From Mytilus californianus (lineage: Eukaryota), in assembly GCF_021869535.1 (NCBI RefSeq), contig NW_026262745.1, forward strand, positions 40,982,001 through 41,046,000: a stretch of DNA of 64,000 bases, written 5' to 3'. Below are positions 1 through 64,000 of the stretch, in pieces. The position numbers were made by a program, and so were the translations under genes. The first letter of the stretch is position 1. The number at the start of each line of letters is the position of its first letter. Below the pieces are notes generated by a model. It saw only the letters and a program-made list of their open reading frames with translations. It ran no database searches and was not told where the DNA came from.

Positions 1-74
1 GCAATTAACATTGATTTCTACATTACTGGTGATTAATGATTCGGATCTGATTTGAGTTTTGAACAATGGGCTAC

Positions 75-90
75 ATATATATATATATAT
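75..90. repeat. (AT)n microsatellite
   Basis: Seen directly; others at about 46075-46102 and 50768-50790. Confidence 0.9.
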
Positions 91-1367
91 GTGACACTTT
101 ATGTTTCGTTTGGTGCTGTAGATGAAGTCATTTGTAATGTAATGACCAATTTGAAAACGACGCTATGTAATAACGGTATTTATTTGAATTTCAAGGTCTT
201 GTATTGATTCTAATCTGTTAGGTCTTATTTGAAGTAGAATGCTTTCGGCTGAGTATAATCAAATCATCAACACAAACAATTCCATGCTTTTTCACCATTT
301 TTTTAAAAGTGTAAAAACTCGTAAGTCGAAAAAAAACTGGCATCTATCGCAAAAAACGAAAAACTACAAAAAAAAACCAAAACCAAACAACAGACTAAAT
401 AACACTATATATAAACTAATTAAGAGGCAACAGTACCCATTTAACGTAGTTCAAAGCTAATTAATCATAAGACTGAGTAACTTGAAACCCACATATGAAA
501 TACATAAGATGAATTATACATGCACTTACTTTCGTATTTGATATTTATCTATAGGCGTTATTTTCTTAACAATGCCAAAAAAAAAAAAAAAGAAAAAAAA
601 GGAGTTTTCTAAATGTCAAATACGATTTGATATTGAAGGGTTGTTCATTGTTTGAATATTGGAATAATAAGTATTTTTTATTCAAAGTTTTATACTTTTC
701 AAAAAATCTTCATTTTTACATTCAATTGAAGAGCTGTAAAGAGAATTTATAACTTTTATTACGGAGATCATATCGGCAAATACCATGCGTTATAGAGTAC
801 TATTTCTAGTGCAATAATATTTTTAAAAAAAGTTACTTAAAGGGACATTTTGCTATGATTCTTTTTATTTCAAGAATTGATTGAAGCGGAATTTTAAAAT
901 TATATTTCGTTATAAACAGTTAGTTTGGCCAACGTTTGTCTAAATAAGCTCAAAAACATCGCTGATGTATTATTGACTTGCAAGTCAATAATTAAACTTC
1001 ATTGAATCATTATTCATGTGACCTTCAATGTAACCCTTTAGTTAGATAAGGGTTACGTATGTACTATGCGTGTTCAGCTATTAAAAGGAAACGAATGTCA
1101 ACATTGAGTGAACCATGTAGTTGACTGATTTGATCTATGCATAACAAATCATTCTTATACAGGTAAAAAAGATTAAAAAAAACAACATATTTTTGTAAGC
1201 TATTATATGAAATCGAACAGACCTAAAAAAATTCAATTGCACGTGCTCGCCATCTTTTTATGTTTATGTGTATGTTAAAATCGGGTTATTTGACCGTGTC
1301 GGCAGCCTTCAGAGGTAATTTGATGGTTAATTAGATGGCGTCTAGGCTAAAATACACACGAATTACT

Positions 1368-1540
1368 GCCATTTTCGCTGAACTAGCATGCATTATTGTT
1401 TAGGGGCCAGCTGTGAAGACCGCCGATTGCGGAATTTTCTCGCTGTGTTGAAGAACCATTGGTGACCTTAGGCTGTTTTCTGCTCCTTTGTCGGGATGCT
1501 GTATCGTAGACACATTCCCCGTTTCCATTCACAATTTTAT
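1368..1540 (+). mobile_element. Family 4 3' segment
   Basis: Aligns with 40828-40994. Confidence 0.7.
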
Positions 1541-2020
1541 GATACATATTATCGAGTCCATGCATTGTTAATTATTTTTTTTTTTAGACTTTTTGTAATT
1601 CTGATATACGTTTTAGTATGTTATAAATCAAATATGAGAATGCGAATCAAATCGGTGAATATGAATTTGACACCTAATGCCCTGTAACAAAAGCATTGAA
1701 ATGGTTATAATATTTCAAAAACATAATATTAGAGCAAACATTAGAAAATTAAGTTATTGATGTTATGATATGTTTTTACACAACGTTAAACAGCTGATTG
1801 GAGACAAGTACTACTATATCATACTTTTTTTAAACATGTTTATCATATTTATGCAGTCCTCTCCGGACTGCGAGTATACAACAGCATACACGTAATATGA
1901 GTATGCAGTATTTCGAAATTCACAATAATTAATTTATTGCGAGTCATGTGAAAAATCATTTTTGGTTATAAACATTTCATTTTTTAATGAGTTTTGGATT
2001 TTCAAATAATTCGGCCTCGA

Positions 2021-2063
2021 GCAACACTGAAGAGACATTATTGTCGAAATGCACATTTGGTGC
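2021..2063 (+). ncRNA. Minimal type I hammerhead ribozyme motif, family B
   Basis: gcaaca CTGAAGA gaca-ttat-tgtc GAAAT gcac ATT tggtgc: core, stem II, helix III and stem I all readable. It lies in a repeat fragment at about 1990-2092. Confidence 0.8.
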
Positions 2064-2339
2064 AGAAAAAATGGTACCGGTAATGTTATTGTATCAGGCA
2101 AATTCAGAACCTACACAATGGGTCCACCTAGATCATTGTAGATGGAGGACAAGAAATTGTGACGGTCACTAGAAAAATAAGAGGGTATCTTTGATATCAG
2201 CAGATACTTTGACTATTTGCAGGCCCTTATAAACCCTGAAAAAGTTTGCAATGTTGTTCAAAGTGTAGTTAATGAGGTTTGCTCGAGGCATGAGGTATAG
2301 GCTCTTACGTGTGTTGTGTCGACCGGCATAAATGAAAAT

Positions 2340-2610
2340 GCTAGTTTTTTCATTCTTCCTAAGAAGCTCCTGTATAAATTTATCTTCGTATAAATAAATG
2401 AACAAGTCGACAGGAGAAGTACAATTGGTTCCCATGGGAATGCCGATTGTTTGTTGAAAAACACGTCATTCAAACCTCACACAAATGTCGTCAATCACGG
2501 AATCAAGCATCTTGATAATGCCAGATTCAGAGAAGTTTTCTGTACTTGTATCTACGTTGGTCATTTTGTTTTATGATACAACGTAGATACAAGTATCTTG
2601 TCTTAAGGAG
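2340..2610 (-). pseudogene. Penelope-like RT fragment with a terminal inversion
   Basis: GIPMGTNCTSPVDLFIYLYEDKFIQELLRK on minus, homologous to 8570-8770; 17-bp inverted repeat at 2543-2559 / 2579-2595. Confidence 0.75.
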
Positions 2611-2670
2611 TGAAAAATCACTCTGATTCAAACAGGAAACTTCCACATGAGCTAATAAAACTTAACAAAT

Positions 2671-3098
2671 AAGTATAGCCAAACCTGGACAAGGAATCAA
2701 AGCTATGCATGAGTGAATTATATTTCTTAATTCAAAATAATTTCCAAAATTCAATACTAGCAGGGGCCTCGGTGGCTGAGTGGTCTAAGTAGTTACTACT
2801 GTAATCACTAGCCAGTCAACACTGAGGTTGTGAGTTCGAACCCCGCTGGTGCGGGTGCACTCGACTCCAATCTTAATTGACTAGGATTGTCAGTTTTCCT
2901 ATCGAAGGTCGGTGGTTTTCTTCGGGCACTCCGGCTTCTTCCACCAATAAAAACTGGCCGCCACGAAATAGCCCAAAAGCGGTGCTTAAAAGTGGCGTTA
3001 AAACACCAAAAATCAAATTAAAATCATCAATACTAGCAACTTTCAATAAAGCAATATCCGTATTTTTATGCCAGTACAACATTGATACCCTCAGGGAC
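2671..3098 (-). repeat. Family B repeat body (no HHR part), split by the SINE
   Basis: Its reverse complement matches 11033-11066 and about 11230-11400; it continues on both sides of the SINE TSD. Confidence 0.65.
2763..3026 (+). mobile_element. tRNA-derived SINE with 12-bp TSD
   Basis: A box GGTGGCTGAGTGG, B box GAGTTCGAACC, central GGTTTTCTTCGGGCACTCCGGCTTCTTCCACC (V/Meta-type conserved domain, family uncertain), A-rich tail. TSD TCAATACTAGCA at 2751-2762 and 3027-3038. Confidence 0.92.
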
Positions 3099-4799
3099 TT
3101 ACATGTGTTTAGAACTAACAACAAATAAATGTCAATTATCTTTATAAAGCTTACGGGTAAATGCATCTTCAAATAATACTTTACATCAAAGGTTACAATA
3201 AAATTAAATTTCTACGGTTTTTTTCTTGTCTGGTTTAATAACATCGTTTTACAGTTTCATTAATTCACCGAGAATTAAGTAAATTTTAACTTACTTTCTA
3301 TGGGAGGTAAATAACTAATGACAAATCTTTTAGCTTTAATTCCAAATTTAAGAGCATTTAAACTAAGTAAAACTACATTTAATGACAGAACATTAGTATC
3401 TGAAAGAATCGAATCAATACGTAACAAAGCTCAGTATTGTGAGTATTAAAAAAACAGTGCTGTTTATTCAGTGGTATTTGTAAATTTTTGTCATATATCA
3501 AACGTTGTCTCGACAACATCGAAAAAAAACTTGAAATGTCTAATATGTCGTCAGAATACAAACAAAACGAAGCTCAAATCTCAAAGCTGGTCGTAAAAAA
3601 AGACTTAATTCCTTGGTCAGTGGCGTGCTTAAAGAATATACTGCATCTTGCCATAGGATTTGATTTTGTCATTAAATCTTTTAAAAGATTGTAGAAATTT
3701 TTGTCAAATACGTCCCTAGATTCTGATTTGAACATACATCGTGTTTATAAGGATTTACAGAATAAGTACTTTTGACATTTTGTTGGATTTTTATAGTTTA
3801 ATCGAAGTGTTGCCATAATCTTTCAGTACATGTTTTGCTTACGTTATCTGAAATTAACTGAATTAACCTATAAAAAAAAACACACATCATGTTAACGGGT
3901 ACAATATATCAAATGTGGAAGAATGCGTTATTTTCAGAATATATTTTGTTAATATGTATGACTTGGGAACGTCTCTTTCCATCGGAATTATCAACGTCAA
4001 GCATGCTGATAAGTAATGTGAACTCTTCTAAGATACACTCTTTTCTTTCAAAACACTTGTAAGGCAGTGACGAAAATTGGTATCGTTTATGTTGTTGGAA
4101 TTTTTGGTCGTTTTTCTTATTTATTATTCTATTTTATAAGTTGAGTCCCATTACATTGCATAATCTAATTGGTGTCATAAACCCCATTACGTTTAATCAT
4201 ATTTTTTTTTAAATAATGGCGTACCAATGATGCAACTTAATTTCTGAGTAAGGTCCTTAATACGAATTTGGCATTCAATTACAGATCTTTAGTAAAATGT
4301 TTTACTACAAAAACATACAATTGACATACCTATAATCTCAATACATTTTGGTGACCTGTTACCTTCTTTAGAATGATTCTACGCAATGGTTTGAATGATG
4401 GTTGACTATTTGAAGCACGAAAAGTATTTATTAATCTGCCTCCTTAAATAGAAATGCTTGATGTTAACTTACCATGAGACATTTTTAAACACATCCATCT
4501 GATTGTTCATAGTCTGAATTGTTCTGTGATTTTCCTAGGTTTAATACAAATACATGAACATGAATGTTCGGTTTGTCCTGATTCAGTTACCTAATTTGAA
4601 GGCATTTTGTTGATATTTTAAAATATTATGAACGTAAATACAATATTCAAATAATAGACAATAAAAACTGATTCCGTTAGAAAAAATGTTCCATAATCAT
4701 ACAAATAACCAGAATAGTTTCTGAAAATAACATATTCTTCCACAGTTGTTATATGTATCCATGTTATCATTTATACACTGATTAACAGTTCAATATATA

Positions 4800-5069
4800 C
4801 AGGAATCTGATGTTCAGTAGTTGTCGTTTGTTGATGTGGTTCATAAGTGTTTCTCGTTTCTCGTTTTTATATAGATTAGACCTTTGGTTTTTCCGTTTGA
4901 ATGGTTTTACACTAGTAATTTTTGGGGCCCTTTATAGCTTGCTGTTCGGTGTGAGCCAAGACTCCGTGTTGAAGACCGTACTTTGACCTGTAATGGTTTA
5001 CTTTGATAAATTTTGACTTAGATGGAGAGTTGTCTCATTGGCACTCATACCACATCTTCTTATATCTAT
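4800..5069 (+). mobile_element. SINE-like dispersed repeat (family 1b)
   Basis: High similarity to 22528-22789; ends ctcattggcactcataccacatcttcttatatcta. Confidence 0.8.
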
Positions 5070-5504
5070 AAACAGTCTGGTTATAATGATGTAAAACATA
5101 AATGAATGCTCCTCAATATAAAACACGTTTTCAACAATGTGTGCTTATTTTAGTGGACTTGTAAAATCGGGAATACAACAACCTTATGTTGAATCTAAAC
5201 ATCCGATTCAGGAATATTTAAGCTTCGGTTGTAAAATATTCAAACCATCAGCTAAGAATATCAGATAATCATTTTAAGTACCTTTTTTATAAATTTGGCG
5301 TACAGATTTAAACAATCTTACATATCGTGACTTACATCTAGAAAGTGTTGATAAGGGTTGGTTAAAAAAAAAACTTACGTCAAAAGAGATGATTTTAGTT
5401 TCCCAATTGTGAACTTTGGGTTTCTATGAAACAACATGGCAGATGCGCCTGCATATGTAATAAAGGTCTCCCAGTTGACTCGATATTCCAGACTTGTATT
5501 TCCT

Positions 5505-5681
5505 GCGTTTCCTATATTTGGCAAACTTTTAGGAATTTTTGGTCCTCAATGCTCTTCAACTTCGTAATTTATTTGGCCTTTTTAACTTTTTTTTAAACGA
5601 GCATCACTGATGAGTCTTTTGTAGACGAAACGCGTGTCTGGCGCAAATACAAAATTTTAATCCTGGTATCTATGATGAGTT
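5505..5681 (+). mobile_element. Family A retrozyme-like insertion with 8-bp TSD inside a Penelope-like RT remnant
   Basis: TSD TATTTCCT at 5497-5504 and 5682-5689. Removing the insert and one TSD copy restores gtatttcctatcatg, as in the uninterrupted copy near 9074. Confidence 0.85.
5601..5644 (+). ncRNA. Minimal type I hammerhead ribozyme motif, family A (near intact)
   Basis: gcatca CTGATGA gtct-tttgt-agac GAAAC gcgt GTC tggcgc; predicted cleavage after C5638. Confidence 0.88.
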
Positions 5682-6829
5682 TATTTCCTATCATGATTTC
5701 CTCGACAGAGTGTCGCTGCTTATAAGAAAGTTATTAAACCATGAGTTCCAATTGGTGAAGTTGAAGTAACCGCTTCGAAAATATAACAGACACCATCACG
5801 AGTTGGTTGAACTTTATGGAATTTCTGTTTGGAAGATGACGATGAATATGGTCCTATGTTCGTCTTTTATTGCTCGAATGTCACATCGCCGAGTTAATCT
5901 TCATGAGCAACACATCTCTTTGATCTTTGCCAAGTCTCAAGCTAATACAAACACACAGTTCAAGCATTTTTTGCTACCGTATAATGTTCCTGATCGTGAA
6001 ATTTGAAAACAAGTTTGGATAGAATGAAAGGTGAGACACGTAGACGTTGTTGACCTTTTTGACGCTTCTGGTTTCACTCAGTAAATCCATTTCGGCTAAG
6101 TGCGATTTTTAAGCAAAATATTGTCCTATAAAATAGTCACGTGCATGATTGTCATGAAAGTTGTCTTATTGAAGGGAAGTTATATTTTGTACAAAAATAG
6201 CATTCAATTAAAATTCCGGTCCTAAGCTATTGCGAATGTCCGTATCATATTGCAAGGCTCAAATTTTTTGAACAAATGTTAATAATAACAAAGGAGAACA
6301 GCACCTTATATATGCTTCTGTAACTTATATTATAATTTACCAAACTGTTTTTTACATGAAGGCATGAATTTGAAACTGATTTAGGTTCAATACCTTTATG
6401 TTTGTAGCGGGATAAATATTTTTATTAAACCGTTTTATTCCACTTTTCTTTTTTATTTGTTCTGAATATTTTTTACACTGATTTATATTAAGTGATTTTT
6501 ACGCTTCAAGCAAATACAATTAATTGAAAAAGACTTTTAACAACGTCGTTTAATTATTTTCATTACGTTTGAGGTGATCATTTGATACGTTTTGTATTAA
6601 AGATAACGTGTCTTAGTATTACAAAACTAATGCACCGTCAGGATTCCACAATTGAATTTTTCAATTTTGTAATTTTCAAATGCTTTCAGGGTTTTCTGAT
6701 GGTAAAGGTGGATGAACTCTTGGCACAGATTCTAAGCGAAATATTATGTCATATTTTACGTTTTTTATTGGTAGATATGTAGTATTTCATTGCATGAAAG
6801 ATACGATGTAAAAACCCATCACATATATA

Positions 6830-6955
6830 GCAGGTTCATAATTTGTTACGCCAAACGCGTGTTGTCTTCATAAAACTCATCAGTGACGCTCAAATAAAAC
6901 CGTTAACAGAATTAATCAAATAAATTGAAGAACAATGAAAACCCAAATATTCCAA
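6830..6955 (-). repeat. Degenerate family A hammerhead repeat
   Basis: acgccaaacgcgtgttgtcttcataaaactcatcagtgacgctc at 6848-6891; CTGATGA kept, GAAA lost. Confidence 0.7.
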
Positions 6956-7659
6956 ATGCCATCGTTTCGAATAATAAAAAATTGTATAAAGAGAAAATTT
7001 ACTTAAAACGACCGTATCATTAATATACACTGCCAAAACAGAAGTGTGTAAATTATCGCCATCTATGTTGGTATGTAAGGAAGACCAAGTGTTCTTTATA
7101 CCTGGTTGATTTTTACACAATACCTTTTTTTTACCATACATGTCCATATATGCATGGTAAAATAAGTTTTTTTGTAAATATTGTTATCAATAAAATTCAT
7201 GTAAATCTGATGAACTTTTCCACAAAAAAAAAACGTCGTCGGTAGTAACAACTTATCAGTAGAACTTTTTAAATAGATTATAAAAAAATGAGATTCATTT
7301 TTGTGGAGTCTTTAAACAAAAAACGACCAAAAGAAAAACAACAGTACTACAAAACACAACAAAGAAAATTACAGACTGAGCTGTACGAACGCCACCAATT
7401 GGCAAAAAATCTATAGAGACGAGTAAATAATTTCAAATCAATTTAATGTATTGGTAATGATTTTAACCTCTATAATGAAATGTTAACTTGAATATCAATT
7501 ATATAATTAAGAAACCAGAGTCTAGATTACTTTCATTAGGTCAAGGGGATACATAAAGAACAATAATGTACTATCTTTCTTAAATGACATTAGAACAAGG
7601 AGAACAAAATTGATATCTTCAAACTAATTGCTTGAAACACATTGTCGGATAGAAAAAAC

Positions 7660-7960
7660 CTGCTGAAAACCTTAGTGATACGAATAATTCAAAATTTTGT
7701 AAACAGAAACATTACAGAAATCTACCGAATCATAGATAATTCATTTCAAGACAAAAGTACTGACAACTGGGATGGTGGTATCCTTGGAGACAAAACGTCC
7801 ATCAAAAGTGGCAATGAACCCAGTGGTTGTAAAAGCTCATCAAATATAAGAGGATTGCTTTCTTCTACATTTGACTTGACAATGGCGCTCACATCAAATC
7901 AGCTGGAAGTCCAAATCAAATTAAAAATTGAAAACCATTGAAAACCACAAATTCCAAAAA
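7660..7960 (-). repeat. Highly degenerate family A monomer
   Basis: aaaccttagt...aattcaaaattttgtaaacag...cccagtggttgtaaaagctcatc matches the body of the copies at 53722 and 55403. Confidence 0.55.
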
Positions 7961-8073
7961 GTTGTACAAAATCTGACTGAGACCACCTTTGCCCGGATTA
8001 AGAAATCTTACTGTAAGGACATATACGATATGAGTTCATGAGTTACATTTGATAAGAAATGTGTCATTGCACA

Positions 8074-9554
8074 ACACTGCTTGATAAATGAATTAGGTAT
8101 TGACAATTCACTTGGAAACTCAACATATACCCCTACGACACTTGCCAAAGAGGAAATCCTTGATAATCATAGGTCTGTTCTTTGTTCCTTTGGAATGTCA
8201 ACCAAAGATGAAGAACTGGATCTTCCATCACTGTATTGGATACCTAAACTACATATATTGCTGGGTCTTCCAAGTGCTACACGAAACCTTTTTCTAAATT
8301 ATTAACATCAATTTTATCAGCAATCAAAACCGGGCTTCAAAGTTATTGTGAGCGTACAATCTAAGACTCTTTCATCTTGCAATAGTATTAAAACATTTGA
8401 CTTTTCTACACTTTACACAAGTATTCCCCATTCCAAACTAAAAGACAAATTGAATGAGTTGGTCCTACTTTGTTCCATAAAAAAGAAAGGCCAACGTAGA
8501 TACAAGTATCTTGTTTTAGGGAGAGATAACATCGTACTTTGTAAAAAATAACTCTTATTCAAACAAAAAATTCTCTGAAACTGACATTATCAAGATGCTT
8601 GATTTCTTGATTGACAACATATTTGTTACGTTTGGTGGACGTCTTTTTCAACAATCAATCGGCATTCCCATTGGCACCAACTGTGATCCTTTTCTTGCCG
8701 ACTTGTTCCTTTATTCATATGAGGCTGACTTCATACAGAAACTTCTTAGGAAGAAAGAAAAGAAGTAAACAGTATCCTTTAACTTTCCGCTATATAGATT
8801 TCCCATTAAATTAATGAAAATTTGATGACTATGTTGAACGCATCTATCCCATAGAACTTGAGATAAAGGATACAACAGATACAGTTAAGCATGCCTCATA
8901 TTTTGACTTACATCTAGAAATTGACAATGAGGGTCGGTTGAAAACAAACTTTTACGACAAATAAAATGATTTCAGCTTCCCAATTGTGAACTTTCCATTT
9001 CTTGTAGCAACATTCCAACAGCGCATGCATACGGAGTATATATCTCCCAGTTGATACGATATATCAGGGCTCGTATTTCCTATCATGATTTACTGATAGA
9101 GGGTTGCTGCTCACAAGGAAGCTATTAAACCAAGTGTTCCAAGTGGTGAAGTTTCAATCATTCCTTCATAAATTTTACGGACGCCATCACGAGTTGGTTG
9201 ACCGTTATAGAATTCCCGTTTCACAGATAATAGCGGATATGTTCCAAATCCGAAACAAAAATCCCGTCCCCTTTTCCCCGAATGTGACTTACCGAATTAG
9301 ACTTATTAACGGATTTGTACTAACATGAACAACACGACGGGTGTCACATGTGGAGCAGGATCTGCTTATCCTTTCCACCTGATATCACCCCCTGTTTTTG
9401 GTGGGGTTCGTTTTGCTGAGTCCTTAGTTTTCTATGTTGTGTTTTGTGTACTGTTGTTTGTCTGTCGGTCTTTTTCATTTTAGTCATGGCGTTGTCAGTT
9501 TTTTTTTCGACTTATGAGTTTGAATGTCCCTATGGTATATTTCGCCTCTCTTTT
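8074..9554 (+). pseudogene. Decayed Penelope-like retroelement, RT region plus 3' UTR
   Basis: Frameshifted LPSLYWIPKLH, KTFDFSTLYTSIPH, GIPIGTNCDPFLADLFLYSYE, FRYID, FYGRHHELVDRY. The 3' UTR at about 9320-9554 matches the many dispersed short copies. No endonuclease domain seen; the superfamily call rests on motif recall. Confidence 0.75.
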
Positions 9555-9989
9555 ACAGAAAGTTGCAAAAGCTCGTCAAAACGTAAATAAATTCAGATTT
9601 TGTTTCTTTCTTAACTGACTGAAAAAAGCTAACCATTTAACAAGATATAGCTTTTGACCAAATATCATGTGCTTCGGTCTTCATATTCTAAAAAATATGA
9701 CAAGTTGAAATATTAAAATATTCTACTTCTTCCTGTGGAACAAAGATATACATGTTATAGTTTGATCTTACATCGTACTACAATGTACCCGTATAATGAT
9801 CTGAATTTTTTTTACTTAGTTAGGATTTCGTTAAAGCAATACTGAAAAAACAAACAAATTAAGCTTGAGATGAACTAACCTTCACATAACGAGAGTGTAC
9901 TCAAATCATCCAATGTTACAAATACATTCATTTAAAAACCTGCATACTTTGATTTTACAGTGATAATAAAATGCTCCGGAATTTGATAA

Positions 9990-10196
9990 GACTGTCATAC
10001 AAGTGAGAGGTTTAGCGCTATAAAACCAGGTTCAATCCACCATTTTCTACATTTGAAAATGCCTGTACCAAGTCAGGAATATGACAGTTGTTGTACATTC
10101 GTTTTATGTGTTTTGTCATTTGATTTTGCCATGTGATTAGGGACTTTCCGATTGAATTTTCCTCGGAGTTCAGTATTTTTGTGATTTTACTTTTTC
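9990..10196 (+). mobile_element. SINE-like repeat (family 2)
   Basis: aactgtcatacaagtgagagg...gcctgtaccaagtcaggaatatgacagttg...gattttactttt; also at 28717-28856 and about 49905-50248. Confidence 0.8.
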
Positions 10197-11032
10197 CAAG
10201 ATACTATTATATAGCTATATATATTTTGACACCAATACATAGGTTAAAGGTGTTATCAACGAGAGATTAAGGTCGGTAGAGTAACCAATGACCATCAATT
10301 TCCTTCATATTTTAAGAGCTTTAGTTTTAAAAACAAACTGTTTATTGTAATCTCATACTCATTTGAAATACCCACGCGTTAACGTACCACCTGAGAAAAA
10401 AAGAACTCTGTAAACTTAAGACTCAAGTAGAAAAACGACTATTCTAGTGATAGTTTTGTTTTGTCTTTCAGTGGAATGAAAAATATATACGATTTGTACA
10501 TGATTTTGATGTATCATATAGCACAATGACAACAACTTTGAACGTTACCTAAGACGACATAATACATTGAATATTAGAAATAATTAAATCTATTTACAAT
10601 TTCTTTGCGTCACTCCAGTATTCGTAAGACATTTAACACAATCTACAATATTTAATCAGTGATTTAATTCATTATTCTGGTTCAAACAAAGTTCAGCAGA
10701 AAGCTTTCTGCATGCAGTATTATGTATTTGAATTTATAATTTGATTTTCACTTCGCTTCTATGAAATGCATTGTTCTACTTGTGATGCGTTTTACTAGAA
10801 TTTATATTTCCAAATTGAGCAAGCTTTTAGAAGAAATTTTAGAAATACTTTAATATAGCACTTCTAGAATTGAAGTTAAATCATCAATATAAATATGCAT
10901 TTTTCTAGGTGTTTGCGTCTCAACTCATTAGAGCCATGTTTTTTTGGATTTATATCAAGCCCAATAGCCTGAAATTAAACAATGGCATGACAATATGGTA
11001 TTTTATTGAAAGTTGCCATTAACTAATTTGGG

Positions 11033-11532
11033 AAATTATTTAAAATTAAGGAACGTATCTCCCTCATTTATCAATTGGAATTCTTGTTTTTGCTTGGCCT
11101 TACTTTTGGTCCTTTTGGTCTTCATATATTTAAGAGGGTTTCGAGTTTTCGATTATTTTTGCCTTAAATTAGTACTGTTAATGGTATTTCAATCACTAGG
11201 TCAATAATTCTGCAGGTGGATTGTAAGTCCATGAAGATGTCATCAAAGCAACAGCCAGTCATTTGGTACTAGCCGGTAAATAAGGAATTGTTTTGTTTAA
11301 ATTTGCTGTTTTAAAGTTTTGAAATCATTCTGAATAAGGGAATGTATATCCGTCACGCATAGCTCTGATTTTTTTTTCCGAATTTGTGATTATTTTAGGT
11401 CCTTCTTGTTTTTACCAGCTCTTCAACGTTTTATAATGTTTGGGATTTTCAAATAGTTTAGACCCAAGCTTCACTGAAAAGACCTTTATTGTCGAAATGC
11501 GCTTTTGGTGCTGTGTAATTGTAACAGTTAAT
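11033..11532 (+). repeat. Family B hammerhead repeat, partial plus full monomer in tandem
   Basis: Monomer at about 11191-11532 with a degenerate HHR at 11468-11511 (CTGAAAA...GAAATGCGCTTT tggtgc). A partial upstream unit shares aattaaggaacgtatctccctca / aataagggaatgtatatccgtca. Confidence 0.7.
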
Positions 11533-11610
11533 CGTAGTACTGACGAAGAAGTCTTCAATATGGAAATAGCTAATCAAGTGTGGATTTAATCTTTTTCTTT
11601 ATGATTTTAA

Positions 11611-11712
11611 CCCTGCTTCGGAGAGCCGCATCGGCCTATGAAATTTTCTTAGCGAGGTAGAAGGCGGACAAAAAATTTTGCCCCTGCTTCGGAGAGCCGC
11701 ATCGGCCTATGA
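11611..11712. repeat. Perfect 31-bp GC-rich direct repeat with 40-bp spacer
   Basis: ccctgcttcggagagccgcatcggcctatga at 11611-11641 and 11682-11712. Confidence 0.95.
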
Positions 11713-12751
11713 TGCAAAGAAAATGAATACATTTCATAAAATGATATTTGACAATGGTAACATATCCTTTCTCCGTCGTGTGGCGTTTGAATATCTCAAC
11801 CAATACGCTTGGAGAGTGATACATGCATAGCAGGAGACGCTTTACCTGTCCACGCACCTGGTTTTCCTCTTTTTGAGTTCATGCAATTCCCTTTTGATTT
11901 TTTCACCTGGGTACGTATATTTTTTATTAATTTACGAGATTTGAACCGCTGTAAACGATTATTGCTCAGAATGTTATAAAACTATCTCCGTCAAATTTTA
12001 GAGGGCACAATTGAATAATTCTCACAGTTATCAATAATTATGATAAGAGTTAGCAGAAATGTGAAGCCCAAAGTTCGCAATATACTTGACTTGAGTGTCT
12101 TGTTTTTTTTCATTCTAAAATATCACTTCGAAAATAAGATAAGTAGTCCGCACCTAGCTCTAACAAACATATTAGCTATCAGGAAGTAGGAAGTATATTA
12201 ATTGAATTTTCAGGGATAATTTTATATTTGATTTAATTTCTGTATAAAGCAACAAACAAAGGATTACTGATTTGGAATTGAATTGTCTGTTTTAAATTAT
12301 AAGCCGAGAAACATATCACTAACAACATTATGAATAATTTTATTAGACGGCATTTGATCCAACATATAAACAGATGTAGCGTTAAGAAATTCTTAAATAA
12401 ATCGCGTATACTAAAAACTTATTTTATCTTTTAAGTTACAAATCATTTTCCTTATGCATATTGAACTTTATTTCTGTTTAAACGCCATATGCCACAATAA
12501 ACACATATTGTTATTACAATGCAAAATGTTTCTACTTTACAAAGCATTATTATAATAGTATATTTTTCTAAATGTCAAATATTTTTGCGATTTACAATAC
12601 ATTTATATATACTATCCATCAATGAAAATTTCATTTTCGCAAGAGCACGACATTGATTCTGAATTTTTTAGAGACAAAACCCATTTTTCATAATTCTTGC
12701 AATTAAGTTCAATCTTTACAGTTTTTGTATAAGGATTCATAAACAATCATT

Positions 12752-12948
12752 TACTGTGGATTCATTTATTTTCGTGGATACCAATTTTCGTGGATTTAGG
12801 AAAACTTGCATTTTCGTGAATATTTAATATCGTGGTTTTGCCTATCTCTGCAAACAAAGCTCATATAAAATTTGTAATTCGTTGAACATTTGAATTCTAC
12901 GAAACCCACGAAAATTGGTATCCAACGAATAATAATGAATCCACAGTA
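12752..12948. mobile_element. MITE with TA ends
   Basis: Perfect 15-bp terminal inverted repeat TACTGTGGATTCATT / AATGAATCCACAGTA, extended by ggataccaattttcgtgg / ccacgaaaattggtatcc. Confidence 0.9.
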
Positions 12949-13561
12949 TTGGAATTACATATGTAAGGAGTTAAAAGCGGTTTTGTGTTTGCAGATGTAC
13001 AAATATATGATTGTGCGGCATCATAACATAATTCATATGCTCCCGTCTACTATTCGATTTATACTAGGTTTGACATTTTTGGATTCCTCCATTTCTTTCT
13101 ATCTTTTTGAATGTTTTCACTGCTGTCGACAGATTTTGTTGAATTGTGAGGTAGGTCTCTAGCTCTTAAAATATGTGATGTGAATAATGTTTGAGACTAC
13201 AGTGTGTAAACAAAACTAATTTTTTGTCAGCCAAATTTTTCTTTTTAACTTATGACGTGAGAAGGAAATACTCCAAGGAATGGAGTTCATTTGCAGAATA
13301 TCTAACACAAGATTTTCGATGAAGGTCATTTATTCAGAAACCATAAAGAGATAATACAACTGACTGAACAATTATATAATAAACCAAAACTGAATAAATG
13401 ACAATAATTTGCATAGGTGGGGATTACTAAGAGAGAAGTCAGTATATAAATTTTAAAATAATAAATAACACTTCACATATGCTGTAGACACCAAAAGTTA
13501 CTTACTATTTTAACTGTCTACATTAACGTTATTGAACCGACAATGCAGATATATTGAGTAT

Positions 13562-13940
13562 CTTTCTCCAATTTGATACACTATTCCAGCGCTTGCATTT
13601 TCTATTATGATTTTCTTGAAAGAGGGATACTGCTTACAATCCCGTCCTCTTTTGTTGTGGTTGTGACATCATCGAATGAGACTTATTACCTAATTTGTAT
13701 TGACAATGATCAACATGACGGGTTCTACAATAGTATAGCAGGAACTGATTATACATGGTATATCCGAAGCACCTCCGATTATCCCCATTTTTGTTTTGTG
13801 AAATTTGTGTTGCTCAGTGTTTAGTTTTCTTTGTAGTGTTTTGGACAAGTTGTATATCTTAGTCCTTCGTGTTTTGACATGGCTTTGTCAGTTTTACTTT
13901 GACCTGTGAGTTTTGAATGTTCCCTTGTATCTTCTCCTCT
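13562..13940 (+). mobile_element. Degenerate Penelope-like 3' end
   Basis: Matches 9050-9110 joined to 9260-9554. Confidence 0.6.
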
Positions 13941-16900
13941 GTATTGGTTTTGAATGCCTGATTTATGAAAATAAGAAATAAAAAATTGAAGACCATTGTT
14001 TATAATTTTATTCCAATGTAACGTATCCTAAATATCAATAGATGTATTTTGATGAAATATACAAAAATCAAGTATACAAAAAACATGTTGTATCATTCTT
14101 GCCAATATGAAAAATATCAAGCATCTTCCTTAAGAAGACTTAATCTTCATTTCAATATTTATTTAGCGTTAATTTTTCATAATTTAATGTTTCTATTTTA
14201 CAATATAATAAAAAGGTTATATGTGGTATGTAAATCGTGTTCGATTTACAATAAATGTACAGTATGATATTCGTAAATTAAACGGTTATCGTCACTTACT
14301 ATTAATATGGAATTCATTTAAACATGAATCAAGAGCGATAACACTAGTTATTTTGATTGATGAAATGATTCACTGAAAACAAAAATATGCTTTGTATAGG
14401 TTGTAATTGTTTAAATAAACAATGTTATTTCTGGTCCAAACTTTAGATTAAAGTATACCTCTATGAAGATGAAGATTAGTTAAAACTGCAGCATGGTACA
14501 CACAAAAGGATGAAGTACAAACTAGGAGCAACTGATTCGCAGTAAATTCAATGAAGATCCTCAAGCATAATTGCATCTAAGGGACTGTGTTTAAAGTTTT
14601 GGTCTAAACGATCCTATGGAGGGTAAATCCAGAAAACCACTTCGGATGTGCCACCTTTATAAAGTGTTACCGTTTATCAAATATTGGTTCTCAAAATTAC
14701 CTTTATTTAAACTTTGTTATGTTATTTTAACTATGCCCGCTGTTTTGAAACATATTTTTAATTGAAATTGTATCGCAGTTATAGTAAAGCATACTTAATA
14801 AATCCATAATACTGTTGCAAAAAATGATACGACACCATAAACAAATAACAATATACTCAATTAACAACCTACTTTAGAGGTTGTATTAATAGATTAACAT
14901 GCTGGTAAAATAACAGCTACTACAAGTACATATACAATGTAAATACAGTACAGGGACAATACCATAAAAGATATATGTTTAGATATATGTTTGAAATGTG
15001 CGTATATTATTTTATCCTTTAGTTCAAAACTATAAACTGTTAAAAGAAACTCCCAAAGTTATGTTTTTACAATCAAAGATTATTACCTCGTTTTTCAAGA
15101 AATAGATATAGCTTAAGCTAAAGGATGCACAAACGTGAACTTTGACTGAATTATTTTAATTTTTACCGTTAGCTTATATTACAAGAATCATACTAGAGAT
15201 AAATAACGGTAAAGAAAACGGATATAGACTAACATTATTGGTTAATTACAGGATAACACAGCCACAAGTTTTGACAAAATGTCACAATAGATTTTAATCC
15301 ACTGTATCCGTTTACAACATAAACAATTAAGTAAATTTAAACAAACAACAAAAAGCACAAGTAGAGAACATGTAAAATAGTCACTTTGTGACTGTTGTCT
15401 GTGAAAATATAAAGAGACATTTTTTTTTCACAAATAAACAACACATGTATCAAGCAGATGAGTGCATAATTGAGTAAAGCTTATTTATTTCAATTGAAAG
15501 TATTAGAACAACAACCTTATTGTCTACATTTTTTTTTTCGGGAAAAATAGCAAACATCTTAATTGTCTTATATATCGTCATTTATCTCTCGATCTCTATT
15601 GTTTAACCATCTCAATGCATTTTACGCTAAAGAAAGTTTTCTTATTGATAACAAAATAAAAATACTATCTTCAGGTTAACATACACAATACAAATTTAAA
15701 AAATATACATGTATATGAGTGCCAACATAATTGCAACACATCAAATAGCAAACCTTGTTGGTCCCTTTTAAAATAAAAATTAGTTCAATGCATTCTTCAG
15801 ACATTTGGCTACATTGTACGGAGACAGTTTGGTCTTGTATCAACATTTTAAGTTGATAAACTTGCGATTTGTCCTAAAAGTGTCAAAATCTAAACTCAAT
15901 AATTATCACCCAAATGTTATCACACTGGACCAAATGCATTGTTATCTGCATTACTTTTTTTATAACCTTTGCATTATGGTGCATGATGGTGGAAATTTGC
16001 AATCAAAAGTGTAATATTTATTCTTTTTGTTGAAAAATATAGATCTCGGTAACGTTGAAATACAAAAATTGAAACTTTCTAAAACAATGTTGCATATTTA
16101 CTGTAGTCATATCATAAGAAATCATACAAATCTTAGAACGATTGATCACGTTCTAGAAAAGATCTGTCGGTTCGAATTTTTATAAAATGTAGGGGTTGCG
16201 TTTCTTTTGACATTCAATATAGTTAAAAAGTTTTGGAATAGGAATAAAGCATATTATTTCAAAATCGATCTCAATAGCTACCAACTTTTATGTGGTTTCT
16301 TCTAATTTGTTAAAGCTTAAAGAATAACATGCATCATCCTTGTCTCATTTTTCAGTTTACAAAGTAGTAAACGTCTTATTATAAGGACACATGAAAAATG
16401 TGATGAAATTGAACATTTTGAAACATAAAAAGAACAGTATTGAACTCGAACAGTAACGGTTCAAAACTTAAAAGGAAACATGCTTGCATATATGTGCAAA
16501 ATGAAATTGAAACCCGACTTAAATATGAAAGCGCTTTGTTCTAAATAACATTGTTTATCAATTTATAATAATGACTGTTCCCTTTCAAAAGAAATAATAG
16601 GTTTATTGACTGCACCACTGGGAAAAGAAATTAACATTAATTTTCTCTAACAAGACGCGAAAGTTTTCAAAAAGTAAAACTCCTATAGTTTATTTAAGAC
16701 TCTCTTTAAGACGATTATTTAAAAAAAAAGCTTGTTTTAGTGCTTAACAATTACAAACATTCATAAAAAATCAGTTCTGCTAATAAGACCATAGTTTTGT
16801 ATACTAATGCCAATCTCAAAATCTCAAAACAATTTTTGATTGAATACCTAAAAGATAATAATATAAATGGATAATATATAAACTTTCAATATTATTAAAA

Positions 16901-17844
16901 TATGAATCTTTTTTTAAAATGGAAAATGAAAATGACATGTCGATGTTAGCAAAATGATGCCCTTTTATGAAGTATTGCACTGTATATACATAATCGTAAG
17001 TTAAAACATTCATACATAGTTTATTTTTCAACACATAGGTCAAAATAAGAAGTATTCCAGCATTTGTAAATATCACAGTATGCATATATATAGGGTATTC
17101 TATTAATATGAACTTGATTTGCAGCTAATAAATATTTAAAACAATATATATCACATGTCTTAAACGTCGCTTTGTACCAATTTGCATTCACAAATTGAAA
17201 AACGCATGCATTTTGAAAATGCATTTACCAAATAACTTTCATAAACATTTCTATACTTAATAACTACGATAACAGCTACTATATAAAACAAATTATTGCA
17301 TTTCATAGTTTGTCGAACATAATAAGTCGTTTATGTCTATCTTGATCATATAAGTTGCTATTTACATTTATTCTGGAGGATAATGTATTGAGAAAGATGA
17401 TACGAAGAACATATAAAGGCTTAATTCCAAGGAAGATCACTTTAAAGCAGTTCGAATATATATTGTAATTTTGAACTATATTAAAATGATCTTCCTACAT
17501 TATCCTCCAGTATTAAAATATCAGAACTTCAGTTCTCGAATATCTTAATTACAATTAGAAGAAAAGTAAGGATTGTTAGAAATATCTAGTTGACATGCTG
17601 TTTACCAAACAAACAACACAATGTATTCATTCTGTAAAATGTACACTTTGATGAATATGTTGTATCATAGTTATGCATTGATGAATTGTTCGTTCTCAAT
17701 TCTTGTTATATTTTCCTTCCTGTTTCAGTCATCTATCGCATACCTCATAGTCTTACAACTGCCTATTGGAAGAGTGTTATTTTTTGTTTTGTTCATAACG
17801 ATATAACTATTTGAGTTGTTCACATATTACCCTTGACTCTCATC

Positions 17845-18097
17845 TCATTTCTCTGATTCCTTTTCTTTTAAAACTTTATATGCTTTTTGAATTTTTGTGA
17901 GTTTCTTCAACATAACGTTCACTTCATCCCTTTGTGTAGGTTCTTCAAGTAAAGTGTCCATACTCAAGCCACTCTTTTCTGAATCAAATCTTTCAACGTC
18001 CTTTTTGAACTCATTATACATTTTGTTTATCTGTAACGTAAGTGGTTGCATTTCATCCTTTGGTTTAAGATTCGGTTTTGATCCCTCTTGTAATAAC
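17845..18097 (-). CDS. Last coding exon (LLQEGSKPNL...KEKESEK-stop)
   Basis: tctttttag| acceptor, phase 2, TGA at 17847-17845. Confidence 0.9.
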
Positions 18098-21000
18098 CTA
18101 AAAAGAAAGATAATCATTTACAATATTGTATTCAATAATTGTACAAATAGAAAGTGAGAAAAAACTCATCACGGATACCAGGCTTGTAATTGTGAACGCC
18201 AGACACGCGTTTTGTCTACAAAAGACTCATCAGAGACGCTCGAATCAAAAATATTAAACGGCAGTAAAATACAGTACGAAAATAGCATTTCAGTGAATTT
18301 ATCATACCATCAAAATGACGATAACAAGTTTGCTATGTACGACGTAGATCACAGCAATACATTGACTCAGTTATATGTCAAGTCTCTAATATGTAAAAAC
18401 CAAACCTTATCATGTATACGTTAAATTCAAAGTTGTGCATTAGTAAAATACTGATTGGAGATGTTTTGATTTACTCACTTTCAAACAAGGATGAAGCAAA
18501 TCAACATTTAATTTTGTTTCGTTGTTAAAAAGTGCGAGTCTGCCTAGATATATGAATACTTGACCAGAACACATACCTTTTATATTGTTGAATACTGGCG
18601 TTGACCTGTTGCAATTTTGAGATTGCTAATTCTTTCTCTTTTGTATCAAGTCCGCTAACTGAAATTGATCCAATTGAACCTCTACCATGTTTAAGGTGAA
18701 CTGATCCTTCAAGTTGAGTAACTGTGCCGTGCATTTTCCCAATTTCGTTTGAAATATCTGTAATAGCTGTTCTTAATTGATGAATTTCTGATTCCTTTTC
18801 CTTAATTATCCTGAAAGAACCATAGATTTTAAAAAACAGAAATTTACGTGACCGATGGTTTATTAGTTTTGTGATTCAAATACCAATCCGCTGTTGTGTG
18901 ATACATTTATATAACTTATCAACGTATCTTATAGGAGAAACACAACAGTTGTCACATGTGTAGCAGGATATGTATGCTAAGTCTTTCGGAAAACCTGAGA
19001 TCGCCGCTAGTTTTTGGTGAAGTAAGTGTTGCTCAATCTTATGTTTTCCATATTGTGTTTTGTAAAATCTTTTGGGTTTGTTTTTTTTTTGGGGTTTTTT
19101 TTGCCAAGGCGTTGCAAATTTGTCATCGACTTATGAGTTTTTAATATAACTTTGTATCATGAAAAAAATATAAAAAGTAAAAATGTATAGACTTCCCACC
19201 CATGAATTCCCTTTTGCATGATTCTTAAATGGAGTGGTACTTTATTACTTAATCCCAGAAAGCCTCTTTAAGCTACACGATTTAACAATGTTTGGTCGAA
19301 AAAACGCATAAAACGAGTATATAACATAATGTTGCATTTACAAGACAAGAGTACATGTCGATATTTTTCGTTCTTTTTTATCAACATAGTATAATTTCCT
19401 ACATAAGTTTTCTGAAAACGATACATACGACTGAAGGCTATCATTACGATCCTGTAAAGTCTGTGCTTCATCCTCAATGCTTGAAATGTTTTTCATGAGT
19501 TCGTCTACACTCATCGCACGTCCGGGTGATCCTGCTGCTTCATCTCCGCTTTCTTCATCTTTTTCTGAAATTGTCGTCATCTCTCTATCATCGTCATCAC
19601 CGCCACATAACTTTTTGTGTAAACTGATTATGGCCGTTTTCAGTCGTGTTACTCCATCCATTATCATTTGTTCAAGAAGGTCTTTTTCTTTCAACGTCCT
19701 GAAATAAATGTATCTTATAATGTACAAAAGAAAAACTAAGAACTTTCTTTCAGTAACTGCAAACATGCTTTGATGAAGCGCCAATATTTTCTTTCAATAC
19801 TGGTATGACTAAACTAAGTGATTGATACACATTTTCAACTGATTTCTTATTTTTTTCACTGATCCACATAAAGAATGATCGACTTGCATAACCAATTTAA
19901 ATCTGCTTGGTGTTTATGTGTCTGTGCAAAATAAGGCATTTTGTTAATTGTTGGCGCTATTTTTACATTTTAATCTCCATTGGAAGTGTGGTTCTGGTTT
20001 CAGAAATCGATTGCATTTTTGGAAGAACCTTTTGTAAAAACTTTAGATGATAAAGTATGTCTTTGGTTTGTTTTCTCATCGGCGTTACTCAAAGTAGTCT
20101 TTATATAATAAGATTGTATATATCATCTAACATTGTTATTGACATAATAAAAAAATCTTCAAATGCTTTGTTTATAACAAAAATTAAACCACTTTACTTT
20201 TCGTTTTTTTCTAAACAGAAATAGTTGACAATCATTAATGTGATGTATAGAAAAGCATATAGCTGATAATTAAATTCTTCAAAAAACTATTTAAGTCAAA
20301 GAAAAATACATGGTAAATATTGCTAGAAATATTGTACATCTCAAGTAAATCTGCATACTGTGCGACATCGGAAAATATAGTTCTTCACTTACTTCTCAAG
20401 ACTGACTTGAAGTTCACTTTCTATTTCTGATATTTTGCCCTCCATTCCTTTCTTCTGAGTTCTGAATTTTTGTTCAAGTCTCGCGACTTGTTTATCTTTG
20501 GCCCTCGATGATATTGGCTGTGTTCCTTTGATTCTTTAAAAGAAAGGATACTGATGTTTTGGTTATCGAGTGAAATCAATAAACACGAATTAATACGCTG
20601 TACTAATAGGTGTAGTAATGTTTCAAATACACCACCAGCATCAATATATATTGGTGTATTTTGCGTTGTTGTCGTTTACAATTATATCACATTTTCACAT
20701 TTTTCAGTTGATATGCTTTAAGCAATGTTGTTCTAACTTTCAACGATATTCATTGTAATTACATTATTGGATACAATGGAAGGCATTGAACATCAATAAA
20801 GAGTTTATAGTGTAGCTAAATGTGCTGTTGAAAAAAAATATCAATTAAGAATAACATCCTACCTGTCATGATCTTTCCGCAAATCTTGCATGGATTTTCG
20901 TAGTACCTGGTTTTCGTCTGATAACCTATGTAAAAAATATGTATATGTTATCTTTCACGTTTATATGTAATATTTGCTAAAGCCGTCTAATTCATTTCCT

Positions 21001-24000
21001 CAGCATGTTATCTGAGATTCCCAAAATATCCATTTCAAGAAAAAGTCATCAAAGACACCAGGCTTATAATTACGTACGCCAGACGCTCGTTTCCTCTACA
21101 AAAGACTCATCACTGACGCTCAAATCCAAAAAGTTAAAAGGCCAAATAATGTACGAAGTTTAAGACCATAGAGGACCAAAAATGACATTTGATCCTCTAT
21201 ATATTAGAATAAACTAAGGTCTCTTCAACATATTCATGAATGAAATTATTAGTAATTTTGTCATCGTCTTTATTTGCTGCTAATTATAATAAGACCTGGA
21301 TGACTGGTATCATCTTAAGTTTACATGATCCATTATAACACTGCTAAGTTACCTCATAATTTCGGTGTGTTGCGCAGCCCTTTGTCTGTTAAGTTCCTTT
21401 TCAAACTGTTTTAGCCGTTTGATGACGTCTGAAAAGTTTGAATCATCAAAGTCTTTCATTTTTACGACTGTGCTTGAACGTCCTTGAATTGACAACATCG
21501 TAACGTCCTTAGACTCACTGCCTTTTTGAGGCTTAAGATGAACAAATAGTTTTCCTACGGCTCTGTTTACACTTTTAACATCTTCAATATGTACAGTTGC
21601 TGCATATCGTCTAAAAGAAATGAAATTTTTGACATGATTAAAAGTTCTTTATCGATTATAAAATTTCTTCTGCCTTTACACTTATGCCACATCTTTATTT
21701 TGCTGAAAATATGCATTATTGTGTGTCATTGTAAACGACAGTTTAAAACATTGAACAATAAAGAGTTGTTTAAATTTTGGCTAAATGGTCTGATGCAACA
21801 TTTCAAGTAAGAATTATAGTATACATTGTAGTATAATTTTTTTCTTTGGTATATTCTATTTCTTTTTACAAAATTTGTTAAAATAAATTCCACCTGTCTT
21901 GTAATTGGAAAAGGAAACATATCCACAAAATAAAATAATAAACGAGTTAATAATCTCATGATTGCCTTTCGAGTGTTATAGAAAATGCCACAGGTTACTC
22001 ATTAATATCATTACAGAAACAGGAGACGAGCATTCGGATATATGGTGACTGTGCAATGTTTACTAACTCAATCAAAATCTAATGTTTTTTTATTCAAATT
22101 ATTCCATTTACACTACAGTGATACTTTAAACCAAAGATGATGGGAACAATGGAGCATGCATCGTTGACTATTTGAAAAAAAAGAGGCGGAAGATATTAGG
22201 GGATATTCAAAACGCCAAAGTCGAAAGAAAACGGATAACGCCATGGCAAAACAACAAAAAACAACAAGTAGACGAAAAGGTCAACAAAACACTGCATAGA
22301 AAACTAAACATTGACCAACATGAGCCTTAACAAAAACCGGAAGGGTAAACAGTTTCAGCTGTACAGGTGGCAACCGTCATGTTGCTCATGCAAGTACAAA
22401 TTCGATGACAAGTCTCATTCGGTGATGTCTATGTTGTGATGTTACATTATTGTTTCAGAAAAAGGGTGAATGTTTGGTACCATTAAAACGTTTAAACCCG
22501 CTGCAATTGTTTGCACCTGTCCTAAGTCAGGAATCTGATGTTCAGTAGTTGTCGTTTGTTGATGTGGTTCATACGTGTTTCTCGTTTTTTATATAGATTA
22601 GACCGTTGGTTTTCCCGTTTGAATGCTTTTGCACTAGTAATTTTTGGGGCCCTTTATAGCCTGCTGTTCGGTGTGAGCCAAGACTCCGTGTTGAAGACCA
22701 TACTTTGACCTATAATGGTTTACTTTTATAAATTTTGACTTGAATGGAGAGTTGTCTCATTGGCACTCATACCACATCTTCTTATATCTATGTCACAATC
22801 GAGGAAAAGAGGACGGGATTGTGGTAACGACAATTGGAAAACAATTCGAAGGTCGTACTGTGATCTATATCTGTAGTTGTTAAAATCTACCTCATTTGGA
22901 TTTGGTGCATAATTGTCTCATTGGCAATCATATCATACCACATCTCCTTATTTTAATGTTATCTTGTGATTTATTGTTCATTCAAAATGAAGTTCAAAAA
23001 AATAATCTTTGGTGAACGGAGTATTTATAACTAATCGCCTCATATGAATCTGGTTTCGTAAAGATATACAAATATCTACGTTAAATTAACTTATGCCTGA
23101 GGATTTTTAGGAGATCTTTTTAAACATGCAAAGTCAGTTTCGTCCTCTGTTTAGAGAAAGGTAAGAATAAGTGCGAAGGAACCACTCGGACACAAAAGCC
23201 AAAATATATCACTGTACTTAAGCAGTTCGGATCCTAAAGCTTTTTTTTCTATAGAAATGTATTGGATTTAAGACACAGAGTAGTTAATGTTCTATGCCAG
23301 ATGTCCTTGTCATTAATCTATCATGTCTATGACGCATGTAAGTCGGAAAACGGAAAAAAATGACCAAAATCTAATTTGCTTTCAAGCAAACGTAATTACG
23401 TTAATTTATTCAATTAAACATTATTCTTAATAATCATGTGCTAGATGAGTGGACATTTGCGGTTAATTTCATAAGTTTTGTTACGGCTGTCATCGACTAT
23501 AAATCTTGAATGAATAAGACTGAAAGACAATCTGATTCAATACACAGATAGGAAAACCCAATACAATGAACAACCTGCATTTTCCAGTTGACGCTCTGAT
23601 AATTGCATAATGCACTGTATTAAATTTATGTCTTTCTTTTGACAAAGTTTAATCAATTAATGGTTATGTAAAAGTTCCAAAGTCATGTTCATTCATAACT
23701 ATTGTTTGACATAATTAGGCAACTTCACCTGACTTTTATTTGTTACGCTGCAGATGTTTCACTTTGTGATAATTCTTCTTTGTAAAAGCTCTTATATATT
23801 TGTTCACAAGAGTATAGCATGGCATAAATTGTCCTTGACTTATTAGCACTAAGGAAGATCTTGCATTGCGTCATAAAACAAAAGAGCCAACGGGTACAGT
23901 TATAAAACATGTACCAAAAGTTAGGGAGAAAACTTATATGTGTTCAAAGATTGCGTTTTACCTTGTAGAAGAAATAAAATGTCTTAATTGCATTAATTAT

Positions 24001-27000
24001 ATAAAATTCTATATCCTAGAGCAGATGACCGCCAGTACCTTTTTGTAATTTTGATATACATATACTTACGCAGGAGGCTTCGTCTCTGGTCGGTGAGTGA
24101 CTGCTGTTGGAACACGACTTCTATTTTCTTTTTTCTCATCATCATCAAGTGCATCTAAGTCTAGAAGAGGTTGTGGTTTCCCAGAGGGAGACTACAAAAA
24201 TGATACATTTTCATGTAGAAAAATATAAAATCTTCCTCTCATCATTATTTTGTGTGGTTTGGTTTTTGTTTAATGTTCTTGTATAAATCAGGCATTGGAT
24301 TTTGTTCATTGTCGAAGGATTTACAATGACTATATAATGTCTTTGCCTTTTGATCTATAAGGGTGCTTCATTGACATTCAAACTACATCTCATTATTTTT
24401 AGAAATGTTCATTTGGAGGTTTTCTAGAAAAATGGAAAGTTTTATTTTAAGGTTAAATTTTAATACTCGTAAAAAGGACAGAGAAGATACCAAGCGGGCA
24501 ATCAAAAATCACAAGTCCAGTAAAACAGACGACACCATGGTAAAAAAACGACGAAAAGACAAATCAAAACAAAACAGTATTACACATACATTGTAGCAAC
24601 AACAACCCCACTAAAACCGGGAGACTCAGATACTCAGGACGGGTCTGCAGTAAGTGCTCATATGACACCGTCCTGTTGCTCTTTTCAGAATAAAGTCATA
24701 TAGTGATTAGGCATGTTGCAATGGCGGATTAATACATGTAATTTCTGTTGTCTAACCATAAGACATCACCAAATACACAAAGAAATCGGTACGTATAAAC
24801 TCTTTAACTTGAGGAGTTCTGAGTTTCTGCACAGCACAATGACATGATATTACGATGACGACGATAAACATTAACTTAACAAGGATTTGTTCATCATTAT
24901 TTCTCAAACAATAATGGTTTTTGCTAGGCAACGAATAAAATAAACAAACAAAACCCCTGAATGTCTCAGTATTTTTAAGACTTATATGTGTAACTCAAAT
25001 ACACATATAGTCAAATAATCTGATATCCTAGCAGTGAACATCGATTACTATTGAATTATAATTATCATTTTTATTTTAGTTCGATATTTCGTCGTGTGAA
25101 ACACTATTCAGAAAATACTTACAGAGAGAAATTCTTTCTTCATTCCAACAAAAAGTCCTTTAACATTTTTGAATAAACCCTCCTTTTTTAAAGCTTTTTC
25201 CAATCCTACAAGTGTCTGTTTAACTTCAAGGGCGGATCCTTCATCATTCTGAATCTGCAAAATTATATACAAGTATCACAATGTATTTATTTTAAAATGC
25301 AGAGTTATTTAATTCAAAATAATTTGAAAAGGGATAAGGGCAGACGCATTATTATGGTATTAAAACTTTTTTCATATTTTTCGTCTAATTTTTTTATTTT
25401 TCATATATACGCTTTTGATCACGAGAGTGTATGACTTACAAGTGTAGATCATCCAGAAACATGGCACATACATTATTTTATAAGTTTAAGTACATGTTCA
25501 TGTGTACTACGGGGTTGCTTCTGATGCTGGAATACTTTCTTTGCCCGGGGTACATTTACAACAGCCTAATAGCCAATACTTCGGTATTGACATGATTCAG
25601 ATGATGCATTTTCTTTGTAAATTTCAAGTTCGAAAGATCATATACTTGAACTTGACATTGAGGATGCAACCTCGTTTTTAAGTTGACCTTTTGTGGTTTT
25701 GGATGTTCTCTCATACGCTATTGCATTGACATCACATTCATTTTAATAGCAAACGCAATAACAAGCAATATGTGATATATAACTGTTTACTTATACAAAT
25801 CGATGTCGTTGCAATGGAAACAAAAAGTATATTTTAAGTCATTAAGTATCTGTTGAAAAAGAAGGTAAAAAAAACCGATAGTAATTAAATTTACTTACAG
25901 AAAATGTACAGCGAAAAAATATATTCAAATTTACTCACAAGAAGTTAGAAATGATTGAGACATTAAAAAAGCACATAGACAATATATTTCGACGTAAAAA
26001 CTATAATGATGCTCTTGTAGTCGAAACTTAACCTTTAAACTGGTAAAAATAATGCAGATTATTGAAAAATGTCAATTTGAAACCTGACCTGTATAGAACA
26101 TGAAATAATTGAATTTTCATATATTCAAAACCATCAAAGCAAACGCATAAACACCCATTTAATATTACAACTGTTAAAGTCAAACCTTATCTACTGCCTC
26201 TTGAAATGCTTCAAACTCTTGTGAAACGACTTTGGAATTTAGAGACTTCTTTCTGGCAAGTAGCTGAGCTACATTTAACTGCAACTGCTGTACTTTGGAT
26301 TTATAATTTGCCATCTAAAACAATAATAAAGTGATTTGTTTACTTGTGAAAATAATTGATAAATGAAAAATAATTTGAAAACAGAGCCTTTTTAAAAGAT
26401 GAAAAATGGGAATGATCGTCATATACTGATGGATTTGTTGATGGTATTGTCTATGCTCGGGTATTGATTTAGTAGTGCCCCCTGTCAATGAGTTTAACTG
26501 ATTAAATCTAATGATCAAATAAATTGTTAACCGAAAACCGAAAAGTGAAATATGACATCGAACTTAACGATCCGGATAAATGACCAAATTCTATTCGGCT
26601 AGATAACAGCTGGTATATATCACCCTGTTCTGTCTTGTAAATTTAACTAAGCCCTTTTGTGTTTGTTAATGGCATAAACTTGGTCAGGCAGATGACCTTA
26701 ATTTAATATCATGCTTATCATTTGACACCTCTGTTTACGTTCACCATTAACATGGAACTTCATTGACCAAAAATTAGCGTATTACTTTCAACGCACGTAC
26801 AGAAATTTATTTACCACATCGGACATTTATATACATAAATATTAATTGAAAACCATAGCGGTTATTTGTTTGTTCAAAACATATTTTAAGTATTGACTTT
26901 TTGAACTTTTTGATATAAAGCAATGTATAATAAACACAAAAAATATAAATATTCTCTCAAATTTTTAGATTGGTACTTCAGGAATGACCCCTGAAATGAA

Positions 27001-29036
27001 CAGAAATTATCAGAAAGTTTAAATTCATACGCATAATATTTAAAAAGCGAGTCGGAAGATACCAAAGGGACATTCAAACTCATCAGTCGGAAACAAACTG
27101 ACAACAGCATGGCAAAAAAACGAAAAAAAAAGACAACAAGACAAACAACAGTACACAAAACACAACATAGAAAATTCAAGACAAAAAAACACGAACCCCA
27201 TCAAAAACCGGATTAAGGTGGCCATTACAGGTTGTTTTTATACTTCTGAACCATCGAGACCTTCAGAATTTCTGTACTAGAAAAGTCACCTGTATAACGA
27301 ATCATGTAAACTACCTAAATCTATGGTAGATTGTTATGAATAAAAGGAGACGGGAGTAGAAGTCAGTGAGACAGCAACAACAAAAAAAGAAAGATCTGAA
27401 GGTCATCATAGTACGGTTTTCAACAATACACACGTGTCTGTTCAATGAATATAAAACTAAGATGTGGTATGATTGCAAGATACTAACTAAAGGACGAGAA
27501 TGTGAACAACTATAGGACACCGTCTGTCGTTCAACAATGAGTAAAACCCATATCATATAGTAAGCTCTAAAATTCATAGGCATTTTAAAATGTGAATCAG
27601 TTCATAAAAGAAAATCAACGACATGGTTTATGATAAAAACAAGAAACAAAAATAGATAAGGTCGACAGCAACCAACGACTCCCACTGGATTACAGACTTC
27701 TTCAGGACAGGCACATAAACAACATAGGGGTTTAAAATACTTGTGCTTCATCTTCCCCTAACATTTGACAGTGGAGTAAAACACAATATAAAAATGAATT
27801 GGAAAAGATCGATCGGAAATATGTATGTAAATTGAAAATATTTGAAACTTTTCTTTAAAATTAAATAAAGATGGATTAGTATATCTCTACAAATGTAAGT
27901 ACATTTTGTAGGTACTAACAACTCATTATTTATTTTTTGTCGACTAAAGTATTTAAAACAATAATTGTGCATAAAATAAGGAAGAATATAAAGGGAAAAA
28001 AACTTTGGAAATTTGAGTAAATGTTAAATTCAAATCTTCTAGTAAATGCCCGAATAGTTATATGGCCTAATTAGTATTTAATTGATTAGTGGAAGGGTAT
28101 TGTTTTAATTTGGAACATTTCCATTTTACTATTGTCTTGTTGACTAGTGTTTCATTCTATTACCCCGAGTGCACATGATGAAATGTGATTGTATAATATA
28201 TTAACAGAAGAATGTAGTATAAGTCAATGAGACAGCACCCAAACGACAAGAACATACCAATATACATTTGTACATCTGGAGGTCAATATGGTCTTCAATA
28301 ACAAAATGGTTTCTGACCATTGAATTGCAATGATGATATAACTCACATTTAAAAGAAATCTTAAGACATTTCGATATGTGGTTGGAATTCATTTATTTCA
28401 AGCGTAAAAAAGATGCCTTTTAATGAATTTGTCACAATAGTGTCGAATATAGAATTGGAAACAAGTCAACAGATTTTATCATTAAAACCTACAATATCAT
28501 CAGTTAACTGTGGAATTAAAAAAAAACATCTGATATAAACAATCCACTTGATAGTCAGAGTTAAAACTGGAAAATATATTTATTTGAATGTGTCATATGT
28601 TAAATCATGAATGCCCCTCATTTGCTATTGAGTCATCGGTTTCTATTTTACTTTTAAAAAAATCAGGAACATTCGTTTTTAATACAACATACTAGTTCAG
28701 TTGTTTTTACATAAGGAAATGCCTGTACCAAGTCAGGAATATGACAGTTGTTTTTCACTCATTCGATGTGTTTGAACTTTTGATTTTGCCATTTGATAAG
28801 GGACTTTCCGTTTTGAATTTTCCTTGGAGTTCGGTATTTTAGTTATTTTACTTTTTGTAACATGTAAATGAATGGTTCAGTATAAGTTTATTATTTAAAT
28901 GTAGATGTATGAAAACAAGAACGATCATTTTGAAATTAATAAACATCAAAATCTGACTAACCTTTGAAGATGTTGAAAGCTTGGACAGCCTACTGTTATC
29001 ATGTAGAAGTAAAAAATTATGTTTTGATTCTGCCAT
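17845..29036 (-). CDS. Spliced gene for an uncharacterised coiled-coil protein, 10 coding exons, 1677 nt = 558 aa plus stop
   Basis: Exons 29036-28962, 26314-26186, 25254-25123, 24191-24070, 21610-21353, 20925-20863, 20533-20393, 19698-19429, 18810-18577, 18097-17845. All have GT..AG introns with matching phases (0,0,0,2,2,2,2,2,2) and no internal stop. K/E/Q/L-rich heptad-like segments; family not recognised. The first exon is the least certain. Confidence 0.85.
18160..18280 (-). repeat. Family A hammerhead repeat (intronic)
   Basis: HHR at 18196-18239 on minus: CTGATGA gtct-tttgt-agac AAAAC gcgt GTC tggcgt (G12 mutated). Confidence 0.8.
18577..18810 (-). CDS. Coding exon (IIKEKESEIHQLR...IQQYKR)
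   Basis: tctttcag| ... AG|gtatgt, 234 nt, phase 2/2. Confidence 0.9.
18939..19142 (+). mobile_element. Solo Penelope-like 3'-end element
   Basis: tgtcacatgtgtagcaggat...cctgagatc...tgtcatcgacttatgagttt, homologous to 9330-9530. Confidence 0.65.
19429..19698 (-). CDS. Coding exon (TLKEKDLLEQM...DRNDSLQS)
   Basis: tatttcag| ... |gtatgt, 270 nt, phase 2/2; lies within ORF-track 19338..19784. Confidence 0.9.
20393..20533 (-). CDS. Coding exon (IKGTQPISSRAKD...QVSLEK)
   Basis: tcttttaaag| ... |gtaagt, 141 nt, phase 2/2. Confidence 0.88.
20863..20925 (-). CDS. Coding exon (LSDENQVLRKSMQDLRKDHDR)
   Basis: tttacatag| ... AG|gtagga, 63 nt, phase 2/2. Confidence 0.88.
21042..21180 (-). repeat. Family A hammerhead repeat (intronic)
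   Basis: HHR at 21076-21119 on minus: GTGATGA gtct-tttgt-agag GAAAC gagc GTC tggcgt (C3 mutated). Confidence 0.8.
21353..21610 (-). CDS. Coding exon (RYAATVHIEDV...HTEIMR)
   Basis: ttcttttag| ... AG|gtaact, 258 nt, phase 2/2. Confidence 0.9.
22180..22840 (-). mobile_element. Penelope-like 3'-end element split by a SINE-like insertion
   Basis: 22180-22429 and 22795-22840 rejoin to gatgtcacaatcgaggaaaagaggacggga (compare 56313-56345). Confidence 0.65.
22430..22789 (+). mobile_element. SINE-like repeat (family 1b) with 5-bp TSD
   Basis: ATGTC at 22425-22429 and 22790-22794; carries the conserved domain ...cctgtcctaagtcagga. Confidence 0.8.
24070..24191 (-). CDS. Coding exon (SPSGKPQPLLD...TKPPA)
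   Basis: tttttgtag| ... |gtaagt, 122 nt, phase 0/2. Confidence 0.9.
24471..24680 (-). mobile_element. Solo Penelope-like 3'-end element
   Basis: gaagataccaag...acgacaccatgg...acaaccccactaaaaccggg...ctcaggacggg. Confidence 0.6.
25123..25254 (-). CDS. Coding exon (IQNDEGSALEVK...KKEFLS)
   Basis: ttttgcag| ... |gtaagt, 132 nt, phase 0/0. Confidence 0.9.
26186..26314 (-). CDS. Coding exon (MANYKSKVQQLQ...QEAVDK)
   Basis: Acceptor ttgttttag|ATG, donor AAG|gtttga, 129 nt, phase 0/0. Confidence 0.85.
26529..26550 (+). promoter_or_regulatory. IRF-E/ISRE-like motif, triple GAAA
   Basis: aaccGAAAaccGAAAagtGAAA matches the IRF consensus G(A)AAASYGAAA twice; function untested. Confidence 0.35.
27042..27211 (-). 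mobile_element. Solo Penelope-like 3'-end element
   Basis: ggaagataccaaagggacattcaaactcatcagtcg...acacgaaccccatcaaaaaccgg. Confidence 0.75.
28717..28856 (+). mobile_element. SINE-like repeat (family 2), 5'-truncated, in intron 1
   Basis: Near-identical to 10056-10196. Confidence 0.8.
28962..29036 (-). CDS. Candidate first coding exon (MAESKHNFLLLHDNSRLSKLSTSSK)
   Basis: caaaATGG start context, donor AAG|GTTAGT, phase 0. Confidence 0.55.
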
Positions 29037-31291
29037 TTTGAATTAATTTCTTCTTTTTTTTTTTATATTCACAATAATAAATCACTTATATTCACTCTGA
29101 CACTGTTTCAACTAGTAACATAAAGAAGTTACACATATGTTTATAGTTGCTTTTGTTAACCTTTAATCAACGGCGAGCGAACAAAAAGTCTAGCCAAGCA
29201 GTAAAAGTTGAAATTGGAGGATTTTGTTTCTTTTGTTTAGAATATAACCACAGACAATGTATATGTCACTTTACTAACCATTACACTTACAAGGTTTGTG
29301 ACCTTTGTACTTGTATAGATTAAAAGCCAGAACAGAAAACGCATTTTGTGCCTGTTCGTTGGTTATACAATAAATTATATCATTCATTTGTTAATTCAAA
29401 ACTATTTTGTACTTTCATTTTTAGTGTAAACGCAATTACTAATTAGTTGATTTTAAATTAAAAAAAATAGACTTCATATTCAGTCTTAAGTGATACACGT
29501 AAAGCCAAATTATACTATCACCTATTTGAAAGTTAAATCACTAATTATGCAATAAAAATGTATGTAAAAATCTGTGAAACAATAGGCTAATATAGGAACA
29601 GTGTTTCTTTTTTTAAATTACAAATGAAGAGGAAGTTAAAGGTCCAAGGATATTTGAACGCGTTGCCAATCAACTTATCTTCTTAAAAGATATATAGACC
29701 TATGGGCAACGCATACAATTATTGCTTAGTTATCACTATAGTTTTCAATATTGTTAACACAAGCATCACAAATATCCTGTTCAGGAAGTAAAATATTTTA
29801 ACTCTTATTTCTATCAAATTTATCAAACAATTAAAAACGTTAATTTCTTCTAATAAATGACATAGGAAAAGTACAGAAACATCGTTTAACGCCATTTTAG
29901 TTTTTCAAATGTTTGCATCTCAAACACAAGAACATCAACTAGCGCATATTGTCCATTTTTTTTACATATTATACAATCTCTTATGAAAAAAATGGTAGTG
30001 GTATGACGTAAATACTACACGGAATTTCTTCAGAATGAAATTATGCATTCTTCTACATTAAGTCTATGAGTTCCATGGAATCAATAGTAAAATCAATACC
30101 ACATCTCAGCTTAAGGCCTTATCTGAACATTTGAAGGTCTTTATTGTGTATTGGCTACCTAAACTACACAATAAAACAGTCAACTATAGTTTCGTCTCGT
30201 CTTTTAGTAAGTGTTTTACAGATTATCTTTCTGAGCTGTTAACTTATTAAAAACGTGTAACTAATTTTTGTAATAAAGAATATGCAAAAAAGGGCAATAA
30301 TTATTTTGAATAGTTGAAAATTCTTTGGATGTTTTGAATAAATCACGAGCCTTTGATGGTCCGTTCGATTGGGTTGATAGTTAAGACTTTTCAATTCTAC
30401 TCTACACTTCCACACAATCTTTTACTGACTTAACAGTATGGGTTTTGCTCATTGCTAAAGACCGCACGGTGGTCTATAACCTATTTTATTTGCTAATTGA
30501 AAATTAAGCTGAATAAAATAATTTAAGACAGCAGAGAAGATAATTCTGTTTAATTGGTTATTACTAAGACTTAAATAAAGAGTGAGCTATTTATACTGTA
30601 AATTTATGATGTCTCTAGTCTGGTCAAAGGGTCAGAGTGTCCTACTTAATTAAACGATAAATTGTTGAAATTAGATAACATGTTTTCATGTGCAGAGAAA
30701 TTTCACTTATGACCAGTGCATAATTGGATTTCATCTTTCTTATTGGTCAATGATCTTGCGGGGTCAGCAAGAGTTCACGTGTAAGTGCATTGTGGTCACT
30801 TCCTTTTATCATCAGCATTTGTTGTGTTAACTTGTGATTCTTATCAAACAATTTTTTTTTAAATTCCCACCCGCATACCTCCCTTAATGTTATCTTTTGA
30901 AGTTGATATGTATATATATTTATTTTATGGGGCAGATTTTTCTCCCCACCTTTGCTATTCTTTGTCATTTATTCAATTGATATGATATTAGTTGATGTAA
31001 TTTCGTATTAATTATGTATTATTATTTCATATTATATATGAACTTTTATGTCAAATGTTTTACTTGCAAAATGTATTTTTTTGCATTTTATGATTTTGAA
31101 TACTGAATGACCTTTTTTCGGCAGTTTAGTTTTTATATCAAATAGCAAATCAAGCTCACTCTGGCCTGTGTATACATGTGCATGGTATGTTTATGGTATC
31201 TAGCTGTCTGTCTTAAATATATTTGCTTACATCCACGTCATATTGACTGGTTGAAGGTTTTCTCATTGGCAATCATACCACATCTCCATAT

Positions 31292-31886
31292 TGTCCTCCG
31301 CGCGAGGAGTTGCGGGGGGACATAGACATACCGTCCGTCCGGTCTTCTTAGCGCTCTCAAGTGTACAATTCTTGCCGGATTATCATAAAACTTAAATCGT
31401 TGGTTTATTTTCAGCAAGGTCTCGTACAAGTTTGAAAATCAGTGTCGATCAACTGTTTTAAAAGTGTTATTCACCATGTAAATATTATTTATATGGAAAA
31501 TTGCATAATCAGCGCTGTCAAATGTACTATTCTTTTCAGATTTTTATGAAACTTATATCATTGGTTCGTATCAGCAATGTCTCGGACAAGTTTGAAATTT
31601 AGTGTTGATCAGTTATTTTTAAAAGAGTTATGAGTTTTTATCAAATTTATATCAAACGTTTATTTCAGCAACGTCTCGTAAAATTCCGAAAATCTGTGCC
31701 GCGGATCAAATATCTTTAAAAGAATTATGCGTCTTGGATAAAATATTTATATCTGAAATTGCATTGCATTTGCTCTCAAGTCTTCATTTATCTAAGATAT
31801 TTATGAAAAGTTTTAAAGAACACAAAGGTGTTTTTTTTTCATTTATTGCTCTTGGACAGATAAAATATGTGCAACGCGGGGGGCAT
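31292..31886 (+). mobile_element. HINE/Helentron-like non-autonomous element with internal tandem repeats
   Basis: 5' inverted repeat tgtcctccgc / gcggggggaca, then a ccgtccgtcc microsatellite, about 2.5 units of about 165 bp (cagcaaggtctcgtacaag / cagcaatgtctcggacaag / cagcaacgtctcgtaaaa), and a 3' gcggggggcat followed by a T-rich tract. Confidence 0.7.
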
Positions 31887-32783
31887 TAGAACTCTTTTCT
31901 CTTATTTTTATATTACTTTTTTGAAAATGTAGCTATTTTTGTATTTTCAATTTCAGCATCGGAGATCCTTGAGGCATATTTATGACTATATGTCTATAGA
32001 GTAAGGATCTGATAATGTAACAGTTTGAATACGTATATATATTACACACTTTACAAAAAGACTGAGTCTAAATATATATTTAGAATGCATCGTTATACAA
32101 ATAAGGTTAGAAGGTTTGATTGCCAATGAGACAGCTATCCATCAGATAAGAAATAAAGTGGAAGGAAACAACTATAGGTTGCCTTTTTTCAAATCAAAGT
32201 TTACCTTCGTTGTTGTCTCATACTATGAATAAACGGAAATGTGCATGGAATATAAATGAATGAAACAGCAATCCAACGACACAAATGTATACTCTGATAG
32301 CATCAGTGTATCTTATTTCTTAGATGAATCAACTTAGAAACCATACAAGAGGAGTAAGAAGTGTAATGTATATCTTTATCCTTGGTAAAAACCCCTTGAA
32401 ACAAATAAAAATAGAAAAGACATCATAGACATAACGGATCTCCTGTTCTTGGCGATCAAAAACTGGTATAAAATCTTATTCCAGTCATAATAAATTAATA
32501 CAATACTTGAACTTGAGTGTATTCCAATATTAATTTTGGTCTTAATGATCTAATCGCTTGAAGCGAAGTATATGTAAAGTATGTACTTTGATGAGTTAAG
32601 TCTTTTTCAACTCCTTTTACAGATTGATTTTGTGTTGTGCTGTTAAATCACTTTGGATGTTTGGGTGTGGGGTGATCGTTGGTTTCCTCATTTGAATCAT
32701 GTTTTTTACAAGTACAGCTAGGAGATCCGATGGAACAATATACCATCCGCCTGTGATTTTTTTATTATTATTATTTTTTTTTT

Positions 32784-32807
32784 GGGGGGGGGGTGGGGGG
32801 TGGGGGG
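32784..32807 (+). repeat. G-run tract (G10-T-G6-T-G6), potential G-quadruplex
   Basis: Seen directly, about 115 bp left of the Ngaro end. Confidence 0.6.
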
Positions 32808-32921
32808 TACGGTGTTGTTACTTTGTAACTGTTGCTTCGTTTATGTAAACCTTAACTTTATATCTCTTCAATTTTAATGTATATCCCTGATTAACAAACT
32901 TTGTCTTGAACTTCAATGAAT

Positions 32922-33193
32922 TAAATGGTAGATTATAGAATTGTATAATCATGGTTTATAGACGAGTTGATTATTCCCAGCTGTTAAATGGTGCTGATGA
33001 CTTTTCTTAACCCGTTTCTGCATAACCCGTTACTCGACATTAAATATCGGTTAAGAGGTCACAAAACATATAGGTTAGATAAAGTTGCGTGCTTGCAGTT
33101 TAATAAGAAATGTGTCACGTGAAATACAAGTTGAATCACAGTCTTAGTAATTGCTCCTCGTGGCAACAGCTTTTAAAACTTATTCTCAAAACA
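32922..33193 (+). repeat. Ngaro direct repeat A1 (272 bp)
   Basis: taaatggtagattatag...tattctcaaaaca recurs at 38460-38731 (offset 5538); no mismatch seen by eye. Confidence 0.95.
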
Positions 33194-33214
33194 CTGTTTA
33201 CAAAGATATAAGTT

Positions 33215-34591
33215 ATGCCTCCAAGTAAAAAACGGTTTCCGACGAAACGGAAATCCCGTTTCCAGCCATATAGTACTGAAACTGTTGTTACAAAAACTAA
33301 TTCTGAGAGAACAAAAACCGAAATGGTGGACGAACTGTCTAAAATTGGTTTCAAAGTGCCTACAAATCTGACTTTAAACGTTGTTAAAACTCTGTATACA
33401 GAAAACATTGGTAACAAAAACAGTGATGCTCGCGTAGAAGCCATCGATAATATTTTAAGTGCAACAGACAGTTTTCCATCTGATACGCAAACTGCTTCAA
33501 CAGAGACTCAAAACCGTGAAAGCATTGACATTACTTCTTCTGCTACGGAAAATGTTAACACAAATATATTGGTGGCTGCTTTTAACACTATGTCACAATG
33601 CGTGAACGGCCTTCAGAAATCTGTCGATACCCTGATGACAGAGAAGCTGTATGATACTAGCAAACCGTATAATCTACATCAATGGTACAATTCCAGTAAT
33701 ACCGCACCGTCGATACAAAACACACCGGATGCGTTAGTTCATGGATTAAATAGAACAGGAGTTCGTTCTGACGATTTTCCCAATGTCGACATAGTTTCTA
33801 CAGCATTACAGAAACAAATAATACAGGGTAAGGACATTAACTTAGCTTCTCTCCTTATTCCTAGTTTCGAGAGTCCCCAGTCACATACCATTTTGGCAGA
33901 CGGTATGGAAATTAATGTAGGGAATAAGCCAGACCCGCGTTTAAATCGACAACTAACCATCCAGGAATTCATAAAGGCCTTCGGAAAATTCAAGCGTGTA
34001 ATGACATCTGCTTTTCCAGGTAGGAGATTTGAATTAGACGCCTACGAGGAGGATATCATAGAGATCAGTAATTTTTACGGTCAGAAGTTCTACGACTACC
34101 ATAAATTGTTTTCAGCAAAAGCCTCGACCCTTCTTCAAGAGAAACAAATTAAAGTCGATTGGAGCAAAAGGGATCGCGACCTGATGATCTTGATAGGTGC
34201 GGGCGTTGAAATAAATATTTGCAAACTTTGTCACATGGTTGACCATGACACAAAATTCTGTCCATTGCAATTATCAGAGAAAAACGTATCTACCCCACAT
34301 CTAACGAAAAATAGCGGTAATTCTGATATTCGTGGTAGGAAGCGTTTTTATCACAACGGAAAAGAAATTTGCAATAATTTCAATAGCATGTCTGGCTGTA
34401 ATAAAGACGGTCGATGCCTTTTCTTACACATGTGCTCCAATTGTCGTAACTATGATCATAGCGTAACCGCCTGTCATCGTCAATCTTCGCATAACGATAG
34501 CGAAAAAAATAGAAAGAACCACGCTTTTAAAAACACTGTTGCTAAGACTGGTACTCCTGCATCAAAGCACAGCTTCGGTTCCGAAAAATGA
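33215..34591 (+). CDS. gag: Ngaro ORF1, Gag-like protein (458 aa)
   Basis: ATG-started ORF right after A1. C-terminal Cys/His clusters CKLCHMVDHDTKFC and CNNFNSMSGCNKDGRCLFLHMCSNCRNYDHSVTAC are typical of DIRS/Ngaro ORF1. The N-terminal ELSKIGFKVP...KTLY resembles a LEM/HeH-like motif (inference). Confidence 0.9.
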   Translation: MPPSKKRFPTKRKSRFQPYSTETVVTKTNSERTKTEMVDELSKIGFKVPTNLTLNVVKTLYTENIGNKNSDARVEAIDNILSATDSFPSDTQTASTETQNRESIDITSSATENVNTNILVAAFNTMSQCVNGLQKSVDTLMTEKLYDTSKPYNLHQWYNSSNTAPSIQNTPDALVHGLNRTGVRSDDFPNVDIVSTALQKQIIQGKDINLASLLIPSFESPQSHTILADGMEINVGNKPDPRLNRQLTIQEFIKAFGKFKRVMTSAFPGRRFELDAYEEDIIEISNFYGQKFYDYHKLFSAKASTLLQEKQIKVDWSKRDRDLMILIGAGVEINICKLCHMVDHDTKFCPLQLSEKNVSTPHLTKNSGNSDIRGRKRFYHNGKEICNNFNSMSGCNKDGRCLFLHMCSNCRNYDHSVTACHRQSSHNDSEKNRKNHAFKNTVAKTGTPASKHSFGSEK

Positions 34592-36223
34592 CTATCAAAT
34601 GTTAACTTCCCCCTACATGCTACTACTCCGATTAACGTAGAAGTATTACAAAATGAACTTAGAAATCACAGTGACAAATCTTTTGTATTTTATTTATGCA
34701 ATGGTTTAAAATATGGTTTTGACACTAAAGTTTCTGTGACTAGTTTACCAACCCTTGAATGTCGTAATAATTTGTCTGCACGATCACAACCGAACGTAGT
34801 AAATGAATTGTTAAGGAAGGAGTGTGAAAATGGTTTTATGTACGGGCCTTTTGATACACTTCCATTTTCAAGTTACCGTGTCAGTCCGTTGGGAGTTGCG
34901 GAAGGAAAATATTCAAAGAAAAAACGACTTATATTGGATTTATCGGCACCTCATCAAAGTGATACTCATTTTAGCATCAATGAATTAATTGACAAAGACA
35001 TCTGCTCTATGTCATACGTTAAGATCGACAACGCTATAGATATTATCCTGAAATACGGAAAAAATTCCTGGTTATGTAAGTACGACATTTCCAATGCATT
35101 CAAAAATTGTCCTATTTTACCTTCACAATGGCCTTTGTTTTGCATTAAATGGGAGGAAAAATATTATTTCTATGTGCGATTAACTTTCGGTTGCCGATCT
35201 AGTCCCATTATATTCGATACTTTGTCACAAGCAATATGTTATATTGCCACAAACAATTACAAGGTCAATAACATTTTACACCTGTTAGACGATTTCTTAA
35301 CTATAGATCCGCCACACGCTGACGGAGAGCGATCAATGGCATTAATGATGATGATTTTTAAACGCTTAAATGTTCCAATAGCGATGCACAAAACTGTTGG
35401 CCCTGTAACGTGTCTTGAATATCTTGGCATCATTCTCGATTCACAAAAAATGGAAGCCCGTTTACCGCAGGAAAAAGTTGATCGAATTTGTGAGTTTATT
35501 TCAAGTATAAGTGTCAAATCCTCTTGTTCTAAGAGAGAAGTTCTACAGCTGCTTGGGCATTTAAATTTTGCCTCAAGAGTTATATTACCGGGCAGGTCAT
35601 TTGTGTCTTATCTAATCAATTTATCAACCAAAGCAAAAGAATTACATCATTATGTGCGTTTAAATAAAGAATGTCGGATAGATCTTGAATTTTGGTTTCG
35701 ATTTCTAAAGAATTGGAATGGAATTAATATGTTTTATAATTCTTCATATATATCTAATTACGATATGGAATTATTCACAGATGCATCGTCAACTATAGGT
35801 TTTGGTGGATATTTTGGTGGAAAGTGGTTTTATTCTTCATGGCCGACCGAAATAAAAAACATCACAAACAGTAAACATTCAATGGCATTTCTTGAATTGT
35901 ACCCAATCGTTGTGGCAGCTGTTTTATGGGGCGCCTCATGGAAAACAAAAAAAGTGTTATTTTGGTCTGATAATATGTCTACAGTCGAGATTATAAGGAA
36001 AGGCAGATCAAAATGTTTGTATATTATGAAGTTAATGAGAAAATTAACATGGTGCGCGTGTACAAACAACTTCTTTTTTAGTGCAAAACACGTGCCAGGT
36101 TTACAAAACGATATAAGTGATGCCTTATCTCGATTTCAGATACAACGATTCAGAGCCCTGGCACCAGATGCAGACCCCTTTCCGGAACCGTGTCCCAAAA
36201 TCTCAGATGTAATATGGTGTTAA
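34592..36223 (+). CDS. pol: Ngaro ORF2, reverse transcriptase plus RNase H (open from the gag stop, no upstream ATG)
   Basis: The frame is open from 34592 (LSNVNFPLHATTPINVEVLQNEL...NGLKYGFD). RT motifs: RLILDLS, KYDISNAFK, LTFGCRSSP, HLLDDFL. RNase H motifs: LFTDAS, FLELYPI, FWSDNMSTV, HVPGLQNDISDALSR. The ORF-track start at 34736 is a GTG; the first in-frame ATG is 34838. Confidence 0.93.
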   Translation, partial: LSNVNFPLHATTPINVEVLQNELRNHSDKSFVFYLCNGLKYGFDTKVSVTSLPTLECRNNLSARSQPNVVNELLRKECENGFMYGPFDTLPFSSYRVSPLGVAEGKYSKKKRLILDLSAPHQSDTHFSINELIDKDICSMSYVKIDNAIDIILKYGKNSWLCKYDISNAFKNCPILPSQWPLFCIKWEEKYYFYVRLTFGCRSSPIIFDTLSQAICYIATNNYKVNNILHLLDDFLTIDPPHADGERSMALMMMIFKRLNVPIAMHKTVGPVTCLEYLGIILDSQKMEARLPQEKVDRICEFISSISVKSSCSKREVLQLLGHLNFASRVILPGRSFVSYLINLSTKAKELHHYVRLNKECRIDLEFWFRFLKNWNGINMFYNSSYISNYDMELFTDASSTIGFGGYFGGKWFYSSWPTEIKNITNSKHSMAFLELYPIVVAAVLWGASWKTKKVLFWSDNMSTVEIIRKGRSKCLYIMKLMRKLTWCACTNNFFFSAKHVPGLQNDISDALSRFQIQRFRALAPDADPFPEPCPKISDVIWC

Positions 36224-37218
36224 AACAAACTGTCGAACAACTATGGACGACATCTATATCTAAAAGGACTAAGGACGTGTATGATATTGGTTTCATGCAT
36301 TTTAAGAGATATTTACTGTTAAATAATGTGACATTTACAAATAATTTGGCCCCAGTTTCGGAAGAAATCCTCATATATTTTGTTGCCCATTGTCAAACAG
36401 TTCTGAAACTTCATTATTCTACCATTAAACTTTATCTCTGTGGAATCAGGTACAACTACTTGAAGGAAAATTGTAGTGATCCCTTAGAACTATATAACGG
36501 CAAACCATTTCCTAGGCTTACATTGATCTTAAATTCTGTCAAACGATCTCAAAATCAAAACAAGAGAGTAAGGCTACCTATCACTTTTGATATTCTTGAA
36601 CAAATTATAAAGAGATTACGAAAGGGAGTTTTTTCAAAGTTCATTGACCTCATGATAGAAACAGCTAGCGTGATTTCTTTCTTTGGCTTTCTCCGATGCG
36701 GAGAAATAACTGTTATCAAATCCGAACAATTTGAACCTGCAATTAATTTATGTATATCAGACATTTCATTCACAGACAATGTTGCTAACTTTCACTTGAA
36801 ACAGTCAAAAACTGATCCATTCCGTAAGGGTATAGATATTCAGCTACACAAAATTAATAGTCATATTTGTCCTTATCGTGTTTTAAAAAGATATTTAGAG
36901 ATCAGGAAAACGTTTATGTCGTCTTATCAAAACACTGACCCTCTTTTTGTATCAATTGGCAATTTAGCCATGGAAAGAGAATTCTTTATAACAAAAGTCA
37001 GACATGTTCTTGAGTTATGCGGTTATGATCCTAAAAACTTTTCAGGTCATTCATTTAGAATAGGTGCTGGAACCGCAGCTGGTCAGGCTAACATAGAGGA
37101 TCACATGATCAAAACATTAGGTCGTTGGTCTTCAGATTGCTATGTGCGTTATATTCGCACTCAACCAACCTCTATAAAACATGCACAACAGCAGCTTGCT
37201 GAATCTATTTATCATTGA
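36214..37218 (+). CDS. Ngaro ORF3, tyrosine recombinase
   Basis: ATG at 36214 overlaps the end of ORF2. Catalytic motifs FFGFLRCGE (R), LKQSKTDPF (K), GHSFRIGA (HxxR) and LGRWSSDCYVRY (W, Y) are all intact. Confidence 0.95.
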   Translation: MVLKQTVEQLWTTSISKRTKDVYDIGFMHFKRYLLLNNVTFTNNLAPVSEEILIYFVAHCQTVLKLHYSTIKLYLCGIRYNYLKENCSDPLELYNGKPFPRLTLILNSVKRSQNQNKRVRLPITFDILEQIIKRLRKGVFSKFIDLMIETASVISFFGFLRCGEITVIKSEQFEPAINLCISDISFTDNVANFHLKQSKTDPFRKGIDIQLHKINSHICPYRVLKRYLEIRKTFMSSYQNTDPLFVSIGNLAMEREFFITKVRHVLELCGYDPKNFSGHSFRIGAGTAAGQANIEDHMIKTLGRWSSDCYVRYIRTQPTSIKHAQQQLAESIYH

Positions 37219-37420
37219 TTATATTATAGTCAACTTCGATTTTATTGACAGGAGAACTGCATGGTTGCTTTATATGTATATTTTGTTTCTTTTGTTTACC
37301 TTATTATTGTGTTATTCGTTGACTTATTGAAGGTGATCCCGGGGGATTCCTCATTCTAAATACTTGGGGTCACTCAGACTCATCTGATTTCTCATCACTA
37401 TTTCGTCAGAGTTTCTTGGC

Positions 37421-38463
37421 ACCTTTTCAAATATTTCACTTATCATTCATAATTTTCATTCATTTTCCAAGCATTTTTCATTTAACATCTCCAACCTCAA
37501 CTCAACACCTTAAAACATTGTAGCCCACCGTCACGCGGGGGCTGGTCCACTGCCACGCATGGGCCGTCAGATGAAGCTTCGCTTTGTCATTCTTTTGTCA
37601 GTTGTGTTGTTCAAGTTGAGTGTAGTGGCTTGTCAGCTGGTGTACTTTCCACGAAAGAATCGCTTCCTGACAAAGTCCTGGAGCAAAATTATTCGTCAGA
37701 TAGTTGAGTGATTTCCCAAGGCCAAACAATTTAATATGTTTTATATATTTAGTACAGAAAATACGTTTTCATTTTATTTAGTGTAATATTCATAATAAAT
37801 ATATTACATTTACACCGTATTGTTAGTATCAATGGTTCCGTGACAAAGTTATTATTGAATCTACAGTCTGCTAACACTACACTAAGATAACATTCACCAG
37901 ACAGGAACCTTTAACAAATTTGACCTTAAGATTTGTAACAGATGTTAAAGTTTTAAAACAGTGACGCTAATAAGCATATCGACACAGAATAATTTCGCAG
38001 ATTGATGTCCTGCGAAGATTCTCATACTAACTGATTGATTGATAATGGGAATAAAATAATTATTACAGAGACTGCAATGTCAAATTCCTCACAAATCATA
38101 TTGTGCTATTACACGTGTATAGCAAACTGCATAACATGAGACTTATGGTTTAATCGCCATTGAAACCAGCATCACAGTTTGAATACAACCTTTAATATTA
38201 AATTTTACATGATTTCACTTCGACTATTGAACTATATTTAGATAAACAAGATTATCATGTGGAAAACTGGCGTCATTTTCAGATATAAATTTATCGATTT
38301 ATTAATTGGATTGGATGCTTACATGGTTGATTGGTTGTTGGTGTAGTTTCAGTGGCAAATATTTCATGCATATACACGACGGGAAAAACATAAAATATAT
38401 TTTGAAACAGAATTTCGACTATCAGTTTTACACAAACACACACTGGAAAAACGAATATATAAA
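37421..38463 (+). repeat. Ngaro direct repeat B1 (1043 bp)
   Basis: accttttcaaatatttcac...acgaatatataaa repeats at 38803-39845 (offset 1382); appears identical by eye. Confidence 0.95.
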
Positions 38464-38731
38464 TGGTAGATTATAGAATTGTATAATCATGGTTTATAGA
38501 CGAGTTGATTATTCCCAGCTGTTAAATGGTGCTGATGACTTTTCTTAACCCGTTTCTGCATAACCCGTTACTCGACATTAAATATCGGTTAAGAGGTCAC
38601 AAAACATATAGGTTAGATAAAGTTGCGTGCTTGCAGTTTAATAAGAAATGTGTCACGTGAAATACAAGTTGAATCACAGTCTTAGTAATTGCTCCTCGTG
38701 GCAACAGCTTTTAAAACTTATTCTCAAAACA
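38460..38731 (+). repeat. Ngaro direct repeat A2
   Basis: Copy of 32922-33193 abutting B1, sharing the 4 nt TAAA. Confidence 0.95.
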
Positions 38732-38802
38732 ACCTCCATCCTACCCCACCGCATGATTCACCTTCAATATGTCAATGACAAGGGAAAGAACTCAACAAGT
38801 GA

Positions 38803-39845
38803 ACCTTTTCAAATATTTCACTTATCATTCATAATTTTCATTCATTTTCCAAGCATTTTTCATTTAACATCTCCAACCTCAACTCAACACCTTAAAACAT
38901 TGTAGCCCACCGTCACGCGGGGGCTGGTCCACTGCCACGCATGGGCCGTCAGATGAAGCTTCGCTTTGTCATTCTTTTGTCAGTTGTGTTGTTCAAGTTG
39001 AGTGTAGTGGCTTGTCAGCTGGTGTACTTTCCACGAAAGAATCGCTTCCTGACAAAGTCCTGGAGCAAAATTATTCGTCAGATAGTTGAGTGATTTCCCA
39101 AGGCCAAACAATTTAATATGTTTTATATATTTAGTACAGAAAATACGTTTTCATTTTATTTAGTGTAATATTCATAATAAATATATTACATTTACACCGT
39201 ATTGTTAGTATCAATGGTTCCGTGACAAAGTTATTATTGAATCTACAGTCTGCTAACACTACACTAAGATAACATTCACCAGACAGGAACCTTTAACAAA
39301 TTTGACCTTAAGATTTGTAACAGATGTTAAAGTTTTAAAACAGTGACGCTAATAAGCATATCGACACAGAATAATTTCGCAGATTGATGTCCTGCGAAGA
39401 TTCTCATACTAACTGATTGATTGATAATGGGAATAAAATAATTATTACAGAGACTGCAATGTCAAATTCCTCACAAATCATATTGTGCTATTACACGTGT
39501 ATAGCAAACTGCATAACATGAGACTTATGGTTTAATCGCCATTGAAACCAGCATCACAGTTTGAATACAACCTTTAATATTAAATTTTACATGATTTCAC
39601 TTCGACTATTGAACTATATTTAGATAAACAAGATTATCATGTGGAAAACTGGCGTCATTTTCAGATATAAATTTATCGATTTATTAATTGGATTGGATGC
39701 TTACATGGTTGATTGGTTGTTGGTGTAGTTTCAGTGGCAAATATTTCATGCATATACACGACGGGAAAAACATAAAATATATTTTGAAACAGAATTTCGA
39801 CTATCAGTTTTACACAAACACACACTGGAAAAACGAATATATAAA
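38803..39845 (+). repeat. Ngaro direct repeat B2
   Basis: Copy of 37421-38463, preceded by a unique 71-bp spacer (38732-38802). Confidence 0.95.
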
Positions 39846-40477
39846 CTGTGAAAATCGTACTTGGATACAGTCTCTGTGTAAATAGCTGGTAAACAATGTA
39901 AAACTGTACTTGACTTAGACCATAAATCACCGAAACCAAATTATATTTATTTGTTTATTTTTGTTTATTGTCTCTACACTCGAAAAATTATAAATGCTTA
40001 TTGATTATAATTCACTGCTCCGAAACATATTAACAAACAATAATTTAAAGTGTAAGAGCTTAAATTTCATATCATTGACTTTTAAAAAGAACTAACGAGG
40101 TATGTCAGCAAAATAGGCATTATACGTTTCTCTTGTCAGGAAAAGAAACATGGAGTTTTTACAGCGATTTCACAAGTTTGGATTTACGACTTTTTTAAAT
40201 TTAATGTATATTTGTATTTGTCTTTTAAAAAAAGAATATGCAGCATATCCTTCATAAAATACCTTCAACAGTATAATTATAAGCATTGATATATTTTTCT
40301 TTCAACAAATTTAAACATACGAGTTAATGATTCAATATCAACTACATGTATTATAATTACGTTTCAACATTTACAAGATGAACATTAACTTTCACAGTAT
40401 ATGTTTAATTTATGGATTGCATATTTAAAAAAAAAGTAAAAAATTGTTTCGTAAGATTTATTCTCTATGATTCTCAT

Positions 40478-40994
40478 ATGATGAAGACATAATCTTTCGT
40501 TCAGTTTAATTGAGGTCTGGAGCTGGCATGTCAGTAACTGCTAGTAGTCCATTGTTAATTTATGTTGATCATTGTTATTTTGCTTAGTTTTTTCTGTTAC
40601 CTATTCTAACATAGGACTCGGACTTCTTTTAAACTGAGTTTTACTGTGCGTATTGATGTGTGTTTGTTTATTCAACATTGTCTAGAAGTAGAGCGGTAGG
40701 TTTGAGATCTCAGAAAACATGTTTAACCCGCCGCAATTTTGCGCCTATCCAAAGTCAGGAACCTTTGTTAGTCTTGTGTGTTTTATAATTTTAGTTCATT
40801 TATATATTTCGGAGTTTAGTGTGGCGTCCATTTCGCTAAACTAGTATACATTATTGTTTAGGTGCCAGCTGAAGCCCATCTCCGGGATTTTTCTCGCTAC
40901 GTTGAAGACCCATTGGTGCCCTTGGGCTATTTACTAATCTTTGGTCGGGTTGTTGTGTCTTTAACGCGTTCCCCGTTTCCATTCTCAATTCTAT
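40478..40994 (+). mobile_element. SINE-like repeat (family 4)
   Basis: Conserved domain at 40690-40762; 3' end ccccgtttccattctcaatt shared with 1368-1540 (+) and 44678-44780 (-). Confidence 0.75.
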
Positions 40995-43406
40995 GACCAG
41001 ACAATAAAGATAAGGCACTAGAAAGTACCTAAAGTTAATTGTCACAAAATATTTGCTTGATCAAAGTTTATATGTTGAGAAGTTTTGCCTAATTCTTTAC
41101 ATTTTATAGCTACTATTGTGCTTATACCTTAACCTTTGACATTTTTATTAATAAACAACCCATTTAACTTTAGACATGAGGATATAATACTCCAATTTCA
41201 AACGTTGGGAATGACTAATTATAAATATTTTCATATATACATGTATGTACTAATAATTGAACGTATCATAATTTGGATTTGTTTTCCATTTAAATTGCAA
41301 TAGATTAATAATCATTTCTCTCCTTCCACGATTCATTTTTACATTTTAGACTTAAAAAACACATCGAATGAGCATTTTATCTTCTGTTAATATAAATAAC
41401 CTTTCAAAAGAAAAATCCTGAATTAAGAAATAATCATCTTTTACAAAATGGGGACTCTTAAAAATCTGTTGGATATTATACACCAGGGATTCAGCAACCC
41501 AACGATACACAAATACGGTTGTCTACAACAAACAAGATATAGACTTAGTTAGTGTATTTACAAATTAATGCATTTTCGCTCAAAGTCTAAATAAGTCAGA
41601 AAAACTTAAAAATCTGACGTAAACATCCAAAAAAGGACAAAGACATAAAGGTACATGTATGACTATTAAGACAATCACTTCTAGTTTAAGGTACATGACT
41701 TGAAATAAGCACAATGAACGTGTGGTCGGGGATTATCTATATTTTAGAATTTAATTCTTTCATTTTTTCAACGGCATAACAGGTTGAATAACATAAGTTG
41801 CAAAGAAAACCGTTGTGAAAACTTATTTGAATGATTTTTATATAAATTTGTATATTGTTGCAAAAAAATCGAAGTTAAGAAAATAACGTTTAATGATTTT
41901 ATCTAGATTATTAATATATTTGCTCCCGGTCCCTTTCTCACTTTAATAAAAAAATTAAAACCGTAATAAAATTCTGATTTATTTTTATTTGTTTTACCAA
42001 AATATCCTTCATGGAATGTCTTTATCAGTTCTGCAAGGTTTTAAAATTCAATAATAAATGATGGTTTTTTTCGCATCTTTTTTCAAATTGAATCAAATAT
42101 TAATATCTGACTCTATTATATTATCATTTACGAACTTTCCATAAATGCAACTAACGATTGAAAGCGCGGAACAACTTTGTCGTGTTCCTAATATCAAGAA
42201 GATATGTTATATTATAATTTTCGTCTAAAATAAACCACATAAAAAGTACTGATAAAATTACTTACACGTTAGAGTTATGTCCCTTCTACTACTAAGATTT
42301 CATATACCATATTTACTCGTACTGAATGTTTTTCATTCTCTTTCTTGTTGAATAATTTAAACAGATCCGTGTGTTTTATGTTACGTTATAGACACGTGCG
42401 CACGGAAATTGATATCATACGTTTTAGTCCTTTATCATATTTATTTTATTTCATTTTTTATTTCATTTTACATGATAATTTTTTTTCTTCAAAATTAATT
42501 GAACTATTGATAACTTAATGAAGACACAGTCCGACTTATAGCATTTTGCTTGGCCATTATTGAAGAGTTCAGCGTGTTTTTTTGTTGTTTTTTTTTTTTG
42601 GCGAACTTGCCGCAAGTTTATTAGGTTGTAGTCTTTTTGGAATGTTTTTTTTTTTTACTTTTTTACTTTATTCGAGAATATCTTGCAGACGTTCTCCTCA
42701 AAATGATCAATGATTATCTATTCTTTATAGATATATATGTATATTTCATAAATCACAATGATTATTTCAGTTTTTAATAATTGAATTTATATATAAGAAA
42801 TAGACTTTTTTGGAGTATGATTCGTTGGTATCTTATTTGAGATAATTAAGATATAATGAGTAGGAAGCAGTCATATAATAATCCAGATGCTGAGTGTAAT
42901 AATAAAGCGACTTTTTTAATGTTGTTCCGATTTCCGATATTTTCCCCTATTGGTCCCGTCTTTCCCATGAATTAATCGACAACCTGAATTCACAGGTCCA
43001 CTTAGGAACATAAATTTTTCATAGATTTTGGTTTACATGTTTAATAAACAAATGAATCCGATGAAATAATTTTCAAGAGTTCAATAAACTACTGTAACGC
43101 GTAACTGTTAAACTAAAACCAAAACATGTAAAGTAAAATCTGAAGAAAATTATTGTCTAATTTACGTGGCTTTTCCAACACGTCTATACTATTTAATATA
43201 GTATTACCGAAGGCGAGACATTTTCTGCATATGAACGATATGGTTTACGCAAATTTGTTTTCAATTAAAAAATATAACGTATAGGGTTTTGGTTAAAAAG
43301 AAATATATGAACTATGGACACAATTTAAGACTTGTCACCAGTATTCAGTTCCTTGAAAGAGATTAGGTTCTCCCTTATTGATAATTAACAACACCCACCA
43401 CGGAAG

Positions 43407-43513
43407 TATTTGTATCATAGTATATGGGTTTCGTCACCTCTATTTGTATCATAGTATATGGGTTTTGTCACCTTTATTTGTATCATAGTATATGGGTTTC
43501 GTCACCTTTATTT
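43407..43513. repeat. Minisatellite, 3 x 34 bp
   Basis: tatttgtatcatagtatatgggtttcgtcacctY at 43407, 43441, 43475. Confidence 0.95.
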
Positions 43514-43846
43514 AAGTATTCAAACAAATTTATAATTAATTGGTTATGTATATGCCTGAAAATGATATCTTGTTGGTAATAAGATATCAATTTACTTTCC
43601 AGTATTGCTTAAAGCTAGTTTAATTTCACAAGCCATATGAATTATTACATAATAATGTTTAAACATTAATTAGCATAATTGACAGACACAATTGTTATAC
43701 ATATAATGGAAACAAAAATGCTGATTAATTAAAATACTTTCATAGCGACAAAACCATTTTTAATGCTTAACTAATTTCCCAAGTCTTACAGTCGACCATG
43801 ACGTTAGTAGGCCAAAGTATAGCGACTGTAATACTTAAAAAAATAT

Positions 43847-43902
43847 AAAATTTTACATATAAAATTTTACATATAAAATTTTACATATAAAATTTTACAT
43901 AT
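43847..43902. repeat. Tandem repeat, 4 x 14 bp
   Basis: (aaaattttacatat)4 directly abutting the family 1a element end. Confidence 0.95.
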
Positions 43903-44228
43903 AAAAATAAGAAGATGTGGTATGATTGCCAATGAGACAATTCTCCACAAGAGACCAGAAATTAACAACTATAGGTCACCGTACGGCCTTCAACAATGAG
44001 CAAAATCCATATCGCATAGTCAGCTATAAAAGGCCCAGAAATGACAAATGTAAAACAATTCAAACAAAAAACTAACGACATAATTTATGTACAAAATAAT
44101 GAACGAAAAACAAATATGATACACAGTAACAAACGACAAACACTGAATTACAGGCTCCTGACTTGGGACAAGCACATACAGAATGTGGCGGGGTTACACT
44201 AATTTGAAGGCGCCAACCCTGTCCCTAA
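43903..44228 (-). mobile_element. SINE-like repeat (family 1a)
   Basis: aagatgtggtatgattgccaatgagac...ctcctgacttgggac...gtggcggggtta. Related degenerate copies at about 27455-27780, 28205-28340, 32110-32200 and 62255-62510. Confidence 0.8.
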
Positions 44229-45734
44229 TGTATGGCTAGCTGCTTATTGTTTTTATAGTTCTTTTTGCGATAAAAAAAAAACTTATTGTATTCGGCACTT
44301 TGGGGATATTTTTTATTAATATATTGTTTGATTCTAAAAAAAAAAATAATAACCATATAAATGATCGATGCCTTAGTTTGATTGGGTGTCTGTCTATCTT
44401 CTATACATTTACCAGGGATAAAACTTAATTTAATATTTGTATTTTTCAAAAGCAGACGTGTGTTCCTTTCTCGCATCAATTATAAAAATAAACCCTCATA
44501 ATTTTCAGATATATTCTTATTTGTTTTTACATAAATATCCCTAACGAAATATCTTTAGCGTTTTGCAAGGTTTTGGTTTCAGAGATAAAAATTCAATTAT
44601 AAATGGGTTTTTTTGTACCTTTTTTCAACCGACTAAGATATGAAATATTTGTAATCGTATTCTATAATTTCAAGGGTATAATTGAGAATGGAAACGGAAA
44701 ATGTGTCAAAGAGACAACAACCCGATCAAAAGGCAGAAAACAGCCCAAGCCCACCAATGGGTCTTCAAAGGAACGAGAATAAAGATATGTCATACGTTAT
44801 GTTTGTCGTCTAAAATATGCCATAAAAATAATAAAATGTTTTATACGTTTACATGTCCCGTCTACTATTTAGATTTCGTTTACCATGCATACTCATGTTT
44901 GGTTCTTTTTACAGAAAGTTTCTCATTTTTTTCCTTCTGATTTTTTTAAAACAGATATGCGTGTTTAATGTAACACTATAAACTTGTGATCACATAATCA
45001 GTATCTTAAGTTTTTATCATTTATTTTAATTCTTTTATTTTATTTTCATTTTATTTGATATTTTTGTTTTTGTAAACGAATTCAACTTAGATCTTTGATC
45101 TATTATAAGTTATTGTTTAATTCTCAAGGCTTTTCCCACACTTCTTTCTTGGTTAACGTATTATTACTAACGTCGAGACATTTTCTGCATTTAAAAAATA
45201 TTTTATGCGCAAATTTGGTTTCAATACAAACAAAACAAGTAGGTTTTTTTTTAAATACATGTACTATGGACATAATTACAAGACTGTCACAAGTTTTTAG
45301 TTTTTGAAATTGTTTAATTTCTCCTTTACAAACTGTACTGTTTTTACATAGAACAATTGATTATTAATAATACACATCAAAGAAATATTTGTATTATACA
45401 TGTAGTACATGGTTTCCGTCACCTTTCTCAAAACTTTCGAACATTTTTTCAATTAATTGGTTATGGATATGCTTAAAAACGAAATCCTGTTGGTAATAAG
45501 GTAGACATATACTCTCCAGTAAATTAAGCTTAAGTTCACAATACATATGGATTATTGCATAATTATGTTTAAAAATTACTTAGAATTACACAAATGTTAT
45601 ACATGTATAAAAAAAATGCTTATTAATCAAAATACTTGCATAAAATAATGTTAGCGACAAAACCATTATTACTTCAGATCTAATTTCCCCGAGATTTACA
45701 GTTTATTTTATTCAGATAACATGAAATGACATAT

Positions 45735-45880
45735 CAACTCACCATAGATACCAGAATTAAATTTTGTACGCTAGACGCACGTTTTGTCTACATAATACTC
45801 ATCAATGAAGCTCAAATCAGAAAAGTTAAAACGGCCAAATAAAACGAAGTTGAAGGGCATTGGAGACTCAATATTCCACT
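45735..45880 (-). repeat. Degenerate family A hammerhead repeat
   Basis: caactcaccatagataccag...acgctagacgcacgttttgtctacataatactcatcaatgaagctc. Confidence 0.7.
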
Positions 45881-46070
45881 ACTGGGTTGGGGAGGAAACC
45901 TGATATTTATAGCGACTGTAATTGTTATAGAAATGTAAGCCAATATAAAGGCTATGACTAGTTGCCTCTTTCTTTTACTGGACCTTTTGCGATGAGAATG
46001 TTATTGTATTAAGCATTTGGGGATGTTTTTTTTTAATATACTGTTTGATTCTAAATTTCTTTTAATATAT

Positions 46071-46105
<35 letters not shown>

Positions 46106-46638
46106 CATTTTGATCTTAATATGATCGGAAAAGTTTGAACAATAGATGATTCAGTCATGTTCAGTCTTTCTGTCAATGTTCAGACTTATCCACTGTCATA
46201 AATTCAGACAATTCGATTTTAATCAATCAAGATCTGTGTCAGTCGATGTTCAGAATGACCGTTTTAGATCAAAATTAGTTTACTAGCTGCACCATTTCAA
46301 TAGTTAAGAAGACCCATCGGTGATAAATATCATGAATTCAGGCACTTTATCCTCCAAAGTGTGCATAAAAGATATAATAATGTAATAACGTAATACCATA
46401 CTTTAAGATGTTTTTTGATGATTCAAAAATGTGTCCAGTCTAAATAACTTACGATTGACGTAAAGTATTGAGTATTTAGGTTACACTATGTTTTTCCTGT
46501 ATCTCCCTTACAGGACATCATATTAACAAAACGGAGATCACATGTTTATAAATTTCTAACATTAAAAGATTTAAAAAGAAATTGATTTGTTCATATTTTC
46601 ATTTTGTATATTTCTTTATATTTAATTTTTTGACATAC

Positions 46639-46740
46639 CGTCCTTCGTCTAATCCGAGTTTTCTCCTTTCTATAAGTAATAACAGGTTCAGGAGTACACT
46701 CAAAAGAGGGATCCGTCCAATAGCTGTCCTCGTCATTCAT
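46639..46740 (-). CDS. Candidate ATG exon (MNDEDSYWTDPSFECTPEPVITYRKEKTRIRRRT)
   Basis: Acceptor ctctctcag| at 46793, a 53-nt leader with an in-frame TAA, ATG at 46740, donor ACG|gtatgt (phase 0). The downstream partner exon is not certain. Confidence 0.55.
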
Positions 46741-47289
46741 TTTCTTCAAATTAATATCGCACAAAATAAGAGTCCCTTCTTATCGTTACTCCTCTGAGAG
46801 AGTTAAAATATTTCTATTTCCCAGATCAAAAATTGGTTACTTTTGTCAAGTGAACCTACCCACCCAAGGTTGCCTTATCAACGTTATAAAGACCTCGCAT
46901 TCAAAACTGCTAACCAGAACAATTTTGTTTTTTATTTCTTAAAGCTGATACTGTTGACATTTTTTCAAATAAATCAATTGATTCGTTTAAGTGTGAATAA
47001 CACATTTGTCTTTACTAATTGAAATATGATTTTCATATATCTAGATAATTAGTTAAAGAAATATGTTGATTGTTATTTAATCATCCGATGATAATTAACG
47101 TAAGAGGGAGTAGATCACATTCCCAAAATGACCTAGAGATATTTGTATATTACTTTAAATGTAATTAATTAATTATGAAATGTTGTAGGTATGACAAAAC
47201 ATAAACTGTCCTCCGTTCTTGTTGAACTTGTCATAATGTATTAAATTAGAACAAAACTTCAACAGCTTAATAGAAATTTATATATTACA

Positions 47290-47660
47290 TTGATTGAATG
47301 TCTTAAAAATGTCATTTTTTTCATGCATATTCAGGATGAGAACAAATTAACCCTATATCAAAAAAGTAGGTTTTTCCAATGGTTTCTTCTGGGATTACAC
47401 AAAAAAAAGGAATTCCGATTTCAACAGGAAAAATAAGGGAAATTATGTTGGAAAGGAATAGAATTTTGCCTTGCAACAGGCCACTTCCCTACCCCTCAAA
47501 GAGTTGTTGCAAGGTAGCAATGCATCTGTTTTAACGTCCACATTGAGAACGCACTGACTGCGAATTTATGCCTCCTTGAAAAGCCAAACGACCGCCCTCT
47601 TAGGCCCGAGTTTTACTGCCGGAATTTAGAAGCCCAAGGATGACCAAGTTTCTACGCACC
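47290..47660 (-). mobile_element. Degenerate dispersed repeat, probably a SINE
   Basis: GC-richer block (aattttgccttgcaacaggccac, cccctcaaagagttgttgcaagg, gttttactgccgg) recalled as a mussel repeat; not verified. Confidence 0.4.
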
Positions 47661-48419
47661 AGTAAACATTAGGTGTTAGAATTTTATAATTGTTGTTTAT
47701 GTTTATAGAAGACAGATGTTCTTCTTACTGACAACCACGGTAAATCAATGAAATTTACATCGAATTTGTATGGAGTGCATTTCGAGGCATCAATAAAAGT
47801 TTGGAAATCCAAAGAATTGTAAAAATACACACGTAAAAGAGCCTTCTAATAAAAATGAACATGAAAAGAAAAGATCTACAATTAACGTCAACATTAAATA
47901 AGGACATGTAACATTCACTGTTGAATAAAGATCAAATATTTAACCAAATGTTTGTAAAACTTATGGTCTGTTTGGAAATAACCTATTAGCCGGATAACTG
48001 TATTTGTTCGGAATCACTCTATCAGCCAGTTATGGCAAAACGAAACAGACCAAATTGTCGCCAAGAACATGGTTTAACTTGATGTTTCTTGTATGAAAAT
48101 GATCTCTAAATAATCCTTTAATTAAAAAAAACACTTCTAAAAGAAATGGTTAACACTGTACATCGAGCTACAAAGTGAAAAAAAACAGTTTAATAATATG
48201 AGTACTTGATTTCATTGTTATGAACAGCATCCAACAGCCTTCTGAGGTTAATTCTGCTTTAGTATGGTGAAAATGTATTTAAAATTTATCGAATATCTAT
48301 TAGCTGAATGAAATATACGAAATACATCAAGGAAAATCTTTGATATGGCTTAGAAAAGAAATCAAATGTAGGTCATGAAGTCAACTCATCTACCGTGTGA
48401 AATAAAGTATAAGTAATAT

Positions 48420-48450
48420 AGGTTATCCAGAAAAGCGCTTCGGACGCACG
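48420..48450 (+). repeat. 3' half of a family C hammerhead-like motif
   Basis: aggttatccaGAAAAgcgcTTCggacgc; related degenerate copies at about 14605-14650, 55850-55880 and 57621-57910. Confidence 0.55.
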
Positions 48451-49454
48451 AAATTAACAGTGTTATTTTCATGTTTGATATTACAGGATGGATGATTCAA
48501 AGTTTTACGTTTCGGACGCAATATCTTGTTGAGTGTTTTTTTCATGTCATATCACTTGGTAAGAATCATACATCACATTAGCTATTTTCGGGGGAAAAAA
48601 CAAAACCGTACAAAAACAGAATATAATACGACTTAGAGAACATGTAAACTGCACAAAAACGAAAGAGGTACCCTTCAATAGACACACGTATAATACATAC
48701 TAAAATTACCTCTTTGTCGTAACGAAAAAGTCCAAATCTCAACGAATCTTTACTGATAATAGTTTTCTCATCCAACCTTTCCATTTATGTATTTGTTTAC
48801 CCAGTATGTACGAAATAAATTTACCCATTCAAGGTTACAACTATATAGAAACAATTCCAAAATTAATCTTACTTACAGACTACAATATTAGCATGCGATG
48901 GTTTATATCTAGAGAAAAAATCTCATTCTTTAGATTTAATTAAAGACTTGAATAGTTAATTTTGGACCGATCATAATAGCTAGTATTGATAGACTTATGA
49001 TAGCTACTGTAACAAAGGTTTTAAAATTGTGATCAACATACAATAATGTTATTATGTCTAAATAAGTCAAACTGACAAATGTGTGGGTCAGCGATATACA
49101 TGTTCAACATTTATCAGATGTACTCGTTTAAATAACTTAAATACCCACTATTAAAATATTGATTTGATTAAACCTCTAACCTCTTTTACAAAACAACACG
49201 CATTTTATTGTGAATAACGATATATTAAACTTCGTTACGAAATCAAATTATTTGCACTTAACAATCCTTCCGTTAAAAGATAAAAAAAAAAAAGGGAAAA
49301 CAAAAAAATTATGTTCGCTTCGAGTAAGCAATGGAACATTCCGAGTAAGTAATGGAACATTTTTAACCTTCTTCCCGTAAATTTTATAGCTTGAAAACAT
49401 TTTGTAAACTTTAAATAACGTAAGACTAAAGTGTTTTTCATTTTCCACTTAAAT

Positions 49455-49785
49455 ACAGCAACAAGGCTTCCTCTGCCTTATTTTTAGACTTATACCTCGA
49501 ATTTGACATATGAGGTCATCTTATTACCGAAATCTATGATAATTAAACGAGATGATTTTAATTGTGAAATTATAAATTTACCCCACCTTAGCAGCAATAT
49601 ACCAACTTCACCTCATATGGAATATACATTTCCCAACTCATTCGGTATTCACGAGCTTGCAGCTGCTACTCAGACTTTATAAAACGTCACCAGTGTCTGA
49701 GCAGAAAGTTGATGAACCAGGGTTATGTCAAAGAACGTCTCGTCCTTTTTCTAAAAAATTCATCGGAAGATACCAAGACCTTATT
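49455..49785 (+). pseudogene. RT C-terminal remnant of a second Penelope-like subfamily
   Basis: Pieced translation RDDFNCEIINLPHLSSNIPTSP / YGIYISQLIRYSRACS / RKLMNQGYVKERL / FIGRYQDL parallels 8960-9200. Confidence 0.7.
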
Positions 49786-49904
49786 TATGCATCCCGCCAT
49801 TGTGTTATTGTGCTATGGTCATTTTTTTTTGTTTTCTTGTCTTTCATTTTTGCTTATGTACTTTGTCTATAGAGTGCCTGTATGCCATTTTGTTTTTCTT
49901 TGTT

Positions 49905-50248
49905 GAAATAGTTATTTGTTTTTATAGTGATAAAGATTATAACACAATATTGACTGCTGTACCCAAATTTTTTACAATTTTACCTTTAAGTCTGTTCGTT
50001 TTGCTCACACATTGTTCTCAATGTAATGGAATTCTATGCAACTGTCATACAAGTGAGAGGTTTAGCTAGCTATAAAAACAGGTTAATCCACCATTTTCTG
50101 CATGAGGAAATGCCGGTATCAAATCAGGAATATGACAGTTGTTTTCCACTCTTTTGGTATGTTTGAGCTTTTGATTTTGCCATTTCATAAAGGACTTTCC
50201 GTTTTGAATTTTCCTTGGAGTTTGATATTTTTGCTATTTTACTTTTTG
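49905..50248 (+). mobile_element. SINE-like repeat (family 2), longer copy
   Basis: 50040-50248 aligns with 9990-10196. Confidence 0.75.
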
Positions 50249-51392
50249 CATTACAACCTACATGTATACTCAAATTTCGAGAAAGTTAAGCACAGCTCCT
50301 CGTCTGTCACTTCTTTAAACAACTTTTAAAACAAAGAGGCATGCTATTGACAATAATTAACAATAATTATCAAACAATACAACTTATATTTGAATACTTG
50401 TATTTAGTTTAAATCAATTTTGTAAGTTAATACTTTCACTATAAAAACAAAAATCAGAAAAACCTAAGGAATAATCTAATCTCTACGTTCTGTTGACATG
50501 CTTGGAATTTTAATTTAAGTGACAGTTTTAGTGACGCCCAATTGAAACTAGTCCGAGATTGCTCTGGCGTCTTACAGCCTTTTTTGTAACTTGCTTGGAC
50601 TGCGGGACGCCAGAGCACACTTAAAATAGAAACTTTGAAATGCCCAACCCAGACTTGGGGTCGGCAATTCCGAATAGATCCATTGCCATATAGATAAATC
50701 ATACACAACTTGTTTCCTTATTCATATCCCGTAATTAGAGGGAAATAAACCTTTCCAAGATGGAAGTTATATATATATATATATATATATAAGGTACATA
50801 TTCGTGGGGGGAAATATATTTTCTATAAGAAAACTATGCATGTAAATTATTTCAAACCATATTCTAGTTTGAGGTGGTCTAAACGCAATACATTATACAG
50901 TTATACATGACACCCCTCACTTGATATACCTGCTTAAATAAAAGTATTTTTCGCTTCATTTGAAATAGATTTTTAACAATTTGTGCCTGTAAACACAAGT
51001 TTCAAATGTCCATTTGAGTGTAAACCAATTTTAATATCGTTGATATACATTCAATAGCTTCAACTGACACGGAAAGCAGGGTATGGATTACAAATATCTT
51101 TGGGGATGAAAAATATGACTGGCTTTTAATAACACGAACCAGTGTGCAGTCTATGATTTATACATATATTTAAATTTCGGGTTTTCCACTTTGTTTAACA
51201 AAAAAATAATATGCAGGAGATATTTAATTGTGTTTAATCAAGTTTTGACAAGGAAATCCGCGGAAAATCTTTATATTATCATGAAAAATACATTCAAATT
51301 TCGACTATGGCTAAAGTCTTCGAACATCTGGCTTTATGAAATATAGCGTTCCTTAATTGGTATTAGTTCGTCGGCATAAGTAGTACATGAAT

Positions 51393-51602
51393 AATAAAGG
51401 GACAGAAGATACCAAGAGAATAATAATATTTTGCAAGTCGATGAGGAACCGACAACATCATGATAAAAAACGAAAATGACGAATAAAACAGCAGTCTGCA
51501 TGACTCTACATACAAAATAAAGACTGAGCAAGACAAACCATTAACAAAATCTGGATTGATATCAGGTACTCTGGAAGTGGGGCACCCGTCGAGTAGCTTA
51601 TG
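51393..51602 (-). mobile_element. Degenerate Penelope-like 3'-end element
   Basis: gaagataccaagag...aagactgagcaag...caggtactctggaag...ggcacccgtcg. Confidence 0.55.
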
Positions 51603-53721
51603 GTAAAAGGACATAAAATGGTAAATCTATGGAGTTCATCTTTAAATCGCTATATAGACATGAAGTTGTTTTTACGCTTAGTGATACATTTTGTAACGCA
51701 TATTAGATCGGTGATGTCATACTTATGCCGATGAAAGGACTAAAAAGACGACTGTACAGAAATAAAGATCCGTTTACTTCTGTTGTTGTTTAACAGCAGG
51801 TACTGGAAGTGTAAACATTTTGCATGGCAAAACAGACAAAATGAAAAGACAAACAACAGTGACCCAAAAAAAGTTCAGGTGCTTCAGAAAAGCAAGACTG
51901 ATGATTTCCAATAGATTTGCAGAAATCTATACAAGTTTTTATATTCATCATCAATCGTTTGGAAAACTTAATGACATGATAAATGAAACGGATATCACTT
52001 ATTAAGATGCGTATAAAGGTAACACAGTGGTGATTGTGAATAATTATTGCTATTAAAATCTATCCCTCGATATCGTCGAACTCGAGATAAAATCAGTATA
52101 ATCGTAAGTTAATGAAACACTTGAGAATCACGGGAATGTCCCTGCTTGAAAGAAACAAGAATTTTTAATACAATTTTTGTGCAAACAAAACAATTCCTAC
52201 GAACACCTTAATGTTTACAAATTTAAAGCAAACTGATAAACGATGCATGTTCTAAAAGCACATTTATTTGCGTCGAAATAATAATAATAACCAAAGTATT
52301 TAAAAAGTGAAACCTTTAATAGATGGTCACTGTTGCGAAACACATACAACTTGCAATCTTTAGATATTTACTAAGGCCCTATATCCCAAAAAGTTAAATG
52401 TTTAACCTATTTTCTAACATCAACAAACACGTCCATTCTCCTGGAAGCTTTTGATGCACAACGCTAATATTACAATATAATTCACGAACTTGTATTAGAA
52501 ACATTAACAATTTTTTTGTAATATAATAAACGTATACCTTGAACAAAGTTTTAAAGACAATATAACAAATGGATCGAAACGTATATTTCAGAATTACTGC
52601 GATAGTAAACATAACAGTCAAATTAATAGAATAACAAATGGGTACCGAAGTCTGTCCTCCCAATACGACACTTATTAATTGATATTTTAAAAACTCCGTT
52701 GGAAAGAAATTTAGAAATGTTTTCAAAATGACATTGAAAGAAACTGGAAGGGATTTTTAGATGCTTGTTTTATTTAATGGAGCAGAAACTGCCTTTCCAT
52801 GACTATATTATATAATTTACCTCACGAATCAAGGCCGAAGGGACTGACATTTGTATACCCTAATGTACAATGGGAGATGGAACTTTTCAGCCTATATATA
52901 TTTTAAACTAAAAGACATTAAACATTACATATAATTCAAACAGAACAAATATCACGTATATTGTGCCTTGAAGAGTTTGGGTAATTTTGTTAGAGAAATT
53001 AACCTTAGAATAAAATTGACGCTTGAATTCCAATAGCTAATTCTATCAACAATAATAAATAAGACGATCATAAGAAGTCCCCAGTAGAGATGTCATACAT
53101 GATGTAGGCCCTACCTGTTTTCTCAACATAAACAAAATCAGGACACAATAACATTTATATATACATTAATGTACACAAGAAATACAAATACTAAAAACTG
53201 ACCAACGCACAACAGTGGAAACCACGTCTATAATTAAAAGCAAAGGATAGAACAATTAATTTAACTGATATTTACAAAAACATAATTCGTTAAATTAAAT
53301 AGTCAGACACGAGATTTGAGAAAAAAATGATTGTGCATTATTTTATATTTCTTTCGGTGTATTAATCATAAGAAAACGGTATTAACAAAACTAATGAACT
53401 CCAAGGTAATATCAAGCAGGTGAATTTCATAAAACATGACAAAATCAAAATAGGATAGAGAGGATAATGACAGTCCCAAAATATTCGAATTCCTATCGGT
53501 AAGTGAACTATGGTGTGAAAGACATTCAGTCTATTTTTATAACTTTATTTACATTATACCTACTACAATGTAGAAAACGTCACTTTTGGTAACGTCACTG
53601 CCATTTCCCTGATAGTTTACCTAAAATCGGTCAGATTTAAACAGTACAATGGCTTTATACATATTTCTTTTTATATGACGACGAATTATGGAAACTTATA
53701 ACTAATTACCAATACTCAGTA

Positions 53722-53925
53722 AGCTAATCATAGATACCAGATTTACAATTGTGTACGCCGGACGAGGGATTCGTCTACAAAAGACTCATCAACGACGCTC
53801 AAATTCAAAAAGCTAAAAAGGCCAAATAAAGTACGAAGTTGAAGGCCCAAAATTCCGAAAGGTTTTGCAAAATGCAGTTAAGGTAATATATTCATTGGGT
53901 AGAAAATCCTTAGTATTTCGAAAAA
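53722..53925 (-). repeat. Degenerate family A hammerhead repeat
   Basis: catagataccag...acgccggacgagggattcgtctacaaaagactcatcaacgacgctc...ggccaaataaagtacgaagttgaag. Confidence 0.75.
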
Positions 53926-55402
53926 TCTCAGTGTTTTATTCATATTGACTTGTGAATGAAAACATAGATTAGTATACGATGTTAGAAATAATAAAATATA
54001 CTGGATGAAATTTACAAACCTCCTGGAAAATATGGTGTATATCCTTGCAGTTTATTTGATTTTGCTTTTTGTTCAATTTAAAAATTTTAAATTAAACGAT
54101 TTTGAATTCACTTTTTGCAAAGTTCCTGTAAAGATACCGATTTGCCTTTATTTCCCATTGTGCTGATTTTAGAAAAATCTATAGCATACTGCACTTTAGT
54201 AAAAAAAACCAATTATATATATGATATTAGCAATGGGTTTATTTGATTCACCAATATATACCTAATTAAACCTATTTATATATGGCTAGAAAGTTTTGAA
54301 TGCGCAATGATATAAAAAAAAGTCTGCAATCGGGTAAATTATGTTGAAGTCCAAAATACGGTGATTTCTATGGAGACATCAGTTTCGTTATTGTACATCT
54401 ACTTTATCTGGGTCAACTGTTCCATGTGTATAATATCATTAGCATATGTGCTGTTATTGAAGGATAATTTAGAGATTAGCTGTTTTCCCTTAGAAGTTCA
54501 CTAGATATGTAATATTTCCTGTCCGTTACTTTATATCTACTACATTCTTTAGGTTTTAATTTAAACAATATTTTTGTTCAGTTTAATCAAGATGAACTAA
54601 ACTCAAATACTTTTTCAATCATACTTATATGAAATAAGTTTTACACAAAGAAATGGTTTATGTTATGATATCTTGGTATCGATCACAATGAAAAAAAACA
54701 CATTATTCATTTAGTAAAAATGTGCATTATGATGAAAAGTCGTCTATTTATGACGTTATTGCACATCGTGTAATTAGAAGCCTGGTATCTTTGATGAGTT
54801 TGTTTCATAACACATAAATAATCCCTATGTCCATTTAAGCTTAGAAAGTCTATGCAATCGTAATGTAACCGATTTTTAAATGCAATTATTTTATCATGAA
54901 AGTTATAGTTTTATGCATATTTTATTTTAAATCATTTAAAGTTTTTTTTTCAAATTTTATTTATTCAAAAAAGAAAGTTTAATTTTTTTTTTTAATTTCC
55001 TTGTGAATCAAATATAAAAATTATATTTCAATGCATAAGTGCATACAAATTCGTTATCAGTATATTAGTTGCCATTAAATATTTATAAAGGCTTATGATA
55101 TATTTGACATTAAAGCATGTGATACATAGCCGTGACACTTACAACGAATACATTCACAGTAGGCATTTTATTCAATATGTAAAATTTGTCACTTAATATG
55201 ACAGAACGAAAACGGCTTCATGGAGAGCAGATAAATACTAAATGGAAAAGACGTTTACAAGAAAATAATGTGCAAACAGAAGTAGTCATTGAAGTGAAAT
55301 GGAGGTTGAAAATGTAAGTAATATATACTATATATATATATTAATATATATGTCGCACACTCATATTTTTATTTTCAACTTATAGAGAACAAAAATAATT
55401 AA

Positions 55403-55750
55403 AGATACAAGGCTTGTAACTTATAATGTAAGGCGAGAGTTTCGTCTACATAAGATTTATCAGTGGAGCACCGATCAAAACAGGTGAGAAACCAAATCAT
55501 TTTTAGAAGTAAAGAGCATTAAAAATCCAAATTTCCAAGAAGATGTGCAAATCTGCCTAAGACCACATTTACTCGGGGATAGAACCTTGTTGTTTTGCAT
55601 AAGTATCATGTTTTATGGACAGTTAATTTATAATACAGCACCGTATAAACGATATTTCCTTTCAGCACAGAAGTGCTCCCGACTGGCATGGAAAACCCTC
55701 GGGAGACGAAATGACCACCAAACGGTACATCGACCCAGAGGTTGTAAACA
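55403..55750 (-). repeat. Degenerate full family A monomer (about 350 bp)
   Basis: gtttcgtctacataagatttatcagtg at about 55439-55465, through aaccctcgggaga and catcgacccagaggttgtaaa. Confidence 0.6.
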
Positions 55751-56093
55751 TGCTTATAATTGATTCAGCTCGACGTTCGTTTAATCTGCATCCGACTAAT
55801 CAATGGAGCTAGTATAAAAAAGATTGAAAGCTAAATCAGTATCATAGTTGAAATCAAGAAAAACAACTTTGGACGCACGATATTTATAAAGCGTTATTAT
55901 CATTTTTTAGTACCGGGTTCACAACGCTGTCGGTTGGCCTCTATTATCCGAGGGAAAGTTTAGCTCCGTAGTCCTCTGTGCTGATATTATTCATAACATA
56001 CCTATTTTGAATTCTCCATCGAAGAATTCAGAAATTATTGAGAGGCTAGTGTTGTTTTCTTTCATTTTGAAGATCATTGCAAAAACAGAAAAA

Positions 56094-56356
56094 GAGAGAA
56101 AATACCAAGAAGACAATCGAAAATAATAAGTATATAAAAAGACAAACCAATGATCATAACGATAACCGATGGAAAGACATTTAAAAAAAGCAAAACATTA
56201 CGAAGAAAACTAAAAATTAAGCAACACGAACCAAAACAAAAACTAGGTTGAATTAAATTCCTTCAGAAGGGTACACAGTACGTAATCCACGTGTGGCACC
56301 CATCGTGTTAGATAACGTCACAATCAAAGAAAAGGGGACGGGATTGTGGTAACAAC
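56094..56356 (-). mobile_element. Degenerate Penelope-like 3'-end element
   Basis: aagcaacacgaacc...ccacgtgtggcacccatcgtgtt...ggggacgggattgtggtaac. Confidence 0.6.
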
Positions 56357-57620
56357 AAAACCAAACATATCAGCTTTTTTTTCTATTTATGTTTTTTAGA
56401 TGCTCATGTAAGAAGTATGCTTTATATGAATAACGTCCCCAAAATTTGTATCAAATCTGGCTACGGTCATATGTGCCTGGGGTTTAGAAAAAACCTTAGT
56501 GTTTTGAACGATTATTACATTTGATGTACAAATAATAACGTTGATTCGTGCATTTTATGGATAAAGCGGTATTACAGTGAGTTAAAAAGAAATTTAAAAT
56601 CTACCTTTCATTACTTTTTATTAAAAAATATTGCGGTACATTACGAAATTGTATAATTAGTAACTAGTAAGTAGAACAAAAATTAGGTAAGTCTAAAATC
56701 AATTTATGATTTAAATAATTAACTTACATTCTGGCAAAAAATATTGGCAGTGTTAAGATGTACTGTATGATGCATTTTCTTCGATTTATTTACATCATAT
56801 ATTTAAGTATTTCAATGTTTTTATATTTGAATATTTAGTCAAATTTTACTTTCAACATGCACAGTGCAAACAAAACACATTTTCCTTCAGAAGAAATGTT
56901 TATTTTATTTTCTATAAGTCATCCTATAACAGATATAATAACCCCTATTGTAGCCTCATATTCATCAAAGACCTTTAAATTTTCGATAGAAAATATGTTT
57001 TTATCAGTTTACACTGAATATAATACTGGTCCTATTCATTTCCCATCAACTATGTCTTTCATATAATTTTGATTTCTACATTAAACTTTGAATGATATCA
57101 AATTTTAGGAATAGCGGTGTGAATTATACTTTGACAGTACACAAAATATATTAAATTCGAATATACATATACATATAGGTGGAATTGTTGTAAAATCGAC
57201 AGGATTAAGGTAAGAAAGCAATTTTGATATTTGATTTTCTTCCTAATCTTACTTATTTTTATAATAACGTTGGTTGTTTTAACAGTAGATATACCATTTT
57301 CTTTTGATTATAGTCCAGAGTAACTGGCGTATAGATACATATAACTACCTATGTGTCTAGCGTTACGAAGGGTGCGAACATTCACAATCAAACCCTGAAA
57401 AATGTCATCCAGAAAAAATACAAACCAACTCCAGAGAATATCCAAGTAGACATATGGATCGTTCAATTAATTGCGGTTTCTTGTAATATAATATTGCGAA
57501 GCATTTGATTCATGCCACATATAGAGCAACACATGTTCCTAAAATGAAATGAATTTTGCCATATTGCTACTTGCGTTTTAAAGTACTTATACATCCGGGG
57601 CTTTCAAATATTTGGGTTTG

Positions 57621-57912
57621 AGCGTTCCTTGTGAAGGTAAATACAGTAAAAGAGGGACGAAAGATACCAGAGGGACAGTCCAACTCATAGATCGAAAACA
57701 AACTGACAACGCCATGGCCAAAAATAAAAAGACAAGCAGACAAATAATAGTACAGTTGACACAACATAGAAAACTAAAGACTAAGCAACACGAACCCCAC
57801 CAAAAACTGGGGGTGATCTCAGGTGCTCCGGAAGGGTAAGCAGATCCTGTTCCACATGTGGCACCCGTCGTGTTGCTTATGTTATTACAAGTAAAGTGCT
57901 TCAGACGCGCCA
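57621..57912 (+). repeat. Family C hammerhead-like motif split by a Penelope-like 3'-end element
   Basis: gcgttc cttgtga aggtaaatac agtaaa [insert 57651-57889] agtaaa gtgc ttc agacgc; TSD AGTAAA at 57645-57650 and 57890-57895. Confidence 0.6.
57651..57889 (-). mobile_element. Well-preserved Penelope-like 3'-end element
   Basis: Close reverse complement of 9325-9554; flanked by AGTAAA repeats. Confidence 0.85.
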
Positions 57913-60900
57913 AATCTATTAAGTTTTAATATCATTTATCAGCACTGCAGATGGTGCTTATTTTTTGGCAAGATATTATTTTGATATAATTGATACTGAA
58001 AATTTTCAGTTGTACTAAAACTTATTAAATTTGTGTGATTGCAAGGTTATCGTACTCACGCACGTGTGTTTTTTTAATTTTTGCTTCATTATTTTAGTAT
58101 ATTTGGCTTTACTGCTCTCCTCTACGTTTTATCTTTCCATAGATTTTGCTATGGTGTTGTCTGTTTTATTAGACAAATGTTTTTGATTACCACTTTGGCA
58201 TCTGCTCTCTTTTATGTATTTTTACACATAGAGAAATGTACTAACTGCAAAGTATGCCATCATATTAAAACAACAACGTAGATGGGTGTCATATCAGTAC
58301 CTAAATGCCTGCACTGCTCATATTATTGAATACTACCTGTTTATAATAGAGAATAATTTGAAACTGTGGCAACCAACTAAAAATTAACGAGATAAAAAGG
58401 GTATAACTCAGAAGAATCCGAATTTTTATTTAGTTTCAACATTCACTAGATATATTGATGCGAGACATGATGATAATTGTTCGACAAAATACATTCGATA
58501 TAGGGTACATGATATCTATGCTACTGTTTAAAATTGCAATAAACGAGAGGCAATGTCACTATATACAAGTATCTATACATGCGTCAAAAATATCATGTTT
58601 CTGATATTAATTGTTGGCACTAGGTCACAATCGTGCTCTATCGACATAAAGATAAATTTAAAGACTTAATTTAAAGTTGTCAACTGTTGCTAACTAGAAA
58701 ACGAGATAATTGAAGGTAAACAATAAAAGTAAACAGGTTGTTGTTATAATTATACAAACGTACACAAACTGTTTTTATTATTTTACAAAGTATGACAGTT
58801 GTTTTCACATTATATATGATTTGACCTTCGAAAAACTCATGTTTAAAAAAATGTTTTAAATCTTAAATTATGATAAAGCATTTTCGTTTTCTGATTGTAC
58901 AAATTTTAACATATTTTTTTTTCTTATCACTCGGCACATGTACAACGGTACACATTTTGGTAAAATAATTGAAAACATCAAACAATACAAAACATTAAAA
59001 AAGTATTAATTATTGTAATGATTTCAACGTTAATAGGTGATAGATTTGTTAAATGTCAGAAGACTTGTAAACTAGAACATCAAAGCACAGTAAAACTGCT
59101 TAGTCATTATAGAACAGAATTCGTAATTAAAAAGAAGGTTTATCTATGAAATTTATCTTTATAAGCCAGTTCATTCCAGTACTAATATCTTCTAAAGAAG
59201 GCAAAATAGATTTTATCCAAGTTGAACTATACATGGTCAGAGTCATGTTAAGTCTATTTGGTGTTTGCTTCCTGGTTCGTCCAGTAATCTATTACGATAT
59301 TACATTATGCCAACTTTGTCTTGTTCAAATCGATCTATTCATATGTTTGAATCTTTGATTTCAATTAAAATGGTTTCATATATCAGGAAATCCGCTTAAT
59401 ACCCGTTCTAGGATCAAATCAGTGGGAAAATATCCGTATATCGTTAACTGTCCGTACACTAATGGAGAAATATGAACTCTCGCCTTTTATAAGGGAATGC
59501 AATACTCGAAAAAGAAACAAATAATGTGATGACTGTCTTTCTGCAAAGTTGAGTTTTTTTTGTTTTTTTTTTTTATATTCATGTTTCTTTTACTTTTAGA
59601 CGTATAAGTTGTCATTTCAACTTAAAAGAATTGCCTGCCAAATTATTTCCACATTTTCAATTTTACCTCAGAAACATTTGTAACTGGTATTTATTAAATG
59701 CTGTTGAAAAAAAAAGTATTGAATTATTTGTTATGGTATTCAACTTTCTACTTTGGAAACACAAATTCCGCTTCAGAAATTTGGTGCGTCCGGGGCTAAG
59801 GATGCACACGTCGTTGAAATCTTAAGATAAATGACTGCAAGCGCTTCAATTTTGTAACCAATATAAAAACGTTAAAGATGAAATTATTTAGAAAAAAAAA
59901 CGATCAAAAATAAAATCATTCTGCTCAAACCGGTGCTAGGGCCGTCTGGTTCTTGATGTGGTGTGAGAGTTTTGCTTCATGGCGAAGTCCTTTTTTTTGT
60001 GACAATGAGATGAAAACCATCAACAGAAGCGCTGATGGTTTTGTTTTGATATTTCTTATGCGTGTTGTGATTTTATGATATGAATTGATACACCATATCG
60101 TTTCCCTTCCATTATACTAATTTAATAACGTGGATTATAGTAAGAGTATAGGATATATCTTTCTTGCTAAATTATGCAAAACAATAGTGCAAAGAAATAA
60201 GGAAATCAACTTGAACTAGATATTGAATACGTGATATTCCTGTACGATTATAATGGTATCTTTTAACTCCATAAAATCGTTCCTTATTATTAAATGATTT
60301 ATGTTTGTCCTTTGCACTGTATGGGTTGTTTTCTTAAAAAGACCAATAAAGCATTCACTTTATAATATCTACATTTCGTGTGTCTACATGGCAGGGATAG
60401 ACTTTACATTGAACCTTTAAGTTTTGGTATTGAACTTGTTCACTAATTCGTTTATTGAAGAAGCTAAGCTATAAATCAAATTAAAAGCTATGCAATAAAT
60501 TATTTTATATACAAGAGGGCTTTATACTTAAGTAGTTCAGTATAAACTACCCTTTATCTATGTTAAATTCAAACATTTATTTATGATGTGTTCGGATGAT
60601 ATTACTTAAAGGTTTCACGAGAGCGAAGTCAATAATTTGTGTATTACTGTAAAAGGCGTATAATGCTAGGAATTGATAGCCATAAGATACAGCAACTATG
60701 GTCTAGTAAATAAATATTTTGTGATACAATAAAGGGTCTGCAAACGTCGAATATTTGACACTTGTATACTTATACAATGTATCAGTTATACCATTAAATA
60801 TGATTTGCAATATCAAATTAACAAAACTCATTTTTCTTCAATATGTCACCTTAATCAGAATATCTAACTTTATTAATTTTTACCAGTCATTTTAAACTTT

Positions 60901-61044
60901 TTTTTTATTAAAGTACGTTAGAATTATTAAATTTTTTTCCTAAATTTCTGGTGTTTTACTTTTCAGTTCACGATTTGTAATAAACTTATCTTCAGCTTCA
61001 TATATATGTTATTGGTTTCTTTTCACGTGTACATTGTATATCAA

Positions 61045-61660
61045 ATAAAGAGATGTGGTATGATTGCAAATGTGACAACCATCCAAATAGCATTGGTTTA
61101 AGCAATTCTAGATCACCGTAAAGCATTAAACAATGAGCAAATCCCATACCATATGGTCACCTATAAAAGGCTCGACATGTCAAAATGTGTAACAATTCAA
61201 ACATGTCCCAAGTCAGGAGAAAGTAGTTCAATGGTTGTCGCTGGTTCGTGTCTGTCATATTTGTTTTTCGTAAATCGTTTTGTTATGAATAAGCCGTTAG
61301 TTTTCTCGTTTGAATTATTTCACATTTTCCATGTAGGGGAATTTAAAAGCCGAATATAAGGTATTGGTTTTTCTCATTGTTGAAGGCCGTACGGTTGCCT
61401 ATAATTGCTAACATTCACTTCATTTGAACTCTGGTGGATAGTTGCCTCATTGATAATCATAACACATCTCCTTATTTTATATAAATAAAAATCCGACAGG
61501 ATTTATGACAAAACATTAAAACGAAAAACAGATAACAACAACCGACAGCCACTGAATTGCTTGCTCCCGACTTGGGACAGACACAAAAAGAATTAGTAAG
61601 GTGAAATATGTTTATAACCAATCAACAATCCTCTTAATCAGAGACAATGGTGTAACAGTA
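61045..61660. mobile_element. Family 1a copy nested in opposite orientation inside another family 1a copy
   Basis: The minus-sense copy at 61045-61201 resumes at about 61495-61660; a plus-sense copy occupies about 61203-61480. Confidence 0.65.
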
Positions 61661-63129
61661 GATTTGTAAAAACCAAGTAGTGTGACTGTTCACTTGTTCT
61701 AATATTACATCTGCCGACAGGGGTATTGGATGCATAATCATTTTGTTGAACTTCTACTTTATAACTAGATAAGATGTGAATAAGTGGATATTACATTCAT
61801 ATCTTTAAAAAAAATCATAAACTGCAGGAGTAACACATTTTAACGTAAACTAAACTTTTAACGATGTAATTTTCAATCTTAAATAACGGTATTAAGGATA
61901 CATTTTGTACGTAGCATTGACTTGAACTTAGTGTTGTAAGCTGTATAATGCCATGATATGAGTCTTCCACGAGAGAAACAATACAAAAGCGTGGTTCGTA
62001 AAAACGATACGACCTCGGATGGTGAATGGTAAAATTTATAAACAAGAACTTTTCAATTATGTCTCATTCTCAGACCATTGCTGACATGTCTTTTGAAAGT
62101 GCATCTTTTGATCTCAGTTCTAGCCTTTTATTAGTGAGTTTGAATAACTGACTTATTAATTCTCCAACTGCATTGAAAATAAAATCATATAAATGGTAGT
62201 TTTAAATCGGGACAATATTTTGATAACTTTCAATTTAGAAATAAGGATTTTTTAATGTAGTATGATTGCCAATGAGAAATTTTCCGTTAAAGATCAAAGT
62301 ACAATAAATATGAACAATTACAAAGATATCAAACGGCCTTCAACAATGAACGAAACTCATTACGTATAGAAAGCTTTAAATGGCTTAGAGATGTCAATTA
62401 CAATTTGAAACAATTCAAAGAGGAAAGCCAATGGCCTCATTTTAACTACAATAATAAAGGAAGAACAATTATCATAGAAAACAACCAAAGCAATTACTGG
62501 ATTACAAGCTCATGGATGTTTATTGTGCTGAAATTTTCACTGCATGAAGTGTAATATTCTCATATTGAAGTATACATAGCATACTGATGCTCAAAGTTTT
62601 AAGAACAACAATTAAAAAAGGTACAGGGTACTTGAAATCGAATTGGTCCCAGGTATATTGCACGAATACTTATTATTGTTGAAATTAACTTCTCCCAAAA
62701 ATATTATTGCTGAAGATACAAATAGTTGAAATTGTAGAATATTTTACAACTACATGGAATACATTAAATCCTATAAGAAATGCAATGACATAAAACGACT
62801 TTCAATTCTCAACCATTATTAGTAGTTATGAGTTATACCGATATCTAAAAAATATTTAATGTTATGTTTTATATCAGCAATGCATTTTCTTTATGTGACA
62901 ATTCGTGTTCCTCTTTTTTAAATACATTCTTCGTCAGTGAGAGATACAAAGAATGCACCTGTTTGATGGATTCCTACATTACATCACGCTGGCTATGACA
63001 ATAAATCAAATACATAATATGTTAATCGATATGTAAACCTTTGATTCTAACATTGTGTCGATTACAAATTCTTCAGAGCAATAATTACGATTAGTGGGAA
63101 GCTAGCCGGCGTTAATATTCTTTATTTAA

Positions 63130-63404
63130 GGTGGTACCCAACACCTTGACTAATATTAATTTGGCTCGTTTAATTTTCATAAAATTTTGACAAAATGTTT
63201 ACTTTGACCCTTTGACAAAATTATAAAAATTTCAAAAAATTTGAACCAACCACTTTATAAGAAAAAATTTCATTGGTTATATAGCAGTTTGACAAACACT
63301 AATTTTGATCATTGAGAAGCTTAATATTTCCTTAACAATACAACGTAATTAAAACGTTTAGCTGATTTTTACAGAGTTATCTCCCTGTTGTGTTATGTAC
63401 CACC
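63130..63404. mobile_element. Kolobok-type MITE (TTAA TSD, GG...CC termini)
   Basis: TTAA at 63126-63129 and 63405-63408; TIR GGTGGTACCCAACAC / GTGTTATGTACCACC (13 of 15 match). RR termini with a TTAA TSD fit Kolobok rather than piggyBac. Confidence 0.8.
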
Positions 63405-64000
63405 TTAAAGTAGTCGTTAAATTTCAATATTTTATCATCCTATTATTTATTGTTGTTTCAGTTTACATTATTTCACTGATCACAGAATTTTAACTTCACA
63501 CTAGTATTATACGTCATAAACATCAACATTAACGTTCAAATATTATATTAAAGTATGTAGTAATCAAATCACAGTTAAATTCGAATAAACAAGCTAAGTC
63601 ATCTCTTTCCAAACTTGATTTAGCTTAGAACATTACATGTATTATATACTAGTAAAAAGGAAAACGATACACCGCAATGCGTTTTCTATATCAAAATTAA
63701 CAGGATACACGGTACCAAATTATAAAAATTGCCAAATTGTTCTTATATAACTGCGTGTTGTGTTCTTATCAATACCATGGAATTAAGGAAAAAACACATT
63801 TTTTCGCATTTGTATTGATTTCACAAATACTTTTTTTCACCCAAATTTTCGAAAACCAAAATTAGAACGTAAAACTGAAACCATAAACATTGTCGGATTA
63901 AAATATCGAATGCTTGTGCATGTATTTGAATACTAAATTTCCTTATTGGATGATTTAACAGTTTTATATCTTATGATAAATTGGAGTTCAAACTTGTGTA

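What the first reader, a model, noticed from the sequence alone, without database searches (positions are those of the whole stretch)
34580..34850. Ngaro gag and pol are in one frame, separated by a single UGA in readthrough context (UGA-CUA)
Seen: ORF1 (from 33215) and the RT/RNase H frame share the same phase. The only stop between them is TGA at 34589-34591, in gaa aaa TGA CTA tca aat. The 82 codons before the first in-frame ATG (34838) contain TPINVEVLQNEL...FYLCNGLKYGFD, which resembles the conserved N-terminal block of DIRS/Ngaro RT ORFs, so they are probably translated. Established: UGA followed by CUA (UGA-C; UGA-CUAG) is a programmed readthrough context in RNA viruses and animal genes, and gammaretroviruses make Gag-Pol by stop readthrough. 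DIRS-order elements are usually described with overlapping ORFs. Inference: this element makes a ~1002-aa Gag-RT-RNase H fusion by UGA readthrough, with YR made separately from 36214. I know of no description of this strategy in YR retrotransposons.
Basis: partly seen in the sequence, partly recalled or inferred. Interest (0 to 1): 0.82.

Follow-up and report, generated by a model that had tools for sequence, protein, structure and literature searches.

The report
Ngaro retrotransposon with conserved leaky stop
A recently inserted mussel jumping gene keeps its first gene and its copying-enzyme gene in one reading frame, split by a single stop codon that distant relatives also keep, so ribosomes probably read through it now and then to make the enzyme, a virus-like trick we did not find described for this class of element.

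Summary
Observation confirmed. A young, intact Ngaro-type retrotransposon (32922-39845; split repeats 100% identical) has ORF1 and RT/RNase H in one frame, split only by AAA-TGA-CTA.

The stop is not private. 4 of 4 close Mytilus ORF1 proteins that hold this C-terminus end at the same residue. Locus L004, only 50% identical in Pol, has the same AAA-TGA-CTA-T. Ten database fusion proteins, apparently translated with TGA as Trp, show Trp at this junction, followed by Leu in 9 and Gln in 1. Ten of these 12 elements have no Met before the conserved Pol block.

Relatives join ORF1 to Pol in two other ways. One clade overlaps them in the -1 frame at A_AAA_AAC. Fish elements have one continuous ORF.

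Best reading: programmed UGA readthrough, alphavirus-like (type II), giving a minor ORF1-Pol fusion (0.8). Readthrough was not measured. Against it: no shared 3' structure, context CUA-U rather than CUAG, sister families with a nearby ATG, and the Tca2 precedent. 'YR made separately' is unproven. I found no description in ten literature searches, but two key Ngaro papers were not available.

The parts
32922..33193 (+). Split direct repeat A1 (272 nt), left end of the element
   Evidence: 100% identical to A2
33215..34591 (+). ORF1, Gag-like by position (458 aa): helical core, Cys/His zinc knuckles, then a variable K/S/T-rich tail ending in TGA
   Evidence: invariant Cys/His in a 92-sequence alignment; no Pfam hit; confident model, no solved-structure match
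34586..34595 (+). Candidate readthrough signal AAA-TGA-CTA-T (TGA at 34589-34591)
   Evidence: Same ten bases at the in-frame junction of L004 (stop at L004:4118); K/N-W-L in TGA-as-Trp proteins
34592..34837 (+). 82 conserved Pol codons before the first in-frame ATG
   Evidence: 37-52% identity to 17 of 17 relatives over residues 10-82; 7 invariant columns
34592..36223 (+). Pol frame: reverse transcriptase and RNase H (543 codons), no methyltransferase
   Evidence: Pfam RVT_1 E 9.5e-10 at residues 142-282; 48% identical to the Danio rerio TPA polyprotein P0026
36214..37218 (+). Tyrosine recombinase ORF (334 aa from ATG 36214; frame open from 36121), -1 relative to Pol, short overlap with the Pol end
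   Evidence: Pfam Phage_integrase E 2.6e-4, 21.3 bits, under the 27.1 cut-off
37421..38463 (+). Repeat B1 (1043 nt)
   Evidence: 100% identical to B2
38460..38731 (+). Repeat A2, overlapping B1 by TAAA
38803..39845 (+). Repeat B2, right end of the element

Best explanation
One transcript from repeat A1 carries ORF1 and Pol. Most ribosomes stop at the UGA and release the 458-aa ORF1 (Gag-like) protein. A minority insert an amino acid at the UGA, helped by the 3' CUA and the 5' adenines, and make a 1002-aa ORF1-RT-RNase H fusion. This sets a low Pol:ORF1 ratio. Shown: the layout, the shared stop position, and TGA-CTA in two elements at DNA level. Strongly inferred: TGA followed by Leu or Gln in ten more proteins. 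Inferred only: that readthrough happens, its rate, the inserted residue, and any packaging role.
For: (1) Not decay. There are 0 differences in 1315 nt of paired repeats, and all three ORFs are otherwise intact. 4 of 4 close Mytilus proteins that hold the FGSEK end stop there (P0057-59, P0061). None of the 385 proteins held runs through it, except my own test translation.
(2) DNA of L004 (Pol 50%, ORF1 31% identical) has ORF1 and Pol in one frame with a single AAA-TGA-CTA-T, although the linker after it is longer and unlike the window's. TGA then CTA has a chance of about 0.26 x 0.019.
(3) Of 44 proteins with a knuckle-to-Pol fusion, 10 have a Trp in the linker. The next residue is Leu in 9 of 10 and Gln in 1; the previous is Lys in 7 of 10. 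Leu follows only 10 of the 130 other Trp in the same proteins. 140 ORF1-only tails hold 5 Trp in 3250 residues and no WL. Two of the ten (P0009, P0020) also run past the Pol C-terminal stop column exactly through a Trp, as expected if TGA was read as Trp.
(4) P0129 reads RKM-G-L-...-HATTP where its sister ORF1 P0068 ends at RKM, which points to the same frame in a second Mytilus family.
(5) 10 of these 12 elements (window, L004, ten Trp proteins) have no Met before the conserved block. In P0007 and P0017 the first Met lies inside the RT domain, near Pol positions 161-166.
(6) The fusion is what relatives encode by other means: 29 of the 44 are continuous ORFs with a short linker (named members are fish), and L001 and L002 overlap in -1 at A_AAA_AAC.
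(7) UGA-CUA is the type II readthrough consensus (PMC3159437, passages), and UGA_CUA raised readthrough over UGA_C in reporters (PMC9841425, passages).
Against: No experiment. DNA of the in-frame junction was seen for only 2 elements. The Trp-equals-TGA reading is inferred, and Leu could be TTA/TTG: the window's own YR stop is TGA-TTA.
There is no shared 3' structure: z -0.29 and -1.23 for the 150 nt after the stop. The best of 16 windows were z -2.09 (window) and -2.56 (L004), at different offsets. Short cassettes without the 3' structure gave low readthrough in PMC3159437 (0.4-2%).
The fourth base is U in both DNA cases, not the G of CUAG.
Sister families have a true ATG a few codons before the block (NCBI models P0146, P0150, P0156, P0157, P0172, P0183, P0241, P0245, P0253). 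58 of 118 Pol hits start between positions -4 and 12. P0143 and P0144 start with Met in the column of the post-stop Leu.
The ORF1 stops of the frameshift-type loci are also followed by C (TAG-CTG, TAG-CAC).
In Tca2, a gag-UGA-pol junction did not direct readthrough in a yeast reporter (PMC2194720, abstract and Background).
Confidence: 0.8

Rival explanations
1. Pol is made as a separate protein, by reinitiation after the ORF1 stop, by a non-AUG start, or from an internal promoter. The shared frame is a relic of an ancestral fusion.
For: Several sister families have an ATG just before the conserved block, and 58 of 118 Pol hits start between -4 and 12. Tca2 has a junction promoter (PMC2194720).
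Against: The window has no in-frame ATG for 82 codons, and ATT at codon 14 is the only near-cognate start in the first 40. The first Met is inside RT in P0007 and P0017. It does not explain Leu after the stop in 9 of 10. Many listed starts may be GTG/TTG written as Met, and the list is ranked on residues 1-260, which favours complete N-termini.
Confidence: 0.09
2. A spliced mRNA removes the stop and joins ORF1 to Pol, as copia does.
For: 3 of 3 close M. edulis fused gene models (P0004-P0006) skip the junction and join at ATTPIN, two of them at the same place. A pyrimidine-rich stretch follows the stop.
Against: The window has CAT, not AG, at that join. The first AG is 48 nt after the stop, inside the conserved block. 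Models of other families skip at different places, as gene predictors do at in-frame stops. Splicing does not explain the conserved codon after the stop.
Confidence: 0.05
3. The TGA is a nonsense mutation (for example from TGG) in a non-autonomous family, and the K-W-L of relatives is a real protein motif.
For: Ten database proteins show Trp here, and fish relatives have no stop. DIRS-1 proteins can act in trans (PMC7192593, passages).
Against: The same stop lies in M. edulis and M. coruscus proteins and in L004. 139 ORF1-only proteins end shortly after the knuckle. Pol downstream is intact and conserved. Two of the Trp proteins also read through their Pol stop column as Trp.
Confidence: 0.03
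4. The UGA is decoded as selenocysteine through a SECIS element in the long 3' region.
For: The codon is UGA and the 3' repeat B is long. Large mollusc selenoproteomes are recalled, not checked.
Against: No SECIS family matched 32900-39900 at E up to 1; the only hit was a snoRNA model far below its cut-off. The position is a variable linker, and no Cys was seen there among the 44 fusions.
Confidence: 0.02

Closest known systems
Ngaro superfamily of tyrosine-recombinase retrotransposons (order DIRS); nearest named hit 'TPA_exp: polyprotein [Danio rerio]' P0026, which I take from recall to be Ngaro1
   Same: A1-ORFs-B1A2B2 repeats; order ORF1, RT/RH, YR; no methyltransferase; YR overlapping the RH end in -1; 48% Pol identity and ORF1 homology to P0026.
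   Different: P0026 and the other short-linker elements have one continuous ORF1-Pol ORF. Xenopus Ngaro ORFs are described as overlapping (PMC9210276, passages), and an amphioxus element as three ORFs in alternate frames (PMC2632668, supplement passage). Here one in-frame UGA separates ORF1 and Pol.
Type II readthrough (alphavirus replicase, tobravirus and furovirus; UGA-CUA or UGA-CGG)
   Same: UGA-CUA with 5' adenines, placed upstream of a polymerase.
   Different: The extended 3' stem-loop usually found there (PMC3159437) was not detected. This is a genomic retrotransposon, not an RNA virus.
Moloney murine leukaemia virus gag-UAG-pol readthrough
   Same: Gag and Pol in one frame, split by one stop; Pol made as a minor fusion.
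   Different: MuLV uses UAG-G with a purine spacer and a pseudoknot, and has a protease and DDE integrase (PMC2194720, Background). Neither that context nor such a structure was found here.
Candida albicans Tca2 LTR retrotransposon (gag-UGA-pol)
   Same: A retrotransposon with an in-frame UGA between gag and pol.
   Different: Tca2 is an LTR element with a predicted pseudoknot, and its junction alone did not give readthrough in yeast (PMC2194720). Here the codon after the stop is shared across distant families.

Membership tests
Ngaro | Split direct repeats A1-[ORFs]-B1A2B2 (PMC8547959, section 11) | tested here: met
   A 272 nt and B 1043 nt, both pairs 100% identical, in that order
Ngaro | Reverse transcriptase of the DIRS order followed by RNase H | tested here: met
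   Pfam RVT_1 E 9.5e-10; full-length 45-52% identity to proteins that sources label RT or ribonuclease H. RNase H has no Pfam hit of its own here.
Ngaro | Tyrosine recombinase after RT/RH on the same strand, with His-x-x-Arg and a catalytic Tyr | tested here: met
   HSFR and a downstream RY visible in the translation; Pfam Phage_integrase E 2.6e-4, below the curated cut-off
Ngaro | No methyltransferase domain, unlike DIRS-like and PAT (PMC3266345, PMC4157794, passages) | tested here: met
   Pol ends about 30 residues after the last RNase H motif; no methyltransferase Pfam hit at E up to 0.05
Ngaro | YR start overlaps the RT/RH end in the -1 frame (Poulter and Butler 2015, as quoted in PMC13003380) | tested here: met
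   (36214-34592) mod 3 = 2; ATG 7 nt before the Pol stop
Ngaro | RT groups with reference Ngaro elements and apart from DIRS and PAT | tested here: inconclusive
   The tree held no DIRS or PAT outgroup, and the identity of P0026 as Ngaro1 is recalled
Ngaro | ORF1 is a Gag (capsid-like) protein | tested here: inconclusive
   Zinc knuckles are conserved. The model has mean pLDDT 91.7; Foldseek gave no match at E up to 0.001, and the best Z was 5.3, rmsd 3.9, 82 aligned
Type II stop-codon readthrough | UGA followed by CUA or CGG | tested here: met
   TGA-CTA in the window and L004; Leu next in 9 of 10 Trp proteins
Type II stop-codon readthrough | Extended 3' RNA structure (general but not universal, PMC3159437) | tested here: inconclusive
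   No window folds better than shuffles in both elements; two unalignable sequences allow no covariation test
Type II stop-codon readthrough | Measured readthrough above background | not testable with these tools
   Needs a reporter assay, ribosome profiling or mass spectrometry
MuLV-type (type III) readthrough | UAG-G, purine spacer and compact pseudoknot | tested here: not met
   The stop is TGA-C and the next bases are not purine-rich

The most novel reading that the evidence does not exclude
Animal Ngaro retrotransposons run the whole retroviral repertoire for joining Gag to Pol. Context-only UGA-CUA readthrough is widespread in invertebrate lineages and is the ancestral state there. One clade replaced it with an A_AAA_AAC -1 frameshift, and fish elements have a plain fusion. 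Many Ngaro copies annotated as broken by a stop or frameshift at this junction are in fact intact.
Probability: 0.45. Interest if true: 0.8.

Novelty: new variant of a known kind. Interest (0 to 1): 0.68.

Why it matters
How tyrosine-recombinase retrotransposons express Pol is largely open in the papers I could read. The held part of a large frameshifting review (first 300,000 of 449,034 characters) does not mention DIRS or Ngaro. A conserved UGA-CUA junction gives a short cassette that can be tested directly in a reporter. It would add a family of natural readthrough signals from marine invertebrates that seem to lack a 3' structure.

The sister clade's -1 slippery site and the fused fish form suggest that Pol must be made joined to ORF1, although these elements have no protease. 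In practice, such elements would be miscounted as dead, and gene predictors appear to invent introns across the junction.

Tried and rejected
3' stimulatory structure: folding of 100-150 nt after the stop and 8 windows per element in the window and L004 gave nothing shared.

-1 frameshift in the window: A_AAA_AAT at 34504 is in the ORF1 frame, but the -1 frame closes at once, and both other frames hold many stops across the junction.

Rfam scan of the element at E up to 1: one weak snoRNA hit, no SECIS.

Other copies in the window: none.

Cluster look-up for copy-level sequences could not be made, so fixation across individual copies and synonymous variation are untested.

Of the 7 GTDB loci, three say nothing about the junction: L003 (junction cut off), L006 and L007 (no ORF1 match; L007 frameshifted). 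L005 has a long overlap in another frame.

No capsid fold appeared among the ORF1 structure matches; this does not exclude one. The protein atlas gave only unnamed clusters and one zf-CCCH lead.

Goodwin and Poulter 2004 and Poulter and Butler 2015 are not held. Poulter and Goodwin 2005 and Repbase entries were not requested or available.

My amino-acid 'KN' filter for slippery sites in ORF1 tails was too loose, since it flagged the window's own family, and was not used as evidence.
Full report
OBSERVATION. ORF1 runs from ATG 33215 to TGA 34589-34591, and the same frame stays open to 36223. The only internal stop in 1003 codon positions is at 459, in gaa aaa TGA CTA tca aat. The first in-frame ATG is 82 codons later, at 34838. 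The downstream frame encodes a reverse transcriptase (Pfam RVT_1, E 9.5e-10). A third ORF from 36214 encodes a tyrosine recombinase (Phage_integrase E 2.6e-4, under the curated cut-off). The unit is bounded by split direct repeats A1 32922-33193, B1 37421-38463, A2 38460-38731 and B2 38803-39845, with no difference in 1315 paired bases. No other copy lies in the window. This is the Ngaro layout given in PMC8547959 (section 11 read). The closest named proteins are from Mytilus edulis at 94-96% identity, so the window is most likely a Mytilus mussel (inference). The copy is very young.

IS THE PRE-ATG BLOCK TRANSLATED? Residues 10-82 of the Pol frame are 37-52% identical to 17 of 17 relatives chosen to span the junction types, against 42-58% for residues 83-543. 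Residues 1-9 are not conserved. Seven columns before Met83 are invariant in 39 aligned Pol proteins. The block is therefore coding, and an ATG start at 34838 would lose it.

IS THE STOP PRIVATE? No. Among 385 proteins held, the ORF1 end FGSEK occurs in P0057 (M. edulis) and P0058, P0059 and P0061 (M. coruscus), and all four end there. Only my own test translation continues. 139 ORF1-only proteins with a recognisable zinc knuckle end shortly after it, 52 on Lys, 23 on Gln and 20 on Asn. Protein ends do not say which stop codon or which Pol frame, so I sought DNA. Four have both ORF1 and Pol at the junction. L004 (Pol 50%, ORF1 31% identical) has them in one frame, split by a single AAA-TGA-CTA-T, the same ten bases as the window, followed by a longer and unrelated linker. 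L001 and L002 have Pol in the -1 frame with A_AAA_AAC at the start of the overlap. L005 has a long overlap in another frame. L003, L006 and L007 are uninformative.

AN INDIRECT SAMPLE. Of the 381 non-window proteins, 44 run continuously from the knuckle into the Pol block. 29 have a 15-19 residue linker without Trp; their named members are fish, including a Danio rerio TPA polyprotein (P0026). Five are gene models or frameshift-family sequences. Ten unnamed proteins have a Trp in the linker, where the window has its stop. The residue after it is Leu in 9 of 10 and Gln in 1, and the residue before is Lys in 7 of 10. Leu follows 10 of the 130 other Trp in these proteins and makes up 22 of the 200 nearby linker residues (binomial about 2e-8, overstated because the proteins are related). 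Their Pol parts are at most 67% identical, apart from one pair at 85%. 140 ORF1-only tails hold 5 Trp in 3250 residues and no WL. Two of the ten, P0009 and P0020, also overrun the Pol C-terminal stop column exactly through a Trp. I infer that a gene caller read these with TGA as Trp, so the Trp marks TGA. This is not shown at DNA level, it can only reveal TGA stops, and Leu may be TTA or TTG. One M. coruscus model, P0129, has Gly then Leu where its sister P0068 stops; it was spotted and is not among the 44.

CAN POL START ON ITS OWN? In 10 of 12 in-frame elements there is no Met before the conserved block; the exceptions are P0010 and P0264. In P0007 and P0017 the first Met lies near Pol positions 161-166, inside RT. 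In the window the only near-cognate in-frame start in the first 40 codons is ATT at codon 14. Against this, nine NCBI models of sister families start at a true ATG a few codons before the block. 58 of the 118 newly listed Pol hits (the best 120 of 576 were shown) start between -4 and 12, 44 later and 16 earlier. P0143 and P0144 begin with Met in the column of the post-stop Leu. That list favours complete N-termini, and gene callers may write GTG/TTG as Met, but reinitiation may operate in some families.

SPLICING. Three close M. edulis gene models skip the junction. The window has no AG at their join, and the first AG is 48 nt after the stop, inside the block. I read these as predictor introns. 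No RNA data were available.

STRUCTURE AND CONTEXT. The 150 nt after the stop fold no better than shuffles (z -0.29 in the window, -1.23 in L004), and 16 windows gave no shared signal. The context is UGA-CUA-U. PMC3159437 (passages) gives UGA-CUA or UGA-CGG as the type II consensus, usually with a 3' structure. PMC9841425 (passages) gives UGA_CUAG as the mammalian motif, finds that UGA_CUA raises readthrough over UGA_C, and finds that changing the G to C more than halves it. A low readthrough rate is thus expected. The ORF1 stops of L001 and L002 are also followed by C, which tempers the weight of the +4 base alone.

TREE. A quick maximum-likelihood tree of 83 Pol sequences, a hand-picked subset of those held, with SH-aLRT support only, a midpoint root and no DIRS or PAT outgroup, put the 13 frameshift-labelled rows on one side of a branch (99) and the 15 fused rows on one side of another (93). 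The frameshift label rests on DNA for 2 rows and on amino-acid motifs for 11. The 10 in-frame-stop rows fell in three places: the window, L004, and a clade of eight. One origin with later replacement is allowed but not shown; 45 rows had no junction label.

MECHANISM. Most ribosomes release the 458-aa ORF1 protein, and a few read through to give a 1002-aa ORF1-RT-RNase H fusion (0.8). That relatives encode the same fusion by a -1 overlap or a continuous ORF suggests the fusion is the functional Pol (inference). Tca2 is the caution: a gag-UGA-pol junction gave no readthrough in a yeast reporter and held a minor promoter (PMC2194720, abstract and Background). Its frame is open from 36121 and L001 and L002 lack an ATG at the matching place. 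Poulter and Butler 2015, as quoted in PMC13003380 (passage), suggest frameshifting there. 'Gag' rests on position and zinc knuckles: the ORF1 core folds confidently (pLDDT 91.7) but matched no solved structure well (best Z 5.3, rmsd 3.9, 82 aligned).

LITERATURE. Ten full-text searches turned up no description of readthrough or of a gag-pol frameshift in Ngaro or DIRS elements. I saw keyword passages of PMC8547959 (plus section 11), 10.1101/2021.04.08.439009, PMC13003380, PMC7192593, PMC9210276, PMC2632668 (plus supplement passages), PMC6681497, PMC3783388, PMC9841425, PMC12440569, PMC3159437, PMC5009743 (first 300,000 characters), PMC4157794 and PMC3266345, and the abstract and Background of PMC2194720. 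All other papers were seen as listings only. PMC9210276 describes overlapping frames for Xenopus Ngaro, while PMC3266345 says Ngaro ORFs usually do not overlap. Goodwin and Poulter 2004 and Poulter and Butler 2015 are not held, and Repbase was not available; an in-frame stop may be noted there. Supplements of the other papers were not read.

VERDICT. A real, conserved feature: a known element family using a known recoding signal, in a combination I did not find described, alongside an apparently undescribed -1 frameshift clade. New variant of a known kind; interest 0.68.

Noticed in passing
L001:2789-2795 and L002:4950-4956: A_AAA_AAC slippery heptamer in the ORF1 frame, with Pol open in -1 for at least 300 codons after it. 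Relatives with a KK[RLP] motif before the Pol block fall in the same clade (99). Likely programmed -1 frameshifting in a sister Ngaro clade; no downstream structure stood out.
   Followed up: partly
window 36121-36223: Pol/YR overlap: the YR frame is open 31 codons before ATG 36214, which lies 7 nt before the Pol stop. L001 and L002 have no ATG at the matching place, so how YR is expressed is open.
   Followed up: partly
window 33749-34483: The ORF1 core gives a confident model (pLDDT 91.7) with no good match among solved structures. 12 of 92 homologues carry a HeH/LEM hit and 4 a SAP hit.
   Followed up: partly
window 32922-32925, 38460-38463, 39842-39845: Both element ends and the B1/A2 junction share a TAAA core, which fits recombinase integration of a circular intermediate at TAAA.
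   Followed up: no
window 37421-38463 and 38732-38802: Repeat B is long (1043 nt), and a unique 71-nt spacer separates A2 from B2.
   Followed up: no
L002 and L003 (one contig); L004: Elements appear in tandem or adjacent copies: a YR lies upstream of ORF1 in L002 and in L004.
   Followed up: no
L001-L007: Animal-type retrotransposons sit in contigs of bacterial genome assemblies, probably carried-over host or other animal DNA.
   Followed up: no
L005:4220-6563: A more distant relative (Pol 35% identical) whose Pol frame opens 134 codons early, with ATG right after its upstream stop, overlapping ORF1 in another frame: a fourth arrangement.
   Followed up: no
window 34504-34510: A_AAA_AAT in the ORF1 frame, but the -1 frame closes at once; probably not functional.
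   Followed up: yes
window 32783-32808: G-rich run about 115 nt left of the element.
   Followed up: no
window, for example 4864-5069/22586-22791, 18160-18262, 27043-27211, 28704-28857: Many short dispersed repeat families (60-95% identical), in both orientations, across the rest of the window.
   Followed up: no
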